From Dehalococcoidia bacterium (GTDB lineage Bacteria; Chloroflexota; Dehalococcoidia; Lucifugimonadales; UBA3495): a DNA stretch of 64,000 nucleotides. The notes beneath the pieces were generated by a model. That model ran no database searches. It saw only the letters and a program-made list of their open reading frames with translations, and was not told the DNA's origin. This document shows positions 1 through 64,000 of the stretch, piece by piece. Each line of letters begins with the position of its first letter. Within the stretch, counting starts at the first letter, position 1. The stretch spans positions 73,814-137,813 of the forward strand of contig JAKUNL010000001.1 of the NCBI GenBank assembly GCA_022451925.1, in the 5' to 3' direction. The position numbers were made by a program, and so were the translations under genes.

Positions 1-299
1 TCGCCAACTTTGAGCAACGGACGTCGCACTAGTTTAGGTTCCTGCAGCATCAGATTAACCATCGCATCATCAGATAGCTCTTTATCTGCTAGACCCATTT
101 TCTTCAAACTGGGACTCCGACGAGCAAATATATTCTCCGTGCCCACCATGGTGGCTAGGGTACGAATCTCATTGTCAGTAAATGTCTCTTGGAAGAAATC
201 TCTTTCAGTTACTTCCAATCCGTTCTGCAAGAGTAACTCTCTCGCTTTACGGCAGGTTGATCAACGAGGCCACCAATAAAATTCAACGGTCTGGCTCAA
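1..299 (-). CDS. ArsC/Spx-family thiol oxidoreductase, selenocysteine (UxxC) candidate; C-terminus cut by the window edge
   Basis: Not a single ORF in the track. The minus frame reads M(TTG 297..299)SQTVEFYWWPR-[TGA 261..263]-STCRKARELLQNGLEVTERDFFQETFTDNEIRTLATMVGTENIFARRSPSLKKMGLADKELSDDAMVNLMLQEPKLVRRPLLKVG. There is no other stop down to position 1. GGAGG lies 5 nt upstream of the TTG, and an in-frame ATG at 312..314 is the alternative start. The TGA aligns with the first Cys of the N-terminal CxxC(R/K)KA motif of ArsC/Spx/YffB proteins. Confidence 0.6.
207..238 (-). promoter_or_regulatory. Stem-loop downstream of the in-frame UGA (SECIS candidate)
   Basis: Perfect 7-bp stem AGUUACU / AGUAACU (232..238 pairs with 207..213) with an 18-nt loop, starting 22 nt after the TGA at 261..263. 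Confidence 0.35.
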
Positions 300-399
300 C
301 TTGGCCTCCAACATGGCTGTAGTTTATTGAAATATTTCATCTAATTCCAGGACCGCCGGTTCATCTTATACCCGAAATAGTCTTATGAAAAGTGCAGTT

Positions 400-3015
400 T
401 CAGTCGCCTTCCAATGCCTGTTTTTGCAGTTCATACAGCTTATTTATTGCCTGGAGAGGCGTGATATTCGGAATATCCAATTCCTTAAGTAATGCCTGCA
501 ATCTACCGCCGTCGTTAAACAACGCTATCTGTTGTGCCGGTTCTCCCTTTAATCGTCCGGCTGATTTCCGATTAGAACCAATATCTCCGTTGGTCTCGGA
601 TTCCAGGGCCGCAAGCACCTCCCAAGCTCGACTAATCACGCCCTGGGGCAACCCAGCCAATTGGGCGACGTGGACACCGTAACTCTTATCCGTCCCTCCC
701 TGGACTATTTTATGCAGGAACACTACGCTGTCCCCGTCTTCGGTAACCGCCACACTACAGTTACGTACACCAGGTAAATTGGCCGAAAGTTGGGTCAATT
801 CATGATAATGGGTGGCGAACAGGGTCTTACAACCAAGTCTTGGATCATTATGGATATGCTCTATGACCGAACGGGCAATGGCGAGGCCGTCATAAGTGCT
901 GGTACCTCGACCTATCTCATCAAGTATCACCAGTGACCGGGGTGTAGCCTGGTTAAGTATAGCAGCGGTCTCAACCATCTCTACCATGAATGTAGATTGT
1001 CCGGTCGCTAGATCGTCCTGTAACCCCACTCTGGTGAATATGCGGTCAACCAACCCTATAGTGGCCTCAGACGCTGGAACAAAGGAGCCAATCTGGGCCA
1101 TTAAAGTGATAATTGCCACCTGACGAATGTAAGTGGATTTGCCCGCCATATTAGGTCCAGTCAGTACCATCACACGAGTCTCTTCATTGGAGAGTTCAAC
1201 ATCGTTCGGCACGTATGTACCGGTATCCAATACGCGTTCCACAACCGGATGACGACCATTCACAACATGAATTGTATTCTCTTGATTCAATTTTGGCCTG
1301 ATGTAACCACTCTCAACCGCGGTGTCAGCAAGACTTGAGAAAACATCCAATCTAGCGATCCCATCAGCGATACTGCTAATGGAACTGGCGGATTCTGCTA
1401 ACTGGGCGCAAATCCTGAAATAGACGGATTTCTCTACTTCTTCCAACCGTTCCCTGGCGTTCAACACTAGAGCCTCGTACTCTTTCAATTCAGGCACTAT
1501 GTACCGTTCGGCATTGGTCAGAGTCTGGCGACGTATGTAATCATCAGGAACCTTATCGATATTGACCTTGCTGACCTCGATATAATACCCAAAGACCTGG
1601 TTATAACCGACCTTGAGGCCTTTGACGCCAGTGCGGTCCCTCTCACGTTGTTCTAGTCCTGCGATGTATTTCCGGGCGTTAATAGAGGCATTTTTGAGGT
1701 CGTCTACCTCCGGTGCAAATCCTGGTTTGATGACGTTCCCATCACCAATCGCGCCTACCGGGTCTGGGGCAATCGAATCTTCAATCAATGAGCAGGTCTC
1801 AGGCATAGGTCGCAGTTGGGTTTTCAGCCAGTCCAGATCTGAAGAGTCGATTAGTGCGAGGAGTGTCGGCACCGAAGACAATCCGTCTTTCAGGGCGATG
1901 AGTTCTCTAGGATTGACCATACCGGAGACTATCTTACCCACGATGCGCTCAAGGTCGGAAACCTTACTCAGCGCCGAGATGACATTTGTCCGTTTAAGGC
2001 CATCTACATAAAAATGATCCACCGCGTCCAGGCGTTCTTCCAATTTCTCCAAGTCGAGTAAAGGTTGGCCGAGCCACTGACGCAGTAAACGGCCGCCCAT
2101 AGGAGTCTTGGTACGGTCTAGAGCTGTTAGTAGCGAAAGCTCTTTGCTGTCAGTCCGGCCAGCAGAAAATAACTCCAAATTTCGGCGCGTCTGGGCATCC
2201 AAGGCCATGAAGCTGCCTGTGGCATAGATTGACAGGTTTTTCAATTGGAGTTTGGCTGATTTTTGCGTCCTGGTTAAATAATCAACGATAGCCCCTGCAG
2301 CTGCGATAACTAAATCCATCCCTTCACAGCCGAAAGACTCCAACGTCAAGATACCGAAATGTGACAACAACGCCCGACGAGCTTCTTCCAAATGAAAAGT
2401 TCTGGATTCCACAGGCGTGACTTCGTAATTACGTCCAACTATGTTGCTTCTGGACTCCGCCCAATCGGGTAGGTCATCAAAGTTAGAAACCAAGACTTCA
2501 GCGGCCTCGATACGTTCCAACTCCAAGGGCAACTCATCTAAAGATAGCTCAGTGGCTACAAATTCACCAGTAGAGATGTCCACATATGCTAGGCCGGCTC
2601 GTTCGCCTGAATCTGAAACGGCAGCCAAGAAGTTATTAGTTTTATGATCTAGGAGGGCCGATTCCACTACGGTACCCGGAGTAACAATCCTCACTACATC
2701 GCGGTCAACAAGACCTTTGGAAGTTATTGGGTCAGAGATTTGTTCGCAGATAGCGACCTTGTGGCCTTTCTTAATAAGTCGAGCAAGGTATGAATCCAAG
2801 GAATGGGCAGGTACGCCGGCAAGTGGAACCTTCAAGTCTTTGCCCATGCTTCTGGAGGTGAGAGTAATCTCGAGCTCCTTAGCGAAGAGCACAGCATCAT
2901 CATCAAATGTTTCATAAAAGTCACCCATCCGGAACATCAGAATCGAATCAGGATGAGCGTTTTTGATATTGAGATATTGGCGGCGAATCGGAGTCAACTG
3001 CCCAACCCTTCCCAA
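400..3015 (-). CDS. mutS: DNA mismatch repair protein MutS
   Basis: 871-aa ORF with FRMGDFYETF mismatch-binding motif, Walker A GPNMAGKST and DEIGRGTSTYDG. TTG start. Confidence 0.95.
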   Translation of the reverse strand: MGRVGQLTPIRRQYLNIKNAHPDSILMFRMGDFYETFDDDAVLFAKELEITLTSRSMGKDLKVPLAGVPAHSLDSYLARLIKKGHKVAICEQISDPITSKGLVDRDVVRIVTPGTVVESALLDHKTNNFLAAVSDSGERAGLAYVDISTGEFVATELSLDELPLELERIEAAEVLVSNFDDLPDWAESRSNIVGRNYEVTPVESRTFHLEEARRALLSHFGILTLESFGCEGMDLVIAAAGAIVDYLTRTQKSAKLQLKNLSIYATGSFMALDAQTRRNLELFSAGRTDSKELSLLTALDRTKTPMGGRLLRQWLGQPLLDLEKLEERLDAVDHFYVDGLKRTNVISALSKVSDLERIVGKIVSGMVNPRELIALKDGLSSVPTLLALIDSSDLDWLKTQLRPMPETCSLIEDSIAPDPVGAIGDGNVIKPGFAPEVDDLKNASINARKYIAGLEQRERDRTGVKGLKVGYNQVFGYYIEVSKVNIDKVPDDYIRRQTLTNAERYIVPELKEYEALVLNARERLEEVEKSVYFRICAQLAESASSISSIADGIARLDVFSSLADTAVESGYIRPKLNQENTIHVVNGRHPVVERVLDTGTYVPNDVELSNEETRVMVLTGPNMAGKSTYIRQVAIITLMAQIGSFVPASEATIGLVDRIFTRVGLQDDLATGQSTFMVEMVETAAILNQATPRSLVILDEIGRGTSTYDGLAIARSVIEHIHNDPRLGCKTLFATHYHELTQLSANLPGVRNCSVAVTEDGDSVVFLHKIVQGGTDKSYGVHVAQLAGLPQGVISRAWEVLAALESETNGDIGSNRKSAGRLKGEPAQQIALFNDGGRLQALLKELDIPNITPLQAINKLYELQKQALEGD

Positions 3016-3083
3016 ATAATTACAACAGATCGTCTACATCGGCCATTCTACTACCAATGTCACGTCTTGGGAGCTCTCACAAG

Positions 3084-3109
3084 GGCAACGAATAGTAATA
3101 TTCGTTGCC
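3084..3109 (-). terminator. Perfect 11-bp hairpin with GUAA loop between the FNR-like gene and mutS (no U tract)
   Basis: ggcaacgaata-gtaa-tattcgttgcc. It lies 31 nt downstream of the stop of the 3140..3913 gene on the minus strand. Confidence 0.4.
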
Positions 3110-3139
3110 TGCTGTCAGGTAGGAAATTTGATTAGATCC

Positions 3140-3913
3140 CTACGGAGCCCAGAAGCGCTCTTCAGCAAAATTCCATCCTTTGGACGGCAATTTTGCTTTC
3201 ACGTCTTCAATCATACCCGGGTGACCGCAAGCGTAAACCTTAGTGTCATCCTTGGGAAGATTAAATCTGGAAAGGTACTCCTCTACAATGTTGTTAACTC
3301 GACCGGTAACACCCTTCCATTCAGAATTTTGGGATTCGCTGGGCCGGCTTATAGTGGGAACGAATTTAACAATACTTGGGTGTCTCTCTGCCAACTCATT
3401 AAGTTCCAAATCATAAGTGAACTCGTCAACGTAGCTAGCGCCGTACATGACGTAAAAGACGTGTTCTTCTTGATTTACTCCATTTTTCAAGTCATGTAGG
3501 TATTGCCTAACCATGCTGATGGAAGGAGCAACACCGGTCACAGTGGAAATCATGAAGTGGTGATGAGCCTTGTTGTCTCGAACAAATAATCCCTTGGCTC
3601 GGGGTCGGATAGACATACTGTCACCGATTTTCAAGGCAAACATCTTGGGAGTCAGCTCGCCGTCGGGCACCAATTCCACAAAGATCTCGAGGTATTTCTC
3701 ATAGGGAGCTGATGCGATAGAGTAGGCCCGTTCAATATTGCCAAGTCCAAGCGTGCAATACTGTCCGGGTTTGAAGTCAAATTTTTTGGAAATCTCCAAC
3801 TTGATAACCATCAAGTCTTCGCAAGACTGTCGGCGTTCCACCAATGTCGCCAAGGGAAATTCAGGGTTGGGTGATAAATCTGGAGCGCCAGACTCCGCGG
3901 ATGCCTCTACCAT
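3140..3913 (-). CDS. Ferredoxin-NADP(+) reductase-like FAD/NAD(P)-binding oxidoreductase
   Basis: RAYSIAS (RxYS FAD motif), GVAPSISM (GTGxAP-like) and YACGHPGMIEDV (CGPxxM-like). Start moved to the ATG at 3913 (GGAG-N5-ATG). The track GTG at 3946 has no SD. Confidence 0.8.
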   Translation of the reverse strand: MVEASAESGAPDLSPNPEFPLATLVERRQSCEDLMVIKLEISKKFDFKPGQYCTLGLGNIERAYSIASAPYEKYLEIFVELVPDGELTPKMFALKIGDSMSIRPRAKGLFVRDNKAHHHFMISTVTGVAPSISMVRQYLHDLKNGVNQEEHVFYVMYGASYVDEFTYDLELNELAERHPSIVKFVPTISRPSESQNSEWKGVTGRVNNIVEEYLSRFNLPKDDTKVYACGHPGMIEDVKAKLPSKGWNFAEERFWAP

Positions 3914-3963
3914 ACGTACTCCTCGGCGGCTTTGTTTACTAGTCACTGATTATTGAGAATTGA

Positions 3964-6786
3964 CTAATCGACCTTATTAACCCGAGCTCTACGGATATCT
4001 AGTCCTGGGACTTTGGTTGCAGGTTCCATTTCCTCGGAACTCTGCAGGTCCACAGCCAACTGACCAAAAAGCGAAGTTGAAGCAACGACACCTACCGGAA
4101 CTGCTTCATTGATGCGAGCCATACCGGAAAGTCGTCCAATGGGCATTTCCACCACCACCTTGCCACCGTCTTCTATAGACATCGCAAAGGCGTCGGTCGG
4201 ATTCAGTTCGACAAATTCATCCCGTTGTATGGTGTTGGCGCGGCCTTTGACGATTTTGATATCCCGTTCTTGCTGTAAGAGAACACGGCCCGGAACGAAC
4301 CAAAGCGGGAAATCAGTGTCAAAGCCACCTTCAACCTCGGCAAAATCTGGGGTGATAGGTTCTGCCTTACGGGATTTAAACCCGTCTTCAAAAAGAATCG
4401 GAGTGCCGAACCCGTCTTTATCCACTGGCCACTGGAGTCCTCGATCTTCTCTACTGGCGTAGAGCATCTGGGTCGGCTGCGGACTCTTCAAGTCCGTCTT
4501 GAAGACCAATCCACCTTGGTTGGCCAGGGTCCGATATGAGACGTTAGTATATATCGGCGCCACGCGAGCTATTTCATCCATTATTTCAGAAGATGAACTC
4601 AGTAAAAATCCTGGAGCTCCCATCTTGCGAGCTACCTCACAGATTACCCGTCCCTCTGACCTGGCGCCTTCCTCAAGGAGTTCACGACCGGGTGTCAGGC
4701 GTTGTATCCGACGTTCCAAGTTTGTGAAGGTCCCATCTTTTTCGGCAAAAGTAGCTCTAGGCAGAACCACATCAGCTCGTTGGGCGGTAGCGCTTAAAAA
4801 AGTATCGCAGACAACTAAGAATTCAAGGTTGTCCAATGCAGCCAGTCCGTCACCCAATTTTCCGTTACTAAAATTCGCACTGTCTCCGATTAAAAACAGT
4901 GACTTCACCTCACCCGCTGCTGCCGCTTCCACAATCTTGGCAAGACCCAAACCAGGCATCTCGGGTATTGATGTATCCCACAGAAGCTCAAGGGCCTCGC
5001 GATCTTCCATATTGGAGACTCGGCGGTATCCAGGCAAGCGATCAGGAACACAACCGACGTCTGATGCCCCTTGTTCATTAGCCCCAGGCCGCATCGGATA
5101 GATTCCTGCGCCTGGTTTACCTAAATTCCCAGTGACCAAAACAAGGTTTACCAAGGACAGGACGCAATCTCTAGACTGCGATTGTTGGATATTATCTAGG
5201 GCATAGACTAGGGCGCTGGCCCCAGCTTCACCGTATAGCCTTGCAGCAAGCATGATATCGGATATGCTCACCTGGGTCACCCGGGATATATACCCTAGGT
5301 CCAAGGAGGAGAGTGTGTATATTAGTGTGGCCGGGCTTTCACAATTCTCAGTCAGCCAATCGCCTTCCTGGAATCCTTGTTCAACCACCGACTTTAACAA
5401 CCCTCCCAACAATAGCAGTTCGGTACCAGGCGTCGGCCTCAGCCAAACGTGGGCGTAGCGAGTCAGCTCAACCTCCCTAGAATCTATGACTACAAGCTTG
5501 GTACTCTTCCGTGCTGCCCGCTTGATGGGCACTCCTACCACGTTGTGCTCTTCTGTGACATTGCTGTTGAAGACCAAGATGCAGTCCGCCTGCTCCAGAT
5601 CCCAGATGGGGTTGGTTGACCCGGCGTAACCCAGAGATTGTTCTAACGCCAGTGTCAGTCCTGGTTGAGTGTTAGAAGTCTGGTCTACGTTGTTGGACTT
5701 CATCGCAGTCCTAGTGAATTTCTGCGCTAAATAGTGTTCCTCATTGGTGCTATTGGGTGAAGTTAAAAATGCAAATGATTCACCTGAGTAATCAGCGAGT
5801 TTGGTAGCAACCACATCCAAGGCTTCATTCCAGCTGACTTCAACCAGATGACCGTCCCGGCGAACCAAGGGTGTCTGAATCCGCGTTTTGTCATTGACGA
5901 ACTGAAGGCCAAATTTCCCTTTGAAACAAGCCTGTCCGTGGTTAGCCGGAGAATTCAATTCCGGTACGGCTCGAATCAAGATACCGTCTCCGTCGTATTC
6001 CACGTTCATCTGGCAGCCCACCGGGCAGAGAGGGCAAATAGTCCGTTCAACCTTCCGAGGTTTGTCCCATTTATGGTCTCTCTCCACTAATGCACCTACG
6101 GGGCAAACATCGATGCAAGCACCGCAAAACTCGCAACCAGATTCCAATAAAGAAGTGCCAAAAGACGTTCCTACTAGAGTTTGTCCACTTCGCTCCACCA
6201 ACCCTATAGCGTCGTCGCCTCTTAGTTCTTCACAGGCACGAACACAACGAGCGCAGACGATGCAGAGGTTATAGTCGCGATCATAAAACGGGTCGGCAAC
6301 TTCCAGTGGAATTTGCCGATATTTGTAGTTCAGCGGAGATTCCAGATTCATACCCAGATAACGCACGGTATCTTTGAGCTCACAGCGTTCGTTCTTGGGA
6401 CAAGTGACACAGCGGTCATTTACTGACACGTGACGCAGGCAGATGTCGGTAGGTCCGCAAATATCTACGCGATGGCAGGTGAGGCAACCGTTAGGGTGCT
6501 CAGCAATGAGCATCTCCATTACCGACTTCCTAAGGTCGTTGACCTCACCCGATTCGGTCTGGACCTTCATACCATCGGCGGCGGGTAGGGTGCAGGAGGC
6601 GGGAAATCCTCGTTGGCCTTCAACGCTGACAACACACATGCGACAAGCGCCATATGACTTCATGCCAGGGTGGTAACATAGATATGGAACGTAGATTCCA
6701 GCGTCGATAGCCGCTTCTAGGACCATCTTGCCTTGAGTGGTTTTGACCTCTTGGCCATCAAATGTGATTGTGATTTCGTCAGCCAT
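3964..6786 (-). CDS. NuoG / formate-dehydrogenase-alpha-like Fe-S molybdopterin-fold subunit (catalytic Cys/Sec absent)
   Basis: 940 aa with an N-terminal 2Fe-2S motif (CYHP..CRMC), HPNGCLTCHRVDIC (His-ligated 4Fe-4S), CIVCARCVRAC and CEFCGACIDVCP ferredoxin motifs, and CPLCPVGC at the start of the MopB domain. The segment NNVDQTSNTQPG replaces the NNVDxCARV(C/U)H active-site segment. Confidence 0.85.
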   Translation of the reverse strand: MADEITITFDGQEVKTTQGKMVLEAAIDAGIYVPYLCYHPGMKSYGACRMCVVSVEGQRGFPASCTLPAADGMKVQTESGEVNDLRKSVMEMLIAEHPNGCLTCHRVDICGPTDICLRHVSVNDRCVTCPKNERCELKDTVRYLGMNLESPLNYKYRQIPLEVADPFYDRDYNLCIVCARCVRACEELRGDDAIGLVERSGQTLVGTSFGTSLLESGCEFCGACIDVCPVGALVERDHKWDKPRKVERTICPLCPVGCQMNVEYDGDGILIRAVPELNSPANHGQACFKGKFGLQFVNDKTRIQTPLVRRDGHLVEVSWNEALDVVATKLADYSGESFAFLTSPNSTNEEHYLAQKFTRTAMKSNNVDQTSNTQPGLTLALEQSLGYAGSTNPIWDLEQADCILVFNSNVTEEHNVVGVPIKRAARKSTKLVVIDSREVELTRYAHVWLRPTPGTELLLLGGLLKSVVEQGFQEGDWLTENCESPATLIYTLSSLDLGYISRVTQVSISDIMLAARLYGEAGASALVYALDNIQQSQSRDCVLSLVNLVLVTGNLGKPGAGIYPMRPGANEQGASDVGCVPDRLPGYRRVSNMEDREALELLWDTSIPEMPGLGLAKIVEAAAAGEVKSLFLIGDSANFSNGKLGDGLAALDNLEFLVVCDTFLSATAQRADVVLPRATFAEKDGTFTNLERRIQRLTPGRELLEEGARSEGRVICEVARKMGAPGFLLSSSSEIMDEIARVAPIYTNVSYRTLANQGGLVFKTDLKSPQPTQMLYASREDRGLQWPVDKDGFGTPILFEDGFKSRKAEPITPDFAEVEGGFDTDFPLWFVPGRVLLQQERDIKIVKGRANTIQRDEFVELNPTDAFAMSIEDGGKVVVEMPIGRLSGMARINEAVPVGVVASTSLFGQLAVDLQSSEEMEPATKVPGLDIRRARVNKVD

Positions 6787-6850
6787 TCGGCAGCCTCAAT
6801 GTCTCATCAACGCCGGAGTCGTTCCTGAGATCGTAGAAATTCAGATTTGG

Positions 6851-8578
6851 TTAGCGGCGGGAGGCCGCTGGGGAGTATCTAGAGTCTAAACAGGTACCGG
6901 TAGGACAGGAATGATCGTTGATGTGGGTATCGAATTCAGGCCCAAAATATCTAAGGGCAGAAGATACAGGGTTGAAACCCAATTGACCGTGCCCGCACAG
7001 GGACCCGGCCTGCATATTCACTCCAATATTCTGCATCAAAGCCAAGTCTTCCGGTGTGCCTTCCAATCGACAAAGACGCTCCAAAACCTCTAGAAGATGG
7101 CTCATACCCATCCGGCAGGGAAAGCACTTGCCGCAAGACTCGTACTGGCAGAAAGCAATGAGAGATCGTGTCAGGTCAACGATACAGGTGCTATCGTCAG
7201 CTGCTATCAATCCTCCTGACCCAACAATGGCGCCAGCGGCGCGCAATACTTCAAAATCCAGAAGCACGTCTATGTTGTCTGCTCCAAGCACGCCTCCCAA
7301 CGGGCCTCCCGTCTGGAGGAATTTAAGCACTTTGCCGTCTTTCATCCCCCCTGCGACGTCGTAGATCACATCCTTCAGGTTCATTCCTAACGGCACTTCA
7401 ATCATGCCTGTATATTTCAGGTTACCTGAAAGGCAGAGAATGACAGTGCCAGTACTTGTATCGTGGCCGATATTAGAGAACCACTCTCCTCCCTTGGATA
7501 CGATCTCTGGAACGTAGGATAGAGTTTTTACGTTGTTGATGTTAGTAGGTTTACCAAACAGTCCGAATTGCGCGGGAAATGGAGGTCGGAACCTCGGCAT
7601 TGACCGCTTGCCTTCGATTGCTTCCATCAACGCTGACTCTTCACCAGCCACGTAAGAATCCCCGGTGAGTGCAATCTCAATTTCGTAGCTGAAATCCGAC
7701 CCCATGATATTCTCGCCTAGAAAACCCAACTCGCGGGCTTGATTTATAGCGGCGCGGCACCGTTCGATAGGACCGTCGTGGCCATGACGAATAAAAATAT
7801 ATCCCTTATTGGCTCCAGTTGCGTAACCTGCGATGATCACCCCTTCTACTAGGGTATTGGGATCACTCTCCAAAATATTCTTATCGTTGAATGCGCCTGG
7901 GTCGCCCTCCTCACAGTTGCAGAGTACGTATTTGTCTGCAGCAGCGTTTCCAGCTAAAAAGCTCCATTTGGTAGCGGTTGGGAAAGCAGCCCCCCCGCGG
8001 CCTCTTAGTCCTGAAGCCTTGACCTCTTCCAAGGTTTCTTCACGATTGAGCTCAGTCAAAGATTTATATAAAGCCTGATAGCCACCGTTGGCGATGTACT
8101 GGTAAATGTCTAGCGGGTCTATGTTACCAGCGTTCCTAAGGGCAATGCGGTTCTCACGGGCTTTCATGGAATGTTGTTTGAGGTCTGGTATCCCCTCTGG
8201 GGGCGGCGCTAGACTGGTCTCTTCGGCAAGGTAGCCTAAGGCTTTCGAGACGATTGGAGTACCACCGGCAACATGAACCGATACGATTTCACTCACACTT
8301 TCGGCATCAACATTGCCATAGAACACACGATGCCCGCCTGGAAGCTGCACATCCAGAAGCGGTTCGGCGAAGCATAGACCCAAGCAACCAACCCGGCTAA
8401 CCTCAGCAGATACACTCTGATCAGCTAGGGCCATCTCCAAAGCGTCTGCCACCTCAAATGCCCCTGCAGCCTCACCACATAGAGCAGTCCCAATACGGAT
8501 CCAAGGCCGTTGACCTGCGGTTAGCTCCTGCCAGCGACTGTCGGCTTCCAGTCCAATTTCTACGAAGCTAAGGACCAT
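6851..8578 (-). CDS. NuoF/HoxF-like NAD(H)-binding FMN, 4Fe-4S subunit with N-terminal thioredoxin-like 2Fe-2S domain
   Basis: 575 aa with GRGGAAFPTATKW (NADH/FMN site) and ESCGKCFPCRMG (N3 cluster). It overlaps the upstream gene by 11 nt. Confidence 0.9.
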   Translation of the reverse strand: MVLSFVEIGLEADSRWQELTAGQRPWIRIGTALCGEAAGAFEVADALEMALADQSVSAEVSRVGCLGLCFAEPLLDVQLPGGHRVFYGNVDAESVSEIVSVHVAGGTPIVSKALGYLAEETSLAPPPEGIPDLKQHSMKARENRIALRNAGNIDPLDIYQYIANGGYQALYKSLTELNREETLEEVKASGLRGRGGAAFPTATKWSFLAGNAAADKYVLCNCEEGDPGAFNDKNILESDPNTLVEGVIIAGYATGANKGYIFIRHGHDGPIERCRAAINQARELGFLGENIMGSDFSYEIEIALTGDSYVAGEESALMEAIEGKRSMPRFRPPFPAQFGLFGKPTNINNVKTLSYVPEIVSKGGEWFSNIGHDTSTGTVILCLSGNLKYTGMIEVPLGMNLKDVIYDVAGGMKDGKVLKFLQTGGPLGGVLGADNIDVLLDFEVLRAAGAIVGSGGLIAADDSTCIVDLTRSLIAFCQYESCGKCFPCRMGMSHLLEVLERLCRLEGTPEDLALMQNIGVNMQAGSLCGHGQLGFNPVSSALRYFGPEFDTHINDHSCPTGTCLDSRYSPAASRR

Positions 8579-9047
8579 GACCGTCGCGTTCCAGCAGCCG
8601 GGATACGTTCTCTGCGGCAGACTCAGGGTTGACCCGGCCGGCCAAATGATGGTCCAAAGCCATCACAGGAGCCTGAGAGCAAGCTCCAAGGCAGGAGTTG
8701 AATTTCACCGTCAATCTCTTGTCCAAAGTGTCGCCTTCACTATCGAGACCTGCAACTTCTAGCACCGATTTAAAGATACTCATAGCGCCCACTAAGTGGC
8801 AGGACGCCCCCCAACAAACGTCAACTGTATGTTCTGCCGGAGGTTCGAAGCGAAAATTCGGGTAGAAAGACGCAACAGCCCAGACATCATTTATAGTGGC
8901 ATTGGAAAATCCAGCCACGAATTCGACAGCCTCTTTAGGGATGTACCCCAATTCATCTTCCACAGCAAGCAGAGATGAAAGCACCGTGACGGTCGGTTGA
9001 GTTTGACCGCGAACCGCATCCTGTATCCGTTGTTCTAGCCCACTCAT
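8568..9047 (-). CDS. NuoE-like 2Fe-2S subunit
   Basis: 159 aa with CWGASC ... CLGAC cysteine pattern. AGGAG lies 8 nt upstream of the ATG. Confidence 0.9.
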   Translation of the reverse strand: MSGLEQRIQDAVRGQTQPTVTVLSSLLAVEDELGYIPKEAVEFVAGFSNATINDVWAVASFYPNFRFEPPAEHTVDVCWGASCHLVGAMSIFKSVLEVAGLDSEGDTLDKRLTVKFNSCLGACSQAPVMALDHHLAGRVNPESAAENVSRLLERDGHGP

Positions 9048-9405
9048 GGTTTGGGCTCCTGATCGATTGGACTTGGGAAGGTTTCTAGTGAACCTATAAT
9101 CACACTTGCTTTACAGGCTCCCAAAATGCGTATAGATAGTTCGTGAAATCAGTAACAATCGTTACCAAAATCGTACCACACGCCTGCTAGTGATTCAACA
9201 AGAGTTGGTGTCACAGATTTTTGATTGCAATAGTTCTAGAAACAATTTCATAGGTTGATATGTTGCTATACACCTCACCGTCTCAACCCTGAGTTCCTTT
9301 CCAAGACCGTCGTGACTACCATCAAGCAATTCATCCCACGATTTGAACAGACTTGCTTAATAAAGCTTTGGATAGTAAACAACCGAATTATTAAAAGTAA
9401 CTAAA

Positions 9406-9452
9406 AATGGGGCGAGAGAATCCCGCCCCATTTTTAGTTACTCTCGGTTACC
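9406..9452 (-). terminator. Rho-independent (bidirectional) terminator, perfect 19-bp inverted repeat
   Basis: agtaactaaaaatggggcg-(9 nt loop)-cgccccatttttagttact. GC core flanked by A/T runs, 12 nt downstream of the stop at 9464. Confidence 0.7.
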
Positions 9453-9463
9453 AATGTGGTTGT

Positions 9464-10033
9464 TTAATCAGATTTAGCTGCAGAGCTCCCAACTAGGATA
9501 CGTTCAACTTCGGGGAACAGGGCCTCGGCCCGCTCCTGACACTGTTCGTCGGTCAGGCTAGAAAGGGGGTGTTCAGCCACAATGTACTCGAAGTCGGGCA
9601 CACCCATCATACGGGTCATAGCTTTGGCCGTGTTGTTAAATACGTGGGTGATAATCGACGCAGTGGGCAGGCCCAGGCGTTCCATCTCTATTCCATCGTG
9701 CACACTGCACGAACTGCAGGAACCTCAATCCCCTATCCCGGTAATCAGAATGTCCACTTCATTAAGCATGTTCTGAACCACGTCCGGCTTGGTGGGAAGC
9801 GACGCCGAGTGTTTGTTGTAATAAACAATATCTTTCAGGTCATACTTATCATTTAGCATCTGGCCTAAAATGTGTAGAACTTTATCCGAATTGGCCTTGG
9901 AGTTTTCCAGTAGACCGAGTGTCTTGCCCGATAATGTATCGGGGCGCTCATTCAACCTAAAATCGCCGGACGATAACGAAGTTCCGGTAGGGTTAACCAA
10001 TCTCATGTTTCTAACTTCTACGGTCTCAGCCAT
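9464..10033 (-). CDS. UGSC-motif (seleno)protein candidate; needs UGA 9725..9727 decoded as Sec
   Basis: Track ORFs 9725..10033 and 9464..9703 are in the same frame, separated only by TGA plus 7 codons. The joined product is ...NEVDILITGIGD-U-GSCSSCSVHDGIEMERLG... (189 aa). GGAGG-N4-ATG precedes 10033. The distal piece has no ATG or SD of its own. Confidence 0.65.
9705..9719 (-). promoter_or_regulatory. Short stem-loop just 3' of the in-frame UGA (possible SECIS core)
   Basis: CUGCA-GUUCG-UGCAG begins 5 nt after the UGA. The alternative pairing is GUGCA-GUG-UGCAC. The stem is short, so SECIS competence is unproven. Confidence 0.3.
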
Positions 10034-10190
10034 GATTCCTCCCAGACTTTTTCCTAAACATTAACTAGCATGGATAAGGATTGGGTTCCTGTAATAATAC
10101 ACCAGATGATGCATTATACAAGGTTCCAAAGCCGTTATTTATAACTAAGTGATTTGTTCTCACGTCCAATGCGTAGTTTTAGGTTTGCGA

Positions 10191-11225
10191 TTACGTCCCA
10201 ATCTTGCGGGTCCTAATTTTATAGCGAGTAGTGTCAATGATGGCGCTGTTTCGCCCACCTGTACCTCCACCCATCAAAACCAGGATGTCCTCAGGATCTT
10301 GGGCGCAACGGCGGATAATCTTATCATCGCCGTCCCGTTCCGGCCCCTGAGCTATGCCTAGGCGAATCAGCTCGCTCTGCGGGCGGGCGGCATTCTCCAT
10401 CATGTATTCCTGAATGTCTTTACGAGTCCAGCCATCCTCGTTCAGAGTGATGGCATGTTCTGGGCCAATGACTAGAACCCACTGGGAAGGATACCTAAAT
10501 GCCATAGAAGCCGACTTTAGAGTGTCAGCAATAGCCATCAGCACTGATTCACCAGTGTGCCCGTAAGCTGCGTTGACGTTGACTGGATTATAGGCCACGG
10601 CCACTGTTACGGTGCTATCATCCTCGTTGAAGCCGCGAGCAACGTGCATTGGCTCCCAAGGCGAGTCCTCTTCATTTTCAGCAAAACAAAGAGTGTATTT
10701 CGCTGGATTACCGAGCGTACCTCGGTCCAGGGTTCCAGGTCGAGCGTCGAAGCCGTTCATGAAACAAAGCCTGATAGCGCGACCTAGAACGGCATTAGCC
10801 CGGTTACCTGGTCCAAGGAGTCCGTCTTTGTAGTTAGCGTTAATCTGATCTCTAATCGGCCCGTTCAACACCATAAGAATCGCTGGTGAACTCGTTGAAG
10901 CCGAAGCCATATGAACGAAGTTCTTCTCCTCCTCAAGGGCTTTAAGCGTGGTGGTCAAAACAGGGAAATAATCGGGCAGACAACCGGCCATAACGGCGTT
11001 GGCAGCCACGTTCTCTGAGGTAAGCACTCGGTTACGCATCTCTAAGGAGATGATCTCTTCTTCGCCAGTCATGCCACTGGATTCCAGCATTTCCCGGACT
11101 TTATAATCCACTGGCGGGACAACGGGCAGACCATCACTCCAGCCCATCCGGTAGCATTCTTCAATAGCTTCAATTGTGTCACTCGACTCCACTATTTTGG
11201 AGCGTTCCATATCATTGGTAGTCAT
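10191..11225 (-). CDS. Conserved hypothetical protein (family not recognised)
   Basis: About 344-aa ORF with coding-like composition (GWSDGLPVVPP, GPGNRANAVLGRAIRL). Start moved to the ATG at 11225 (AGAGGG-N6-ATG). Confidence 0.6.
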   Translation of the reverse strand: MTTNDMERSKIVESSDTIEAIEECYRMGWSDGLPVVPPVDYKVREMLESSGMTGEEEIISLEMRNRVLTSENVAANAVMAGCLPDYFPVLTTTLKALEEEKNFVHMASASTSSPAILMVLNGPIRDQINANYKDGLLGPGNRANAVLGRAIRLCFMNGFDARPGTLDRGTLGNPAKYTLCFAENEEDSPWEPMHVARGFNEDDSTVTVAVAYNPVNVNAAYGHTGESVLMAIADTLKSASMAFRYPSQWVLVIGPEHAITLNEDGWTRKDIQEYMMENAARPQSELIRLGIAQGPERDGDDKIIRRCAQDPEDILVLMGGGTGGRNSAIIDTTRYKIRTRKIGT

Positions 11226-11325
11226 CCGTAACCCTCTCAATTAAAGGTCCCCTATAAAATTCCGATGCAAGGCCTTTGAACACATGTATGTCATAGATCC
11301 CGAGATCATTGAGACAATTATTTGT

Positions 11326-12219
11326 CTAGTTATGTAAACGGAGTTGGATACCTGATTTTTCTTCCTGAATCTTGGCTACAGCGTCTGAGTCCTCTGGTCC
11401 ATAACCCCTAAAAAGCGCCTCAACATGCCGTTGGTCTACCAAGTTAGACAATTCCATTGGGATACCGTACTCCCGCCCCAAGTCGGTGGCCAGCCTGACA
11501 TCTTTTGCAGCCAATGCAGTAGCAAAGCCCGGCTCGAAATTACCCTGGAACAAAAACAAAGGAAACTTATCCTTGAGTCGTTTGGATCCGCCAGTACTAT
11601 TATTGATGACATCCGCCAAGGTATCCAAGTCTACACCGGCCTTGACCCCCAGTGTGAGGGCTTCCGCCAACAGAACTCCGGTGCCCATGCTCATTAGGTT
11701 ATTACAAATCTTACAAACGGATCCATTACCAATGTCTCCGCAATAGACCACGTGGGTGCCGATGGCCTCGAGGGTTGGCTTGAATCTATCAAAAGTTGGC
11801 TTGTCGCCACCAACCATTACCGCCAGCGTCCCCGCCGAAGCGCCGTAGGTTCCTCCGCTGACCGGAGAATCAAGCAAGGTCACGCCTCTGGCAGCACATT
11901 CTTCATGAAGCCGCCGAATCATGGTCGGAGAGTTTGTAGAAAGGTCAAATAAGACCTGCCCTTCACTTGCTCCTTCCAGGATTCCGTTTTCTCCCAACAC
12001 CACTGCTTCCACGTCTCTGGGTACTGGAAGTGACGTTAGAACCACTTCGTTGCCCGGGACGGCCGCCTTTGGGCTGTCCGCCCAGTTTGCGCCCATCTCT
12101 AGAAGGTTGGTGGCGGCCTCCCGTCGAAGGTCGTGAACGGTTAGTTGATGACCTGCTTTGATCAGATTGGCGGCCATTGGATTCCCCATGTTGCCGGTCC
12201 CGATGAAACCTATTTTCAT
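11326..12219 (-). CDS. NAD(P)-dependent 3-hydroxyisobutyrate/6-phosphogluconate dehydrogenase-family oxidoreductase
   Basis: MKIGFIGTGNMG Rossmann start with AGGAGAG SD upstream. 297 aa with typical beta-hydroxyacid dehydrogenase layout. Confidence 0.85.
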   Translation of the reverse strand: MKIGFIGTGNMGNPMAANLIKAGHQLTVHDLRREAATNLLEMGANWADSPKAAVPGNEVVLTSLPVPRDVEAVVLGENGILEGASEGQVLFDLSTNSPTMIRRLHEECAARGVTLLDSPVSGGTYGASAGTLAVMVGGDKPTFDRFKPTLEAIGTHVVYCGDIGNGSVCKICNNLMSMGTGVLLAEALTLGVKAGVDLDTLADVINNSTGGSKRLKDKFPLFLFQGNFEPGFATALAAKDVRLATDLGREYGIPMELSNLVDQRHVEALFRGYGPEDSDAVAKIQEEKSGIQLRLHN

Positions 12220-12871
12220 CGCGCTCTCTCCTATTCATATCGGATGGACGCTGATACGGCCGTTCGGCCGTCATTGGTGGTTGTTCTGTTGGTTTATACC
12301 GTGGCAGGTGACCATAATTGGCCGCGGTCTCTTCTAGTTCGGGTTGGGGAGACGGTACACTCCCGTACGCTGGATCATCGTCTTTATACCGTACGGCGTT
12401 GTCTGCCTCTCGCCGTACGATTCGCCGCGCTTCGGCATCCTCCGGAGTTAATCCGTCTAGAGCTTCATCAAAGGCCTCTTTCGCCATTCTGAATGCATTT
12501 ACAGCTGCTGGCATACCACCGTAGAAGACCATTTGGGCAATTATTTCTGAAATCTCGTCTCTAGAAACGCCTATGTGTAATGCGCCAGAGATGTGGCGTT
12601 TGATCATTTGAGGGCTGTGGCCAAGGACTACGAGGGCCGCAATCGTGCAAAGACTCCGTGTTCTTAAGTCCACCGCAGGTCTGTTGTAAATCTCGCCATA
12701 GATCACCGCGTCCACCAAACGCATAACTTCTGGCGCAAGTTCTGCCATAGCGGCCGGCGGCGCTGGATTATTATCTGGACCGTAATACGCCTGCCTAAAA
12801 TCAAGCGCCGCCTGATTTAGGTCTTTAACACCCTCTTGTGGATCTCCTTCTGGATGATTTTCAGAGCTCAA
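11963..12871 (-). CDS. Carboxymuconolactone decarboxylase (CMD/AhpD-like) family protein with long low-complexity tail; 3' boundary doubtful
   Basis: CMD-like core (VIYGEIYNRPAVDLRTRSLCTIAALVVLGHSPQMIKRHISGALHIGVSRDEISEIIAQM). AGGAG-N5-TTG at 12871. The ORF only stops at 11963, 257 nt inside the next gene in another frame. Confidence 0.6.
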   Translation of the reverse strand: MSSENHPEGDPQEGVKDLNQAALDFRQAYYGPDNNPAPPAAMAELAPEVMRLVDAVIYGEIYNRPAVDLRTRSLCTIAALVVLGHSPQMIKRHISGALHIGVSRDEISEIIAQMVFYGGMPAAVNAFRMAKEAFDEALDGLTPEDAEARRIVRREADNAVRYKDDDPAYGSVPSPQPELEETAANYGHLPRYKPTEQPPMTAERPYQRPSDMNRRERDENRFHRDRQHGESNGRQSDQSRSSTNRSRPSTGGRHQPSRDGRKLGGQPKGGRPGQRSGSNVTSSTQRRGSSGVGRKRNPGRSK

Positions 12872-12901
12872 GGTTTCTCCTGAAAGACATGAGATCACTC
12901 A

Positions 12902-13741
12902 CTAACTGATTACTTGCCAAAACCGTTTACCTTCCATCGTAATTACTTTCCCGATGTGGTCGTCCGGATGGAAATGGCCGGCAGCAATGACAATATCTTC
13001 AGATTCAGCCCTGTCTAAGATCATTTTCCTGTTCTTTTGGCTGGCCTCTTTATCTGTGTCCACGCCTGCTGTCCATTCCGGACGTTCTACTTGAACCCGA
13101 CTATGTAGTAGGTCTCCCACCACCATGGCCTTTTTCCCTTGGGAAGTGATGTCAAAGACCATGTGTCCAGGTGTATGGCCGGGGGTTGATATGGCCTTTA
13201 TCTCATCGCTGACCGCGTAGCCGTCACCGATCAGTTCAAGTAGGCCCATTTCCTCTAACGGTAGGATATTCTCAGCCACCCACGGAGCGTCCTTTGCGAA
13301 CTCAGGCTTGGTAAAATGATCCCAATCGAGCTGAGGCGCCAGATAACGGGCATTAGGAAATGTCGGTTTTGGTTCAGACCCGGAATAGTCCACATTCCAG
13401 CCTACATGATCAATGTGCATATGGGTGATTAACACCAGATCGACATCTTCCGGATTCACTCCAGAATTCTTGAGCTGGTTCAGCATATCACCGGTTCGGT
13501 TCGCCCGACTTGGATGAGGACCGGGGCCCATGCCTGTGTCTACCATAATGGTCTGCCCTCCAGTGCGGAGGTAAAAATGTCCGTAATAGAGTTGCAGTTG
13601 GCAATCTTCCAACGCATCGTGATACGGCTCCCAATCATGGGCGTCAGTTGTCGGGAACATTGCAGACGGATCCCGGGGCGGTGGGAGCATATCCAAAACA
13701 AATTTAATCTCAACGTTGCCTACAGTAATTTGGTTGGCCAT
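12902..13741 (-). CDS. MBL-fold metallo-hydrolase
   Basis: 279 aa with the HMHIDHVGW (HxHxDH) motif. Confidence 0.85.
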   Translation of the reverse strand: MANQITVGNVEIKFVLDMLPPPRDPSAMFPTTDAHDWEPYHDALEDCQLQLYYGHFYLRTGGQTIMVDTGMGPGPHPSRANRTGDMLNQLKNSGVNPEDVDLVLITHMHIDHVGWNVDYSGSEPKPTFPNARYLAPQLDWDHFTKPEFAKDAPWVAENILPLEEMGLLELIGDGYAVSDEIKAISTPGHTPGHMVFDITSQGKKAMVVGDLLHSRVQVERPEWTAGVDTDKEASQKNRKMILDRAESEDIVIAAGHFHPDDHIGKVITMEGKRFWQVIS

Positions 13742-13842
13742 GAATAGCTCCCCTTTTATATAGGTTATTGGTTCTGGCGAGGATTATACCTAGCAGGATA
13801 GTCGCTGATAATAAAAGAATCAGAGAACTAAACCTGGTTCGG

Positions 13843-14355
13843 TCAGTATTGAATCATTGAAAAGACGTTGTAGGCGGAGAGGTTCTTACGTCCTTCCAAG
13901 AAAGACAGCTCAATAATTACCCCAATCTCAGATACGTATCCGCCGGCCATCTCAACTAACTTGGCAGAGGCAGCCAAGGTGCCTCCGGTGGCAAGCAAGT
14001 CGTCTATGATCAAGACTTTTTGGCCATTCTCCACACCGTCAACATGGATTTCCATAGTATTGGTGCCATATTCTAATTCATAGTCAGTTGAGAGAGTTTC
14101 AAAAGGCAATTTACCGGGTTTACGTACGGGCACAATTGCTTTGCCGAGATTGCGGGCTAGAGGGGCACCGAACAGAAACCCACGGGACTCAACTGGAACA
14201 ATCACGTCAAAATCAGCGTTCTTGTACCTATCCACCAATTGAGCGATGGTGAAATCAAAGGCACCTACATCACCTAGCAGTGGCGTGATGTCCTTGAATA
14301 GAATGCCTGGCTCTGGAAAATCAGGAACGTCTCTAATAAATTTTTTGATGTCCAT
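13843..14355 (-). CDS. apt: Adenine phosphoribosyltransferase
   Basis: MDIKKFIRDVPDFPEPGILFKDITPLL and the PRPP motif VLIIDDLLATGGT. Start trimmed to the ATG at 14355; the 41 extra N-terminal residues in the track are unlikely. Confidence 0.9.
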   Translation of the reverse strand: MDIKKFIRDVPDFPEPGILFKDITPLLGDVGAFDFTIAQLVDRYKNADFDVIVPVESRGFLFGAPLARNLGKAIVPVRKPGKLPFETLSTDYELEYGTNTMEIHVDGVENGQKVLIIDDLLATGGTLAASAKLVEMAGGYVSEIGVIIELSFLEGRKNLSAYNVFSMIQY

Positions 14356-14459
14356 GGGTTGTGCACTACCGAATCTGAAATTGAAGGTCAGTATTTCGGC
14401 CTTTAGACCGAATTTTGCGGCCAGGCCTGGGTCGATTATGGCATTATGCCGTGCCTGGG

Positions 14460-14488
14460 AGTGTAGATTACGGCACACTCGGCGTCAA
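14460..14488 (-). promoter_or_regulatory. Candidate sigma-70 promoter for apt
   Basis: Minus strand TTGACG-17 nt-TACACT, about 100 nt upstream of the apt ATG. Confidence 0.35.
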
Positions 14489-14595
14489 GATAACGGGCCT
14501 ACTTACACAACGACGTCGGATTTCGTCAATTCGGGCGTGTATTCGATTGACTTTCTCCAGTCGGATTTATATAATTCTTCTTAGTTTCCTGAGTA

Positions 14596-14627
14596 GAAAA
14601 TGGCCCCACGAACGCGGGGTCATTTTC
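14596..14627. other. Orphan terminator-like hairpin (12-bp stem, A/T-flanked) in a divergent intergenic region
   Basis: gaaaatggcccc-acgaacgc-ggggtcattttc with one G-U pair. No gene ends next to it on either strand. Confidence 0.4.
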
Positions 14628-14821
14628 TAGTGGGCGAAGAACTATCATAAAACTAAGAGCTAGGAGCTTCTAGTTCCAATCCGGAATTTATAATATTCAG
14701 TCTCGCTGGCACCATTCCCAGCGGCACTTATCACGGTTAGGCTTGGTACATCGTAGCGAGCTATGCAAACTCTGGCTAAGATTGCACGACAGCTGTGAAT
14801 TGTGCGAAGATTTCTATGCCT

Positions 14822-14909
14822 GGAGGGGTGGGTGAGTGGTTAAAGCCACCAGACTGTAAATCTGGCGTCCGGAAGGGCTTCGCAGGTTCGAATCCTGCCC
14901 CCTCCACCA
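14822..14909 (+). tRNA. tRNA-Tyr (GUA), long variable arm, CCA encoded
   Basis: Acceptor GGAGGGG/CCCCTCC, anticodon arm CCAGA-CTGTAAA-TCTGG, T arm GCAGG-TTCGAAT-CCTGC. Confidence 0.9.
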
Positions 14910-14993
14910 TCCATTATGGACTCCGGCCTAACGGTCGGTTTAATTACCCAGACATGCAACAGGGACAAGATAAAGGCAGCCGTTAATCTATCA

Positions 14994-15068
14994 GCCCAGA
15001 TAGCTCAGCGGCAGAGCGCGTTCTTGGTAAGAACGAGGTCGGCGGTTCAATCCCGCCTCTGGGCTCCA
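14994..15068 (+). tRNA. tRNA-Thr (GGU), CCA encoded
   Basis: Acceptor GCCCAGA/TCTGGGC, anticodon arm CGTTC-TTGGTAA-GAACG, T arm GGCGG-TTCAATC-CCGCC. Confidence 0.9.
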
Positions 15069-15130
15069 GTTAAGAATTCGGCCAAATCATAAGGGACCGA
15101 GAAGAGTATCAGGGAGGACACCTAAAAAAG

Positions 15131-16315
15131 ATGGCTAAACAAGCATTTGACAGAACTAAAGATCACTTAAACGTAGGCACGATTGGCCACGTGGACCACG
15201 GCAAAACTACATTGACTTCAGCCATCACAAAGGTTTTGGCAGACCAGGGTTTGGCCAACTACCTGGATATGGACAGCATCGATAACGCTCCAGAAGAAAA
15301 GTCTCGAGGCGTAACCATCGCTATCGCCCACGTAGAGTATGAGTCTGCGGGTCGGCACTACGCACACGTAGACTGCCCTGGCCACGCCGACTACATCAAG
15401 AACATGATTACCGGTGCTGCCCAGATGGACGGAGCGGTCTTAGTAGTGAGTGCACCGGATGGACCCATGCCACAAACTCGGGAGCACATCCTATTGGCCC
15501 GCCAGGTTGAAGTTCCCAAAATACTAGTCGCACTTAACAAATGTGACATGATGGATGACGAAGAACTTCTTGAACTGGTGGAGCTTGAGGTACGCGAGCT
15601 GCTCAGCCGCTACGGATACCCTGGTGACGACACCCCCATCGTCCGAGTTAGTGGTCTTAAAGCCATAGAAGGGGATCCAGATGCAGTAACCGGAGTCCTA
15701 AATCTGGTTGAAGCCATGGATGACTACATCCCAGTCCCTGAACGTGTGACTGACCGTCCATTCCTAATGCCGATTGAAGACGTATTCGGCATCAAAGGGC
15801 GTGGTACCGTGGTAACCGGTAGGGTGGAACGTGGCACGTTAAATGTCGGTTCAGCTGTTGAGATCATACGCTGGGGTGACGTCCGCGAGACCGTCGCCAC
15901 AGGTTTGGAAATGTTCCATAAAAACTTGGAAACTACTCAGGCTGGAGACGCAGTCGGGATCCTTCTACGCGGTGTTGATCGGGAAGAAGTAGAACGTGGT
16001 CAGGTTCTAGTAGCGCCCGGCACCATGAGTCCGTACACGAAAGCTGAAGCTGAGGTTTACATCCTTAGTCGCGATGAAGGTGGACGGCACACTCCGTTCT
16101 TCTCCGGCTACAAACCTCAATTCTACATAAGGACCTCTGATATAACGGGATCCTGCACGTTGCCCGACGGTGTTGAGATGGTCATGCCTGGCGACAATGT
16201 AAAGATGGAAATAGAACTGATGAGTCCAGTACCACTAGAAGAGCAGATGCGCTTTGCTATCCGCGAAGGCGGCCGCACTGTGGGATCAGGAGTCATCACC
16301 AAGGTTGTGGAGTAA
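15131..16315 (+). CDS. tuf: Elongation factor Tu
   Basis: 394 aa with [18 protein letters not shown] and NKCD. GGAGG SD upstream. Confidence 0.97.
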
Positions 16316-16318
16316 CTC

Positions 16319-16489
16319 ATGGCCAGGAAAACAGCCGACGTCAGGCAGATCATAACGCTACAATGCGGCGACTGCCGCGAGCGTAACTACACTTCTATGA
16401 AAAACCGGCGCAACGACCCCAACAGGATGGAATTACGAAAGTATTGCTCAAGGTGTCGTACGCACAAGACTCATCGTGAAGTGAGGTAG
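16319..16489 (+). CDS. rpmG: 50S ribosomal protein L33 (zinc-ribbon form)
   Basis: Below the ORF-track size cut. Hand translation: MARKTADVRQIITLQCGDCRERNYTSMKNRRNDPNRMELRKYCSRCRTHKTHREVR. Canonical position between tuf and secE. Confidence 0.9.
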   Translation: MARKTADVRQIITLQCGDCRERNYTSMKNRRNDPNRMELRKYCSRCRTHKTHREVR

Positions 16490-16495
16490 CGACCC

Positions 16496-16732
16496 ATGGC
16501 TAGGGCATCATCACGCAGCCAACGCGTTGTAACTCCAGCCAGTGGAGGACGTGTTGGACCAGTATCTTTTCTCAGGGAAACCTATTCGGAATTACAGAAA
16601 TCCGTCTGGCCCAGCAGGGAAGAGACTTCACGGTTGACCATGGTGGTCATTGTGTTGGCGATCGCAGCAGGATTCTTCCTAGGCGGCTTAGACCGAGTTT
16701 TCGCAGAGGTCTTTGCTCGGTTGATATTTTAA
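16496..16732 (+). CDS. secE: Preprotein translocase subunit SecE
   Basis: 78 aa with a single C-terminal TM helix and the FLRETYSELQKSVWPSREE motif. Position rpmG-secE-nusG. Confidence 0.85.
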   Translation: MARASSRSQRVVTPASGGRVGPVSFLRETYSELQKSVWPSREETSRLTMVVIVLAIAAGFFLGGLDRVFAEVFARLIF

Positions 16733-16835
16733 AAGAACAGGCCGGAGAGCAGATAAATAAACGCTACAAGGTAAGGAAATGGGGCTCGTTTTAACGTAGC
16801 CCCTTTCTGCTTGACCTGAAACTGGATACAGCATT

Positions 16836-17414
16836 ATGACGACAAAAAATACATCAGAATCCCAAGAGACTCAGGATTCTCGTTGGTATATCGTCCACAC
16901 CTACTCAGGTCAAGAAGACCTCGTGGAGAAGAACCTTCGCTTGCGCATTCAAAGTTTGGACATGCAAGACCGCATCAACTCGGTCTTGGTCCCCACAGAA
17001 GAAGAAGTTATCTTCAAAGATGGAGAAAGGCGATCTGAGCGTAAAAAACTATTCCCAGGCTACATCTTGGTACAAATGATAATGGACGATGAAAGCTGGT
17101 ATGCAGTTCGCAACACCCCTGGCGTTACAGGGTTTGTCTCCACTGAAGATGAACACGACAAGCGCCCCAAACCGGTCCCGCTCGAAGATAAACAAATTGA
17201 AGACATCCTGAAGCAGGTCGACTCTGATCCTAGTCGCGTAAGCATTGGTCTGGAACGTGGTGAGACAGTTCGCATCACTGAAGGTCCATTCGTGGACTTC
17301 ATCGGTTCAATCAACGATGTGGATGATAGTAAGGGTAAAGTCAGAGTTATGGTATCCTTCTTCGGGCGCGAAACTCCAGTGGAACTGGATTTCCTACAAG
17401 TAGAAAGAATCTAA
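16836..17414 (+). CDS. nusG: Transcription termination/antitermination factor NusG
   Basis: 192 aa with WYIVHTYSGQE NGN start and a C-terminal KOW (GETVRITEGPFVDFIG). Confidence 0.95.
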   Translation: MTTKNTSESQETQDSRWYIVHTYSGQEDLVEKNLRLRIQSLDMQDRINSVLVPTEEEVIFKDGERRSERKKLFPGYILVQMIMDDESWYAVRNTPGVTGFVSTEDEHDKRPKPVPLEDKQIEDILKQVDSDPSRVSIGLERGETVRITEGPFVDFIGSINDVDDSKGKVRVMVSFFGRETPVELDFLQVERI

Positions 17415-17481
17415 AGTTCAAAAGTCCAAAGATTATTAGCCTGGTTAAAACACACCAATAAAGTAACTGAAGGAGCCCCCG

Positions 17482-17907
17482 TTGGCGAAGAAAGTTAGAG
17501 CCATCATCAAACTGCAGTTGGAAGCCGGCAAAGCCACACCAGCGCCACCCGTGGGCCCTGCGCTAGGCCAGCACGGCGTTAATATCATGGGCTTCGTCAA
17601 GGAATATAACGCCAAGACAGCCAACCAAGCTGGCACGATAGTGCCGGTTCACTTGACCGTTTACGAGGACCGTTCCTTTACCTTCGTGACTCGCACTCCT
17701 CCGGCTTCGGACATGCTCCGTAAAGCCGCAGGAGTAGAAAAAGGCAGTTCTGAATTCCGTGCAGGAAGCGTAGGCAAGATTAGCAAACAGCAACTGAAAG
17801 AAATCGCCGAATCAAAGCTGGCGGATCTAAACGCTGGAGGCGTTGATGAAGCAATGGCCATCATTGCCGGGACTGCCCGCAGCATGGGCATCGACGTAGG
17901 AGAATAG
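17482..17907 (+). CDS. rplK: 50S ribosomal protein L11
   Basis: [30 protein letters not shown] start. Confidence 0.95.
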
Positions 17908-17912
17908 CGACC

Positions 17913-18629
17913 ATGGTCAAGCGAAGTCGGCGTTTCAGCGCCGTCGCAGAAAGAATAGACATAGAAAAAACCTATGAGCCGAAGGAGGCCATGGAACTTC
18001 TAAAAGAGGTCTCCACCGCCAAATTCGATGAAACAGTTGAACTTCACATTAGGACCAATGTCGACCCACGTCACGCCGACCAGATGATCCGCGGCGTTTG
18101 TCGCCTTCCACATGGTTTGGGTAAAGTAATCCGCGTGGTGGTTTTCGCTGGAGTTGAGGGTGCAGAGGAAGCCCGGGCCGCCGGAGCCGACTTTGTTGGT
18201 GAAGACGACCTCATCGAGAAAATCGAAGCTGGCTGGGACGACTTTGAAGTTGGACTTGCTACTCCTCAAATCATGCCCAAGATAGGTAAACTAGGCCGTA
18301 TTCTAGGAAGAAAAGGCCTTATGCCCAACCCTCGCTCTGGCACAATGGTTCAGCCACAGGATATGGGACGAGCCGTTGAAGAAGCCAAAGGCGGAAGAAC
18401 CGAATACAGGACTGACCGCACTGCGATCATCCACTCATCCGTCGGAAAAGTCAGCTTTAGTGCCGACCAACTCGTGGACAATCTCTCGTCCATTGCGAGC
18501 GCTATCGTTAGGGAACGACCAGATAGTCTCAAAGGACCGTTTTTTCGATCCGCTTACGTCACCTCGACCATGGGACCCAGCGTCCAACTGGAACTGTCGT
18601 CCTTGATGTCATTGGAGTCGCCTGAGTAA
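17913..18629 (+). CDS. rplA: 50S ribosomal protein L1
   Basis: 238 aa with FDETVELHIRTNVDPRHADQMIRG. Confidence 0.95.
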   Translation: MVKRSRRFSAVAERIDIEKTYEPKEAMELLKEVSTAKFDETVELHIRTNVDPRHADQMIRGVCRLPHGLGKVIRVVVFAGVEGAEEARAAGADFVGEDDLIEKIEAGWDDFEVGLATPQIMPKIGKLGRILGRKGLMPNPRSGTMVQPQDMGRAVEEAKGGRTEYRTDRTAIIHSSVGKVSFSADQLVDNLSSIASAIVRERPDSLKGPFFRSAYVTSTMGPSVQLELSSLMSLESPE

Positions 18630-18753
18630 CCCATCCCTGAGATAGATTGCCAGTCACAATTTAGTCTATAATTTAGTTAGTAACACGCCAAAGACAGCGG
18701 GCCCCTCAAAGGGATAAATGCAAAAGCAGCCTGCCGAGGCGCGACGAACAGTT

Positions 18754-18803
18754 ATTCGGATAACCGAATCCCTACGCCGCGTTGTTTGGTGTAGGGATTT
18801 TTT
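18754..18803 (+). promoter_or_regulatory. rplJ (L10) leader with two overlapping hairpins; the second is an intrinsic terminator/attenuator
   Basis: Hairpin 1 is attcgg-ataa-ccgaat (18754..18769). Hairpin 2 is aatccctac-N15-gtagggatt followed by TTTT (18767..18803). They share 3 nt and lie within a 265-nt rplA-rplJ spacer. Confidence 0.5.
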
Positions 18804-18894
18804 AATCTTGCCGTAAAATCAACCAAACCTTGAATAGTACTTAATAAACAAAATTGGTCAACATCAGGTTTGAAAACGGACATGGAGGAATAAA

Positions 18895-19605
18895 TTGCCC
18901 ACCCAGCAGAAGATAGACCGAGTCCAAGACATTAAGGACCGGTTAGAGCGCAGCAGCATAACAATGACCGCCAGTTATTCGGGCATCACAGTTAACGAGA
19001 TGATCGAACTAAGAAGGGCCATGCGGGCCGGTGGAATTGACTTCACCATAGTCAAGAACACTCTGCTAAACCTGGCCGCCACAGAGGCAAACAAGCCCCA
19101 AATTAAAGAGATTATCAATGGCCCCACTGCCGTTGCTATCGCATACGACGACCCAGCAGCAGCAGCCAAGACGCTGGCTGATTTCATTCGGGACGGCGGA
19201 ACGTCCCTGGCAATCTTAGGGGCTGTCATGGGCGACGGCGCTCCCATGGCCTCTGGGGATGTAACAAAACTTGCATCACTACCGCCCAAACCTGTCTTGC
19301 TAGCCATGCTTTTAGGCCAGATGCAGACACCTATCGCCCGACTAGCAACCGTAATGAACGGCCCTATCCAAGCATTAGACAACGTACTCCAAGCAAGGGT
19401 ACGTCAAATGATGGAATCGAACCCTGTGCCTGCCGAATCTCCGAACAGCACCACAGAAACTGCAGTACCTGTAGGAGTTCCAGAATCGACTGCCGAAGAG
19501 GCAACAGGCGACGAAGAAGATACCACCGAATCCGAAGGGAGCACGGACGGACTGGAATCCGAAGCCACTGTTAAAGAAAATACCGCCGAAGAAACGTCGG
19601 AATGA
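18895..19605 (+). CDS. rplJ: 50S ribosomal protein L10 with about 60-aa acidic C-terminal extension
   Basis: 236 aa. The L10 core is followed by an ESNPVPAESPNSTTETAVP...EEDTTESEGSTDGLESEATVKENTAEETSE tail. TTG start. Confidence 0.9.
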   Translation: MPTQQKIDRVQDIKDRLERSSITMTASYSGITVNEMIELRRAMRAGGIDFTIVKNTLLNLAATEANKPQIKEIINGPTAVAIAYDDPAAAAKTLADFIRDGGTSLAILGAVMGDGAPMASGDVTKLASLPPKPVLLAMLLGQMQTPIARLATVMNGPIQALDNVLQARVRQMMESNPVPAESPNSTTETAVPVGVPESTAEEATGDEEDTTESEGSTDGLESEATVKENTAEETSE

Positions 19606-19668
19606 TAAATCCAGAATCCCACTTAATCCAATGAATTAAAAGCCTTAAAGGCATAAAAAGGAGACATC

Positions 19669-20061
19669 ATGACTAAAGACGAGCTTATAGAAGCAATCAA
19701 AGGAATGAACGTGGTCGAACTGGCCGACGTCGTCAAGGCACTTGAAGAAGAGTTTGGCGTCAGCGCAGCCGCACCAGTAGCCGTCGCCGCTGCACCCGCA
19801 GCCGGTGCAGCACCTGCTGAAGGCGGAGCGGCCGCTGCTTCCGATGATCAGGATTCGTTCGCCGTCAGCCTAAAAGACATCGGCCCCAATAAAATTAACG
19901 TTATTAAGGCTGTACGCGAGGTCACCGCTCTTGGACTGCGCGAGGCCAAAGAACTAGTCGAGTCGGCTCCAACCGCCATCAAGGAAGGAGTTGCCAAAGA
20001 CGAGGCCGACGATATTAAGAGCAAGCTAGAAGAAGCCGGCGCAGTGGTTGAGTTAGGTTAA
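19669..20061 (+). CDS. rplL: 50S ribosomal protein L7/L12
   Basis: 130 aa with an Ala-rich hinge and the C-terminal [22 protein letters not shown]. Confidence 0.95.
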
Positions 20062-20104
20062 CTCAACATTCTGTCAATCCAGGTCACGGGTATGATCCGG
20101 AAAT

Positions 20105-20142
20105 GAAAGAGGCCTCTTGCAATGAAGGATCCTCTTTCGTTT
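20105..20142. terminator. Hairpin between convergent rplL and the S41 peptidase gene
   Basis: gaaagagg-N18-cctctttc followed by gttt. Confidence 0.4.
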
Positions 20143-20170
20143 CCAAACATCTTAATCTGTTACGGACCAG

Positions 20171-21577
20171 CTACCGGAATGGCGGTAGCTGACCATCCAG
20201 AAATTCGTAGGCACGGTTAAACTGACTCTCTCTACCGTACCCTTCGTTCTCTGGGACTGATTCGACTGTCACGTCTGGCGCCAATCCAGTCCGCATCAAG
20301 AGCTGGCCTGAATGGGAATATCGCCTAGACACTGGAAGATAAATAGCCGACCCATCACTCAATTCCATAAATTCATAGCCTGAGACATCACCCCTAGTTG
20401 CTACTCCAAAAAGAGTGGCCCGATGAGTCTCCTGTAGGGCCGACGCCAGCATTTCGGATTCGCGTGCCGTCTGGCCATTGACCAACACTGCAACCAGCAA
20501 ACCATCCATGTCCAACCGGTTGTCATTCGATCCGATGACTATCTCTGTTCGCCTCCCATCTTTAACCTCCTCGAAGCCAAAAGTCGAGCCACTGGGCAAA
20601 AAGTGACCGGCTGTCTCGACTGCTGCGTCCAAAGACCCTCCAGGGTTAGTCCTCAGATCCATAACCAAAGCCAGCAAATCAAGCTGGTTCCAGGCCTCCA
20701 AAGCAGAGAATACCTGTTCACCTGTGTTATGTCGGAACCTAGATATCCGGATGTAGCCCACACCACCTGGAATCAACTGACTAGCCACGGACTGCAATTC
20801 AACATCACCACGGTATACCTCCACCGCCAGAGGTACACTCTCACCAGCCCTAACCACATCCAAAACTATTTTCGTTCCTTTGGGTCCACCTACCTGGTCA
20901 ACGACATCTTGTACACTCTGGTCAACCACAGGATTTCCGGCCACGGCCATCAGGACATCACCAGGCAAAATTCCTGCCTTCTCAGAAGGAGATCCGGCGA
21001 AGGGGAACAACACGACCTTGCCGTCCTGCTTAACAACCCTAGATCCGATGCCCAAATAGCTGCCTTCTACTCCTTCGGCCAAACTCTCCTTTGCTAAGGG
21101 GTATTGCTCAGCATCCAAGTAGACAGCGGAGGGGTCTCCAAGTCCATACATCAATCCAGCGACAATGGATTCAGCAACGGTTGAAGGGTCAAAATCTGGG
21201 TTCGCAACGTTGTATTTGGTAACCGCGCGCCACAGGTCAACCAACTCCCCAGGAATGTGGGCCGGGGCTTGACCACGAATGCGCCCTATCTCAGTTAAAA
21301 ACGGATATGCCTCTACGTCGATTTTAGACATCAAGCTGTTCATGGCCCCGGAAACAATGGAGTCATGATCAAGAGGATCAGAACTAGCGTATCGTTTATT
21401 TATATGCTCCCAAGATTCCCAGACCAACGCCAATCTATCAGCATCTTCATTGGCATCGTTTTTTCCTGAGTCGGAAGAATCGGAACACGCAACAAATACG
21501 AACAAGGTAAATAAAAATATCGTAATAACGAGAAGACGGGAGACTCTAGGTGGAAGAACAGGTAATTTATAAAACAT
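20171..21577 (-). CDS. S41-family C-terminal processing peptidase with PDZ domain, N-terminal signal/lipoprotein-like anchor
   Basis: 468 aa with hydrophobic N-terminus ...FVFVACSDSS, a PDZ-like segment (GILPGDVLMAVAGNPV) and an S41 core (MDLRTNPGGSLD). Confidence 0.85.
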   Translation of the reverse strand: MFYKLPVLPPRVSRLLVITIFLFTLFVFVACSDSSDSGKNDANEDADRLALVWESWEHINKRYASSDPLDHDSIVSGAMNSLMSKIDVEAYPFLTEIGRIRGQAPAHIPGELVDLWRAVTKYNVANPDFDPSTVAESIVAGLMYGLGDPSAVYLDAEQYPLAKESLAEGVEGSYLGIGSRVVKQDGKVVLFPFAGSPSEKAGILPGDVLMAVAGNPVVDQSVQDVVDQVGGPKGTKIVLDVVRAGESVPLAVEVYRGDVELQSVASQLIPGGVGYIRISRFRHNTGEQVFSALEAWNQLDLLALVMDLRTNPGGSLDAAVETAGHFLPSGSTFGFEEVKDGRRTEIVIGSNDNRLDMDGLLVAVLVNGQTARESEMLASALQETHRATLFGVATRGDVSGYEFMELSDGSAIYLPVSRRYSHSGQLLMRTGLAPDVTVESVPENEGYGRESQFNRAYEFLDGQLPPFR

Positions 21578-21788
21578 TTTTTAGAATATTCGATTGCCAA
21601 CACAGTGGATTTCCTGAGATCGCTCCCTTCCGAATCATTGTATCAGAAGGATTTTCGCTTTCATGATGGGTTATAAGGGATACAATAAAGGGTCTCCATT
21701 GCCAGTGTACATTGCTACGAGTACACTGAGTCGGCATGATCCTGTTTCGGTCTAACATGAATCGTTTCAAAGAATTAGGAGCCGGGCT

Positions 21789-22103
21789 ATGATTAAAGTA
21801 ACCGTCTTATACCCCAACGATGAAGGCAAAAATTTTGACCATGTGTATTGGAGTACCACTCATCTAAAACTGGTACAAAACCTGCTAGGTCCCATGGGCC
21901 TGGTGAACGGAGAAATGGAGAAAGGCGTGTCCGGAACCGATCCAAATTCCCCAGCACCCTTTATTGCTATAGCTCACCTATATTTCAATACAGTCGAGGA
22001 AGTCCATACGGCATTCATCGCCCATGCCGGAGCAATTATGGGAGACATTTCCAACTACACTGACATTAAACCTCAGTTCCAAATCAGTGAGACTATGCTC
22101 TAA
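21789..22103 (+). CDS. EthD-family (TIGR02118-like) small protein
   Basis: 104 aa starting MIKVTVLYPN...FDHVYWSTTHLKLV, the typical EthD-domain opening. Confidence 0.65.
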   Translation: MIKVTVLYPNDEGKNFDHVYWSTTHLKLVQNLLGPMGLVNGEMEKGVSGTDPNSPAPFIAIAHLYFNTVEEVHTAFIAHAGAIMGDISNYTDIKPQFQISETML

Positions 22104-22126
22104 ACGACGATAACAACCAATCAGCG

Positions 22127-22155
22127 AAGGCGGTCCAATATGGATCGCCTTTTTT
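22127..22155 (+). terminator. Rho-independent terminator after the EthD-like gene
   Basis: aaggcg-N13-cgcctt followed by TTTTT. Confidence 0.5.
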
Positions 22156-22170
22156 GATTTTAGGAGAAAC

Positions 22171-23832
22171 ATGGTGAAGTTAGAAATATCTTCAGTTTTC
22201 CAAGAGCTATCAAAGAAACTAATCAAAGAATACTGGGATTTTTACCCTACGAATGGATCTCGCATCGGCCAACACGAGTACGACGGTAACCTGCCAGACC
22301 TATCCCCGTATCAGACCTCTCGTCGGGAACGGGAGTTGCAACGCGGTATCGCAGAACTGCATTCAATAGACGTGAATAACTTGAATGTACAAAGTAGGAT
22401 GGGCTACCAGATGATGGAATTATTCCTACGTCGTGAATTATTTGTCTCCAAAGATCTTAAACCTTTGGAAAACAACCCTATGCGCCACGTCGGGCACTTA
22501 AATGTCAGCGGATACATCCGCCGGAACTATGCTCCATTGGAAGACCGACTCCGGTCAGCCACAAAAATCATGACACAAGCACCGGACTTCCTAGACGTAT
22601 TAAACAGACGCCTCATAGACAATCTCTCTTCTCACGTGATGGATATGAGCTCCGAAAGTTACTCTGGCATGGCACGATTCTACAGAGTAGATCTAGCAGA
22701 CGCCACAAAGGGAATTAAAGACTCAGAGATTATTACTGGATTCGATAATGCGAGGATGAAGGCAGCTACGGAATTAGATAAATTTGCGAACCGGCTAAAG
22801 GCACGGGGTGCTAGTGGGCCAGAGGGATTTGCCATCGGGCCGGATCTTTATTCTGGTATGTTGGCCACTGGAGAAGGTCTAGACGTTCCTCTAAGCAGAA
22901 TCGCGGCCATTGGACAAGAAAACCTCATCGACAACCTAACTCAGTTAAAAGATGTGGCCCAACGTCTATATCCGGGCCGTTCTGTGCCGGATATAGTGCA
23001 TGAAATCGGACGGAATCATCCCAAGACCCACGACGTCATACCTGAAACGAGAAAAATGCTGGAAGAGATACGACAATTCCTAATAGATTTCGATGTGCTC
23101 AGTATACCTTCCGAGGACCGCTGTCAGGTGATGGAAACCCCAACGTATATGCGTTACGCCTTCGCGGCAATGGACAGTGCTGGCGCGTTGGAGAGCAACG
23201 CCACCGAGTCTTACTATTACGTAACTCCCGTAGAAGACGGCTGGAACATCAGGCAAAAAGAAGAATGGCTTTCCAACTTCAACTATGACACACTCAAAAT
23301 CATTTCAATACATGAGGTCTACCCGGGACACTTCGTTCATCACCTGCACAATCGTTATGGCGTAGAGCTACCTTTGGTCAACCGCGTGGCAACGGCCTAC
23401 TCATTCACTGAGGGATGGGCACACTATACCGAGCAGATGATGCTCGAGAGCAAATACGGAGAAGGCCAACCTAGATTACTGCTTACACAGTTGCTTGAAG
23501 CCTTAGTACGCAATTGCCGCTATATGTGTTCCTTACGGATGCATACGGAAAGCATGGATTTGGATGAAGCCACGAAGTTCTTCATGGAGAACGCTTACTT
23601 GGCGGAATTACCGGCGCGTAGGGAGGCTCTGCGGGGCACGTTTGATCCAGGGTATCTGAATTACACCCTCGGAAAATTAATGATTCTCAAACTGAAGAGC
23701 GACTACCAAAAAGAAAATGGTAGCGCTTACACGCTCAAAGAATTCCACGATCGGCTACTCTCATTCGGTGGACCGGCATTGCCGCTCCTGCGCCCAGCTC
23801 TATTAAAGAACCCTGGCAACGACGCACTCTAG
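22171..23832 (+). CDS. DUF885-family protein (metallopeptidase-like fold)
   Basis: 553 aa with HEVYPGHFVHH and WAHYTEQMM motifs recalled from DUF885. AGGAG-N4-ATG. Confidence 0.7.
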   Translation: MVKLEISSVFQELSKKLIKEYWDFYPTNGSRIGQHEYDGNLPDLSPYQTSRRERELQRGIAELHSIDVNNLNVQSRMGYQMMELFLRRELFVSKDLKPLENNPMRHVGHLNVSGYIRRNYAPLEDRLRSATKIMTQAPDFLDVLNRRLIDNLSSHVMDMSSESYSGMARFYRVDLADATKGIKDSEIITGFDNARMKAATELDKFANRLKARGASGPEGFAIGPDLYSGMLATGEGLDVPLSRIAAIGQENLIDNLTQLKDVAQRLYPGRSVPDIVHEIGRNHPKTHDVIPETRKMLEEIRQFLIDFDVLSIPSEDRCQVMETPTYMRYAFAAMDSAGALESNATESYYYVTPVEDGWNIRQKEEWLSNFNYDTLKIISIHEVYPGHFVHHLHNRYGVELPLVNRVATAYSFTEGWAHYTEQMMLESKYGEGQPRLLLTQLLEALVRNCRYMCSLRMHTESMDLDEATKFFMENAYLAELPARREALRGTFDPGYLNYTLGKLMILKLKSDYQKENGSAYTLKEFHDRLLSFGGPALPLLRPALLKNPGNDAL

Positions 23833-23850
23833 TGTCAAAATGGAGTGGGT

Positions 23851-24555
23851 TTAAACCCGAAAAGTGACCTTCCGAAATTCTTCTATATATTCCATACCAG
23901 AGCCGCCTTCTTCAACCTTAGCCCGTTGACGGACGTAATCCTCAATCTCTTTTGGATTCCGACCTTCCATCTGGCTCTTATGGGCCGCAACTGCTTTGAA
24001 TTTGATCTCCAACGAACCAGAAATGTCTATCTTGGTATCGGCGTTTTCTGTCCCCCAAAACAGTATGGTCGGGGTTTTGTGAGGTTCCAATCCTTCATCT
24101 CGCCACAGTTCGACAAAATGGAGGTGGTCACGGGCGCACGGGAAAACAGCATCCAACGCGACCTGGCCAGCGATCCGGTGGTCTCGATGCCATGCAAGAT
24201 TCTTCCGGTACGGCTCAGGACAAAGAACGACATCCGGCTGTACTTGTCTAATCTGCCGAACCAATTCCCTGCGAAATACATCACTGTCCTCAAGAGATCC
24301 ATCGGGATGATGCAATAACACCAATTCTTGAACTCCCAGAGCCTCTACTGCATCTGCCTGTTCTTGCTCTCTGATCTTCGAAAGATCCGCTGAAGAAATA
24401 TTAGGATCAGTTGTTCCTTTACCACCATCAGTGCACAGAACGTATCGCACCGTCGCACCATCTCCAAGCCATTTAGCAACAGTTCCAGAACACCAAAAAT
24501 CGGCGTCGTCGGGATGGGGTGTTATAACCAGGACTTTGTTGGGAGTTTCTTCCAT
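23851..24555 (-). CDS. PIG-L/LmbE-family N-acetylglucosaminyl deacetylase (MshB/BshB-like)
   Basis: 234 aa with VITPHPDDADF and a later HxDH-like segment (HRDHR). Confidence 0.85.
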   Translation of the reverse strand: MEETPNKVLVITPHPDDADFWCSGTVAKWLGDGATVRYVLCTDGGKGTTDPNISSADLSKIREQEQADAVEALGVQELVLLHHPDGSLEDSDVFRRELVRQIRQVQPDVVLCPEPYRKNLAWHRDHRIAGQVALDAVFPCARDHLHFVELWRDEGLEPHKTPTILFWGTENADTKIDISGSLEIKFKAVAAHKSQMEGRNPKEIEDYVRQRAKVEEGGSGMEYIEEFRKVTFRV

Positions 24556-24894
24556 TTGTACGAGGCCTCCTTGGTTATACGGGTTTAATTACCCTTGAAA
24601 AACGGTGTCAAACCTATCGAATCCGTGATGACCGTTTTGAAAATATCGATGTTGGTTTTCATTAAGAATTAACGTATTCCCAATGAAGATTCCCTAATAC
24701 TTACAGAACGAATAAGCGTTGTTCGAGGCAATATACTCTGCTACAATCTGCCAAGTTCACCGAACTCGGCCCCTTGCATGGATTTAACCGAGTTGGAACA
24801 TAGATTTTTCGGCTACCTCGAGAATCAGCGTCGGAATCCGTACGCGAAACCCTCAGGTACTTAAGTTTAGAGTTTATCAGCCTGGAAGTCCCCA

Positions 24895-25800
24895 TTGCCA
24901 GTCGTTAACTACACAAACAAGCACCGTACCGCCCTATTTGACTTCGTCGCTTCCAACAATAGCCTCAACACCGAACTACAAGAACTCACCCGGCGTACAT
25001 TTCAAGGCGTATTGTGCCAACCTGGGGTTGAGCCCGCGAAAAATTGTTTAGTTCTGGAAGAGGAAGGGCGCATTTCCGGATTGGCCATCGTCTTTCGTGA
25101 GTTTCCAATCAACCGATCAATCATCGAAGTAATGGCCGCGCCAGGCCTGGTCGGTGGTACAGAAGAACTGGAATTGATTAGGCAAGCAGTAATTGTGGCA
25201 AAATCGGAACTTCCCAGCGTTGTGCACATGTGCGTGAGTCCGGATACTGGCCGCGGTAAACTTCTGCGGAAGTTGGGGTTTACCCAAGTACGAACTTACC
25301 TAGATATGCTCTGGAGTGAAGAGTCATTACCAGAAGCAGATCTTCCAGCAAAGTATTCTCTACGATCGTTTCATGAAGAGGACAGTGCTCTTCTTACCAA
25401 GATTCAGAACGACGCCTTCACTGGAAGTTGGGGATTCTGCCCAAACACTGACGAGCAAATCAAGTACCGAACCCGGATGCCTAACACGTCCAAAACAGGA
25501 ATACTATTTTTATTGGACGGGGGTCTACCTGCTGGATACTGTTGGACGTTAATGGTTCCATCAGAGAATGGCCTCCGTGGAGCCATAGGGATGATTGGCG
25601 TGATGCCGGACTATCGCGGTCAAGGTGTTAGTCGACACATTTTGCATGCCGGAATGCGGTATCTACATTCCATTGGGATATCGGAAGTAGGCTTAGAAGT
25701 TGACGGGAACAACGCCCCGGCCATCCGGCTGTACACTTCCACCGGATTCAAGAAAATAGGAGAGCGTCACTGGTTCGAGCTTGATCTCCCAGGTAAATGA
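24895..25800 (+). CDS. Tandem-GNAT N-acetyltransferase (MshD-like architecture)
   Basis: 301 aa with two GNAT-like halves; the second carries VMPDYRGQGVSRHIL (Q/RxxGxG/A). The TTG start is uncertain. Confidence 0.7.
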   Translation: MPVVNYTNKHRTALFDFVASNNSLNTELQELTRRTFQGVLCQPGVEPAKNCLVLEEEGRISGLAIVFREFPINRSIIEVMAAPGLVGGTEELELIRQAVIVAKSELPSVVHMCVSPDTGRGKLLRKLGFTQVRTYLDMLWSEESLPEADLPAKYSLRSFHEEDSALLTKIQNDAFTGSWGFCPNTDEQIKYRTRMPNTSKTGILFLLDGGLPAGYCWTLMVPSENGLRGAIGMIGVMPDYRGQGVSRHILHAGMRYLHSIGISEVGLEVDGNNAPAIRLYTSTGFKKIGERHWFELDLPGK

Positions 25801-26546
25801 AAGCCAGATGATCGGAATACGGAATCTAGGTGAATCCCTCCAGAAATAACCGCTCTCATGGCATCCTCAACTCTTATTTCCGTCCTTATTACTTCAGATG
25901 CTCTAGCGATTACTAAGAAACCGGATGAGGGTATTGGCGTAGTGGGAACGTAAATGGATAATACCTCTTCCCCATCGGTGTCCATCATGCTAGACGTAAT
26001 CAACCCGATAGATTTTGTCCCCAATCTTGGGAAATCTAACAATACTACGCCATGATATTCTGTTTCCCCGTCTGAATTACCGTTACTGTTTCTGCTGTGA
26101 GAGAGAATTTCTACGGCCATACGGGTTGTTCCGTAAATGCCCTTTACAACAGGTATCACTTCCATCACTCTATGGCCAAATCCAATCAAGCGACGCCCCA
26201 CTACCAAGGCAGCAAAGAGGCCTAACAAGTAGACCAACACCATCAGCGCGATTATCCCTGTGCCAGTTACAGAGCGTCCAGGAAACATATCCACAATGGG
26301 CTTCAGTACCGGGTCTAAGAGATCGAAAAAGAACTTTAAAACCAGTACGGTGATACCGATAGGCATGATAACCAAGATGCCAGCGCCTAGGGTTCGCTGG
26401 ATATGGCCGAGCGGTCGACGAAGAGGGCCGAGGGGCAGTCTACGAGAGCCTAATCCGTCAGATTCTGGAGTCAAAGTCTTCTCCGAAGCATCCAGCCTTA
26501 CGAATAAGACTCCACTCATGATCAGGGGCGATGAACCTGATATCAA
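25767..26546 (-). CDS. DUF502-family membrane protein
   Basis: 259 aa with two TM helices and the VPTTPIPSSGFLVI motif. Its 3' end overlaps the convergent GNAT gene by 34 nt. Confidence 0.7.
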   Translation of the reverse strand: MISGSSPLIMSGVLFVRLDASEKTLTPESDGLGSRRLPLGPLRRPLGHIQRTLGAGILVIMPIGITVLVLKFFFDLLDPVLKPIVDMFPGRSVTGTGIIALMVLVYLLGLFAALVVGRRLIGFGHRVMEVIPVVKGIYGTTRMAVEILSHSRNSNGNSDGETEYHGVVLLDFPRLGTKSIGLITSSMMDTDGEEVLSIYVPTTPIPSSGFLVIARASEVIRTEIRVEDAMRAVISGGIHLDSVFRSSGFHLPGRSSSNQ

Positions 26547-26619
26547 CGTCGAACCAGAAGTGTGTCAAAAGTTAATCTGGACCTGGCTACCGATTGACTA
26601 GCCTGAGATCCCAGGCCAA

Positions 26620-27849
26620 TCAGTCACTATTATCCCCGTACGTCGTACTACTGGTCAATGCGGAATATTCAACAGAAATCAAAGCGGCGGCATTATCCCA
26701 TCCCATACCCTCAGCGCGTTTTCGAGCTGCTTCGCCCATACTCTGTTGGAGACCGTTACTGGAGATGATCATCTCTACCGAGTTGGCAAACGCTTCAGGA
26801 CATCGCCAAGATTTAAGGTACCCAGTACGGCCATGATGGATGATCGTGGAAAGACCGCCTACACGGGTAGCAACCACAGGGGTTCCGCAGGCCATAGATT
26901 CCAGAGCTACTAAGCCAAAACTTTCATAGTACGACGGTACTACACATACGTCTGCCGCGTTGTAATATAGGGGCAGATCGTCATGGTCGACTTGGCCAAC
27001 AAAATCAATCTTGTCTTCAAGATCTTTCTCCCTCGCCAACTGTCTCACCCTGTCCATCTCCCGATCACCATTGACATCAGCTCCGACCACTATCATCCGG
27101 ACTCCGTCTTCAGAGTCCATTTGCGCGGCCGTTTCTACCAGCAAATCTAGACCTTTTATGGGCTCGACACGGCCAACGTAAAGCAAAATCTTCTCGCCAT
27201 TGAGACCCAGTGAAGAGCGCACAGCTTTCTGGTTCAATGGTCGGAACACTTCCAAGTCAACACCGCATGGAACCAATGTAATCTTGTTGGCATCTGCAGC
27301 ATACAACCGGGCCATAGCATCTCGTTCGTGAGGACTAAAAGCAATGATTCGATCAGCAGTAGCAATAACTTTAGTTTCGATTACAGACCTTTCTGACTGT
27401 TCCTCTTCACCCGCACGAGACTGCATTTTGATCAGGCTCAGAGTGTGGAACGTGACGACATGGGGAATCGCTAATTCCTGGGACAATTCGCGGCCGACCC
27501 AGGACGACAGCCAGTAATGGGAATGGACTACGTCGTATTCCAGCCCTTCTTCTTCTCTAAATTTGTTCAGTTGCTCAAGGAAATCCGGAAGCAGGTCATA
27601 TAGCTCGTCCAGATGCGCGTCTGGCTCACCTACATTGATGTGGATGACCCGCACATTAGACCCTATGGTCTCGACACGATTGGCTACATCTGAATGTTCA
27701 CGCGTGAAGATATCTATCTTCATCCCCAGTTCGCCCAAAGCCGACGCCAACTGTCGTACATACACGTTCATGCCGCCAGACTTACCCCTTCCGGGTGCCG
27801 CCAGGGGACAGGCGTGGAGAGTAATAAATGCCGCTCGCTCCACGCTCAA
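26620..27849 (-). CDS. GT4-family glycosyltransferase (MshA-like N-terminus)
   Basis: 409 aa with HACPLAAPGRGKSGGMNVYVRQLA and a C-terminal GT1/GT4 E-x7-E region (ESFGLVALESMACGTPVV). TTGA overlap with the upstream gene. Confidence 0.85.
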   Translation of the reverse strand: MSVERAAFITLHACPLAAPGRGKSGGMNVYVRQLASALGELGMKIDIFTREHSDVANRVETIGSNVRVIHINVGEPDAHLDELYDLLPDFLEQLNKFREEEGLEYDVVHSHYWLSSWVGRELSQELAIPHVVTFHTLSLIKMQSRAGEEEQSERSVIETKVIATADRIIAFSPHERDAMARLYAADANKITLVPCGVDLEVFRPLNQKAVRSSLGLNGEKILLYVGRVEPIKGLDLLVETAAQMDSEDGVRMIVVGADVNGDREMDRVRQLAREKDLEDKIDFVGQVDHDDLPLYYNAADVCVVPSYYESFGLVALESMACGTPVVATRVGGLSTIIHHGRTGYLKSWRCPEAFANSVEMIISSNGLQQSMGEAARKRAEGMGWDNAAALISVEYSALTSSTTYGDNSD

Positions 27850-28823
27850 CTCTTAGTAACCACCATTTGATATAGGTTCCTCTGTTGGCCGCCCAGATGC
27901 GCCTTATACGGTTCTGGACCACGCAGGAAGTCGAAATAGGTCAATCCCTGTTCAATCGCGTCCTTCAGACACATAGCATTTAGCAGCAGTCCTACACTGT
28001 AGTAGGCATACTCGGGATCGTAGCCGCTATTGTATAACAGACGAGAGCCCCCGTAGTCAAAACATAAGCTAGTCGCGACCGTAACGCCGTCCATATGAAG
28101 GAAATAAAGCTGAAGCAGTCCAAGTTCCGACATTCGCTGGGTGATGTTGTAAAAGAAGCGCTCCCGTTCAGGCGTCATGAACTCATCTTTGTCGGCGCGA
28201 CTCTGACGCATCAATTTTATGAACTCGCCCAAGCGTTCATTGACTTCAGTGGGCTCGGTCAAGCTATACCATTTCCAGTCCGTCTGTGAATCCATACGCC
28301 GAATTTTTCGGCGGAGTTCATGCCGATCTTTCTTATTAAGCAGGCTCAGGTATTCATCCCAGGTGCTAGGCAGTCCGATACCTGAGGTTACGTCCTCTTC
28401 TTTTACTTCCACCGTATAACCATGTTTACGAGCCAAATCTGGAAGAATCTGTAAAGTCGGTGAAGTCTCTCTGAGAGAGACCAAGCGGAGCATACCGAAT
28501 TTCTGTTCTTCCATACAATCCAATAGGGTTTGATAGAAGCCAACTTCGTGCCCAGGTCTGATCAGGAAGTCATTATAATCAAACGTATCTTCACTCCCGA
28601 TGAATGACACGGTATCGCCAGACTTAGCCAACGAGGCAATGGCAGAAATTTCGTTCGACTCAGGGTAGGTGAACCCACACATCGTATGGCCTTCACCAAA
28701 GGTATCCCACCAAACTTTCTGCCATTGAGATGTTAGGAATAGTGTGTTTTCAGGACTGTCCCTAAGGACAGATTCCCATTCATTCTCGATCTCTTGGAAC
28801 GATACGATCGGTGTATTTGTCAC
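27846..28823 (-). CDS. GNAT-fold acetyltransferase of the CelD/BcsL (FemAB-like) type
   Basis: 325 aa. The domain call rests on overall resemblance and is not confirmed. Confidence 0.55.
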   Translation of the reverse strand: MTNTPIVSFQEIENEWESVLRDSPENTLFLTSQWQKVWWDTFGEGHTMCGFTYPESNEISAIASLAKSGDTVSFIGSEDTFDYNDFLIRPGHEVGFYQTLLDCMEEQKFGMLRLVSLRETSPTLQILPDLARKHGYTVEVKEEDVTSGIGLPSTWDEYLSLLNKKDRHELRRKIRRMDSQTDWKWYSLTEPTEVNERLGEFIKLMRQSRADKDEFMTPERERFFYNITQRMSELGLLQLYFLHMDGVTVATSLCFDYGGSRLLYNSGYDPEYAYYSVGLLLNAMCLKDAIEQGLTYFDFLRGPEPYKAHLGGQQRNLYQMVVTKS

Positions 28824-28858
28824 GGTTTACCTGCCATTGACGACTGCCTCCCTCCGAG

Positions 28859-29425
28859 CTAGCTACTGTGCATCAGCCCTATGAGACCTTCCCGCCCTGA
28901 TGGATAATTATTAAATCCACCGCGCGTCGCTGACGTAAGGACACGAGTTCCTGGTTTCTTGACGCCTCGCATCGCCATACAAAGATGCTCAGCTTCCAAT
29001 TCCACCACAACCCCTTCCGGCTTAAGAACGCTGAAAATTGCGTTCGCCACATCAGCTGTTAAACGTTCTTGAACTTGAGGGCGGTGTGCGGAAATTTCCA
29101 ACGCCCGTGCAAGTTTGCTGATTCCAGCAATTTTCCCATCGGGAACATAACCGATGCGGGCTTCGCCAAAAAAGGGCAACAGATGATGTTCGCACACAGA
29201 ATAAAATCCCAGGCTTCGAACTATCACTGGGTCTTGATTATCAGCTTCGAACACGGTATCGATCGCGTCAACGGTGTTGACGCCGATGCCGGAAAACAAG
29301 CCTTCATACATACGAGCGACACGGTCGGGTGTATTTAACAATCCTTCACGATTAGGGTCGTCGCCAATAGCAACCAATAATTCAGCCACTGCCACTTTTA
29401 TACGTTGCTGCTGAAGTGCTTCCAT
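28859..29425 (-). CDS. folE: GTP cyclohydrolase I
   Basis: 188 aa with SVCEHHLLPF and the HRPQVQERLT motif. Confidence 0.92.
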   Translation of the reverse strand: MEALQQQRIKVAVAELLVAIGDDPNREGLLNTPDRVARMYEGLFSGIGVNTVDAIDTVFEADNQDPVIVRSLGFYSVCEHHLLPFFGEARIGYVPDGKIAGISKLARALEISAHRPQVQERLTADVANAIFSVLKPEGVVVELEAEHLCMAMRGVKKPGTRVLTSATRGGFNNYPSGREGLIGLMHSS

Positions 29426-29430
29426 ACCAC

Positions 29431-30492
29431 TTAACTTTCTGATCCAATGGTAACGGCCTCTAAGGCCTCTATATTCGCTGGAACTTCTATAGTCTGGCCA
29501 CCAGAGCTACTAACGGCGAGGTCAGGATCTTTCAGGCCGTTTCCGGTGCAGATACAGACGATTCTCTTATCGCTCAAATCCATACCCTGACGATGCATTT
29601 TCATCAACCCGGCGAACGATGCAGCAGAAGCCGGCTCACAAAAGATACCTTCTTTGTTTGCCAAAAGTCGATAGGCTTCTAGTATCTCGTCATCAGATAC
29701 CGCATCAATCACACCACCGGAACCGTCTCTGGCTTCAATTGCCCCATTCCAAGTGGCAGGGTTGCCAATACGGATTGCGGATGCAATAGTCTGGGGTCTA
29801 GCCACGGGCTCACCTCTCACAATGGGAGCTGCTCCCTCTGCCTGAAAACCCATCATTCTCGGCAACGCTTGGCTGCGACCAAGATCCTGGTATTCTCGAA
29901 AGCCTTTCCAATAAGCAGTAATATTCCCCGCGTTTCCAACTGGAATAAATAACATGTCCGGAGCACCGCCTAGTTTATCCACTATTTCAAAAGCGGCGGT
30001 CTTTTGGCCTTCTATTCTGTGAGGGTTTACTGAATTTACCAGAGTCACATCGTTACGTTGGGTGAATTCTCTGACCATTCCTAGAGCAGCATCAAAATTG
30101 CCGTTGATCATTATGACTTTGGCACCATAAATCATGGCCTGGGCCAGCTTACCCATGGCCACTTCACCTTTTGGAATCAGAACGAATGTGGGAATATCAC
30201 AGTAGGCGCCAAACGCAGCGGCTGACGCGCTGGTGTTGCCTGTAGAAGCACACATTATAGCTTTGGTGCCCTCTTCCAATGCTTTAGCAATAGCCATAAC
30301 CATGCCACGGTCTTTAAATGATCCGGTGGGGTTGCAACCTTCCAACTTAAAATATAACTCTGTACAGCCCAATTCACGACCTAGGCGGTTGGACCTGACC
30401 AAGGGAGTATCTCCTTCTCCCATGGTTATTATCGGAGTTGCACTTGTCACCGGAAGCAGATCCGGGTAAGTATTTAATACCCCTGCACCCAT
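29431..30492 (-). CDS. thrC: Threonine synthase
   Basis: 353 aa with the PLP lysine motif NPTGSFKDRG. Confidence 0.92.
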   Translation of the reverse strand: MGAGVLNTYPDLLPVTSATPIITMGEGDTPLVRSNRLGRELGCTELYFKLEGCNPTGSFKDRGMVMAIAKALEEGTKAIMCASTGNTSASAAAFGAYCDIPTFVLIPKGEVAMGKLAQAMIYGAKVIMINGNFDAALGMVREFTQRNDVTLVNSVNPHRIEGQKTAAFEIVDKLGGAPDMLFIPVGNAGNITAYWKGFREYQDLGRSQALPRMMGFQAEGAAPIVRGEPVARPQTIASAIRIGNPATWNGAIEARDGSGGVIDAVSDDEILEAYRLLANKEGIFCEPASAASFAGLMKMHRQGMDLSDKRIVCICTGNGLKDPDLAVSSSGGQTIEVPANIEALEAVTIGSES

Positions 30493-30597
30493 ACGTTTAC
30501 CTGATTCTCCTACTTCTCGACTCTTGTTCCGGAGAGAATTTATCCTACTACGGTTTCGCCTATCTGTTTGACCCGAAATGACATCAGTTGGTTCGGC

Positions 30598-31917
30598 TTA
30601 CTCTTCTATGCGGAGAGTATTGCTGACTTTTTTTACCTGGGAAAGATTCTCCATCCTTCGTAAGGCCATTTGCATGGAGTCTTCCCTAGCGGGATGGGTG
30701 GTGATTACTATCTCCGCACTATCAGTCTCTGGGTGTGTGTCCCGCTGCAGTACTGCTGCGATGCTGATCTGGCCATCGCCCAGGAGTTGAGCTATCTGTG
30801 CCAATACACCTGGGTGGTCGGCAACTTCCAGACGCACGTAATATCTGGACCTGAGTTCGCCGATGGGCTTGACCTTCAGTTCCGGACCATTGCGTGGCAT
30901 CAATGCTGGTGAATGATTACCTATCTTGCAGGCCGCCTCAATAATATCGCCCACAACAGCGCTGGTAGTGGGTTCTCTCCCCGCGCCAGCACCATGAACG
31001 AGCACCTGGCCACAAAGACTACCCTCTACTTCAACGGCATTGTACACTCCATCAACTTTGGCAAGCATATGTTCTGCAGGAACTAAAGCAGGATAAACAC
31101 GAAGTTGCACTGCTTCTTCATCTAGATTGGCAATAGCCAGGGATTTTATTGCGTAGCCCAACTCTTCAGCGTACCTAAAATCCTGGGGTTCAAGTTTGGA
31201 AATTCCCTCGCGGTAGATGTCCGAAGGTTGGAACGACCTTCGATAGGCCAACGAGGCGAGGATTGTCAGTTTATAAGCTGCATCGATGCCTTCTATATCA
31301 TTGGTCGGATCTGATTCGGCATAACCCAGGCCTTGAGCTTCGACAAGAGCTTGTTCGAATCCGGTTCGCTCTTGCGCCATCTTGGTGAGAATGTAGTTGG
31401 TTGTCCCATTAATAATGCTACGGATTGAACGAATATCGTTGGCGGCCAATTCGTTCATCATACATCCAACTATGGGTATACCACCTCCCACGCTCGCCTC
31501 GAATAGAAGATTGGCATTGTTATCTCTGGCCAGGGTCATCAGTTCGGAACCTGACTTTGCCATCACCTCTTTGTTAGCTGTAACTATGTGTTTGCCGGCC
31601 GCCAAAGCCTGTTTGAGGTAATCTTCAGCAGGATATGTGCCACCCATAACCTCCACTACAATGTCGATATCAGGATCAGACAAGATATCTTCGGCATTAG
31701 TAGTCAGTACTCCTTCAGGTAGTTCTACATCTCTTACGCGAAATCTGTCACGAACAAGGACCTTCTTAAGGTTTACTGTACGTCCAGTCAGGCCTAAAAG
31801 CGATGACCCGTTACTTAGAATGTGTGCGGCAACACCCGCTCCAACGACGCCTAGGCCCATCAGGCCGACGTTAATCCCATCAGAGATATCAGGTGATACT
31901 TCGAAATCTGCTGGCAT
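30598..31917 (-). CDS. hom: Homoserine dehydrogenase with C-terminal ACT domain
   Basis: 439 aa with GLGVVGAGV Rossmann and the NGTTNYILT motif. Confidence 0.92.
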   Translation of the reverse strand: MPADFEVSPDISDGINVGLMGLGVVGAGVAAHILSNGSSLLGLTGRTVNLKKVLVRDRFRVRDVELPEGVLTTNAEDILSDPDIDIVVEVMGGTYPAEDYLKQALAAGKHIVTANKEVMAKSGSELMTLARDNNANLLFEASVGGGIPIVGCMMNELAANDIRSIRSIINGTTNYILTKMAQERTGFEQALVEAQGLGYAESDPTNDIEGIDAAYKLTILASLAYRRSFQPSDIYREGISKLEPQDFRYAEELGYAIKSLAIANLDEEAVQLRVYPALVPAEHMLAKVDGVYNAVEVEGSLCGQVLVHGAGAGREPTTSAVVGDIIEAACKIGNHSPALMPRNGPELKVKPIGELRSRYYVRLEVADHPGVLAQIAQLLGDGQISIAAVLQRDTHPETDSAEIVITTHPAREDSMQMALRRMENLSQVKKVSNTLRIEE

Positions 31918-31935
31918 GTGCCTTCACCAATCTCT

Positions 31936-33117
31936 TTATGGTCCCGAAGGAGGGAGTATCTGGCTTGGGTCTGGAATGGGCGTAGGTCGTTCGACTCGAG
32001 GCGCGGTGATAAATACTTGTTCTGTTACCCATTCATAAAGCCTGCTATTGAAATTCATCTTTACTGTCCCGGCTTGAGTCCCAGCAAGGAGAGTCTGGCG
32101 CTGCCACTTCTCCACAGTCTCTTGAAGGAGCTTGGTACCCATTACTCTGGACAATGGGCGTACCTCAGCAGCGGACAGTGTCTTGATCAAGTAATAGGAT
32201 TCATTGGTGAAAATGGCATCACTTAGGGTATCCGGATCAATGGGTTGGATACCTCTAGCTTCATCACCAAACAGGGTCTCATCAAGTTCAGGAAAAGCTC
32301 CTTCGGGCACCCAACCTACGTAACCGTTACCATCGGCGAACTGACTTGTAGCATTCAATTCTTGAGCAATCCTGGTAAAGTCTTCATTCACCAAGCGTGT
32401 TTCGACTTCGTTTATTAGAATATCACCGTCAACTGGAATTTGTATCCACTGAACTTCTACGTGAGGTTGCTCTTCTTCGATGTTCTGGGAAAGTAGCGCC
32501 GCTAAAGCTCGGAGCGAAAGCTGTTCTTTGACAATTACCTTAAAATCTCCATCTGAAAGTCCGGTAGCTGTCAAGTAAGAAGAATAATTTTCCTTGAATT
32601 CCTTTTCCAACTGGCCAGGGTCAGTTTCCTGGCCTACTTCTGCGGTCGGGGTAAATTGACGACGCAATTCCTTATCTATGTCCTCCTCATCAATCACTAT
32701 ACCCAATTCAGATGATTGCTGACGTAATATTTCCGCGTGAACCAAATTCTGGAGATACTCGAACGGCACGGTACTCAAATTTACTTGGCCGCCTTGGTAG
32801 CGGTTAACACCTTGAAGAACTCGAATCCGTGATACAAGGTCACCCATATTGAATTCAACGTCGCGAACCGAGCCAGCCCAAACTCTCGGAGGTTGGTAGA
32901 ACTCTTTGTAATAGCCGAACACCGTTATACCAAAGACGACTAGAATCAGAAAAGCTCCCACGCCAAAGCCGACTCGTTGTTGTTTACGGTCGACTGGGGC
33001 GTTAGGCGGTTTCTGAAGATCTTCGTTTGGGTTTTGCTGTCTGGCTCGACTCATGCGGCGGCGCTCGGCTCTGCTCGAATCTGCAGAGCCAAACAACCGG
33101 AGCCTGGGAAATGGCAT
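31936..33117 (-). CDS. Membrane-anchored SurA/PpiD-like chaperone with degenerate parvulin domain
   Basis: 393 aa with one N-terminal TM helix and a C-terminal GYVGWVPEGAFPELDETLFG...YYLIKT parvulin-like segment. Confidence 0.5.
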   Translation of the reverse strand: MPFPRLRLFGSADSSRAERRRMSRARQQNPNEDLQKPPNAPVDRKQQRVGFGVGAFLILVVFGITVFGYYKEFYQPPRVWAGSVRDVEFNMGDLVSRIRVLQGVNRYQGGQVNLSTVPFEYLQNLVHAEILRQQSSELGIVIDEEDIDKELRRQFTPTAEVGQETDPGQLEKEFKENYSSYLTATGLSDGDFKVIVKEQLSLRALAALLSQNIEEEQPHVEVQWIQIPVDGDILINEVETRLVNEDFTRIAQELNATSQFADGNGYVGWVPEGAFPELDETLFGDEARGIQPIDPDTLSDAIFTNESYYLIKTLSAAEVRPLSRVMGTKLLQETVEKWQRQTLLAGTQAGTVKMNFNSRLYEWVTEQVFITAPRVERPTPIPDPSQILPPSGP

Positions 33118-33223
33118 TATTTAACCTCGGCGAGCCTTTGGTGGAGTAGGTAAACTTAGGCGGCAAGCCATGTTGGCTAAGCCGACAGTTGGTATTCTAG
33201 ATTCTAGAGTCGAACCAGCATGA

Positions 33224-33574
33224 TCAGCGTCGAACGCCGCCTGAATACGCGTGATAAGCCACGAAAGGCACTAATGCAATCTGTCGGGCTCTCTGGATAG
33301 CCATTCTCAGTGCACGTTGATGTTTGGCGCACACGCCAGTGCGTCGGCGGGGCTCAATTTTGGCGCGTTCTGAAACAAATCGACGAATCTTATCAATCTC
33401 TTTGTAGTCGATATGCGTTACGTGTTCTGCACAAAAGGCGCATACTTTACGGCGACGTACGAAGCGGCCTCGTGGACGTCCGCCGGGGCGTCCGCCTCCT
33501 GCGCCTGGTCGCCCGCCGCCACCACCAAATCTTGGTGGTGGTCCGCCTGGTCCTCTAGGGGCTTCAGTGGTCAT
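33224..33574 (-). CDS. rpsR: 30S ribosomal protein S18 with Gly/Pro/Arg-rich N-terminal extension
   Basis: The S18 core is [47 protein letters not shown]. About 40 aa of RGG-like sequence precede it. Confidence 0.92.
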
Positions 33575-33607
33575 TCTAGTTCAAGTCCTTCCTATTTTGC
33601 TGCCTAA

Positions 33608-34030
33608 TTAAAATGGTAAATCGTCTACCGAATCCATCCCGGGGCCTTCGTTAACTATGGCCCCAACACCGGAATCGTATTGGTCCGAAGTAGGACCACT
33701 GCCGTCCCCGCCTCTACCCAAGAACTGAACGTCGTTCAAAGTTACATCAATGGAGACTCGAGTCGTGCCGTCGCGGCCTTCATAGGTTCGGCTACTCATC
33801 CGGCCTTCTATATAAACCTGCTGGCCTTTTGTTAAGTACTGGTTACAAGTCTCGCCTAGCTTCCCCCAGGCACTGACATTGAACCATTCTGTTTCTTCTC
33901 TTTGTTCTCCTGTACCCGTAGTGTACCGACGGCTCGAAGCCACACTAAATGAGGTCACCGCTTGACCATTCGGAGTGTAGCGCATCTCGGGGTCTCTTCC
34001 TAGATGCCCAATGACTATGATCTTATTCAC
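33608..34030 (-). CDS. ssb: Single-stranded DNA-binding protein
   Basis: OB-fold start VNKIIVIGHLGRDPEMRYTPNG and C-terminal DDLPF tip. Start moved to the GTG at 34030 (GGAGG-N5-GTG), which removes the overlap with rpsF. Confidence 0.9.
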   Translation of the reverse strand: MNKIIVIGHLGRDPEMRYTPNGQAVTSFSVASSRRYTTGTGEQREETEWFNVSAWGKLGETCNQYLTKGQQVYIEGRMSSRTYEGRDGTTRVSIDVTLNDVQFLGRGGDGSGPTSDQYDSGVGAIVNEGPGMDSVDDLPF

Positions 34031-34061
34031 GACTTCCTCCCTTCGACCTAACTCCGTTTTC

Positions 34062-34700
34062 CTAAGCTTCGTTATTATCCGAATCAACCGTCTCTATTGT
34101 CAGATTTCCTCCCTCTTCGGGGACATCTGGTTCGCTTTCAGTTTCGACTACTGGTTCTGTTGTTTCTTGAGGTACCTCAGATACCGAGCCATCCGCCGGA
34201 TCAGACACTAAAGCATCTTCGGCCGGAGCTTCCTCAACGAGCTCAGGTATTCCTTCAGTTACTATCGCATCAGAAGGATTTGTACCTTCAGCGGGGGGCG
34301 CAGAAGGGATAGGTACGCCGTCTGGACCGACTGGCGCAGGGCGTGGAGGGGGAGTCCTGATGGCCCGCGCTGCTGCCGCTGCCTGGGCAGCTAATTCCTC
34401 TTCGGGTAAGGTTACAGTTACCAACGATCGGAGTATTTCTTCATCAACTTTGAGAAAATTCTCCAAATCTTTGTTAAAAGCTCTCTCAGTTGCGAACCGG
34501 GTCAGGTGGTAGCTCCCTTCTAAAAACCGATGTTGGCCTTTCCGGATCGGATAAGCCAAGCGGCGGGTTCCCCACTGCTCTTCGTGGCTAATCTCAGCCT
34601 CGCGGGTAGTTATGAATCCTTTTATCTTGTCCCAGGTTTCAGTCACCTGTTCTTGGTTCAACATCGGGCTGAGGACAACTACAAGTTCGTAATGGCGCAA
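34062..34700 (-). CDS. rpsF: 30S ribosomal protein S6 with about 110-aa Pro/Glu/Ala-rich C-terminal extension
   Basis: MRHYELVVVLSP...GTRRLAYPI S6 core. 212 aa in total. Confidence 0.9.
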   Translation of the reverse strand: MRHYELVVVLSPMLNQEQVTETWDKIKGFITTREAEISHEEQWGTRRLAYPIRKGQHRFLEGSYHLTRFATERAFNKDLENFLKVDEEILRSLVTVTLPEEELAAQAAAAARAIRTPPPRPAPVGPDGVPIPSAPPAEGTNPSDAIVTEGIPELVEEAPAEDALVSDPADGSVSEVPQETTEPVVETESEPDVPEEGGNLTIETVDSDNNEA

Positions 34701-34802
34701 ATGGTACCCCTTGGAAGGTTAAACACGGATGTGTTGCGTATTCTGTAGAACACAACTAGTGAGATTATAGCATCGGCTCTTTCCTCTCTCAACTAGTCTA
34801 CT

Positions 34803-36047
34803 TCAATTATCTATGCCTGGAACACTAAATTGGGATGTTAAGGACTTAACTTCAACTGCTACGTTAATATGCGCTTCTTTATCCTCCAAGTCAGACAACA
34901 CCTTAATCAACATAGCCGCAATTCTCTTGACCTCTGGCTCCTTCATACCTCGGCTGGTGATTGCCGGCGTACCCAAGCGAAGTCCACTGGTCACCCGGGG
35001 AGGCCGAGGGTCAAAAGGGATCGCGTTCTTATTGGTGATGATACCAACATCCTCGAGAGCGCGTTCTGCTTGCTGACCGGTAATGCCTAATGGCGTAACA
35101 TCAACCAGCACCATGTGGTTTTCGGTACCGCCTGAAACCAGTCGGATTCCAGCATCGGAAAGATCAGAGGCAAGAGTTTTGCAATTGGACACTAATTGGT
35201 GCGCGTATATAGAAAACTCGGGTTTAAGTGCCTTTCCAAAACAAACAGCCTTGCCAGCAATGGCCTGCATCAACGGACCACCCTGGCTAAACGGGAACAC
35301 GGCGAAATCAACTTTCCTGGCTAACTCCTTGTCGCATAGTATAAAACCGCCTCGAGGGCCTCGTAGGCTCTTTTGCGTGGTTGATGTAACGATGTTGGCG
35401 TAAGGAAGCGGTGAAGGATGGGCGCCTCCAGCAATCAATCCAGATATATGGGCCATATCCACCATCAGTAAAGCGCCCACGCTATCTGCGATAGCCCGGA
35501 ATCGAGGGAAGTCTAAAATCCGAGGATAGGCGCTACAGCCTGCCACGATTAATTTGGGTTTGTGCTCTTTAGCTTGACGCTCCACAGCGTCGTAGTCGAT
35601 AGTCTCAGTATCTTTATTCAAGCCATAGGGCACAAAATTATAAAGTTTGCCTGAGAAGTTCACCGACGCTCCGTGTGTCAAGTGGCCTCCATGATCCAAC
35701 TGCATTCCCAACACAGTATCTCCGGGTTCAAGCACCGCGAAATAAGCCGCCATATTGGCCTGAGCCCCGCTGTGGGGCTGCACGTTTGCGTGCTCCGCAC
35801 CGAACAGTTCTTTAACCCGGTCTATCGCCAAACTCTCTACAGTATCTGAATGCTCGCAACCGCCATAATAGCGTCGCCCCGGATAACCTTCAGCATATTT
35901 ATTGCTAATCACACTTGACCCGGGTTCCAAAACAGCCTTGCTAGCATAGTTCTCAGAAGCAATCAAGACGATGCAATCGCGCTGGCGTTGGTCTTCCAAC
36001 TCGAGGGCACGCGCTACATCTGGGTCTTCATTAGCTAAAACAGACAT
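34803..36047 (-). CDS. glyA: Serine hydroxymethyltransferase
   Basis: 414 aa with the PLP-lysine segment [14 protein letters not shown]. Confidence 0.95.
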
Positions 36048-36325
36048 ATATATCTCCTGAACCGCGATACAGCGGTAGGTTTGGGCTAAATAACAAAGAA
36101 AATCCCGAGGGAGAGGCCTTCAAGGAGAGGCCAGTAGTAACGATACGCTTCCCGTCCGTCCCTCACACGTCTGGCTAATTCCCCACCCAGGCGGGCTGTA
36201 AACGGTAGTGTACGATGGGGTTTCAAGGGTGTCAACGAACCGAGAAGTCAACCGATTGCGACGTCTAAGCCTCTCATGTAAAGTAACTTAGACACGGTTC
36301 CACAGATATGGAGTTAGTAGCATAG

Positions 36326-36919
36326 ATGTCCACTGAATCAAGCCACCCAGACATGCCATCAACCGTGGCGCGGATGCTGCATCCAGAACGCTCCCAAAGG
36401 CTAGATCCATTCCGCATCATGGCACACTGCCCAATCACGCCTCAGGACATTGTCGCAGATGTCGGATGCGGGCCGGGTTATTTCACACTACCGTTGGCGA
36501 AATTCCTTATCAAGGGCAGAGTTTTCGCAATGGATACTTCCGACGAGATGATTGAGGCCTGCCAAGGCCGAGTGAATCAGGCTCGTTTGGGCAACGTGCA
36601 AGTTCTAAAATGCGACGATTACAAGTTTCCCGTGGAATCCGGGGCGTTAGACGGCTTATTCATAGCTTTTGTGGTACACCACCCTGAAGATCGAGTGCGA
36701 TTCCTGACCGCTGCAAAGGAAATGCTACGCCCAGGCGGCTGGTGCTTCATCCTGGAATGGCACAAGACAGAGACCGAATCAGGGCCGCCTCAGACAGCAA
36801 GAATAAACCCTGATGAACTCCGTGAGCTATGCGAGATGGCTGGCTTCAGATACCAGGAATCAGGGGATGTAAATAACGAGAACTACCGAATGACTGTGAT
36901 TAAAAGTCGGTTATCCTAA
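36326..36919 (+). CDS. Class I SAM-dependent methyltransferase
   Basis: 197 aa with VADVGCGPGYFT motif I. Confidence 0.8.
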   Translation: MSTESSHPDMPSTVARMLHPERSQRLDPFRIMAHCPITPQDIVADVGCGPGYFTLPLAKFLIKGRVFAMDTSDEMIEACQGRVNQARLGNVQVLKCDDYKFPVESGALDGLFIAFVVHHPEDRVRFLTAAKEMLRPGGWCFILEWHKTETESGPPQTARINPDELRELCEMAGFRYQESGDVNNENYRMTVIKSRLS

Positions 36920-36927
36920 CCTTAATT

Positions 36928-38775
36928 TCAGTTTGGGATAACCGGTAGCAGCAAATGGGAATCTCGATATTGGTCATGGTAGACACTATTCAAAGCAGTG
37001 ACCCTGACCGGTGAAATCCCTGGATTCTCACCAGTGTTACCGTTCACATCGAATCTAGGGAAATTACTAGATGAAATATCCAATCTGATCCGATGTCCTC
37101 TTACGAATAGATTAGAGACCGGCAATAACTTCAATCGCAACTGGTACACCTGCCCAGGTTCCATTAATTCAGGCTCGACCCAGGAATTTCTAAACTTCGC
37201 CCTTAAAATGCCGTCGGTCAGATTCAAGGCATACCCCTCAGGGTAATCAGCCGACGGCGGATATACGTCTATAAGCTTGGCCGTGAAGTCAGTGTCCATC
37301 GCGCTAGAAGAAATCCATAACTGCACTGATATTGGCCCAGTAACTTCAACGTCCTTTCCCAAGAGTTCAGTTTGGAAGACCAACACGTCAGGCCGCGATG
37401 CTAGCGGTAGGTACGGCTCACATGAACCGAAGAATTTCCCTGACTCCTTCTGATCAAACCCTCCTGCAGACATCACAGGTTGTCCTGACGAAATATTGCC
37501 GCCTATTGTCGGGACCGGGTGATTAGGGTCGAAGAGGAAAGTGCTGGGTGGTTCATCAATTGGCGCAGTCTGAGATGAAAGGTCACCGTTGTGGCGCAGA
37601 TAGAACTTAGTGTCAATAGAACGGGACAAAGGCCATTCATTCTCACTCCGCCACTCTCCACCATGTTCCAAGCGCGACTCCGAATTTTTCCGACCTGATC
37701 CACCGCCCATAACAAACAATCTAACAGATGCTGCATCTTTAGAATCATTATTTTGATCCTTCATCCAACGATCGAAAAATCGAAGTCTCAGGTGATTAAA
37801 ATCGACTGAAAGGTTTCCATCTATCGCCGATGTGGGTCCGAAGTCGACATTACCAGCGTAAGTCACTGCCCGTTGGCCGTGAGTCCATGGCCCCAACAGC
37901 AGGGTTACTGGCCCTTTTTTCAATGCACTCAACGCCACATAATTATCGGATGCTGTCCTGGAATATGGATCGTACCAGCCGCTCATATGAACCTGGGGAA
38001 CATCGGAGAAGGTATCGTAATATTCCTCAGCGCAAAGTCCGACTTGACGCCAATATTCATCAAAACATTCTCTGGACCAAATATCCATCAGGTAATCTTC
38101 ATAATCAGGTACCCACTGCAACGGAGAGTGACCTTTCTTCCAGGGCAGTCGCTTGAACCAATCGAATATATCCTGAGACTCTATTGCTGCTTTGACGGTG
38201 TCAAGGTTGGAATTGGCCTCACGGCTTTCAACAGCTTCTTTGTAAGCCCAAGTCAGTTGACGCAATTCAAATGCCCCACCATTGCGGCAGGCGTTGAGAA
38301 AAGCGTTAGAAAATCCACCGGAATCCAGCCACATACAAGCCAAGTTTGGCGGATTCAGACAAGCCGCAGCTGCTTGGGTATGAGCTGAGTATGAGAGGCC
38401 ATATGTACCGATTTTACCGCCGAACCACTTTTGTTGGGAGATCCATGCCATTGTGTCAAATCCGTCTTCGCCCTCGCCCACATACTTGGTGAATTCTCCT
38501 TCGGACTGGTAACGACCCCGAGTGTCTTGCAAAACCGATGCATAACCATGAGAAGCAAAAAACTTTGCATCTCTGACTAGGTCATCCCGTCCCTTACTGT
38601 ACGGCGTACTGGAGAACAACACCGGAAATCGTCCATCGCCCGTGCTGCCGTAACTAGTCGGCAGATAAATGTCGCAAGCCAATTTGATGCCATCGCGCAT
38701 TGAGACAGTGACATTCGAGTTTATATGGACTCCATTCAGATCGGGGCGTATTTCGATTCGATCATCATCAGGCAT
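36928..38775 (-). CDS. CocE/NonD-family (S15 X-Pro dipeptidyl-peptidase-like) hydrolase
   Basis: 615 aa with the nucleophile elbow GTYGLSYSA and a C-terminal jelly-roll domain. Confidence 0.85.
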   Translation of the reverse strand: MPDDDRIEIRPDLNGVHINSNVTVSMRDGIKLACDIYLPTSYGSTGDGRFPVLFSSTPYSKGRDDLVRDAKFFASHGYASVLQDTRGRYQSEGEFTKYVGEGEDGFDTMAWISQQKWFGGKIGTYGLSYSAHTQAAAACLNPPNLACMWLDSGGFSNAFLNACRNGGAFELRQLTWAYKEAVESREANSNLDTVKAAIESQDIFDWFKRLPWKKGHSPLQWVPDYEDYLMDIWSRECFDEYWRQVGLCAEEYYDTFSDVPQVHMSGWYDPYSRTASDNYVALSALKKGPVTLLLGPWTHGQRAVTYAGNVDFGPTSAIDGNLSVDFNHLRLRFFDRWMKDQNNDSKDAASVRLFVMGGGSGRKNSESRLEHGGEWRSENEWPLSRSIDTKFYLRHNGDLSSQTAPIDEPPSTFLFDPNHPVPTIGGNISSGQPVMSAGGFDQKESGKFFGSCEPYLPLASRPDVLVFQTELLGKDVEVTGPISVQLWISSSAMDTDFTAKLIDVYPPSADYPEGYALNLTDGILRAKFRNSWVEPELMEPGQVYQLRLKLLPVSNLFVRGHRIRLDISSSNFPRFDVNGNTGENPGISPVRVTALNSVYHDQYRDSHLLLPVIPN

Positions 38776-38892
38776 ATGTCGTTCTCGATTGGTTTTTGTT
38801 TTGGCTACTAACAGTAACTAGACGGGTAGGAAAACAATTTTATTTGCGCGTCCATCAGACCGCAAGCAGATGAACAATGGTGCCAAATTAGA

Positions 38893-38921
38893 TTGACATG
38901 AAATATGGGCCAACCTATAGT
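38893..38921 (+). promoter_or_regulatory. Near-consensus sigma-70 promoter upstream of trxB
   Basis: TTGACA-17 nt-TATAGT, about 130 nt upstream of the trxB start. Confidence 0.45.
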
Positions 38922-39052
38922 GAAATCAATATTGGAATCAGACCGTCTGTTCAAGCTCGCCGATCTCGTTATCGGATTTCCTCTCTCACTGGCTATCGAT
39001 CCCGTAAGGCAACCCTCAACATTTAAAAAACGAACCTCGGAGGCCCCTTATT

Positions 39053-39979
39053 TTGGCAGACAATTACGACGTTTTGATTGTCGGTGGAGGCGTGGCAGGA
39101 ATGACCGCTGCAATGTACGCAGCACGCCACGGAATGCGAACCGGCATCATTGAAAAAATGATGGGTGGTGCGTCCATCATCAATATAGAAAAGATAGACA
39201 ACTTCCCCGGATTCCCAGATGGTATCTCCGGCGCAGAATTGGGCCCGGCAGTACAAGAACAAGCCATGAATGCCGGGGCCGATTTCATCATGGGAGACAC
39301 CACCAAAATAACCACGGATGGCGACTACCGAGTGGTTTCCAGCGATGCTGGAGAATCGCGTGCCAAGGCGGTAATCATTGCCGCTGGTTCCACATTGCGA
39401 CAATTGGGAATACCAGGGGAAGAAGAATATTTTGGGCGGGGAGTTTCCCAGTGTGCCACTTGCGATGGGCCGCTGTATATGAACCAAATAGTCGCCGTAG
39501 CTGGAGGTGGCGATTCGGCCGCAGACGAAGCCATAACGCTAACCGAGTACGCCGAGAAAGTATTGCTTGTGCACCGTCGCGACTCCCTTAGATCGCAACA
39601 AGCCCTCATAGACCAAGTGGCCTCTAATCGCAAGATTGAGGTGCTCTGGAATACCGTTGTCGAAGAAGTCCTGGGGACTGATACAGTGTCTGGCCTAAAG
39701 ATTCGCAATACCGTGACTAATCTTGATAACGCCATCGAGCTATCAGGCTTGTTCGTCTACATAGGACTTGAGCCAAATTCCGCCTTCACCAACGGTCTCT
39801 TAAAGACAGACAACGCCGGTCACATCCCAGTGAACATATCAATGGAAACAGAAGTCCAGGGAGTCTACGCGATCGGAGATGTTAGGCAGAACTCATCTTC
39901 TCAGTTAGTCTCTGTCGCCGGTGATGGGGCCACTGCGGCCATAGCCGCATTTAAATACATCTCTAGCAAGAACTGGTAA
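39053..39979 (+). CDS. trxB: Thioredoxin-disulfide reductase
   Basis: 308 aa with GGGVAGMTAA, the redox motif CATCDG and a second GGGDSA dinucleotide motif. TTG start after GGAGG. Confidence 0.92.
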   Translation: MADNYDVLIVGGGVAGMTAAMYAARHGMRTGIIEKMMGGASIINIEKIDNFPGFPDGISGAELGPAVQEQAMNAGADFIMGDTTKITTDGDYRVVSSDAGESRAKAVIIAAGSTLRQLGIPGEEEYFGRGVSQCATCDGPLYMNQIVAVAGGGDSAADEAITLTEYAEKVLLVHRRDSLRSQQALIDQVASNRKIEVLWNTVVEEVLGTDTVSGLKIRNTVTNLDNAIELSGLFVYIGLEPNSAFTNGLLKTDNAGHIPVNISMETEVQGVYAIGDVRQNSSSQLVSVAGDGATAAIAAFKYISSKNW

Positions 39980-40005
39980 TCGACCTTAGTACATAGGGAG
40001 GCGTT

Positions 40006-40368
40006 TTGGACTTAGTCGATCAACAACTACAAAACAGCAAGACCATCGCCGTGGTTGGCTTGTCTGGGGATCCGGATCGAATCAGTTTCCGAGTTTCCCG
40101 CTACATGCAGGAACAAGGTTACCGCATCATTCCGGTCAACCCGATGATTGACGAGGCGTTGGGCGAAAAAAGCTACCCCGACCTCAAATCGGTCCCAGAG
40201 GCCATTGATATGGTTAACATTTTCCGAAGATCTGAGTTGGTAGGTCCGGTGGTAGAACAGGCTATAGAGGTCGGTGCCAAATACATATGGATGCAAGACG
40301 GTGTGATTGACGAAGACGGGGCCGCCAAGGCGGAGGCCGCAGGAATACCAGTCATCATGGACGATTGA
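40006..40368 (+). CDS. CoA-binding domain protein (YccU-like)
   Basis: 120 aa with IAVVGLSGDPDRISFRV...GYRIIPVNP. Confidence 0.8.
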   Translation: MDLVDQQLQNSKTIAVVGLSGDPDRISFRVSRYMQEQGYRIIPVNPMIDEALGEKSYPDLKSVPEAIDMVNIFRRSELVGPVVEQAIEVGAKYIWMQDGVIDEDGAAKAEAAGIPVIMDD

Positions 40369-40384
40369 ACTCTACGACAGCATC

Positions 40385-40401
40385 GCCGCCGGTTCGGCGG
40401 C
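40385..40401 (+). terminator. GC hairpin after the CoA-binding gene (no U tract)
   Basis: gccgccg-gtt-cggcggc, 17 nt after the stop codon. Confidence 0.3.
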
Positions 40402-40671
40402 TAACGATCTGCACCTAGCGAACGCTAGCTTAATAGAATTACAATTAGACAACCTAGTCTCGAAGTATCTTATTACGCCGTACATAACCTTATTAATGTA
40501 ATATTTGAATACTGCTGTAATAGTATCCGGATTCGCTACCACATAATGGTCTAGGTCCGACTCTAATCAGGATTCCTAAGAAAGTTGCCAATTGACAAAT
40601 TTCAGTGATGGCAGAAAAGATCTGGATTACTTTCGCTCACTCAACGTCGACTCTTAGCAGGTATTATTAAA

Positions 40672-41124
40672 TTGACCACACAGGACGAACTGGGATCCCA
40701 CTTGAAGACAATGGGCATCAGGCTAACACCCCAGCGATTAGCAATCGCAGAAGTGGTGGTGAATTCAGGAGACCACCCGTCTGTAAAAGAAATATTCAGT
40801 CGCGTGAAAGAGTTCTTCCCTTACGTAACCCTGGCCACGGTCTACTCGACATTGACCGTACTAGAGAAAGTCGGGATAGTTCGTGAACTACCGTTCCAAA
40901 AGCAATCCCGATACGATGCCAACTTGTCACCCCATGCCAACCTCGTGTGTGTCGGCTGCGGCAGCGTACATGACGCTGATGTAGGCCAAAGCATGGTTGC
41001 TGACCTTAGGGACAAACTCGAAGTGTCATCCAATTTCGAATTCGCAGGTCAACGGGTGGACTTCTACGGCTGGTGCCCTAACTGCGCCAACCGTCGCAAC
41101 CACCAAACAGAATCACCCAGCTAA
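40672..41124 (+). CDS. Fur-family transcriptional regulator (Fur/PerR/Zur subtype undetermined)
   Basis: 150 aa with a winged-helix N-terminus (RLTPQRLAIAEVV) and two CxxC pairs (CVGC, CPNC). Confidence 0.85.
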   Translation: MTTQDELGSHLKTMGIRLTPQRLAIAEVVVNSGDHPSVKEIFSRVKEFFPYVTLATVYSTLTVLEKVGIVRELPFQKQSRYDANLSPHANLVCVGCGSVHDADVGQSMVADLRDKLEVSSNFEFAGQRVDFYGWCPNCANRRNHQTESPS

Positions 41125-41350
41125 ATAATCGCCCCAATATACCTGAGATTATAAAACAAAGTCATAGTACCCCCATGCTTATGTAATCGTTTTGGTGTTT
41201 CTCATCCTATGCGCTTATATCGATTAAGTCGAAACCCACACATTAATCTCCAAAACTAATTAGGTCTTTTCAATCAAGCTGCTAGAGTGCTCCGTTGACC
41301 ATGATTTAATTCATTCCACCGGTACTTCTGACGGCAGTCTTAGAAGCCGA

Positions 41351-43303
41351 TCATGCGGGCAGATTGAATATCTCCACTGACTCGATCTGGTCGGCCAAAT
41401 CAAACCCGAACACCTTGGAATAAAAGTAAAGTTCAGCTTCCAGAGCCCGCTTAATATTCTCAGATCGCCTGAACCCGTGCTGCTCACCTTCAAACGAAAT
41501 GTATGCCGTGGGAATGCCCTTGCCTCGAACGGCGTCGAACATCATTTCAGACTGATTGGGTGGCACAATCTGGTCCTCAAGGCCTTGGAACAGAATGAGT
41601 GGGCACGAAAGCATTTCCGTGTGGTTGACGGGTGATCTCTCTTTATAGATATCTTGAGATTCCGGGTAAGCTCCCACCAAGCCATCCAAATACCGTGATT
41701 CAAATTTGTGGGTTTCTTTAGCAAGTGCTTCCAAATCACTGACCCCATAGTGACTGGCTCCAGCCTTGAAAACCTGTTTAAAGGTCAACGCTGCCAAAGT
41801 AGTGTATCCGCCTGCACTACCACCGTCGATCGCCAGACGGTTCGGATCCGCCTTTCCTTGGGCGACCATATGCAAAGCGGCATTACAACAGTCATCAACA
41901 TCAACAATACCCCAGGAGCCATCCAAGCGCTTTCGGTATTCCCTCCCATATCCGGTACTCCCACCATAATTAACGTCCAAAACTCCAATACCTCTGCTGG
42001 TCCAAAACTGTATTCCTAAATCCAATGCAGTCGACGCTGAACCAGTCGGACCTCCGTGACTCTTGACCAATAACGGCGGAGTTTCACCTACATGTCCTAT
42101 GAAATCAAGGTTCATCGGTGGGTAATAAAAAGCGTGGGCCGTCTGGCCATTTTCGGTAGGAAATTCCACCGGTTGGGCGGTAGAAAGATAACCTTCATCT
42201 ATTTGAAGATCATTAGACTTTTTGAGTTCCCACCATTTACTGGAGGCCAGGTCAATCTGGACCACAGACATCGGCAAAGAAGGAGCCCCACCAACGAAAA
42301 CGATCTTACCGTCACCGACTTTCAGGTCGCCTCGCCCCATCTCAGAATAAGGAGTATCTATGCCTAAAAGCATCTTTGACGGTATGTGGAACATGGCAAT
42401 TTTCCAGGCGTCGTTGTCCGTATAGCAGCAAGCGATCAGATCTTCTGAAGCAAAGGAGTATGTTCCTGATCCGAAGGCCCACTGCGGTTTACCAAACTCG
42501 CTCTGTCTACTCGTCAATTGCCAGAGTTGGCCATTTTCAGCTCGCCATAGATTCCACCAACCAGTTCGGTCCGATACAAAGTGAAGGACGCTTTCCGGTG
42601 ACCATTCTGGCTGGAAGACAGACTCATTAGCGTTCCCAGCTACTAAATGTGGTTCTCCAAGTCTCCCTTGTTCATTGAATCTAGCGACGTAGAGTTCAGT
42701 TCCGTCCCACGGCATGTTGGGGTGGTTCCAAGTCAGCCAACACAATGACCGTCCATCCGGACTAACCCTGGGATTGGAACAAAAGTCAGAACCTTGATAT
42801 ATAACATCTTGTTCGCACTTTCCTGTTGCATCCACTGCAACGATGGCATTGACTGGCTCACCAACTTCGGTATGATCTTCTCGAACACAAATGATGCGGT
42901 TTCTCGTTACGTCAAAACAGCCGTCGGCATAACGCATCTCAACTTCTGGAGTGATTGGTTGTGGCTTTAAACCAGGGTCTTGTCGATAAATACGCTGGTC
43001 AAAGAAATTAGAAAAATAAACCACCCCTTCGTTCACCAAATAAGCTCCACCGCCGTACTCGTGAACCAATGTACGGACGCTAAACCCCTCTGGAGTCACG
43101 TCAACAGGCTCTGGCTGAGAATCAGTTTCAGTTTCAGGGCTTTGCTTTACAATGACCATCCTCCCACCTTCTGAAGGTCTCATCTCCAACCAGTAAATAT
43201 CTTCATCATCCAACACCACCTGGCCCAAACCGATGGCTCCGGATAGGATTAGTTCGGTAGTAATTGGCGACTTCCAAGAGCCGTAGGCAGCAATATCAGG
43301 CAT
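41351..43303 (-). CDS. S9-family serine peptidase (prolyl oligopeptidase/dipeptidyl aminopeptidase type) with N-terminal beta-propeller
   Basis: 650 aa with the GGSAGGY nucleophile motif and a C-terminal Asp/His region (GLEDQIVP ... EGEQHGF). Confidence 0.85.
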   Translation of the reverse strand: MPDIAAYGSWKSPITTELILSGAIGLGQVVLDDEDIYWLEMRPSEGGRMVIVKQSPETETDSQPEPVDVTPEGFSVRTLVHEYGGGAYLVNEGVVYFSNFFDQRIYRQDPGLKPQPITPEVEMRYADGCFDVTRNRIICVREDHTEVGEPVNAIVAVDATGKCEQDVIYQGSDFCSNPRVSPDGRSLCWLTWNHPNMPWDGTELYVARFNEQGRLGEPHLVAGNANESVFQPEWSPESVLHFVSDRTGWWNLWRAENGQLWQLTSRQSEFGKPQWAFGSGTYSFASEDLIACCYTDNDAWKIAMFHIPSKMLLGIDTPYSEMGRGDLKVGDGKIVFVGGAPSLPMSVVQIDLASSKWWELKKSNDLQIDEGYLSTAQPVEFPTENGQTAHAFYYPPMNLDFIGHVGETPPLLVKSHGGPTGSASTALDLGIQFWTSRGIGVLDVNYGGSTGYGREYRKRLDGSWGIVDVDDCCNAALHMVAQGKADPNRLAIDGGSAGGYTTLAALTFKQVFKAGASHYGVSDLEALAKETHKFESRYLDGLVGAYPESQDIYKERSPVNHTEMLSCPLILFQGLEDQIVPPNQSEMMFDAVRGKGIPTAYISFEGEQHGFRRSENIKRALEAELYFYSKVFGFDLADQIESVEIFNLPA

Positions 43304-43480
43304 CGGCCGTCTCCTAATCAGTTGGTCTATGTTATGTAAGCTCTTTACAAGGAAATTATAGCGGCGGCTCGAACCACGTTAAAAGACTCTGACAACCTGT
43401 TGACCGTCACCTTGACTGCTACTATATTTGTTCCAAATTCGCCTGGATCCATCCTCTATGTATCTCAAAAGGACACTTAC

Positions 43481-44428
43481 ATGAGAAAGTCCCACGCCCA
43501 TAACACAGCTCAACTTCCTGTACCCACAATGGAGGAAGTCAGCCCGGGCATCTATGCCTATGTCCAACTTGACGGCAGCTGGGGGTTGAACAATACGGGT
43601 TTCATCAAGGGCCAAAACGGACTGACCATGATTGATACCTGTTTTACAGAAGCCCGTACAAAGTCATACCTGGACTCAGTGCGACGCGTATCGTTATTAC
43701 CTATGAATACCCTAGTCAACACCCATCACCATGGCGACCACACCCATGGCAACTACTTGATTAAAAATTCAGCAATCATCGGCCATGAGCTGTGCAGAGA
43801 AACAGTTATCGCCACTGGCTTACAGTCACTTCATCCCTTGTTCCCCAACGTTACGTGGGGAAATCTCGAACTGGCCCCGCCAACTATCACCTTCAAAGAA
43901 CAGTTGGACATCTACGCTGGAGACAATGACGAACTTAAGATTGAGCTAATCTACATGGGGCCAGCCCATACCACCAACGACATCGTAGCCTGGATCCCTG
44001 AACGCAAACTGCTTTTCTCCGGAGACCTGATATTCAACCAGGGCACACCATTCGTGGCCATGGGGTCTGTATCCGGTTCGCTACAAGCAATCAAGCGGTT
44101 GCGGCTGTTAGGTGCTGAGAATATCATCCCCGGTCACGGATCAGTGTGCGGCCCAGAAGTGATGAACGACATCGAAGATTACCTGACCCTGGTTCAAGAC
44201 ACGGCTCGCCAAGCCTTTGAAGCTGGGATTACTCCATTGGAGGCATCGCGTCAAGTGGACTTGGGGAGGTTCGCCCATTGGCACGATTCAGAGCGGATCG
44301 CTGGAAACCTTCACCGAGCTTATTCAGAACTACGTTCGGAGCCTATCGGGAGCGTATTGGATCTTAGGCAGATCGTCTCGGACATGGTTAGCCTAAACGA
44401 AGGCCGACCTGTGCGGTGTTTGGCCTAA
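43481..44428 (+). CDS. MBL-fold metallo-hydrolase
   Basis: NTHHHGDHTHGN motif. Start placed at the first ATG (43481); the track TTG at 43400 is less likely. Confidence 0.8.
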   Translation: MRKSHAHNTAQLPVPTMEEVSPGIYAYVQLDGSWGLNNTGFIKGQNGLTMIDTCFTEARTKSYLDSVRRVSLLPMNTLVNTHHHGDHTHGNYLIKNSAIIGHELCRETVIATGLQSLHPLFPNVTWGNLELAPPTITFKEQLDIYAGDNDELKIELIYMGPAHTTNDIVAWIPERKLLFSGDLIFNQGTPFVAMGSVSGSLQAIKRLRLLGAENIIPGHGSVCGPEVMNDIEDYLTLVQDTARQAFEAGITPLEASRQVDLGRFAHWHDSERIAGNLHRAYSELRSEPIGSVLDLRQIVSDMVSLNEGRPVRCLA

Positions 44429-44431
44429 GCT

Positions 44432-46105
44432 TCAACGAAAGAGCTCATCTACCTTTCGCTTTTTCTCCTCTTCCGAGTCTCCACCACCTTCGATAGTCTC
44501 GTAAAAAGAGGTCCCGTAATCTCGAATACGAACCACTACCGGAAGCGGCAGTGCGTGGCCAAACACCAGCGCCTGCTGCTTAGACTCCAACCGAGACAGC
44601 ACTGACCTAAGCGCACGACTTCCTGATGTCCCAGAAAGTACCGCGTCGATATCACGTTCATTGTCAAGCAGGCAGCTAAACCGAGTGCCAACCTGGCTCA
44701 GAACTTCTGAGTCGATGCCACTGGGCCGCTGATCGATGACCATTAGCGTCACGTTGTACTTCCGAAGCTCTCGGGCAATTATTCCAAAGATGGTCTGGGA
44801 CGCCACGCTGGAATTCAAGAACTTATGGGCTTCTTCGATTACAATTACCAGCGGTCGCGGCTCCTTCCCAGCCCCGCCCATAGCCGTCTCTTTCGCCTCC
44901 ACGTATTTGCGATGAATACGCCTTGTCAATAGATTACTAACTAGGATGTAGGCTGCCTCATCGTCACCGTATCGGCCAAATTCCAGTACCACATGCTGTC
45001 CACGTTCCAAGTGCTCAATCATTAGAGCCGCAGTGTCTACTCTACTATGCTCCACCATGAAGCCATGCCTAGTAAAACGACCCATGCGGTTATACAGCGC
45101 ACGCAAGGCCCCGGGGTTGACCTGCAACTCATCAGCAAGTTCCAACAAGGACCCGTTTCTCCCCGAATCCAAAAACTCTTTAAGCCAACTTTCTTCGCCA
45201 TATTTTTCCCTCAGGTTATAAGCGCATGAGGCGGCGACATCTGACAAGTTCAACGACTCCCTTAATAATTCCACATCCTCAGGCTCGATGTGGTTCAATC
45301 CTAGTTTCACGGTTTCGTCGGTGGATAAGCCCCGGCGTCGAGAGTGGTCATCGTCCAGGGTGAACGTTGACACCTTAGCACCGAACAATTGCTTCAAGCC
45401 TTTAACATTCACGCCTTTGTCGGCATCCTGTCCCTGCCAACCGTATTCGCTGTGCATGTCAAAGATTAAAGACGAAGCCTGGGCGTTCTGGACGATTCCA
45501 GCCAACAGCAGTCGGGTGAGGAATGTCTTCCCAGTGCCGCTTTTGCCAAACACGCCCATAGATCGTTTAACCAATTCACCCAAATCAAGACAGAGTTTGG
45601 TCTCCATATCTAGAGGGCTGCCTAACCAAAAATTACCGTCTTTCTCGCTCCCAAAGACTGTTTCAACATCCTCCTGAGAGGAGATGTACGCTCGGGAGAA
45701 GTGATCGGGTATGCTCTTAGCAGCTGCAGGCCCTTGCTCATCACCTAGCACATCCGGCAGAGTCAGTTGGGGCAAGACAGACACCATACCAAAGGCGACT
45801 GTCCCCTGCAGAGCTTGAATCACGAAAACGTCGTCAGTCGGAATCGAAGCGTATTTCATTCGGGGGTCTGTACTGCCCAAAGCAATATCTGTGACCACGC
45901 CAAAGAACCGGTTATTAGAACCTTGAAGGGTCACAAACGTGCCGACTTTTATCCGTTCCACTGACACATCAGAATCAAGTCGTACTTCGACACCATTGGT
46001 TACCGATCCATCGACGACCATACCCAAGGGTTGTCCTTGTCGCGCAGCAAACTTACCGTTAGCCATCTCATTAGCATCCCCTATTGGATGGTCAAACAAT
46101 GTCAC
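44432..46105 (-). CDS. HerA/FtsK-superfamily (DUF87-like) P-loop ATPase with N-terminal barrel
   Basis: 557 aa with Walker A GKSGTGKT, Walker B VIVIEEAH and MVIDQRPS. N-terminal beta-barrel-like segment GMVVDGSVTNGVEVRL...GTFVTL...FGVVTDI. GTGA overlap with the upstream gene. Confidence 0.75.
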   Translation of the reverse strand: MTLFDHPIGDANEMANGKFAARQGQPLGMVVDGSVTNGVEVRLDSDVSVERIKVGTFVTLQGSNNRFFGVVTDIALGSTDPRMKYASIPTDDVFVIQALQGTVAFGMVSVLPQLTLPDVLGDEQGPAAAKSIPDHFSRAYISSQEDVETVFGSEKDGNFWLGSPLDMETKLCLDLGELVKRSMGVFGKSGTGKTFLTRLLLAGIVQNAQASSLIFDMHSEYGWQGQDADKGVNVKGLKQLFGAKVSTFTLDDDHSRRRGLSTDETVKLGLNHIEPEDVELLRESLNLSDVAASCAYNLREKYGEESWLKEFLDSGRNGSLLELADELQVNPGALRALYNRMGRFTRHGFMVEHSRVDTAALMIEHLERGQHVVLEFGRYGDDEAAYILVSNLLTRRIHRKYVEAKETAMGGAGKEPRPLVIVIEEAHKFLNSSVASQTIFGIIARELRKYNVTLMVIDQRPSGIDSEVLSQVGTRFSCLLDNERDIDAVLSGTSGSRALRSVLSRLESKQQALVFGHALPLPVVVRIRDYGTSFYETIEGGGDSEEEKKRKVDELFR

Positions 46106-46716
46106 GGCGAAATTCTCCGTAGTATTGAGTTCAATCGAGGTACGTCTGCAGAGAGTTCAACGGCCAACGTCCGACAGGCTTGCGAAATGAAATATTTTGG
46201 CTGGTCATGCGAAGCTGCTGCTTGTCGGATACACGCACTTACTATTTCATCTGAATGTGAAGCTCCGGAATTCAACAGCAGTCGGAGTAGGTCCAGGTGT
46301 CTCGTAAACTCAACCACCTCATCAGCGCTACAAGAATAGATAAACGAGTGAACCCGTGGCGGTCGAGGTGGTAAATATTGGCGAGTGACGTTCTTGTCCA
46401 CATAACCGGCTATAAAAACTTCAAAGCGTGAAGTCAATAATCGGGACAATTGGGGATTATCGCGTATGATATCCCCTTCTGAGACCGCGGCTTCGCCTCT
46501 AGCCAGTACTGGTCTGGCCGAGTCTAGTGGTTCAGTGGTCACAGTGCCCACAACACCATAAATCTCTGGTAAGTCAGTCCGCACCAATTCCCCGAGTGCT
46601 GGGGCCATTTCAAGTTGGTAGCATTGAGCAACGAATGAGGTCGAAGAAGAAACTACTACCTCTCCCAGTCTGCGTTTCATTAACGGACTAGGGTTACTTC
46701 CGGTAGAAACTGTCAT
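46102..46716 (-). CDS. Hypothetical protein, partner of the HerA-like ATPase
   Basis: About 204 aa, translationally coupled to the ATPase. The N-terminus (LGEVVVSSSTSFVAQCYQLE...GELVRTDL..IYGVVGTVT) resembles the ATPase barrel by eye. No catalytic motif recognised. Start set to the ATG at 46716. Confidence 0.5.
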   Translation of the reverse strand: MTVSTGSNPSPLMKRRLGEVVVSSSTSFVAQCYQLEMAPALGELVRTDLPEIYGVVGTVTTEPLDSARPVLARGEAAVSEGDIIRDNPQLSRLLTSRFEVFIAGYVDKNVTRQYLPPRPPRVHSFIYSCSADEVVEFTRHLDLLRLLLNSGASHSDEIVSACIRQAAASHDQPKYFISQACRTLAVELSADVPRLNSILRRISP

Positions 46717-46742
46717 CTGGCAAGCCAATTTGCATCCAACAT
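46713..46742 (-). promoter_or_regulatory. Candidate 9-codon leader ORF (MLDANWLAR) ATGA-coupled to the downstream gene
   Basis: The duplicated purine tract GAGGAAGGGGTGAGGAAGGG ends 4 nt before the ATG at 46742. The leader stop TGA overlaps the ATG at 46716 (ATGA). Confidence 0.25.
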
Positions 46743-46852
46743 GCGACCCTTCCTCACCCCTTCCTCAAGGATTCCATTAGTCTAACAGCCTGGTTTCAGT
46801 AACCAGTCCGACTCGAAATCAAGTAATTCCAGACGTCGCCCGCAATGTTATC

Positions 46853-46881
46853 ACGATAGGTAACCCGGCACCTGCTGTCAA
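46853..46881 (-). promoter_or_regulatory. Candidate sigma-70 promoter for the HerA-like two-gene unit
   Basis: Minus strand TTGACA-17 nt-TATCGT. Confidence 0.35.
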
Positions 46882-46941
46882 TGATAGGAAGAGCCGGTTT
46901 TGCAATTCATTAATCGAAAGTAGCCTGTTCTATGGCTTTAG

Positions 46942-48162
46942 TTAATTTAGGGAGACAGGCATGTTCTTAATGGAACGAAAGGTAATGCTGGGTTGGTATT
47001 CCATCTCGTTAGTTTGCAACTGCAGTTTGGGATACCGTTCGGCTAGAGCTGCAAATACTTCCTGGCCTTCTACACGAGCTATTGTTGCTCCTAAACAATG
47101 GTGGACACCGGATCCAAATGCAACATGGGGATTAGGCCAACGGGTAATATCCATAGTATTGGGGTTCTCAAACTTGTTAGGATCCCTGTTGGCCGAAGAG
47201 ATAAACCAGCGAAGACGATCATCTTTCTTGATCTGTTTCCCATGTAATTCTACGTCTCCTGCGGCAATGCGTGTTATGGACTTGACCGGAGAGTCGTACC
47301 GCAAAGCTTCCTCCGTTGCCCTGACCATCAGTCCTCTGGGGTTAGATTTCAGTAGGTCCCACTGGTCGCGATTATTCATGAAAGAAAGAGTACCGTTGCA
47401 GATCAGGTTGATGGTAGTCTCATGGCCGGCCAGCAGTAGTAACGCGGTGTTGACCAGAACCTGCTCTCGAGTGAATACACCAGTTTTCTCCCCACCAGCT
47501 AACACCGAAATAAAATCGTCTTTGGGGTTTTGAATCCTTTCTTCCACCATTGGGGTTACATATTCGTCCATGCCTTTCATCCCATCAGAAAGATGCCGCA
47601 TTCGGTCGGGTTCACCCCGACCAATGTTCAACAGTTTCTCAGCCAATAGCCTAATCTGTCGACGCTCCGTCTCGGGCACCCCCATCATCTCGGCAATAAC
47701 TAAAACCGGTAAAGGCACGGCCAGATCCCGCATAAGATCCACATCGCCCTTGGCTTCCGCTTCATCGAGTAACTCGACAATGGCCGATCTCACCAATGGC
47801 CGCCACTCTTCCATCGACTTTGGGGTGAAGAAAGAATGCAGGACTTTCCGCATTTCCAGATGTTCTGGTCGGTCATGTTGGATGAACATCTTACTTTGGT
47901 AGTTTTTTACGTAGTCGTAAAGTTCAGTATCGGACTCATATATTGCCGGGTAGGCTGGCCGTGGATCGTTGGCCATCACTTGGCTAGAGAATTGCTCGTG
48001 ATTTCTCGTTAACCAAACCAGGTCATCATGCCTAGTAACCACCCATAGCTCGTACAACTCGTTCCAGTGAACCGGGTCCTCATCCCGAAGGCGGCCGTAG
48101 TATTCATAGGGATCCTGAATAACGTCTGCGGTGAACATATCATCGTTAATCGTCGTTACCAA
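46942..48162 (-). CDS. Cytochrome P450
   Basis: 406 aa with heme-thiolate loop FGSGVHHCLGA, ExxR (EEALR) and I-helix AGHETT. Confidence 0.92.
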   Translation of the reverse strand: MVTTINDDMFTADVIQDPYEYYGRLRDEDPVHWNELYELWVVTRHDDLVWLTRNHEQFSSQVMANDPRPAYPAIYESDTELYDYVKNYQSKMFIQHDRPEHLEMRKVLHSFFTPKSMEEWRPLVRSAIVELLDEAEAKGDVDLMRDLAVPLPVLVIAEMMGVPETERRQIRLLAEKLLNIGRGEPDRMRHLSDGMKGMDEYVTPMVEERIQNPKDDFISVLAGGEKTGVFTREQVLVNTALLLLAGHETTINLICNGTLSFMNNRDQWDLLKSNPRGLMVRATEEALRYDSPVKSITRIAAGDVELHGKQIKKDDRLRWFISSANRDPNKFENPNTMDITRWPNPHVAFGSGVHHCLGATIARVEGQEVFAALAERYPKLQLQTNEMEYQPSITFRSIKNMPVSLN

Positions 48163-48544
48163 TTTGCCCTCACAAAAGTGCTGAATCGAGCCTGAAAAAC
48201 AATGCCCAAACCCTAATTCAATAATGATTATTTGTCAATAAAATGCACATCGAATCACTAAGTAGTTTAACGTGCCGTCTCCCATTAAAAGCGGATATTG
48301 TTAGAAGGCTTGCAACGTATTCATACTGGATTCAATGTGAAACTATTTCGTAACCAAATCGAGCGAAAACATTTATATCCACCCAAATACCAGCCTCTGG
48401 TACTAGCCAAAAATTTGCTGTTGTTATGACATCCTGAAAAAGGTAACAATTAATCTTTGTAATTAAGGATGTTACCAGGGATAATTGACTCATATATTCC
48501 GGTATTCGTCCGGCCAACAATGTTAAATATGCGGGGAGAACGGG

Positions 48545-49840
48545 ATGCGCGTCTTACTAATTGCCACCAACCGCCACAATCGATACCAAAGTAGATTAAA
48601 TGCCCAGCCTATGCCGATAGGCCTCGCCTACATCGCCGGTCACCTGGACCACGAACGACACGAAGTCAAAGTCCTCGATCTTATGTTTTCCGACGACTAC
48701 CTAGCTGACGTGGAAGCTGCTGTTAAAGAATTCAATCCACAAATGATCGGCATGTCCGTCAGAAATCTGAGTAACCACAGTTATCTGAACACAGTCTGGG
48801 CCCTTCCCATCAGCAAAGAGGTCATCGACAAAATCCGCACATTAAGTGACGCAGTCATCGTATGCGGTGGCCCAGCATTCAGCATCATGCCAAAAGAATG
48901 CTTCGAGTATCTAAGGTGTGACATCGGTCTGGCCGGCGACGCTGGTGAGACCTTTGCCACGTTGGCTGAGAGATTAGAGATCGGGGAGCCTAGCTATTTT
49001 AACTTGCCCGGCCTGGTCTACACGAAGGGCGGTCAGACCGTCTCTAATGAAGGCTACTGCACATCGGAATTTGCCAAGCCACCCCGCTTAGAAGATCTCG
49101 ATATGGACCGGTACAACAAAGCTGGTTTCGGCATCGGAGTCCTAACAAAACTCGGCGGATTCTATTACCCAACTAACGCTTCTCAATCACAGATCAACGA
49201 GTCAGGATGGCGGGTCATCCGTCCGATAGATGAAGTGGTCGCCGAAGTCAAAGATCTTAAACGACGCTTTGGCATGAAAAAAGTATTCTTTGTCGACAAC
49301 GGGTTCAACCTGCCCCTGGATCACGCTAAGTCGCTCTGCAACACAATAATCGAATCTGACCTAAACATCCGATGGAACACATGTCTGGCGCCGTTCAACT
49401 GCGACACAGAGCTGATTGGAATGATGAAGGAAGCTGGATGCGGGTTGGTGATGATGGTCAACCGCAGCGGTAACCCAGGCGATATGGACAGTATGGTCGA
49501 AGAGAATGATGCTCTCGCGGAGGTATGCAGAATGTGCGACGAGGGCGACCTTCATTACAATTTGGGCAAGCAGTTTGGGGAGCCCGGAGAAACCCGGGAG
49601 AGCGTGGATAACAAGTTGGACTTCCTCCGCAGTGTGAATCCCGCTCTGGCCAATCTACGTGTTGGCGTCAGCATAATGCCGGGAACGGAAGTGGCGGCAA
49701 TCGCTAAGCAGGAAGGCCTGATCACAGATGAAAGCGAGTTGGTAAAACCCACTTTTTATATTGCCGGCGAGGTCAAAGACTGGATAGTTGACTACCTTAA
49801 GGAACAAAGTGCAAAAGAACCTAGGTGGAACCTCAGCTAG
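48545..49840 (+). CDS. B12-binding-domain / radical-SAM-like protein lacking the CxxxCxxC motif
   Basis: 431 aa. The N-terminal class-B layout is VLLIATN...PMPIGLAYIAGHL...IGMSV...VCGGPAFSIMP...GDAGE. Where the RGCPxxCxFC segment is expected it reads GVLTKLGGFYYPTNAS. No CxxxCxxC occurs anywhere in the protein. Confidence 0.65.
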   Translation: MRVLLIATNRHNRYQSRLNAQPMPIGLAYIAGHLDHERHEVKVLDLMFSDDYLADVEAAVKEFNPQMIGMSVRNLSNHSYLNTVWALPISKEVIDKIRTLSDAVIVCGGPAFSIMPKECFEYLRCDIGLAGDAGETFATLAERLEIGEPSYFNLPGLVYTKGGQTVSNEGYCTSEFAKPPRLEDLDMDRYNKAGFGIGVLTKLGGFYYPTNASQSQINESGWRVIRPIDEVVAEVKDLKRRFGMKKVFFVDNGFNLPLDHAKSLCNTIIESDLNIRWNTCLAPFNCDTELIGMMKEAGCGLVMMVNRSGNPGDMDSMVEENDALAEVCRMCDEGDLHYNLGKQFGEPGETRESVDNKLDFLRSVNPALANLRVGVSIMPGTEVAAIAKQEGLITDESELVKPTFYIAGEVKDWIVDYLKEQSAKEPRWNLS

Positions 49841-49868
49841 CCCGCGATTAATCAACTTAAAAGGATCC

Positions 49869-49910
49869 TTCTTTCTCGGCCGCATAGGAAGGGTCCTTTT
49901 ACAGATTTTC
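49869..49910. terminator. Bidirectional terminator between the rSAM-like gene and the MFS gene
   Basis: aaaaggatccttc-N16-gaagggtcctttt, a 13-bp stem with one mismatch and A/T runs at both ends. Confidence 0.5.
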
Positions 49911-49926
49911 GTAATGAAGACGTAGG

Positions 49927-51207
49927 TTAGTTACTGGCTTGCTCCCTAGGGGTTTGAATGTCTATCTCGGGTGCTCCTTTTCGCACAACGCCAAACCAAA
50001 CGGTCACCAACAACGTCGCTCCAGCTGCCACCGTTATCGCCGCTTCCCAACCAAATTGCCCTGCGAGCAAAGTCAACGGATATGCACCAAGGAAATGGAA
50101 CCCGGGCGTAAACTGAAGTATTCCCATAACCCTTCCCTTCATTTCAACCGGCGATTCAACCTGAACCAGGGAAGTCGCCAAAGGCCACACGGAACCTAGG
50201 CCAAACAGCCCTACCAACAAAAACAGAAACCAAGAGAGCCAAAACCAACTTGACCACGAGAACAGAGACAAAAAGATAGAGAAAAGGACTAGGTTTATTA
50301 GCAGCGACCGGTATATCCGAACGTTTCCGATAATCGGCAACAGTATGTTGCCCAGGAAAGACCCGATACCAGATGCCAGAAATAGTAGGCCCACGCCGGC
50401 TGCACCAGTTCCGAGCACATCTTTTGCCATGGCTGGAATCACTTGCTGATGGGACATGCCAAACCCACCAAAAGAACAGGTGATTACGATCGCTGTTAGA
50501 ACGATCCGGTTGCTTCTGATGTAGGCAAAACCATCGGTGAAGTTCTTGAAGACCGATACTTCTGAGGCGCGAGTGATTTGGTTAGTCTCGCCTATCCTGC
50601 CGATACAAGCCATACTTACAATATAGCAACCCGCAATAACAAAGAGACTAGTCCCGATACCCCAAAGCTCTATGACTAACCCTAGCACCGGTGGTCCGAT
50701 CATCCTGCCAGCGTGAACCGCAGCATTTTGCATAGCGACAGCGTCCAATATAGAAGCTTTCGCCACTATGTCAGAGACCATAGTCGTCCGGGCAGGCATG
50801 TTGAGGGACTGCACTATTCCTAGCACAAACGCCGCGATATAAATATTCCAGATTGCAACTGCATCAAAGAGTTCCAATATACCTAGGGTGGCAACTAGAA
50901 ATCCTACTCCAGTCTGGGTCAACATTAGGACGTGGCGGCGGTCAAACCGGTCGGCGACGATTCCCGCCACCAACAGGAACGCTACGTTTGGGACACCATA
51001 GAGGAATATCACCAAACCCAACTCAGTGGCGGAGCCGGTCACTTCCAGGACAAGCCACCCAATCACCAGGAATTGGGTGGCTTGTCCTATCGCCTGAGTA
51101 GAACTGCCCAACCAAAACCAACGGAACGCCGGCTTGCGAAGTAGTTTGAAGACACGACTCCAATAGGAATCTGAATCAAGGTCGATCGCGCCATCCATAG
51201 AGTTCAA
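49927..51207 (-). CDS. MFS transporter
   Basis: 426 aa with about 12 predicted hydrophobic helices and the DRFDRR loop motif after TM2. Confidence 0.85.
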   Translation of the reverse strand: MNSMDGAIDLDSDSYWSRVFKLLRKPAFRWFWLGSSTQAIGQATQFLVIGWLVLEVTGSATELGLVIFLYGVPNVAFLLVAGIVADRFDRRHVLMLTQTGVGFLVATLGILELFDAVAIWNIYIAAFVLGIVQSLNMPARTTMVSDIVAKASILDAVAMQNAAVHAGRMIGPPVLGLVIELWGIGTSLFVIAGCYIVSMACIGRIGETNQITRASEVSVFKNFTDGFAYIRSNRIVLTAIVITCSFGGFGMSHQQVIPAMAKDVLGTGAAGVGLLFLASGIGSFLGNILLPIIGNVRIYRSLLINLVLFSIFLSLFSWSSWFWLSWFLFLLVGLFGLGSVWPLATSLVQVESPVEMKGRVMGILQFTPGFHFLGAYPLTLLAGQFGWEAAITVAAGATLLVTVWFGVVRKGAPEIDIQTPREQASN

Positions 51208-51281
51208 ATGTAAGATCCCGATCCGTTAGACAGAGCGGATGTTCCGACATCCGACCGAGCCTGATAGGCTATGACACGCTA

Positions 51282-52244
51282 TTAGCAATTAGAAGATGTT
51301 CCCAGGTCGTGCGGCGACGCTTGAGAATTCGGGGCCGGTAGCCTTTTGGCAATAGGCTCACCCCGGTCCGCCGATATGGTTGTCTCCATTGCCTTAATAG
51401 CGACTTCAATCTGGGAATCGTCAGGTTCTCTGGTAGTCAGCTTTTGCAACCATAGTCCAGGGCCGGCAATCATTTTCCCAAACCAGGCATCCTGGTGTCT
51501 TCCACTAAACCTCAAAAATTCATAGCTAACTGCAGCGATAACTGGCAGTAAGAATATTCGAGAAGCGATACGCCATTCCAGAGGTGGCCCCATGAGCAAC
51601 GCAAATACCACCACTGAAACCACAACCACCGTTAATAGAAAAGCCGTCCCGCAGCGGGCATGTGGAGTACCAAACTTACGCACATTTTCCACAGTGAGCG
51701 ATAAATTAGCCTCTAGAGCATGCACTGTCATGTGCTCAGCGCCATGATAGGCAAACACACGCTTAACATCATTCAACCTCCCGATTATGACGATATAACT
51801 CAAAAGGAAGGCCATGCGAATCACGCCCTCAACTATCTCGCTAAGCAAATCGGAGTTCAACCAAGGGTGCAAGGACCAGGCAATCAACAGCGGGGCTATA
51901 AAGAACAACCCAATGCCAAAGGCTAGAGAGATACTCAAAGTTGTAGCCATAACCCAGGCTGGAATTCCTTTCTCCTCATCAGGATCGCGATCAATAGCGG
52001 CCATATTTGCGGAGAGTTGCAAGGTCTTAATACCTAGTAGCATGGTCTCCAGCAAGGTGAGGAATCCTCTAACCAACGGCCAACGTCGGGCACGCCCATT
52101 ATACAAAGAGCTTAAGGGTTCGTGATGGAGTTCAATTGAACCGTCTTCGCGTCTTACCGCCAAACCAAAGTAGTCGCGGCCACGAATCATAACTCCTTCG
52201 ATTACGGCTTGTCCGCCGTACATATGCATGGGCTTCTCTGCCAA
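51282..52244 (-). CDS. DUF1385-family membrane protein
   Basis: YGGQAVIEGVMIRG opening and the YHGAEHM motif. Typical neighbour of rpmE. Confidence 0.85.
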   Translation of the reverse strand: MAEKPMHMYGGQAVIEGVMIRGRDYFGLAVRREDGSIELHHEPLSSLYNGRARRWPLVRGFLTLLETMLLGIKTLQLSANMAAIDRDPDEEKGIPAWVMATTLSISLAFGIGLFFIAPLLIAWSLHPWLNSDLLSEIVEGVIRMAFLLSYIVIIGRLNDVKRVFAYHGAEHMTVHALEANLSLTVENVRKFGTPHARCGTAFLLTVVVVSVVVFALLMGPPLEWRIASRIFLLPVIAAVSYEFLRFSGRHQDAWFGKMIAGPGLWLQKLTTREPDDSQIEVAIKAMETTISADRGEPIAKRLPAPNSQASPHDLGTSSNC

Positions 52245-52324
52245 CTTATTTCCTCAATCTAGTAAGCGTCCAGCCCGCTATAAATCTAGATTCGATTTAG
52301 TGAATTAAAACTATCCTGGAAATA

Positions 52325-52356
52325 TAAAGAAAAATCGAGGGTGTATTGCCCTCGAT
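52325..52356 (-). terminator. Rho-independent terminator after rpmE
   Basis: The minus strand reads atcgaggg-caataca-ccctcgat followed by TTTTTCTTT. Confidence 0.6.
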
Positions 52357-52400
52357 TTCCTTTTCGTTTGATAATTTCTGCCAGTCTGAGAGGGTTGTAA

Positions 52401-52601
52401 TTAACTAAGACTGTAGCGACGTTTCATCCGTTCAATTCGGCCTTGAGTGTCAACTACCCGCTGTTCGCCAGTATAGAATGGGTGACATTTGCTGCACACC
52501 TCAACACGGACCGTAGGCCGAGTCCCGCCCGTTTGGAACACGTTACCGCACGAGCAGGTAACCGTCGAATTGTAAAAATAGGGATGGATTTCTTCTTTCA
52601 T
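52401..52601 (-). CDS. rpmE: 50S ribosomal protein L31 (Cys-containing type A)
   Basis: MKEEIHPYFY...CSCGN...CSKCHPFYTG. Confidence 0.92.
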   Translation of the reverse strand: MKEEIHPYFYNSTVTCSCGNVFQTGGTRPTVRVEVCSKCHPFYTGEQRVVDTQGRIERMKRRYSLS

Positions 52602-52672
52602 ATTTTATTGTTCTATATTTTTTATAGTTTAATATCAATCATTCGTCTTATTTGACGAAGATTCAAACTTGA

Positions 52673-52936
52673 TTAGGCGGCTTCCATTGGATATACACTG
52701 ACCTTACGGCGGCCTTTTGCAGCCCATTCAAACTTCACTTGTCCGTCAATCACTGCGAAGATAGTGTAATCTTTTCCCAAGCCGACGTTGGTGCCAGGTT
52801 TGATACGGGTGCCACGCTGTCTGACTATTATGGAACCGCTTTTCACGCTTTCACCACCGTATCGCTTCACGCCCAGCCTTTTAGAATTACTATCTCGGCC
52901 GTTATTTGTGCTTCCACCAGCTTTCTTATGGGCCAT
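52673..52936 (-). CDS. rpmA: 50S ribosomal protein L27
   Basis: [24 protein letters not shown]. Confidence 0.95.
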
Positions 52937-53319
52937 TAGTTACTCCCTTCCCCATCTGCCTGTGTCGCAGTGGGTGCAGATCTCCGCCTTGACGCACGAG
53001 GTTTAGTCAATTCTATATTCTGAATGCGCAACCTAGTGTAAGTCTGACGGTGCCCACGCTTGCGGCGGTAACGGTTCTTGGCTTTGATTTTAAAGACCAT
53101 CAGCTTACGGTCCTTGTAGTGGGAAACGACCTGAGCTGTGACCTTGGCACCTGATACTAGCGGCGCCCCAATGGTGACCTCTCCGCCGTCAGAGAGAGCT
53201 AATACTTCATCGAATTCGGCAATCGAATTTACTTCGTTGGGAATGAGTTCGACATCGAGCGTGTCTCCAGGTTGAACTCGGTACTGTTTCCCACCTGTTT
53301 TAAATACTGCGTAATCCAT
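52936..53319 (-). CDS. rplU: 50S ribosomal protein L21 with short basic C-terminal extension
   Basis: [19 protein letters not shown]. 1-nt overlap with rpmA. Confidence 0.92.
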
Positions 53320-53337
53320 TATATTCCTCGACCTGTA

Positions 53338-53366
53338 ATACTACTTGAGCCATATTACCCTGTCAA
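53338..53366 (-). promoter_or_regulatory. Candidate sigma-70 promoter for rplU-rpmA
   Basis: Minus strand TTGACA-17 nt-TAGTAT. This implies a very short 5' UTR that still contains GAGGA. Confidence 0.4.
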
Positions 53367-53628
53367 GGAAATTCGTGCCCATTCCAGACTGGTATAATCA
53401 AGGCGGAACCCACGTATACCACCAGGGTTTAACCTTATAATAATCCACAACAATTAACTCTTATTTCCCATCTAACTTGAACCTCTCTAATCTAACCTCA
53501 ACTAAGAATACGGTTCTAACCACAGATAATGTCTGTATCCATGAGATATAATTGCCCAAACACGCGTGACCTACTGCAAACGTAACGCCCATAAACTGGC
53601 TCTTTAAAAAGCAAGCGACGGGTTAAGC

Positions 53629-55272
53629 ATGGACAAATTACTGGGACATGACCTCAAAATCGCATTTTCCTCAGCCACTGGTCGACTAGAAGAATTCCGA
53701 GACGCCATCAACTCCCTCAATGTATTTCCTGTGCCCGACGGCGACACTGGAACAAATATGCTGCTGACAATGCGTTCTGCGGTACAGGCTACAAAAGATG
53801 CTTGTCTTGAAGACCAAGACTACTCCGCATCTGAGGTTATTTCGGCCTTGGCCAACGGCGCCTTTTTCGGCGCCAGAGGGAACAGTGGGGTGATCCTCTC
53901 TCAAATTCTAAAAGGATTCTCTGATGGTCTGAGAGGCAAAGAGGTACTGACGGCAAATGAATTGAAATCTGCATTCAACCAAGCCTCTGCCGAGGCATAC
54001 AGCTCGGTTGGAAACCCAGCAGAAGGTACGATGCTATCAGTAATCCGAGCAGCGGCCGAAGGTATCCAGGGATTACAGGCCGATTTGGAAACTCTTTGGA
54101 GAACTGCTTACCAAGCAGCGCAAGATGCGCTTGAAAGAACCCCACAACAATTGCCAGTCCTCAAAGAAGCCGGCGTGGTGGATGCTGGCGGTTTGGGTGT
54201 GGTGGTGTTAATCGGTGGACTGCTTCAGTCAATCACCCGATCTGAAACAGATGGATCGAGCTGCCTGATTGGCTTGTCTCGATTTTATGGAAATGCCAAC
54301 AGAGGAGGTATAAACACTGAGTATCTTAATACCACCGTGGAAGAAGAATGGGGTTTCTGTACCCAGTTCATCATCAATCAAGCGGATGGCAGAAACCTGG
54401 ACTTAAATAGCGTTCGTACCCATTTTCAAAAAACAGCACTATCCACGGTCGTAGTAGGCACTGAGAAGAACATACGAGTCCACATCCACGTCAACGATAC
54501 AACCTCCGCCATCAAATATGCAGAGTCACTGGGATCATTATCTGATGTCAAGATCGAAGACATGGATTCTCAAAACAATGCATTTGCTTCCGATAATCAC
54601 GGACGCCCAGGCGACGGGGCTGCCCTGGCGTTACTGCCAGTGACCCAAGGAGAAGGGTTGGCCCGTCTGTTCTTAGACTCAGGTTGTGACTCAGTCATTG
54701 AAGGCGGCCAGACTATGAACCCCAGCATACAGCAGATAATGGACGCCGCCCGTGCCACCGCCGCCGACGACGTTATTTTATTGCCCAATAACGGCAACGT
54801 TATCTTGGCTGCGGAACAAATAGCGGCGTCTGATTCATCAATCCACGTGGTTCCAACCAGAAGTATCCCTCAAGGAGTGGCTGCATTGTTATCTTTCAAT
54901 CCAGAAGCGCCCTGGCAAGAAAACATTCAGTCAATGACTAACTCATTGTCCAATGTAACCTCCATAGAAGTAGCGGCCGCAGTTCGAAGCACTAAAATCG
55001 GCAAAGTGGAGGTACAAAAAGGCCAGTACATCGGGATTCTTGAGGGGGAATTAGTCATAGCTGACAACAATCCAGAGCAGGCTCTACTACTAACTTTAGG
55101 CCTAACCAATATAAACACCGACTCGATAGTCAGCATTTATTATGGAAACCACAAAACCCCAGTCGACGCCCAGTCGGTAGCATCTAAGTTGGAAAAGGAA
55201 TTTCCAGATATCCAAATCGACGTAATAGATGGTGGGCAACCTCATTTTCAATACTTAGCGTCTATTGAATAA
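53629..55272 (+). CDS. DAK2-domain fusion protein (YloV-like)
   Basis: 547 aa with NSLNVFPVPDGDTGTNM and ARGNSGVILSQ. Confidence 0.88.
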   Translation: MDKLLGHDLKIAFSSATGRLEEFRDAINSLNVFPVPDGDTGTNMLLTMRSAVQATKDACLEDQDYSASEVISALANGAFFGARGNSGVILSQILKGFSDGLRGKEVLTANELKSAFNQASAEAYSSVGNPAEGTMLSVIRAAAEGIQGLQADLETLWRTAYQAAQDALERTPQQLPVLKEAGVVDAGGLGVVVLIGGLLQSITRSETDGSSCLIGLSRFYGNANRGGINTEYLNTTVEEEWGFCTQFIINQADGRNLDLNSVRTHFQKTALSTVVVGTEKNIRVHIHVNDTTSAIKYAESLGSLSDVKIEDMDSQNNAFASDNHGRPGDGAALALLPVTQGEGLARLFLDSGCDSVIEGGQTMNPSIQQIMDAARATAADDVILLPNNGNVILAAEQIAASDSSIHVVPTRSIPQGVAALLSFNPEAPWQENIQSMTNSLSNVTSIEVAAAVRSTKIGKVEVQKGQYIGILEGELVIADNNPEQALLLTLGLTNINTDSIVSIYYGNHKTPVDAQSVASKLEKEFPDIQIDVIDGGQPHFQYLASIE

Positions 55273-55300
55273 ACCTAAAAGGCTACTGACAAAAAGGAAT

Positions 55301-56143
55301 ATGAGCGTACGTATAGTTACAGACAGTTCCGCCGACCTCCCGCGATACTTGATTGACCAACATCAAATCACTGTCCTACCATGTTACGTGGTGGTCGATG
55401 ATCAAACGCTCAAAGACGGGATAGAAATCCAACCTGATGCTTTCTATACCCGTCTCCAAGCAGAAGGTCGAACTCCTACGACAGCCCAGCCGACAGTGGC
55501 TGACTTCCAAAAGGTCTACCGTGACCTGGTAAAACAAGGTCACCAGGTAATCTCCATACATGTTTCGGCTAAATTAAGTGGAACATTAAACTCCGCCGAA
55601 CAGGCTAAAGCCTCTTTGAATGATGGTTCCCAAGTCGAAATCATTGACTCTAAGCTCGCGTCCATACCGTTGGGTTTGGTGGTCCTAGAAGCCGTTTCCA
55701 TATTGGAGAATGGAGCCGATTCTCATGAAGCTGCCGTTGAAATCCGAAAAAATCTAGACCTACACCACGGTTTGTTCTCATTGGACACCCTGGAATACCT
55801 TCAGAAAGGAGGGCGTATTGGCAAAGCACGAGCTTTCATGGGATCTATCCTAAACGTAAAACCAATACTAAGGCTCCAGGACGGAGAAGCACACCCTGTA
55901 GAACGACCCAGGAACTTACAACGCGCCACAAAGCGGTTAGTGGAACTAGTCCACGACCTTGCTCCGGTGCAAAGATTGGCGGTGATCTACAGTACCGACC
56001 CCACACGATCAGCAACGCTGAAGCAAGAATTGACTGCCCTTCTACCCGCCGAAAAAATTATCGAAACCAGATTTGGTTCCACTTTGGGCACTTACATCGG
56101 ACCACATGCCCTAGGCGTGGCAATTACCCAGGTGCGACGTTAG
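55301..56143 (+). CDS. DegV-family fatty-acid-binding protein
   Basis: MSVRIVTDSSADLP opening. Start moved to the ATG at 55301. Confidence 0.88.
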   Translation: MSVRIVTDSSADLPRYLIDQHQITVLPCYVVVDDQTLKDGIEIQPDAFYTRLQAEGRTPTTAQPTVADFQKVYRDLVKQGHQVISIHVSAKLSGTLNSAEQAKASLNDGSQVEIIDSKLASIPLGLVVLEAVSILENGADSHEAAVEIRKNLDLHHGLFSLDTLEYLQKGGRIGKARAFMGSILNVKPILRLQDGEAHPVERPRNLQRATKRLVELVHDLAPVQRLAVIYSTDPTRSATLKQELTALLPAEKIIETRFGSTLGTYIGPHALGVAITQVRR

Positions 56144-56266
56144 ATGCGGAATGGGCATGATTACATTGAATAAATGTAAACGAACCGTAGGCATACCAGG
56201 ACGATTAAATTCGTTAAACCTTACTCCCCAAATCCAGACGATTAAGCATTTTAGAGTATCCAAATA

Positions 56267-58792
56267 ATGGCCATTGACCGAACTGACTCATCCTCTTGGG
56301 CCGATAAATTCCATAACATCCTCACACTTGAGGAGACCCGAGGCTTCGACAACAAGGCCGTGGTGGGCGGTCTGGACAAGTTCGTTGCCCGTTTCTCCGA
56401 ACGGATGGCAGCCCAAGATATCAGCGACAGAGAGTTCATGCTTCAGGAGCCTTACGGCTCCATGTCAACTAAATTGAGGGCCCAGTGGGTAACCCAATGG
56501 CGTGAGGCTTTGAGTGAACTTCCTCACCCAAAGCAGAAACCCAGGCATAATACATTATCCACCAGGGCCCCAAAATCTGCTTCCAACTCAACAGCGGAGA
56601 AAATGCCTACGGGGGAAAAGCCTGCCACAAAAAAGAAACCTGCCTACAAAATGCCTCCAGTAGAAATCACTGTCGACGCCCCAGTTGACCGGCTCAAGGG
56701 CGTGGACACCAAATTGACAGCCCGTCTCGAACGACTAGAAGTCAAGACCATAAGGGACCTGCTGTACCTATTTCCACGTCGCCATGAGGACTATTCAACG
56801 GCAGTAAAAATAGCGGACTTGGAGCCCGGCAAAGAATGCACCGTAGTGGCTACTGTATGGGAGGCACGAGAGGTGGCCAAGGGCCCAAAGGGTGGCCGTC
56901 GAGATACGGAAGTTGTACTCAGTGATGACTCAGGAAACCTGCGTGCTATCTGGTTCGGCCAGAGATTCCTGGCACGAACACTGAAGCCAGGTAGCCGCAT
57001 CGCGATTAGCGGTAAAGCGTCTGTCTTCAGGGGGCAACTCGTCTTCGAAAACCCCGAGCATGAATCGTTAGACGCCACCGGAGTTAGCGTCCATACCGGC
57101 CGAGTAGTACCCATATACCCTTTAACCGAAGGCCTCACTCGACGCAATATGCGCCGGCTGACTTGGCAGGCAGTCCAAGATTGGTTAGGCGGCCTGAACG
57201 ATCCCCTTCCTAACACCATTATAAGTCGCACAAAATTGATGCCCCTTTTGGATGCGGTATACCAAGTCCACTATCCTAAGAATATGGAATCTTGGGAGTT
57301 AGCCCGCCGCAGGATAGCTTTTGACGAGTTATTCACCCTTCAGCTAGCAGTGCTGACCCGACGCAGGTTACAGCGTGACGACGTGAAAGGCATTGAACTT
57401 GTAGCTCCTGCCGACGTAATCGACGGCTTTTACAAAACCCTTCCGTTTCCATTGACTGATGCTCAGAAACGGTGCATCGATGAGATCAAGATAGATATGC
57501 GTGGTGGAACCCCTCCGATGAGTCGTCTGTTGCAAGGTGAGGTTGGCAGTGGAAAGACTGTGGTCGCCCTGTCAGCGCTTCTGTCGGCGGCCGCGGCCGG
57601 ATACCAAGGTGCCATGATGGTACCGACAGAAGTACTTGCCGAGCAGCACTTCCTAAGCATTAGCAACCTGCTGAGTGGATTGGATCGTCCGGTGCAAGAA
57701 CCTCACTTGATTACCGTTTACCTGGAGCATATGGATCGTCCCGTCTCCATCGGTCTACTTACGGGCAGCTCTCGAGCTCCTGTAAAACGGGAACTGGCCA
57801 AACGTGCCGCCGACGGTACATTAGACATTTTGATCGGAACCCAAGCGCTAATCCAAGAAGGTATCTCCATTCCGAAACTAGCACTGGCGGTAGCCGATGA
57901 ACAGCATCGTTTCGGTGTCCTGCAACGCTCCGCATTGCAGGAACGAGGCAAGGAAAATCCCCACACACTAATTATGTCTGCTACGCCGATTCCTAGAACG
58001 TTATCACTAACCGTGTTCGGCGATCTTGACATATCAACCATTAACGAAATGCCAGCTGGGCGGCAGGAAGTGGCCACGAAATGGTTGGAACCAGAACAGC
58101 GCGAAACGGCTTATGGATTCATCCGAAAACAAATCGAAGAAGGAAGACAGGCATTCGTTGTCTGCCCTTTGGTAGATGAGTCGGAGACAATAGAATCTAA
58201 AGCAGCCACAGAAGAGCACCAACGCCTCTCAGAAAGTATATATCCAGACTTGTCACTGGGGTTGCTTCACGGTCGCATGTCCCCCAAAGACAAGGACAAG
58301 GTTATGCGACAGTTCCGAGACGGCGAGTTGGACATTTTGGTAACTACGCCCGTGGTAGAAGTGGGAATCGATGTGCCAAACGCTACCGTGATGATGATTG
58401 ATGGAGCAGACCGATTTGGATTAGCCCAATTGCATCAATTCAGAGGTCGCGTTGGTCGTGGTAAGCATAAGAGCTACTGCATGCTTCTTTCCGACACGGC
58501 GTCAGAAACCGCTAAAGAACGACTTTCGGCTCTTGCCGACATACATGACGGATTCCAACTAGCTGAAGTAGATCTTAAACTGCGTGGTCCTGGTGATTTT
58601 TTTGGCACTCGTCAAAGTGGTCTGCCCAGTTTAAAAATGGCCCACATCACTGATCGTGAATTGTTAGAGATGGCCCGGTACGAGGCGACTAAATTAATGG
58701 AAAACGACCCTGAACTCAAGGCTCCTGACCACGCGGCCATCGCTGCGCAAGTAGCACGCTTCATTGACCGAGCCAGTGCCAACGTCACCTGA
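56267..58792 (+). CDS. recG: ATP-dependent DNA helicase RecG (about 130-aa N-terminal extension if the ATG at 56267 is used)
   Basis: Wedge domain, GEVGSGKT, DEQHRFG, SATPIPRT and QLHQFRGRVGRG. Confidence 0.93.
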   Translation: MAIDRTDSSSWADKFHNILTLEETRGFDNKAVVGGLDKFVARFSERMAAQDISDREFMLQEPYGSMSTKLRAQWVTQWREALSELPHPKQKPRHNTLSTRAPKSASNSTAEKMPTGEKPATKKKPAYKMPPVEITVDAPVDRLKGVDTKLTARLERLEVKTIRDLLYLFPRRHEDYSTAVKIADLEPGKECTVVATVWEAREVAKGPKGGRRDTEVVLSDDSGNLRAIWFGQRFLARTLKPGSRIAISGKASVFRGQLVFENPEHESLDATGVSVHTGRVVPIYPLTEGLTRRNMRRLTWQAVQDWLGGLNDPLPNTIISRTKLMPLLDAVYQVHYPKNMESWELARRRIAFDELFTLQLAVLTRRRLQRDDVKGIELVAPADVIDGFYKTLPFPLTDAQKRCIDEIKIDMRGGTPPMSRLLQGEVGSGKTVVALSALLSAAAAGYQGAMMVPTEVLAEQHFLSISNLLSGLDRPVQEPHLITVYLEHMDRPVSIGLLTGSSRAPVKRELAKRAADGTLDILIGTQALIQEGISIPKLALAVADEQHRFGVLQRSALQERGKENPHTLIMSATPIPRTLSLTVFGDLDISTINEMPAGRQEVATKWLEPEQRETAYGFIRKQIEEGRQAFVVCPLVDESETIESKAATEEHQRLSESIYPDLSLGLLHGRMSPKDKDKVMRQFRDGELDILVTTPVVEVGIDVPNATVMMIDGADRFGLAQLHQFRGRVGRGKHKSYCMLLSDTASETAKERLSALADIHDGFQLAEVDLKLRGPGDFFGTRQSGLPSLKMAHITDRELLEMARYEATKLMENDPELKAPDHAAIAAQVARFIDRASANVT

Positions 58793-59094
58793 TCAATGCA
58801 CGGTTTTTCGTTCCCTTCGCATTCATTCGTCGACCTACACTTCTCGCCCAGCAGTAGCTAACGATCAGATATCAGCATACCGTATGAGTGTTACATGTAT
58901 GACATCAGATTAATTAAACTTAGTAGACCGTTCACCCTCGACGATATAATGCAGAACCTTCGACCGGTCAAGTAATCTCTTCAAAAACTTGGGCCTCGTG
59001 TTGGACGACAGACTCATTCCTGAAAAATCCCCGCAGGATTGCTAGCTGTCTTGAACAGTTTTCCCATCCGTAGGACACATGCTCCGGTCAGGTC

Positions 59095-61356
59095 TTAGTC
59101 GACTGAGTTTTTAACTGCCTTTCGGTATTTGAACAAGGCCGGCTCCACGTAGGCACTTGGAGATGTTAAAGCGTCGTCGATAATCTGCAGAACAGCTGCG
59201 ATGGCCGGCTCTTCCAGCAATGTGGCCATCTTCTCCACAGTATCTGTCATTGGTATGTAGTCGGACTTGTCATTATTTTGCTGATCGAGTATCTCTGTCG
59301 CCTTTTTGATAGCTTCTTCAATCTCCGTTTGGCTGACAACGCCGTGGAGTTTCCAGTTAGCGATGATCGCCCCATCTATTCTCTCAGTTGCCCGATCTTT
59401 CATCTCTTCAATCTGACTGAAATTAGGAACGCCACTACATCCAATACCGCGGTGCACCCACGGTTCCACGTAAGCAACCATGCTATGAGCATAGCTAAGT
59501 AGAAGCGTTTCTTTAATTTCGGCATCGCTGACCTTATCGGAATCCAATAAAGGAAAATTCAAGAGGTCTGTCCTAGATATGCCATGGTATGGGGAATCTT
59601 CCATCAACCTCTGCACTTGGTCTACGTCAGTCATGTGGTAGTGCATAGAGTGAAGGTGGCTCGGATTCGGAGCAGGTACCCAGGCAGTGTTTCCACCGCT
59701 CTTAGGGTGATTAATCTTAAGCTCCATCATTTCTGCCATGGCCCGATTCTTAACCTGCATACCCTTTCCAATCTTGCCTTGTGTATGAACTCCAGCTCGG
59801 AGGCTCACGTCAACGTTGTGCAGTTCATAACTGGTGTTGAATACTGCCCTGGTCAAGTCATCCCGAAGGTCAACAGGGCCCGCTTGAGTCTGGACTCTAA
59901 TTTGAGACCCTGTGCGATCTAAGAACCCTGTATTAGTGAAAAACACGCGACTCTGGGCAGCTTTGAGCGAATCTGCGAGTTGCAGTGTCATTCCTAATTC
60001 TTCATTCATGATCCCAAGAAGTATAGTGTTCCGCGTTAGACCTAAACTATCTTCAACAGCTTCAAAGAAACGCACCTGTTCAGTTACTTCCTCCGCCGAT
60101 TGCAGTTTAGGGGTAACCTGATAAACATACCCCTTGATGCTATTTGGTTGACGCACTGGCAGGCCCCCGGAGCCTGACGAGCCTTTGTCATGGGCCGTGG
60201 CTATCAATGTAGTCAGCAGCACCCCGAGCATTCTTTCAGAGATTTCCTGGCCGTCTAACTTCACCATGTCCGTGTACATATGCAGGGATACATTGCGAAC
60301 GGACATCAAACTAGACCCCTTAACCGTGCGGGCAAGACCGTCTACCCCTATAAAGTTTATGTCCGAGTTCATGGTCTTAAGTGACCCTCTAGAGCCATAA
60401 GCCTGAATGTCACCCCTAATCAATCCTAGGTAGTTCCGTAGAGCCAATGCCATATCTTCTCCATCGACAATAGCTACGGCATCTTCGAAATCCACTATAT
60501 TGGTGATTGCTGACTCGACGAATAAATCTCTGAATTGTCCGTTCTCTTTATTGACAGTTCCACCCTCATAAAGTTGGAACTGTATTTTGAGGTTGTTATC
60601 TTCCAAAAAGAACTCGGTTAATTGATCTTCACTCTTATTGAAACCGACAAATTTATCAGGGTCCAGCAGCCTAACCTCTGAGCTATCTACCGTAAGCCCT
60701 ATAAGCTCCTGTTTACCATTACAATTAGGTCGTACGACATAAGACATCATGTCGCTGAAACTTCGGCCGTCCTCCCACTGAGCGACATGTTCATCTAAGT
60801 ACTGGTTGGTGCAATCCACGACCATCTGCAAACGCTGTACGCGGTTTAAATCACGGTCGATTTCGGAGTGGATATCGCTGAGGAAGTAGGCGTCATAAAG
60901 GCTGCCCCATCGGGCGTTCGCCCCACCGACCGCCATGCTGGCTATGTTCACTGGAGTGACCAACTCTGGCCCGTTTTGAGACATCTCAAAGTCCAGTTCA
61001 GGAGTGGTCATGTTGAAGGTACGAGGATCTGCAGAAGAGGCTTCTGATTCAAGGAAACCTTCTGAAACCAGGAATTGACCTAAATCTGAGGCATCTTTCA
61101 TTCCGGATTCGACAGAGGGTTCCCATCCTGCTTTTCTCTTGTTCACATAGTATTCATCTATTTTAGCCTGCCTGGCTGTGCGTTTTTCCAGCAATTCCAA
61201 GTTCTTTGGTTCGAACTCCAACACTAAAGCACCGAGGATACTAAACACTTCATCCACAGTTTTTCCCGTACCAGGAGTTAGTCCATCTCTCACGAACGCG
61301 TAGAGGGCGTCTTCGATCTCCAAAGAATTTCCAGATGGCAGTTTTACGGTCGTCAT
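59095..61356 (-). CDS. glcB: Malate synthase G
   Basis: 753 aa with FEDAVAIVDGEDMALALRNYLGL, NTGFLDRTGSQI and GCSGVPNFSQIEEMKDRATERI, which match recalled MSG segments. GGAG-N6-ATG. Confidence 0.88.
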   Translation of the reverse strand: MTTVKLPSGNSLEIEDALYAFVRDGLTPGTGKTVDEVFSILGALVLEFEPKNLELLEKRTARQAKIDEYYVNKRKAGWEPSVESGMKDASDLGQFLVSEGFLESEASSADPRTFNMTTPELDFEMSQNGPELVTPVNIASMAVGGANARWGSLYDAYFLSDIHSEIDRDLNRVQRLQMVVDCTNQYLDEHVAQWEDGRSFSDMMSYVVRPNCNGKQELIGLTVDSSEVRLLDPDKFVGFNKSEDQLTEFFLEDNNLKIQFQLYEGGTVNKENGQFRDLFVESAITNIVDFEDAVAIVDGEDMALALRNYLGLIRGDIQAYGSRGSLKTMNSDINFIGVDGLARTVKGSSLMSVRNVSLHMYTDMVKLDGQEISERMLGVLLTTLIATAHDKGSSGSGGLPVRQPNSIKGYVYQVTPKLQSAEEVTEQVRFFEAVEDSLGLTRNTILLGIMNEELGMTLQLADSLKAAQSRVFFTNTGFLDRTGSQIRVQTQAGPVDLRDDLTRAVFNTSYELHNVDVSLRAGVHTQGKIGKGMQVKNRAMAEMMELKINHPKSGGNTAWVPAPNPSHLHSMHYHMTDVDQVQRLMEDSPYHGISRTDLLNFPLLDSDKVSDAEIKETLLLSYAHSMVAYVEPWVHRGIGCSGVPNFSQIEEMKDRATERIDGAIIANWKLHGVVSQTEIEEAIKKATEILDQQNNDKSDYIPMTDTVEKMATLLEEPAIAAVLQIIDDALTSPSAYVEPALFKYRKAVKNSVD

Positions 61357-61391
61357 ATTTGGCTCCGAACTAATAGCTCATGTTTACTTTG

Positions 61392-62471
61392 CTAGCCGTT
61401 AGCACGCTCGAATTCCTTCATAAATGACACCAGCGCATCTACGCCGTCTTTGGGAAAGGCATTGTAGATAGACGCTCGAATTCCACCCACCGAACGGTGG
61501 CCTTTTAATTCGACTAGACCCTCTGTAGTGGCTTCGGCGGCGAATTGGGTTTCTAACTCCGGAGTGGGCAAATTGAATGTCACATTCATGCGGGACCGGT
61601 TGCCCTTGATAGCGTGCCCTCGGTAGAACTCCGAAGCATCCAATTGATTATAAATAACTTCTGCCTTCTCTTCGTTCTGTGCCGCCATCTGATCGAGACC
61701 ACCCTTATGGGCCAACCATTTTATAACCAGACCCAAAACGTAGATGGAGAACACTGGTGGGGTGTTATAAGCAGAATGCCCCTTGCAATGGGTGTTGTAA
61801 TTCAACATAGATGGCAGGGTATCCGGACTTCGGGATAGCAGGTCATCCCGCACAAGAACCAGCGTTACCCCGGCTGCACCAAGATTCTTCTGGGCCCCTG
61901 CGTATATCAATCCGTATTTAGAGACGTCTATAGGTTTGCTAAAAATATTGGAAGAGAGGTCCGCCACCAGAGGAACGTTACCCACCTCCGGTTCTGCAGG
62001 CCATTCTGTGCCGTAAATAGTGTTGTTACCGGTAAAATGTACATAGTCAGCATCTGGGTCTAGATTCAGTTCATCCTGAGTAGGAATCCGATCATAATTG
62101 GTGCTTTCAGTTGATCCCGCAACGCGAACGTCTCCTATTTTCTGGGCGTCTATCAATGCCAAATTTGCAAAATTCCCCGTCACTAAATGGTCTGCTTTAC
62201 CCCCCGAAGTAAGCAGATTCATGGGAACCATGGAGAACTGGGATGAAGCGCCGCCCTGCAAAAATAAAATATGATAATTATCGGGAATCCCAGCCAGCAC
62301 CCGAATTTCATCTTCAGCGGCCTGGATCATGTCCTGAACCGGTTTAGATCGGTGGCTCATTTCAAGTAGCGAAATACCCGAACCGGGATAAGAGACAAGA
62401 TCCTCCTGGGCTTCTTGAAGCACGGGAGCCGGCAGTATTGCCGGACCTGCAGCAAAATTATAGATAGTCAT
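61392..62471 (-). CDS. serC: Phosphoserine aminotransferase
   Basis: MTIYNFAAGPAILP opening and a class-V aminotransferase core. Start at the ATG at 62471. Confidence 0.93.
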   Translation of the reverse strand: MTIYNFAAGPAILPAPVLQEAQEDLVSYPGSGISLLEMSHRSKPVQDMIQAAEDEIRVLAGIPDNYHILFLQGGASSQFSMVPMNLLTSGGKADHLVTGNFANLALIDAQKIGDVRVAGSTESTNYDRIPTQDELNLDPDADYVHFTGNNTIYGTEWPAEPEVGNVPLVADLSSNIFSKPIDVSKYGLIYAGAQKNLGAAGVTLVLVRDDLLSRSPDTLPSMLNYNTHCKGHSAYNTPPVFSIYVLGLVIKWLAHKGGLDQMAAQNEEKAEVIYNQLDASEFYRGHAIKGNRSRMNVTFNLPTPELETQFAAEATTEGLVELKGHRSVGGIRASIYNAFPKDGVDALVSFMKEFERANG

Positions 62472-62633
62472 TAGCAAAACCTTATTAGCATTTAATTATT
62501 CTAACCAATATTTCATGCTAACTAACCCGGATTGATTTGGCAATTAAGACCTGCCAACAACTTGCCTGATTTCCCGAGATTGATTCAGGTCCTCTTTTTA
62601 ATGGTTCACCGGGGCCCCGTGGTCATTGTCTAA

Positions 62634-63299
62634 TTAAACCGGTTCTCTGAATCGGTATCCCACGTTCCAAATGGTTTCAACAATGGAGTAACCAGTGGAT
62701 TCCAACTTAGAGCGGAGTCTCCGAATGTGTACATCCACCGTCCTGGTACCCCCCAAATAATCGTACCCCCAGATCTGACTGAGCAGCGTTTCTCTGGTGT
62801 AGACCCGGCCTGGATTAGAAGCCAGCAAGACCAATAGTTGGAACTCTTTATAAGTCAGAGCCGCTCTTCTTCCTGAAACGGTGACTTCATACCGTTCCAA
62901 GTCTATGGAGAGCTCTCCTACCTTGAGTAATTTGGGGCCGGAGGGGCCGGCCACACGGTATATTGCCAATTTCACCCGGGTAGTCAATTCAGACTCAGAA
63001 ACAGGACTTACAACCACTTCATCAGGGTTTAAAGATGGGTCGTAAGCATGCAGAACATCCCTCGGCACCACGGCAAGCACTGGGAGTTTCCTGTCCTGAC
63101 ATTCTTCGATGACATGCCGAACCTCAATTTGCTCCAAAGAAGATAGATCGACCAGCACAGCATCGGGAGGTGTTTTTCCGTTATCGTCTATCTGATTAAT
63201 ATCCAGCCCAACCTCACACGACATACCTCCGCGATCAATCGTCTCGGCCAACAGACCTGGTACTATTCCATAACTGGTCAACACAAAAAGGTGATACAA
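62634..63299 (-). CDS. OmpR/PhoB-type winged-helix response regulator with atypical receiver domain
   Basis: The C-terminus LTYKEFQLLVLLASNPGRVYTRETLL..VWG...TRTVDVHIRRLRSKL is canonical. The receiver lacks the N-terminal acidic pair (VLTSYG). TTG start. Confidence 0.8.
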   Translation of the reverse strand: MYHLFVLTSYGIVPGLLAETIDRGGMSCEVGLDINQIDDNGKTPPDAVLVDLSSLEQIEVRHVIEECQDRKLPVLAVVPRDVLHAYDPSLNPDEVVVSPVSESELTTRVKLAIYRVAGPSGPKLLKVGELSIDLERYEVTVSGRRAALTYKEFQLLVLLASNPGRVYTRETLLSQIWGYDYLGGTRTVDVHIRRLRSKLESTGYSIVETIWNVGYRFREPV

Positions 63300-63430
63300 G
63301 GGTCGGGAGAATCTCCGGTACGCCTATTCAATACCTACAAAAGTATATCAAACCGAGTATTCTTCACACCTGCCGGTATCTCAAAATTCTTGGACCTGAT
63401 CACCATTGCATCCCTAGCCATGCCTGAATA

Positions 63431-63459
63431 TTGACGCTTGACAGGGGTACAATTATCAT
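63431..63459 (+). promoter_or_regulatory. Candidate sigma-70 promoter for the DUF1445-like gene
   Basis: TTGACG-17 nt-TATCAT, about 85 nt upstream of the ATG at 63547. Confidence 0.35.
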
Positions 63460-63546
63460 GACCTTACCCTCGTACCTGCTGATTTCCAAGGACAAGGTTA
63501 GGTTACTCAGCGTTTATCTGATTCGCGACCACAAGGGAGTGAAATA

Positions 63547-64000
63547 ATGGCCACCCAGACCATTACCGGTTCCGCCCAGGAAGTTCGACAGAAGATTCGC
63601 TCCAACGACTGGCGAGGCATCACCTCCGGCGTTGCGCCGGGCCACGTCCAGGCCAACTTAGCCATTCTCCCCAAAGAACTGGCCTTCGATTTTCTGCTCT
63701 TTTGTCAGAGGAATCCGAAGCCATGCCCACTGCTTGAGGTCATAGAACCAGGTCAGGTGGAACCGGTTCTCACTTCAGGTGGCGCCGACATTCGAACTGA
63801 CGCCTCCGGCTATATGATATACGAGAACGGACAGCTGACCGCCGAAGTGGACACGATCGAGCCGTATTGGCGCGACGATTTGGTCTCTTTCTTGTTGGGA
63901 TGCAGCTTTTCTTTTGAAACAGCGATGGTTGACGCGGGGATCCCCCTTCGTCATCAACAGACCGGAAACAACGTGGCTATGTACATCACCAACATCGCAA
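63547..64000 (+). CDS. UPF0317/DUF1445-family putative hydro-lyase (3' end beyond the window)
   Basis: Hand translation: [65 protein letters not shown]... It is open to the window end. AGGGAG SD upstream. Confidence 0.75.

Follow-up and report, generated by a model that had tools for sequence, protein, structure and literature searches.

An in-frame UGA that almost certainly encodes selenocysteine in a small ArsC/Spx-fold redox protein of marine Dehalococcoidia

At the left edge of a 64,000-nucleotide stretch of Dehalococcoidia DNA (hereafter the window, meaning the whole stretch analysed), the minus strand carries a reading frame interrupted by a single TGA, which raises the question of whether this codon ends a gene or is read as selenocysteine (Sec). 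Translation bore out what an earlier reading made from the letters of this DNA (the sequence-only reading) had seen: the frame is open save for the TGA at 261..263, and the ORF list holds nothing here but an antisense ORF at 10..279. From the TTG at 299..297 to position 1 the translation is LSQTVEFYWWPR*STCRKARELLLQNGLEVTERDFF...LLKVG, the TGA at 263..261 being its sole stop. Written as a protein, 299..1 of the minus strand reads M/LSQTVEFYWWPR-TGA-STCRKARELLLQNGLEV. The N-terminal peptide is MSQTVEFYWWPR, FYWWPR directly precedes the TGA, and the stretch from the TGA to the window edge is STCRKARELLLQNGLEVTERDFFQETFTDNEIRTLATMVGTENIFARRSPSLKKMGLADKELSDDAMVNLMLQEPKLVRRPLLKVG. The remaining 20 codons lie off the edge; in protein P0001, which is 98% identical, they are DKLWVGGSNAAVEAAIIEAK. 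The peptide given by the earlier reading omitted one Leu (ELLLQ, not ELLQ) and was otherwise exact. Our comparisons of sequences lead us to conclude that the TGA at 263..261 is almost certainly a Sec codon in a small ArsC/Spx-fold redox protein of marine, SAR202-type Dehalococcoidia. The features of the reading frame are as follows.

1..299, minus strand: putative Sec-containing ArsC/Spx-family gene, codons 1-99 of 119 (from translation, PF03960, relatives P0001-P0004 and 19 genomic loci)
305..309, minus strand: Shine-Dalgarno sequence GGAGG, 5 nt 5' of the start codon (from the sequence)
297..299, minus strand: likely TTG start codon (same position in 17 Dehalococcoidia loci; TTG, with ATG in L007 and L015)
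261..263, minus strand: UGA, U13 of the U-S-T-C16 motif (from column conservation and alignment with Spx C10 and ArsC C12)
252..254, minus strand: TGC codon for Cys16, the predicted resolving Cys of UxxC (aligns with Spx Cys13)

The TTG at 299..297 is the likely translation start. The GGAGG noted earlier in front of it lies at 309..305, and GGAGG or GAGG stands at the equivalent place in the Dehalococcoidia loci. The span first assigned to the gene had begun at an ATG at 314..312; this ATG is not conserved, being either absent in relatives or followed by a stop (in frame in L001), and the start was corrected to the TTG. The 89-aa ORF at 10..279 on the plus strand is a shadow ORF antisense to the real gene, and a shadow of the same kind is found in L001 and L006.

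We examined the TGA in two sets of relatives. Firstly, a genome scan restricted to one genome per species yielded 19 loci, 17 from Dehalococcoidia/SAR202/Chloroflexota MAGs, one from a Syntrophaceae and one from another deltaproteobacterium. In all 19 the same column holds an in-frame TGA, and a Shine-Dalgarno sequence, a TTG or ATG start and the conserved N-terminal peptide precede it; the two deltaproteobacterial homologues keep it at only 36-42% identity. Secondly, a metagenome search with a DNA pattern in which the third base of each codon was left free returned 62 true homologues, every one with TGA and none with TGC or TGT. The recurrence of the codon at one column in 19/19 genomes and 62/62 metagenomic homologues is far beyond chance. 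Over the 12 codons upstream of the TGA, 48 codon differences from the window are synonymous and 15 non-synonymous, which supports purifying selection on the upstream peptide. Three more divergent clades also have TGA at this column, as DNA checks of their N-terminally truncated representatives showed. Thus, orthologues keep both the UGA and the coding sequence on either side of it, as in a selenoprotein gene.

Homologues with Cys at the Sec column, for which the sequence-only reading had proposed a search, were also found. The closest is P0004 (69% identical; FYWWPRCSSCRK), encoded by locus L020 with TGC in place of TGA and the only Cys form among the best 120 of the 515 proteins returned by our homologue search. 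Full-length CxxC representatives are P0123-P0133. These full-length Cys homologues have the same N-terminus as the window protein.

The same column places the codon within a known redox motif. With U replaced by C, the protein matches the Pfam ArsC family (PF03960) at 58 bits against a cutoff of 24 (E=1e-15), so the HMM alignment suggested earlier came out in favour of the family, and among NCBIfam models Spx/MgsR (TIGR01617) matches it best. The TGA had been placed at the first Cys of the ArsC/Spx/YffB motif, and the alignment agrees: U pairs with Spx Cys10 and E. coli ArsC Cys12, and Cys16 with Spx Cys13 (Ser in ArsC). An AlphaFold (AF2) model of the Cys form (pLDDT 87) predicts this Cys between strand 1 and helix 1, a position like that in thioredoxin-fold CxxC proteins, and the best PDB fold matches of the model are Spx, YffB and ArsC (TM 0.68-0.81).

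Family membership does not make the protein an arsenate reductase. Of the ArsC Arg triad, R94 has an equivalent, Gly stands opposite R107 and R60 falls out of register; the protein scores 48 bits against the TIGR00014 cutoff of 106. Because the triad is incomplete and the score falls short, we conclude from the alignments that it is not an arsenate reductase. Its role would instead lie in selenol/thiol redox chemistry, whether as a small oxidoreductase or as a switch of the Spx type.

If the UGA is decoded as Sec, a bacterial SECIS element is expected in the RNA, and in published bacterial SECIS elements the hallmark is a small apical loop, immediately 3' of the UGA, in which a G is conserved (PMC1088965). 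Two stem-loops come into consideration.

227..245, minus strand: SECIS-like hairpin GCGAGAG / AGUUA loop / CUCUUGC, 7 bp (from the minimum-free-energy structure and conservation of pairing)
207..238, minus strand: 7-bp stem-loop of the earlier reading, 238..232 paired with 213..207 (present in the window, unconserved)

The sequence-only reading had proposed SECIS prediction near the UGA. Rfam, searched over 1..600 at the gathering threshold and at E<=10, returned no SECIS or other relevant family and left the hairpin unmatched; the minimum-free-energy fold after the UGA is the hairpin 245..227. It begins 15 nt past the UGA, directly downstream with a small, G-containing apical loop, and in the window it continues to 252..220 through a lower stem of 4 bp. 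We regard it as the SECIS candidate. Its pairing is 100% across 18 distinct orthologous sequences, with one pair alternating between C-G (8) and U-A (10) and G-U tolerated at three others. In a wider set of 55 distinct sequences all seven pairs form in 53 and there is one mismatch in the other 2; the loop is AGUUG, AGUUA or AGUUU.

The hairpin coincides with a conserved peptide (K-A/V-R-E-L-L-L), and its conservation is therefore partly that of the protein; folding z-scores are unremarkable in some orthologues (-0.56, -0.66). This overlap gives room to a reading in which Sec is inserted but the SECIS is some other element, the 238..207 stem or a larger structure, and 245..227 is kept for its amino acids alone; that the close Cys form keeps the hairpin, and that the 238..207 stem is perfect in the window, fit such a reading as well. 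We consider it very unlikely, given the codons used. The stem Arg is AGR in 54/55 sequences, against CGN without exception for the Arg four codons earlier, the stem Glu is always GAG, and the stem Leu (Leu2) is CUC in 54/55. Base 2 of the Ala/Val codon and base 3 of the Leu codon combine as T-A in 30, C-G in 21, T-G in 4 and C-A in none (n=55). Such restriction to pairing-compatible codons points to selection on the RNA. Clades with different peptides, moreover, retain a hairpin at this offset: the two deltaproteobacterial genes fold the same hairpin although their residues differ here, and the three divergent clades have other stem sequences with the G-first loops GUG, GUC and GUU. The 238..207 stem, which is mutually exclusive with 245..227, fared differently across 19 orthologues: 72% of its cells are paired, no compensatory change was seen, and shuffled sequences did as well as the observed ones. 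The stem reported earlier therefore exists in the window, but the SECIS role proposed for it does not hold, since it is unconserved.

In L020 (365..736), the only close Cys form found, the SECIS-like hairpin is retained unchanged, which suggests a recent Sec-to-Cys conversion.

How databases represent this gene bears on a second alternative, namely that the true product is the annotated protein of 96-98 aa, started at an internal TTG or ATG, and that the 12 upstream codons are a leader ORF ending at the TGA. Most database gene calls have this form: when tallied for the best 120 of the 515 proteins, 116 were calls of 96-101 aa starting just past the TGA. We nevertheless give this alternative very little chance, less than that of a different SECIS. 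The internal starts are inconsistent between orthologues (MQNGLEV, MLLQKGLEV or MRELLLQ); the truncated product would lack strand 1 and the entire redox motif; the upstream FYWWPR extends the ArsC/Spx alignment in frame; and the full-length Cys homologues share the N-terminus. Three relatives, P0001-P0003 (76-98% identical), were called with the TGA read as Trp and reveal the full length, 119 aa from the TTG. One of the proteins, P0120, is named 'ArsC/Spx/MgsR family protein' by NCBI.

A pseudogene, or a TGA arising from sequencing or assembly error, might be suspected in a single window with one in-frame stop in a gene cut by the window edge, but it has next to no chance against the recurrence of this TGA across 19 independent genomes and across 62 contigs of metagenomes from many samples, the predominance of synonymous changes upstream, and the lack of frameshifts or additional stops, which the earlier reading had named as signs of decay.

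We then considered how UGA is used in the rest of the window, where two further genes are relevant.

400..3015, minus strand: mutS, directly upstream of the Sec gene, with a TGA stop at 402..400 (from the ORF list and tblastn synteny)
9464..10033, minus strand: UGSC-family selenoprotein gene, 189 aa, with its in-frame TGA at 9727..9725 (NF041046)

Reassignment of UGA across the genome, to Trp (code 4) or Gly (code 25), would account for the W at the TGA position in P0001-P0003, but is vanishingly improbable, as TGA terminates 16 of the window's 52 ORFs of 150 aa or more, mutS (402..400) among them, and read-through is needed by two genes only in 64 kb, both of redox families with Cys at that column. 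The second of these is the UGSC gene which had been reported about 9 kb away. It is real: running from 10033 to 9464 on the minus strand, it scores 142 bits against NF041046 (cutoff 125), has the motif ITGIGD-U-GSCSSC, and carries a perfect 7-bp hairpin, UCGUGCA-GUG-UGCACGA, at 9712..9696, 12 nt past the TGA at 9727..9725. By these sequence matches it is the second real selenoprotein gene in the window.

A further case was seen in locus L113, where a peroxiredoxin-like gene (714..1175, plus strand) lies beside a divergent Sec-ArsC/Spx-like gene and has been called as two pieces of 46 and 103 aa. Its frame runs on through a TGA at the peroxidatic position (AFYPFDWSPG-U-TKEMPAL), which makes the product a probable selenoprotein as well.

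As for the decoding machinery, ARAGORN on the 64-kb window found tRNA-Tyr and tRNA-Thr only and no tRNA-Sec, Pfam on 10 size-matched window ORFs gave no Sec machinery, and E. coli SelA, SelB and SelD, used as tblastn queries on the window and 624 kb of related loci, matched an EF-Tu paralogue only. With no selA, selB, selD or tRNA-Sec in the window or these 624 kb, we infer Sec decoding in this genome from other evidence. BSepDB (PMC13326102), a survey whose entry requirement was two or more Sec-pathway genes in each species, lists Dehalococcoidia MAGs that have a Sec system and 46-49 selenoproteins, and tRNA-Sec has been reported in Chloroflexi (PMC5389517). The proposal that the organism decodes UGA as Sec in thiol-redox proteins is supported by the comparative evidence.

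The window's sole SelB-like match is the EF-Tu gene itself (15131..16315), which belongs to a standard cluster at 14822..20061 comprising tRNA-Tyr, tRNA-Thr, EF-Tu, NusG, L11, L1, L10 and L7/L12; an L10 leader (Rfam RF00557) lies at 18670..18812.

We hold it to be highly probable that the full account, a Sec gene with its SECIS at 245..227 encoding an ArsC/Spx-fold UxxC redox protein, is the right one. Translation would start at the TTG at 299..297 behind GGAGG, and the ribosome would pass the UGA at 263..261 without terminating. The hairpin 245..227, within the coding sequence, would act as a bacterial SECIS and recruit SelB-GTP-Sec-tRNA(Sec), leading to insertion of Sec, as established knowledge of bacterial Sec decoding implies. 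The predicted product is a 119-residue protein of ArsC/Spx (thioredoxin-like) fold with Sec13 where helix 1 begins and Cys16 a turn further along. These two residues would form a reversible selenenylsulfide/selenol-thiol couple, with U-x-x-C in place of C-x-x-C.

How does this protein compare with known systems? Sec-containing ArsC-like proteins have been catalogued since 2005; the Sargasso Sea study described an 'Arsenate reductase 1, UxxS' form (PMC1088965), and the GOS selenoproteome of Zhang & Gladyshev (2008) lists 'Arsenate reductase 2, UxxC' (PMC2398784). The former differs in lacking the second Cys of the window protein, which is UxxC, not UxxS. The latter corresponds to NF041106 (ArsC family (seleno)protein), which shares the superfamily fold and a UxxC with Sec first and, like the window subfamily, is present in marine metagenomes. 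The window protein scores 34.7 bits against NF041106, below its cutoff of 85, whereas a GOS member scores 116, and the window protein is 24% identical to that 'Arsenate reductase 2' member. On these scores and this identity, we assign the window gene to a subfamily of its own, Spx-like in character, within a known kind of selenoprotein. A search for the motif YWWPR in part of the GOS supplementary sequences gave no match there, and our literature search found no paper on an Spx-like selenoprotein.

Among characterised proteins, Spx/MgsR (TIGR01617; B. subtilis Spx, PDB 1z3e, 3gfk and 7f75) provides the best HMM match, the best PDB sequence match and the top fold, although the full-length window protein, at 73.3 bits, falls marginally short of the TIGR01617 cutoff of 75.05. 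By alignment the likeness extends to the CxxC positions (U13-S-T-C16 against C10-T-S-C13), G52, R60 and R91/R92, all with equivalents in the window protein. The N-terminal CxxC switch at residues 10-13 of Spx thus has its counterpart, with Sec for the first Cys, and the Gly52 surface through which Spx binds the RNA polymerase alpha C-terminal domain has a putative equivalent in the G of V-G-T-E-N. Unlike Spx, the window protein has Sec in place of Cys10, 119 aa rather than 131, no Spx C-terminal extension, and a host that is a Chloroflexota and not a Firmicute. Grx-coupled ArsC (E. coli or R773; TIGR00014) has the same fold, with its nucleophile Cys12 at the Sec position and the R94 equivalent shared, and differs at R107 and R60 and in score as described above. 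The candidate hairpin, whose loop starts 22 nt past the UGA, resembles bacterial SECIS elements of the E. coli fdhF type and the bSECISearch consensus, differing from them in having no match to a curated Rfam model.

The setting of the gene is also conserved. In the window, 100 nt separate the Sec gene from mutS, which precedes it on the same strand, and scanning 1..700 for promoters and terminators gave no minus-strand site between the two. In relatives the Sec gene is followed by a 145-aa HAD-like gene (FFDVDYT motif) and then by mutL, all on one strand. This mutS-X-HAD-mutL order is found in nearly all Dehalococcoidia loci with enough flanking sequence; over 81 loci the counts were 63 for mutS, 65 for the HAD-like gene and 57 for mutL. 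It is kept across marine Dehalococcoidia down to about 54% MutS identity (for example L001, 3001..5734) and is absent in the two deltaproteobacterial homologues. The Sec gene is probably co-transcribed within a conserved mutS-X-HAD-mutL cluster.

A bolder proposal is that the protein is a regulator and not an enzyme, an Spx-type Sec redox switch whose selenenylsulfide would control RNA polymerase or the adjacent mismatch-repair genes and which became fixed in the mutS-X-HAD-mutL operon throughout marine SAR202/Dehalococcoidia. We think this unlikely. Our literature search found a role as a transcriptional or DNA-repair redox sensor described for no selenoprotein.

The finding places the organism, in all likelihood, among the selenocysteine-using marine Dehalococcoidia. 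For selenoprotein biology in general, the gene is an expected case and no surprise. The main practical value of the finding lies in correcting a widespread mis-annotation: hundreds of public gene calls are wrong, being either truncations of 96-101 aa or versions with 'W' at the Sec site, as if genetic code 4 applied, and since NF041106 misses the Spx-like subfamily, annotation pipelines keep truncating such genes. The position between mutS and mutL, combined with the Spx-like features, provides a concrete functional hypothesis for a selenoprotein that is widespread in the deep ocean; were the Spx-type switch to prove true, the protein would amount to a redox sensor for transcription or DNA repair that depends on selenium.

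Follow-up and report, generated by a model that had tools for sequence, protein, structure and literature searches.

An in-frame UGA as the predicted selenocysteine codon of a UGSC-family gene in the marine SAR202/Dehalococcoidia lineage

In a stretch of 64,000 nucleotides from a Dehalococcoidia bacterium, hereafter the window, the minus-strand region 10033..9464 is in all likelihood a single gene of the marine SAR202/Dehalococcoidia (Chloroflexota) lineage that encodes a 189-residue UGSC selenoprotein, in which an internal UGA would be decoded as selenocysteine (Sec) and whose product would serve as a redox subunit. The in-frame UGA itself is almost certainly a selenocysteine codon. The structure of the gene, its family, the Cys/Sec column, the conservation of the TGA, of a hairpin behind it and of the downstream frame, and the pairing with a neighboring gene are established here. 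Proteins with the UGSC motif were among the most abundant selenoprotein families in the Global Ocean Sampling survey (GOS), with 255 Sec forms against 21 Cys forms, and were described there as a UxxC class of unknown function, "likely" thioredoxin-like and sometimes fused to "Unknown_1" (PMC2398784). Under the model NF041046 the family is still listed as uncharacterized in a 2026 review (PMC13188914). The earlier sequence-only reading of this DNA had given U-G-S-C as the name-giving motif of a marine (seleno)protein family, in agreement with both of these papers. Since the family has already been described, the gene found here adds one more case to it.

The features on which the argument rests are the following, all on the minus strand:

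9464..10033, minus strand: complete UGSC-family gene, predicted to encode a selenoprotein; 189 codons (102 + Sec + 86) and a TAA
10038..10043, minus strand: Shine-Dalgarno sequence GGGAGG, 4 nt 5' of the ATG at 10033..10031, read from the sequence
9725..9727, minus strand: UGA codon 103, predicted selenocysteine and first residue of U-G-S-C; a Cys column in homologs
9716..9718, minus strand: TGC for Cys106, the putative resolving Cys of the UxxC motif, in a column at least 90% conserved
9696..9712, minus strand: predicted SECIS, UCGUGCA-GUG-UGCACGA; 17 nt invariant among Sec forms
9705..9719, minus strand: hairpin CUGCA-GUUCG-UGCAG proposed in the sequence-only reading; variable 5' arm
9397..9441, minus strand: strong intrinsic terminator, 20 pairs and a T run, starting 23 nt past the TAA
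10191..11240, minus strand: partner gene, directly upstream of the UGSC gene; the two are adjacent in 74/85 loci

A 102-codon open reading frame (10033..9725) closes with the TGA at 9727..9725 (...ATA GGG GAT TGA), and past it the same frame runs on for 86 codons, beginning GGT TCC TGC AGT TCG TGC AGT GTG CAC GAT GGA, to a TAA at 9466..9464. Sequence and translation thus confirm that two called ORFs lie in one frame, parted by the UGA and giving 189 aa in total, as had been proposed. The joined product reads ...ILITGIGD-U-GSCSSCSVHDGIEMERLGLP..., with GIGD-U-GSCSSCSVHDG across the UGA in mid-protein. The strong Shine-Dalgarno sequence described earlier is likewise present: the start region 10043..10031 is GGGAGG-AATC-ATG, that is, GGGAGG (10043..10038) followed by 4 nt and the ATG. 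The second listed ORF (9703..9464, 79 aa) begins with a GTG 7 codons past the TGA, in the same frame as had been stated; the accompanying remark that it has no ATG of its own does not strictly hold, as an in-frame ATG is found at 9685..9683 within this fragment and serves public gene callers as the start of a 73-aa second fragment. The terminator at 9441..9397 is placed 3' of the TAA, so that it is the second "ORF", and not the TGA, behind which the transcription unit closes.

To place the product in a family, we scored the joined sequence with U written as C. The NCBIfam model NF041046, "UGSC family (seleno)protein", matched residues 36-180 with 142.4 bits against a curated cutoff of 125 (E = 1e-41), and Pfam PF24696, "UGSC", matched residues 12-181 with 185.9 bits against a cutoff of 25 (E = 8.8e-55), covering profile positions 2-171 of 172. 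Both matches cross the TGA, and hence neither fragment is a complete domain. These full-length matches above the curated cutoffs bear out the suggested family membership, and by its profile matches the product of 10033..9464 is a typical member of the already known, curated UGSC family; it has the same motif column, a length near the ~185 aa of the family and the same marine setting as the members from the Sargasso Sea and GOS surveys, and nothing essential differs.

A search of 5.8 billion clustered proteins returned full-length homologs of about 175-195 aa that are roughly 40% identical to the joined product. All 119 of the 119 Cys-type homologs have Cys at the UGA column; 107 of them read GDCGSCS, with G101, D102, G104 and S105 invariant, and the present gene reads GD-U-GSC, so that the [U/C]-G-S-C motif after G-D is present. 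The nearest relatives (57-88% identical) are either N-terminal pieces of about 103 aa or C-terminal pieces: P0008, P0009, P0011 and P0019 stop exactly at G[IV]GD, before the UGA column, and P0014, P0015 and P0023 begin at MERLG. That homologs carry Cys or Sec at this position, as had been anticipated, is therefore seen in the Cys forms directly and in the nearest relatives as a break exactly there. One relative, P0006, is full-length with W at the UGA column; its underlying codon is TGA, and the deposited protein is not reproduced from its DNA under code 11, in that W stands for TGA. The prediction that gene callers would split the gene is also correct. Public deposits carry the fragments as "hypothetical protein" (e.g., GIS93875.1, MCH2670706.1), with a separate 73-aa fragment, and reading the two as one selenoprotein would correct a misannotation, 102-aa plus 73-aa "hypothetical proteins", that recurs in hundreds of public SAR202 contigs. 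Cys-type homologs also occur in cultivable genera such as Microbacterium and Citricoccus. Our scan of the genome_contigs set used a back-translated pattern that included Cys; it recovered only Cys forms, which we used for gene context. The TGA-type UGSC pattern, GGNGAYTGAGGNWSNTGYWSN(15N)GAYGG, had no match in viral_contigs.

The TGA is not a sequencing error, since 355 blocks of the assembly collection contain exactly this 102-aa fragment. We then compared orthologous DNA from five further lineages (L118, L120, L123, L119 and L121/L122; six distinct sequences). The TGA is kept in all of them, at protein identities down to 39% (L121/L122), and in all five lineages the frame past the TGA is open to a stop 79-86 codons on. 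Over the first 75 codons past the TGA, the four closest orthologs differ from the window by 29 synonymous and 15 nonsynonymous changes (L118), 25 and 16 (L120), 30 and 15 (L123), and 25 and 25 (L119). Synonymous changes thus equal or outnumber nonsynonymous ones, which argues that the region 3' of the TGA is translated. Judged by this pattern of substitution, purifying selection acts in divergent orthologs on a coding frame 3' of the TGA. The coding conservation expected there is accordingly found, in the frame and TGA kept at five divergent loci and in the substitution counts of the four closest.

Among the six Sec-type sequences, the codons just past the UGA drift synonymously (GGT/GGG/GGA/GGC, TCC/TCT/AGC, TGC/TGT, AGT/AGC/TCA), and so do codons farther 3' (GAT/GAC, GGA/GGT/GGC, ATA/ATC). 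Between them lies a 17-nt block, TCGTGCAGTGTGCACGA (9712..9696; +16..+32 counted from the U of UGA), that is invariant in all six distinct sequences from the five lineages. Five codons within the block, each with 2-6 synonymous alternatives, are constant, whereas 7/7 flanking codons vary synonymously. Folding of the block yields a hairpin with a perfect stem of 7 bp, UCGUGCA-GUG-UGCACGA, at about -9 kcal/mol; its loop is GUG at +23..+25 and its spacer from the UGA is 12 nt. Its peptide, SSCSVHDG, lies within the UGA-spanning peptide GIGD-U-GSCSSCSVHDGIEMER and is found in 6/6 Sec forms against 0/119 Cys forms, in which these positions are variable. The SECIS of E. coli requires a spacer of about 11 nt after the UGA, plus a stem, to which the 12 nt found here are close, and the G and U at +23/+24 of our hairpin stand where the loop of the fdhF SECIS of E. 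coli is contacted by SelB. Like that element, the UGSC hairpin is a stem-loop some 11-12 nt past the UGA with loop G/U at +23/+24, and it lies within coding sequence and constrains the encoded peptide. It differs from the fdhF SECIS in its short, perfect 7-bp stem, 3-nt loop and lack of a bulged U; no sequence similarity between the two was demonstrated, and no Rfam model matched.

From its conservation and position, the hairpin at 9712..9696 is probably the SECIS. The helix is without covariation, because the hairpin never varies and so offers no compensatory pairs; what speaks for it is conservation rather than compensatory change. With its roughly -9 kcal/mol it does not surpass the same region of GC-rich Cys forms in stability, the folding of 76 nt around the UGA gave a stability not above that of shuffled sequence (z = 0.56), and Rfam, searched both at gathering thresholds and with E-values relaxed to 10, had no relevant family.

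Scanning the window for in-frame TGAs, we found two further genes with a TGA on a conserved Cys:

1..314, minus strand: ArsC/Spx-family gene, ATG at 314, TGA at 263..261; runs off the left end of the window
40006..40404, plus strand: CoA_binding_2 gene (PF13380, YccU/PH1109-like), TTG at 40006, TGA at 40366..40368, at the C-terminal Cys, and TAA at 40402..40404

The ArsC/Spx-family gene, of which a full copy is present in L001 (19716..20090), encodes ...FYWWPR-U-STCRKA..., with the TGA at the N-terminal catalytic Cys and a PF03960 match from profile position 1; its match to NF041106, "ArsC family (seleno)protein", is weak (34 bits) and does not reach the cutoff of 85. Past the UGA there is a hairpin, GCGAGAG-AGUUA-CUCUUGC, at about 245..227, and gene callers give the gene as a 96-aa fragment. 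The CoA_binding_2 product reads ...GIPVIMDD-U-TLRQHRRRFGG. In PDB entries 2duw, 2d59, 3q9u and 1iuk the residue opposite U is the Cys of VVMDRC, the longer pattern in 2d59, 1iuk and 2duw being VVMDRC.MxEHxRLxG, and MMREHERLLG and LMVEHKRLFRG are the stretches that align with the 11-residue tail TLRQHRRRFGG. Here the UGA is followed by the hairpin GCCGCCG-GUU-CGGCGGC at 40385..40401. Among the best 150 homolog clusters of this protein, the UGA column is occupied by Cys in at least 105, and six clusters (P0296, P0301, P0337, P0393, P0397 and P0408) stop exactly before it. In both additional genes the stem-loop has GU in the apical loop at +27/+28. The CoA_binding_2 family was not found in the text of the 2026 selenoprotein review (PMC13188914), so it may be an unlisted selenoprotein family. 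With three UGA-at-Cys genes in 64 kb, a Sec-decoding genome is the economical reading, and in the SAR202 lineage, which is abundant in the deep ocean, three or more genes of these 64 kb probably make use of selenocysteine. The EF-Tu of the window and the UGSC fragment fall in protein clusters that bear the names SAR202 cluster, Dehalococcoidia or Chloroflexota MAGs. Our literature search found no paper tying SAR202 to selenoproteins.

The fragments of 102 and 73 aa given by public callers, and the ATG in frame at 9685..9683, are what one would see if the TGA were a true stop, be it in a pseudogene, through a recent nonsense mutation or an assembly error, or between two small genes. We regard this as extremely improbable, given that the TGA recurs in 355 independent blocks of the assembly collection and in five lineages with protein identity down to 39%, that the downstream frame is under purifying selection, that neither half is a complete domain and one Pfam model covers both, and that the terminator lies 3' of the TAA. 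The Sec machinery was not found within the 64-kb window, where the only tRNAs are tRNA-Tyr and tRNA-Thr, with no tRNA-Sec, and where selA, selB and selD were not found among the large ORFs; this would suit a true stop and would equally suit a UGA that is read through as something other than Sec, namely as Trp, Cys or Gly by near-cognate decoding or under a reassigned code. Such a non-Sec read-through, with which the W of database entry P0006 would also agree, is very improbable in its turn. TGA terminates 14 of the 43 long reading frames in the window and is thus an ordinary stop there, so that the code is not reassigned; moreover, the three in-frame UGAs align with conserved Cys columns, which is a signature of Sec and not of Trp or Gly, behind each of the three stands a hairpin whose loop has GU at +23 to +28, and UGSC is already an established selenoprotein family (PMC2398784).

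A different question is whether Sec is inserted by way of the hairpin CUGCA-GUUCG-UGCAG (9719..9705) that the sequence-only reading had pointed out directly behind the UGA. This hairpin does exist, in the window as well as in L118, L119 and L120, and in L123 a C-to-U change leaves a wobble pair. It and the hairpin at 9712..9696 overlap, having in common the 3' arm of 9719..9705, and so both cannot form. The 5' arm of 9719..9705 lies in the synonymously drifting codons, and in L121/L122 (UUGCU) it loses one pair and another becomes a wobble; on these grounds we assigned the SECIS to 9712..9696. In addition, the loop of 9719..9705 would start just 10 nt past the UGA, nearer than the spacer of about 11 nt plus stem of E. 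coli, and the invariant stretch +16..+32 fits the downstream hairpin exactly and includes just the 3' arm of the upstream one. As a SECIS, the hairpin first proposed is therefore unlikely, and the data favor the one 7 nt further downstream.

With the UGA taken as a selenocysteine codon and 9712..9696 as its SECIS, a decoding scheme can be drawn from the standard bacterial pathway. The ribosome would meet the UGA at codon 103, the hairpin (GUG loop, 12 nt past the UGA) would recruit SelB-GTP-Sec-tRNA(Sec), and selenocysteine would be inserted there in place of termination. Following Sec, 86 more codons would be translated up to the TAA, behind which lies the strong terminator.

For the fold of the product, we modeled P0035, a Cys form 44% identical to it, with AlphaFold2 and a 75-sequence alignment. 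The model (pLDDT 90, pTM 0.84) has five strand-helix units in repeating order, with the CxxC where strand 3 ends and helix 3 makes its first turn, and its best PDB fold matches are flavodoxin-like (WrbA, MsuE, flavodoxins), albeit weak (TM 0.35-0.50). The UGSC fold is thus predicted to be flavodoxin-like alpha/beta and not thioredoxin-like, different from the thioredoxin-like fold guessed in the GOS paper (PMC2398784). The strand-helix order of the AlphaFold2 model (pLDDT 90) is not that of a thioredoxin fold. In the predicted structure U103-G-S-C106, where strand 3 ends and helix 3 has its N-terminus, is predicted to be the redox-active center, and the U103/C106 pair would be expected to cycle between selenol/thiol and selenenylsulfide (disulfide in Cys forms).

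The partner gene (10191..11240) encodes a protein of 344 aa if the ATG at 11225 is the start, and of 349 aa with the TTG at 11240. Throughout the 74/85 loci where it adjoins the UGSC gene the two are on the same strand, typically 10-90 nt apart and in both gene orders, and such pairs span Chloroflexota, Actinomycetota and Burkholderiales. The partner gave no Pfam or NCBIfam match, even at E = 5, no PDB sequence match, and no fold match with a model of moderate confidence (pLDDT 73). It has 7447 homologs, every one of them named "hypothetical", and across phyla it keeps W-x-DGLPvvP, an invariant Cys87 (A-G-C motif) and an invariant His262 (P-E-H-A). In one SAR202 relative (L118), the partner and UGSC genes are parted by an inserted ParE toxin/antitoxin pair at 7349..7862.

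A third component emerged from targeted tblastn censuses of the loci, from which all our neighbor counts are taken. This is a protein of 86-88 aa with an A-C-x-D-C motif, encoded next to the UGSC/partner pair in 48/91 loci and homologous (E = 9e-9) to the NifU-like C-terminal extension of UGSC proteins of 257-277 aa. Examples are:

L126, 8552..8809: NifU-like third component
L127, 9705..9968: NifU-like third component
P0024, C-terminal part (L128, 8541..8813): the same component fused to UGSC

The locus censuses found neither the NifU-like gene nor thioredoxin genes in SAR202 loci. Thioredoxin or thioredoxin reductase genes lie near UGSC in 5-6 loci, and one Arthrobacter plasmid has the gene order TrxB-Trx-partner-UGSC::NifU. 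IclR regulators are commoner as neighbors (36 loci), as are NMT1-type binding proteins (24) and acyl-CoA ligases (21). In the window, the UGSC pair lies upstream of a minus-strand cluster (3140..9047) that encodes NuoE-like and NuoF-like proteins, the latter extended at its N-terminus by a 2Fe-2S part, together with a formate-dehydrogenase/NuoG-like molybdopterin protein (940 aa, scoring under the cutoff of the FdhA equivalog) and an FNR-like reductase; this arrangement is syntenic in four SAR202-type loci, those of the window, L118, L120 and L123, and not in L119, and the terminator separates the UGSC unit from the cluster.

Gene neighborhood and predicted fold together lead us, with moderate confidence, to see in UGSC the small, redox-active subunit of an enzyme of two or three parts, whose substrate would be a small organic compound. 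UGSC would most likely be the small redox subunit that forms a physical complex with the ~345-aa partner, to which, in many Cys-type lineages, the NifU-like CxDC protein of ~87 aa would be added as a further part, as a protein of its own or as a fusion with UGSC. Thioredoxin-type or NAD(P)H-linked donors would supply the electrons.

There is a likeness, in logic only, to GrdB/PrdB (UxxC, PF07355), in that a gene for a UxxC selenoprotein stands beside one for a larger, non-seleno partner, and some UGSC genomes place Trx, TrxB and a small CxxC/CxxU carrier-like protein nearby. The UGSC contexts differ, as these are aerobic operons of catabolic appearance that hold genes for IclR regulators, ABC binding proteins and acyl-CoA ligases. 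UGSC has no sequence or fold match to GRDB (PF07355), as the Pfam scan gave PF24696 only and the PDB profile search nothing related, and no relation of the UGSC partner to GrdE or PrdA was detected. A tentative and rather doubtful extension of our reading is that UGSC is not a free-standing thioredoxin-like antioxidant at all, and would instead be the selenol/thiol subunit of a widespread multi-component enzyme of catabolic operons (with the partner and often a NifU-like carrier), comparable to glycine/proline reductase, of which the SAR202 version would use Sec and have lost the carrier.

The function of UGSC has been open since 2005-2008 despite its abundance in the sea. The ~345-aa partner, the NifU-like third component and the flavodoxin-like model are added here, and they offer handles on this function for co-expression, pull-down and substrate screens.

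Lastly, we note an ORF with a carboxymuconolactone-decarboxylase domain (CMD, PF02627) at 11963..12898 on the minus strand, which continues into a long Arg/Ser/Gly-rich tail; this tail overlaps the next gene, at 11326..12219, by 257 nt. This region has no public gene call in L001, and a 211-aa CMD protein is called there in L123.

Follow-up and report, generated by a model that had tools for sequence, protein, structure and literature searches.

The gene examined here lies within a 64,000-nucleotide stretch of DNA (hereafter the window) from an organism that, to judge by the organisms named as sources of its close homologs, is a marine, SAR202-type member of the Dehalococcoidia (Chloroflexota). 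An intact open reading frame of 431 codons encodes a protein that joins a B12-binding domain to a radical-SAM-type barrel from which the [4Fe-4S]-binding cysteine motif is missing. The features of the locus are as follows, with window positions, strand and the basis for each assignment.

46942..48162, - strand: divergent cytochrome P450 gene (CYP107/CYP125/BioI-like), a recurrent but not constant neighbor (Pfam; matches to solved P450s; ortholog survey)
48457..48485, + strand: promoter-like sequence TTGTAA-17-GATAAT, about 60 nucleotides 5′ of the ATG (sequence pattern)
48545..49840, + strand: gene for the 431-amino-acid cluster-less protein with a B12-binding domain and a radical SAM fold (open reading frame; Pfam and NCBIfam matches; AlphaFold2 model with pLDDT 86; top fold match TsrM, TMq 0.80)
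48611..48964, + strand: B12-binding Rossmann domain, residues 23-140 (PF02310, E=6e-18; residues 23-159 align with TsrM 18-154)
48755..48763, + strand: S71-V72-R73, forming the loop of the 'SxL' type that follows strand 3, with R73 at the position of TsrM Arg69 (TsrM alignment)
48866..48871, + strand: G108-G109, the 'GG' cobalamin-binding motif (invariant in three alignments; motif named in PMC9204698)
49139..49192, + strand: former cysteine loop V199-Q216, VLTKLGGFYYPTNASQSQ, where relatives carry K-x-G-C-x3-C-x-Y-C (alignments; low AlphaFold2 confidence)
49295..49303, + strand: D251-N252-G253 at the 'GGE' position, which in TsrM is D271-S272-E273 (counted from the TsrM alignment)
49574..49594, + strand: F344-G-E-P-G-E-T350, a retained strand-5 motif of the GxIxGxxE type (G345, G348 and E349 invariant in the clade and in relatives)
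49670..49672, + strand: S376 at the β6 motif position, which is Arg412 in TsrM (alignments)
49858..49901, no strand assigned: 16-bp hairpin with A-tract and U-tract flanks, between the convergent B12 and MFS genes (-20.8 kcal/mol, z = -2.5)

From the sequence signals that surround it, the gene looks monocistronic. The P450 gene is positioned divergently across a spacer of 382 nucleotides, just as an earlier note on this DNA had described. Promoter-like elements of the form TTG[TA][CA]A-(15-19)-NATAAT occur 31 to 107 nucleotides upstream of the B12 gene in 52 of 76 upstream regions (75 loci plus the window), regardless of whether a P450 gene is present. The hairpin that follows the gene is likely a bidirectional terminator; a scan for consensus terminators did not list it. 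No Rfam family or cobalamin riboswitch is detected in the 382-nucleotide spacer, either at the gathering threshold or at E≤5. The inverted repeat GGTAACA-N21-TGTTACC was a candidate for a conserved operator, which we rejected because GTAAC/GTTAC words are scattered, their positions are not conserved in orthologous upstream regions, and the repeat overlaps the conserved promoter.

Profile searches define the architecture of the encoded protein. The Pfam B12-binding model (PF02310) matches residues 23-140 with a score of 65 bits against a cut-off of 32. In contrast, the Radical_SAM model (PF04055) remains below its gathering score (16.3 bits versus 29.5), and its match to residues 219-302 covers only model positions 21-105, which lie downstream of the cysteine motif, leaving the motif portion of the model unmatched. 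The NCBIfam class B model TIGR04072 aligns over nearly its full length with residues 23-419 (191 bits, cut-off 360), as does the BzaD model TIGR04385 (121 bits, cut-off 450), and the TsrM model TIGR04428 yields 82 bits (cut-off 500); the 431-amino-acid protein reaches none of these three equivalog cut-offs. Among solved structures, the top match by sequence is TsrM (6wte, E=6e-19). The earlier note had recognized an N-terminal class B B12-binding pattern and TIM-barrel-like segments in the C-terminal half, and both descriptions are borne out, the first by the B12-binding match and the end-to-end class B alignments, and the second by the NCBIfam alignments through residues 220-419 together with structural matches to radical SAM cores. 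Database names for these proteins vary among 'radical SAM protein', 'YgiQ family' and 'cobalamin-dependent protein'.

The structural matches come from an AlphaFold2 model, based on an alignment of 73 sequences, that has a mean pLDDT of 86 and a pTM of 0.85, with low confidence restricted to residues 206-221. A Foldseek search of the PDB, which makes the comparison with class B structures that the earlier note had proposed, places TsrM first (TMq 0.80, E=1e-25), followed by AprD4 (6fd2, TMq 0.70), MgmA, OxsB, CysS and TokK, and then by the cluster-only enzymes viperin, HydE and BioB. In the predicted structure, the barrel has the form of a partial (β/α)6 barrel homologous to radical SAM cores. 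The possibility that the protein is not a radical SAM homolog at all is excluded by the sequence profiles and the predicted fold.

The absence of the cluster-binding motif, which was the main claim of the earlier note, holds for all 431 residues and for every reading frame, as evident by the fact that the pattern C-x(2-5)-C-x2-C occurs neither in the protein nor in any of the six frames of positions 48401-49960. In the alignment with 6wte, the sequence CAYRCSHC of TsrM pairs with GGFYYPTN, such that G205, P209 and A212 occupy the positions of the three motif cysteines. The earlier note had located this site at 49139..49183, which is correct and corresponds to V199-S213, while the 19-residue string quoted for it runs over 49136..49192, an offset of no consequence. 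Ten cysteines are present in the protein (residues 107, 119, 125, 172, 265, 280, 286, 299, 328 and 331). The survey of homologs that had been suggested reveals the same loss throughout, since CxxxCxxC is absent from all 232 of the 232 full-length homologs retrieved (49-99% identity), and the former cysteine loop varies in both length and sequence across the cluster-less clade. A sequencing frameshift that conceals a cysteine-containing segment is rejected by the lack of the motif in six frames, by its absence from the 232 homologs, which come from independent assemblies, and by a dN/dS of ~0.03. The protein is therefore certainly no canonical radical SAM enzyme. It lacks the functional feature by which radical SAM enzymes are defined, and by structure and evolution it still belongs to the class B radical SAM lineage.

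The gene is under purifying selection. Pairwise dN/dS values relative to orthologs are between 0.02 and 0.08 wherever dS, which is saturated, can be estimated, and dN is about equally low in the B12 domain, the former cysteine loop and the barrel. The barrel (residues 227-431) is as strongly constrained as the B12 domain. More than 1000 homologs from independent assemblies are present in a large protein collection, from which the 232 full-length sequences were taken. Given the intact frame, the low dN/dS and the number of homologs, we rejected the explanations that the gene is a pseudogene or an assembly artifact.

To define which functional residues accompany the loss, we compared 52 motif-bearing relatives with seven diverse members of the clade column by column, and mapped the result onto the TsrM residues named in three publications (PMC9204698, PMC8992657, PMC13331322). 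The cobalamin features of class B enzymes are present in the form of the PF02310 domain, the SxL-type loop and the GG motif, the last two of which are invariant. The arginine of the loop, R73, is invariant both in the cluster-less clade and in the 52 motif-bearing relatives. In TsrM, the equivalent Arg69 lies under the cobalt, where it blocks lower-axial ligation, stabilizes cob(I)alamin and weakens the Co-CH3 bond (PMC8992657, PMC13331322). Because the motif-bearing relatives share this arginine, it does not constitute specific evidence for polar chemistry. The His-on motif DxHxxG is absent from the protein, and a reading of the alignment places M23 at the histidine position. Also kept are K202, D251 of the 'GGE' strand, the F-G-x-P-G-E-T motif of strand 5 and the C-terminal landmarks.

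The losses are concentrated elsewhere. All three cysteines and the whole loop around them are gone, including the equivalents of TsrM E236 and K240. TsrM E273, which ligates the cluster (PMC9204698), is replaced by G253. Across the clade, strand 4/helix 4a has lost its S...L..K segment and the G-E-G-E motif its invariant glutamate. The ribose-motif residue Asp335 of TsrM is replaced by R307, and Lys346 of helix α4a is deleted. At the β6 position, an arginine is found in the paralog described below, in most other members of the clade and in 98% of motif-bearing relatives, and serine is found only in the orthogroup of the query. The GE motif of the cobalamin domain is shifted or lost. Judging from these alignments, the pattern is selective: the cobalamin side of the active site appears to be kept, whereas the side that holds the cluster and the methionine and ribose portions of SAM appears to be lost.

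When 1.8 billion cluster representatives are scanned in full, 13,555 relatives of the protein emerge. Among the best 150 of these, the full-length proteins nearest to the query (P0121, P0122, P0123, P0126 and P0128) all lack the motif, and the next tier, beginning with P0125 (40% identity) and continuing with P0130, P0132 and others, carries the canonical C-x3-C-x-Y-C at the aligned place. P0125, P0130 and P0132, which are the nearest motif-bearing relatives, score 296-352 bits with TIGR04072, just under its cut-off of 360. The same genome (2.4 Mb, 90% complete) encodes a second copy on contig 18 that shares 50% identity and likewise lacks the motif. The tree from a quick maximum-likelihood search (IQ-TREE), provisional in its topology, groups the motif-less proteins, both paralogs among them, in a single clade (SH-aLRT 99) nested among motif-bearing enzymes similar to TIGR04072, BzaD and TsrM. 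On this provisional topology the cluster-less clade is monophyletic; one motif-less protein, P0141, is placed elsewhere on the tree, and another, P0260, was left out of it. The clade is internally divergent, with identities as low as ~35%. The combination of a single clade, deep divergence and two paralogs fits an old loss that was followed by diversification of a working protein.

Relatives of the gene are encoded in 494 stretches of GTDB species genomes, and the best 80 of these 494 (60-91% identity) are all from Dehalococcoidia, SAR202 or Chloroflexota metagenome-assembled genomes. Within an even sample of 121 kin genomes from the same order, the gene is present in ten, including three of the three that represent the family of the window. 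None of 400 further genomes from the phylum carries the gene at E≤1e-50. Therefore, the gene is a lineage-restricted accessory gene, and is not a core gene of the order.

We surveyed the neighborhoods of the best 80 of the 494 loci by calling and clustering open reading frames, which recovered the B12 gene itself in 76. No constant operon partner exists across the 80 loci, which fall into at least four neighborhood types. In the lineage of the window, the gene is flanked by genes for HerA and a small partner on one side and by DUF1385-L27-L21, then FakA-DegV-RecG, on the other, with P450 (one to three tandem copies), SnoaL and MFS genes variably inserted around it. Other branches provide three further contexts, in which the gene lies beside Amidohydro_2 and SDR-aldolase genes, upstream of DUF1800-NHL, or upstream of thiolase-ChsH2. 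Members of the paralog family neighbor genes for luciferase-like proteins, Fe-ADH, PrpD or TPP enzymes. In none of the neighborhoods examined is a reductase, a methyl-acceptor enzyme or a corrinoid activase a conserved neighbor.

The P450 gene is the immediate divergent upstream neighbor in 23 of the 76 loci in which the B12 gene was called, and 35 of the 80 loci have a P450 gene no more than 6 kb away. The P450s found in this survey are orthologous to each other and are 74-94% identical to that of the window. The pairing is retained where the genes further upstream are instead those for an amidase, a Rieske protein and a nitroreductase, whereas orthologs of the B12 gene at 66-73% identity adjoin the gene for HerA's partner with no P450. 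In the sample of 121 genomes, the P450 ortholog occurs in only three, all of which carry the B12 gene, and seven of the ten genomes with the B12 gene have no P450 ortholog; in one of the three (G078) the two genes are on separate contigs. The two genes are truly adjacent, and repeatedly so within one lineage, but the P450 is not a constant partner. The P450 was also considered as a clue to substrate identity, and this approach was abandoned because the nearest solved P450s (PksS, CYP125, BioI and CYP107) are generic and give no hint.

To explain these observations, we tentatively prefer, with a probability of roughly 0.45, that the protein is a functional descendant of class B radical SAM enzymes whose ancestor lost the [4Fe-4S] cluster and SAM cleavage once, and that it now carries out cobalamin-dependent non-radical catalysis, likely methyl transfer. 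The SAM-cleaving apparatus would have been discarded in the ancestor of the marine SAR202/Dehalococcoidia clade. Cobalamin would be held base-off and His-off with Arg73 beneath the cobalt, as in TsrM, and the remodeled barrel would provide the active site in which the cobalt reacts by a non-radical route. Most probably, this would be a ping-pong transfer of a methyl (or other alkyl) group to or from a small-molecule substrate via Co(I) and methyl-Co(III) states, with an external reductant for reactivation. We infer cobalamin binding, the type of chemistry and the methyl donor, and the identity of the donor as SAM is uncertain because the ribose and α4a lysine contacts are lost. A precedent comes from the iron-free AxxxAxxA mutant of TsrM, which still converts SAM and reduced cobalamin to methylcobalamin and SAH, although this triple-alanine variant does not complete the second transfer to tryptophan (PMC4632189).

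Non-catalytic and catalytic roles were both among the options raised in the earlier note, which listed a pseudoenzyme, a cobalamin-dependent non-radical enzyme, and a sensor or scaffold. That barrel and B12 domain are equally constrained, and that the TsrM-type arginine is retained, makes the second of these the likelier option. More broadly, non-radical catalysis is favored because the cobalamin motifs and the arginine are invariant, the barrel is constrained, the paralogs reside in catabolic neighborhoods, and TsrM itself is non-radical. The genome also encodes MetH and further proteins with B12 domains, together with a single canonical class B radical SAM enzyme, and we counted this use of B12 by the organism in favor of the same reading. 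Counted against it are the loss of the SAM contacts other than the strand-5 motif (the equivalents of E273, D335, K346 and R412), the shift or loss of the GE motif, and the lack of a conserved partner or a cobalamin riboswitch.

Alternatively, the protein may bind cobalamin without catalysis, for example as a storage protein, a chaperone or escort for B12 enzymes, or a sensor or scaffold in which the barrel is a structural lid. In favor of this, the protein has lost the catalytic motifs of radical SAM enzymes along with several SAM contacts, the gene stands alone with its own promoter and terminator, and its operon partners are not conserved amid variable surroundings. However, the constraint on the barrel is as strong as that on the B12 domain, the paralogs occupy different catabolic neighborhoods as enzymes do, and there is no output or DNA-binding domain. 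The patchy presence of the gene in 10 of 121 genomes of the order is also odd for a general B12 chaperone given that all have B12 enzymes. We view a non-catalytic role as rather unlikely. We find it more doubtful still that the protein is an adenosylcobalamin (AdoCbl)-dependent radical enzyme, in which homolysis of the Co-C bond would generate the 5′-deoxyadenosyl radical as an oxygen-tolerant replacement for the cluster. AdoCbl mutases, which such an enzyme would resemble in its action, have the same Rossmann-plus-barrel architecture. The selective retention of the adenine-side FGEPGET motif, with loss of the methionine-side and cluster contacts, could be read in this manner, and SAR202 genomes carry many oxygenases, with luciferase-like genes and the adjacent P450 as examples, which fits an aerobic life in which a radical SAM cluster is a liability. 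Yet no histidine or DMB lower ligand is available, a cationic arginine under the cobalt favors Co(I) over Co(II), the ribose contact is lost, and no adenosyltransferase or reactivase gene is found in any of the neighborhoods examined, leaving this proposal as pure inference.

We assign a similarly low likelihood to the protein being an accessory partner of the divergent P450, for example by sharing its substrate or by adding or withdrawing a methyl group within one pathway. The direct divergent arrangement with orthologous P450s in 23 loci (within 6 kb in 35 of 80), its persistence with two different sets of upstream genes (HerA and its partner, or amidase/Rieske/nitroreductase), and the co-occurrence in three of three P450-bearing genomes of the 121-genome sample are as expected for such a partnership. 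These co-occurrence counts come from kin genomes and are not independent, and the partnership is made less likely by the seven of ten genomes that have the B12 gene without the P450, by the unlinked contigs in G078, by the 66-73% orthologs that sit beside HerA's partner without a P450, and by the unrelated neighbors of the other branches and the paralog. The two genes are also divergent, each with a promoter to itself. Least probable is that an Fe-S cluster is held by dispersed cysteines, as in Dph2, and that radical SAM chemistry is retained. Ten cysteines are available, and C119, C172, C265, C299 and C331 are invariant within the orthogroup of 66-99% identity. However, invariance across the clade is limited to C265 and C299, which are equally conserved in motif-bearing relatives and hence are not replacements for the lost triad. 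In the model, C265 lies within a helix (258-271) and C299 opens a strand (299-304), so that neither is at the barrel mouth, and the methionine contacts of SAM are lost as well.

SAR202 bacteria are among the most abundant bacterial groups of the deep ocean, and members are thought to oxidize recalcitrant dissolved organic carbon. It is conceivable, if doubtful, that in aerobic deep-ocean SAR202 a radical SAM scaffold has become an Fe-S-free, oxygen-tolerant cobalamin enzyme, either a stand-alone Co(I)/methyl-Co(III) transferase that acts on recalcitrant (e.g. aromatic or methoxylated) carbon or a radical enzyme of the AdoCbl type. If this were true, the protein would represent a new mechanistic class of B12 enzyme that is derived from the radical SAM superfamily but lies outside of it. 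The joint use of two cofactors is what defines class B radical SAM enzymes, and this clade appears to have kept the cobalamin and discarded the cluster. At identities of 60% or more, the clade is conserved in no fewer than 80 species genomes of SAR202/Dehalococcoidia, and our full-text literature searches found no paper that describes it. If its members are catalytic, they would bring a new kind of B12 chemistry to a radical SAM scaffold and would serve as a natural experiment on a TsrM-type active site without its cluster. For annotation, the names 'radical SAM protein' and 'YgiQ family' are misleading when applied to these cluster-less proteins.

The closest known system by both sequence and fold is TsrM, a tryptophan 2-C-methyltransferase (6wte/6wtf, TIGR04428) with the same two-domain layout. 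The similarities extend to the arginine under the cobalt (R69, equivalent to R73), the GG motif and the PGET motif of strand 5, and TsrM conducts no radical chemistry, and its cluster-free mutant remains able to methylate cobalamin. The two proteins share only ~21% identity, TsrM is ~140 amino acids longer at the C-terminus, and TsrM retains CxxxCxxC, E273, the loop residues E236 and K240, D335, K346 and R412, each of which is absent or replaced in the query. By profile, the closest families are TIGR04072, named 'lipid biosynthesis B12-binding/radical SAM protein', and BzaD (TIGR04385), which are similar in size (~430-445 amino acids) but differ from the query clade in having the cysteine triad, the glutamate of G-E-G-E and, in strand 4/helix 4a, the S...L..K segment. 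Both TsrM and BzaD methylate aromatic sp2 carbons.

A likeness of principle may exist with MetH and systems of the MtaBC type. These methyltransferases pair a Rossmann corrinoid module with a TIM barrel and cycle between Co(I) and CH3-Co(III). The proposed mechanism for the cluster-less protein would similarly use a Rossmann-held corrinoid that cycles between these states against a substrate held in the barrel. The query differs from MetH and MtaB in that it lacks DxHxxG and its barrel is derived from radical SAM enzymes, with no Zn site or activation domain identified. The second structural match, AprD4 (6fd2, NF033070), offers a different kind of parallel. This two-domain radical SAM enzyme of the class B type has kept its cluster and lost its cobalamin, and hence the cluster-less protein, which has apparently retained its cobalamin motifs and lost its cluster, represents the mirror-image case.

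The genome from which the window derives carries a single class B radical SAM gene that looks canonical (contig 31, about 2-901, minus strand). It is matched by both PF04055 and PF02310 and is partial because it is cut by the contig end. Cluster-bearing class B enzymes have therefore not been wholly abandoned by the lineage.

Two features of the window flank the gene for the cluster-less B12-binding protein (hereafter the B12 gene) and the adjacent P450 gene:

44432-46728, minus strand: HerA-type ATPase (DUF87 + HAS-barrel) with an overlapping partner gene
49927-51207, minus strand: MFS_1/MFS_3 transporter, convergent with the B12 gene

The HerA-type ATPase and its 208-aa partner, for which a Pfam search returned no match, are kept as a pair beside the B12 gene in many loci of the 80-locus survey (ORF clusters c12 and c11). 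The transporter (cluster c28) is found in some close relatives only, and at locus L003 its orientation is opposite to that in the window. A hairpin at 49858-49901 is common to the transporter gene and the B12 gene. In related genomes (loci L018, L021, L022, L023 and L029), three tandem P450 copies adjoin the B12 gene on its upstream side, and these are 74-86% identical to the single P450 of the window.

Upstream of the B12 gene, an inverted repeat (GGTAACA-N21-TGTTACC, 48442-48476) shares part of its span with the promoter-like -35/-10 site (48457-48485), and is not conserved across the orthologous upstream regions checked. The 5′ leader of the L024 ortholog carries five tandem copies of CCCGATTT, located ~20-70 nt upstream of the gene start.

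Many orthologous leaders (L015-L071) present a short GC-rich hairpin 3′ of the conserved -10 box, as exemplified by GGGCCAAC...GCCCGG...CCGGGC. The window's version, CCGG-TATTCGT-CCGG, resides in the same place (within 48486-48544), and an Rfam search gave no matches. The hairpin is too short to be a known riboswitch.
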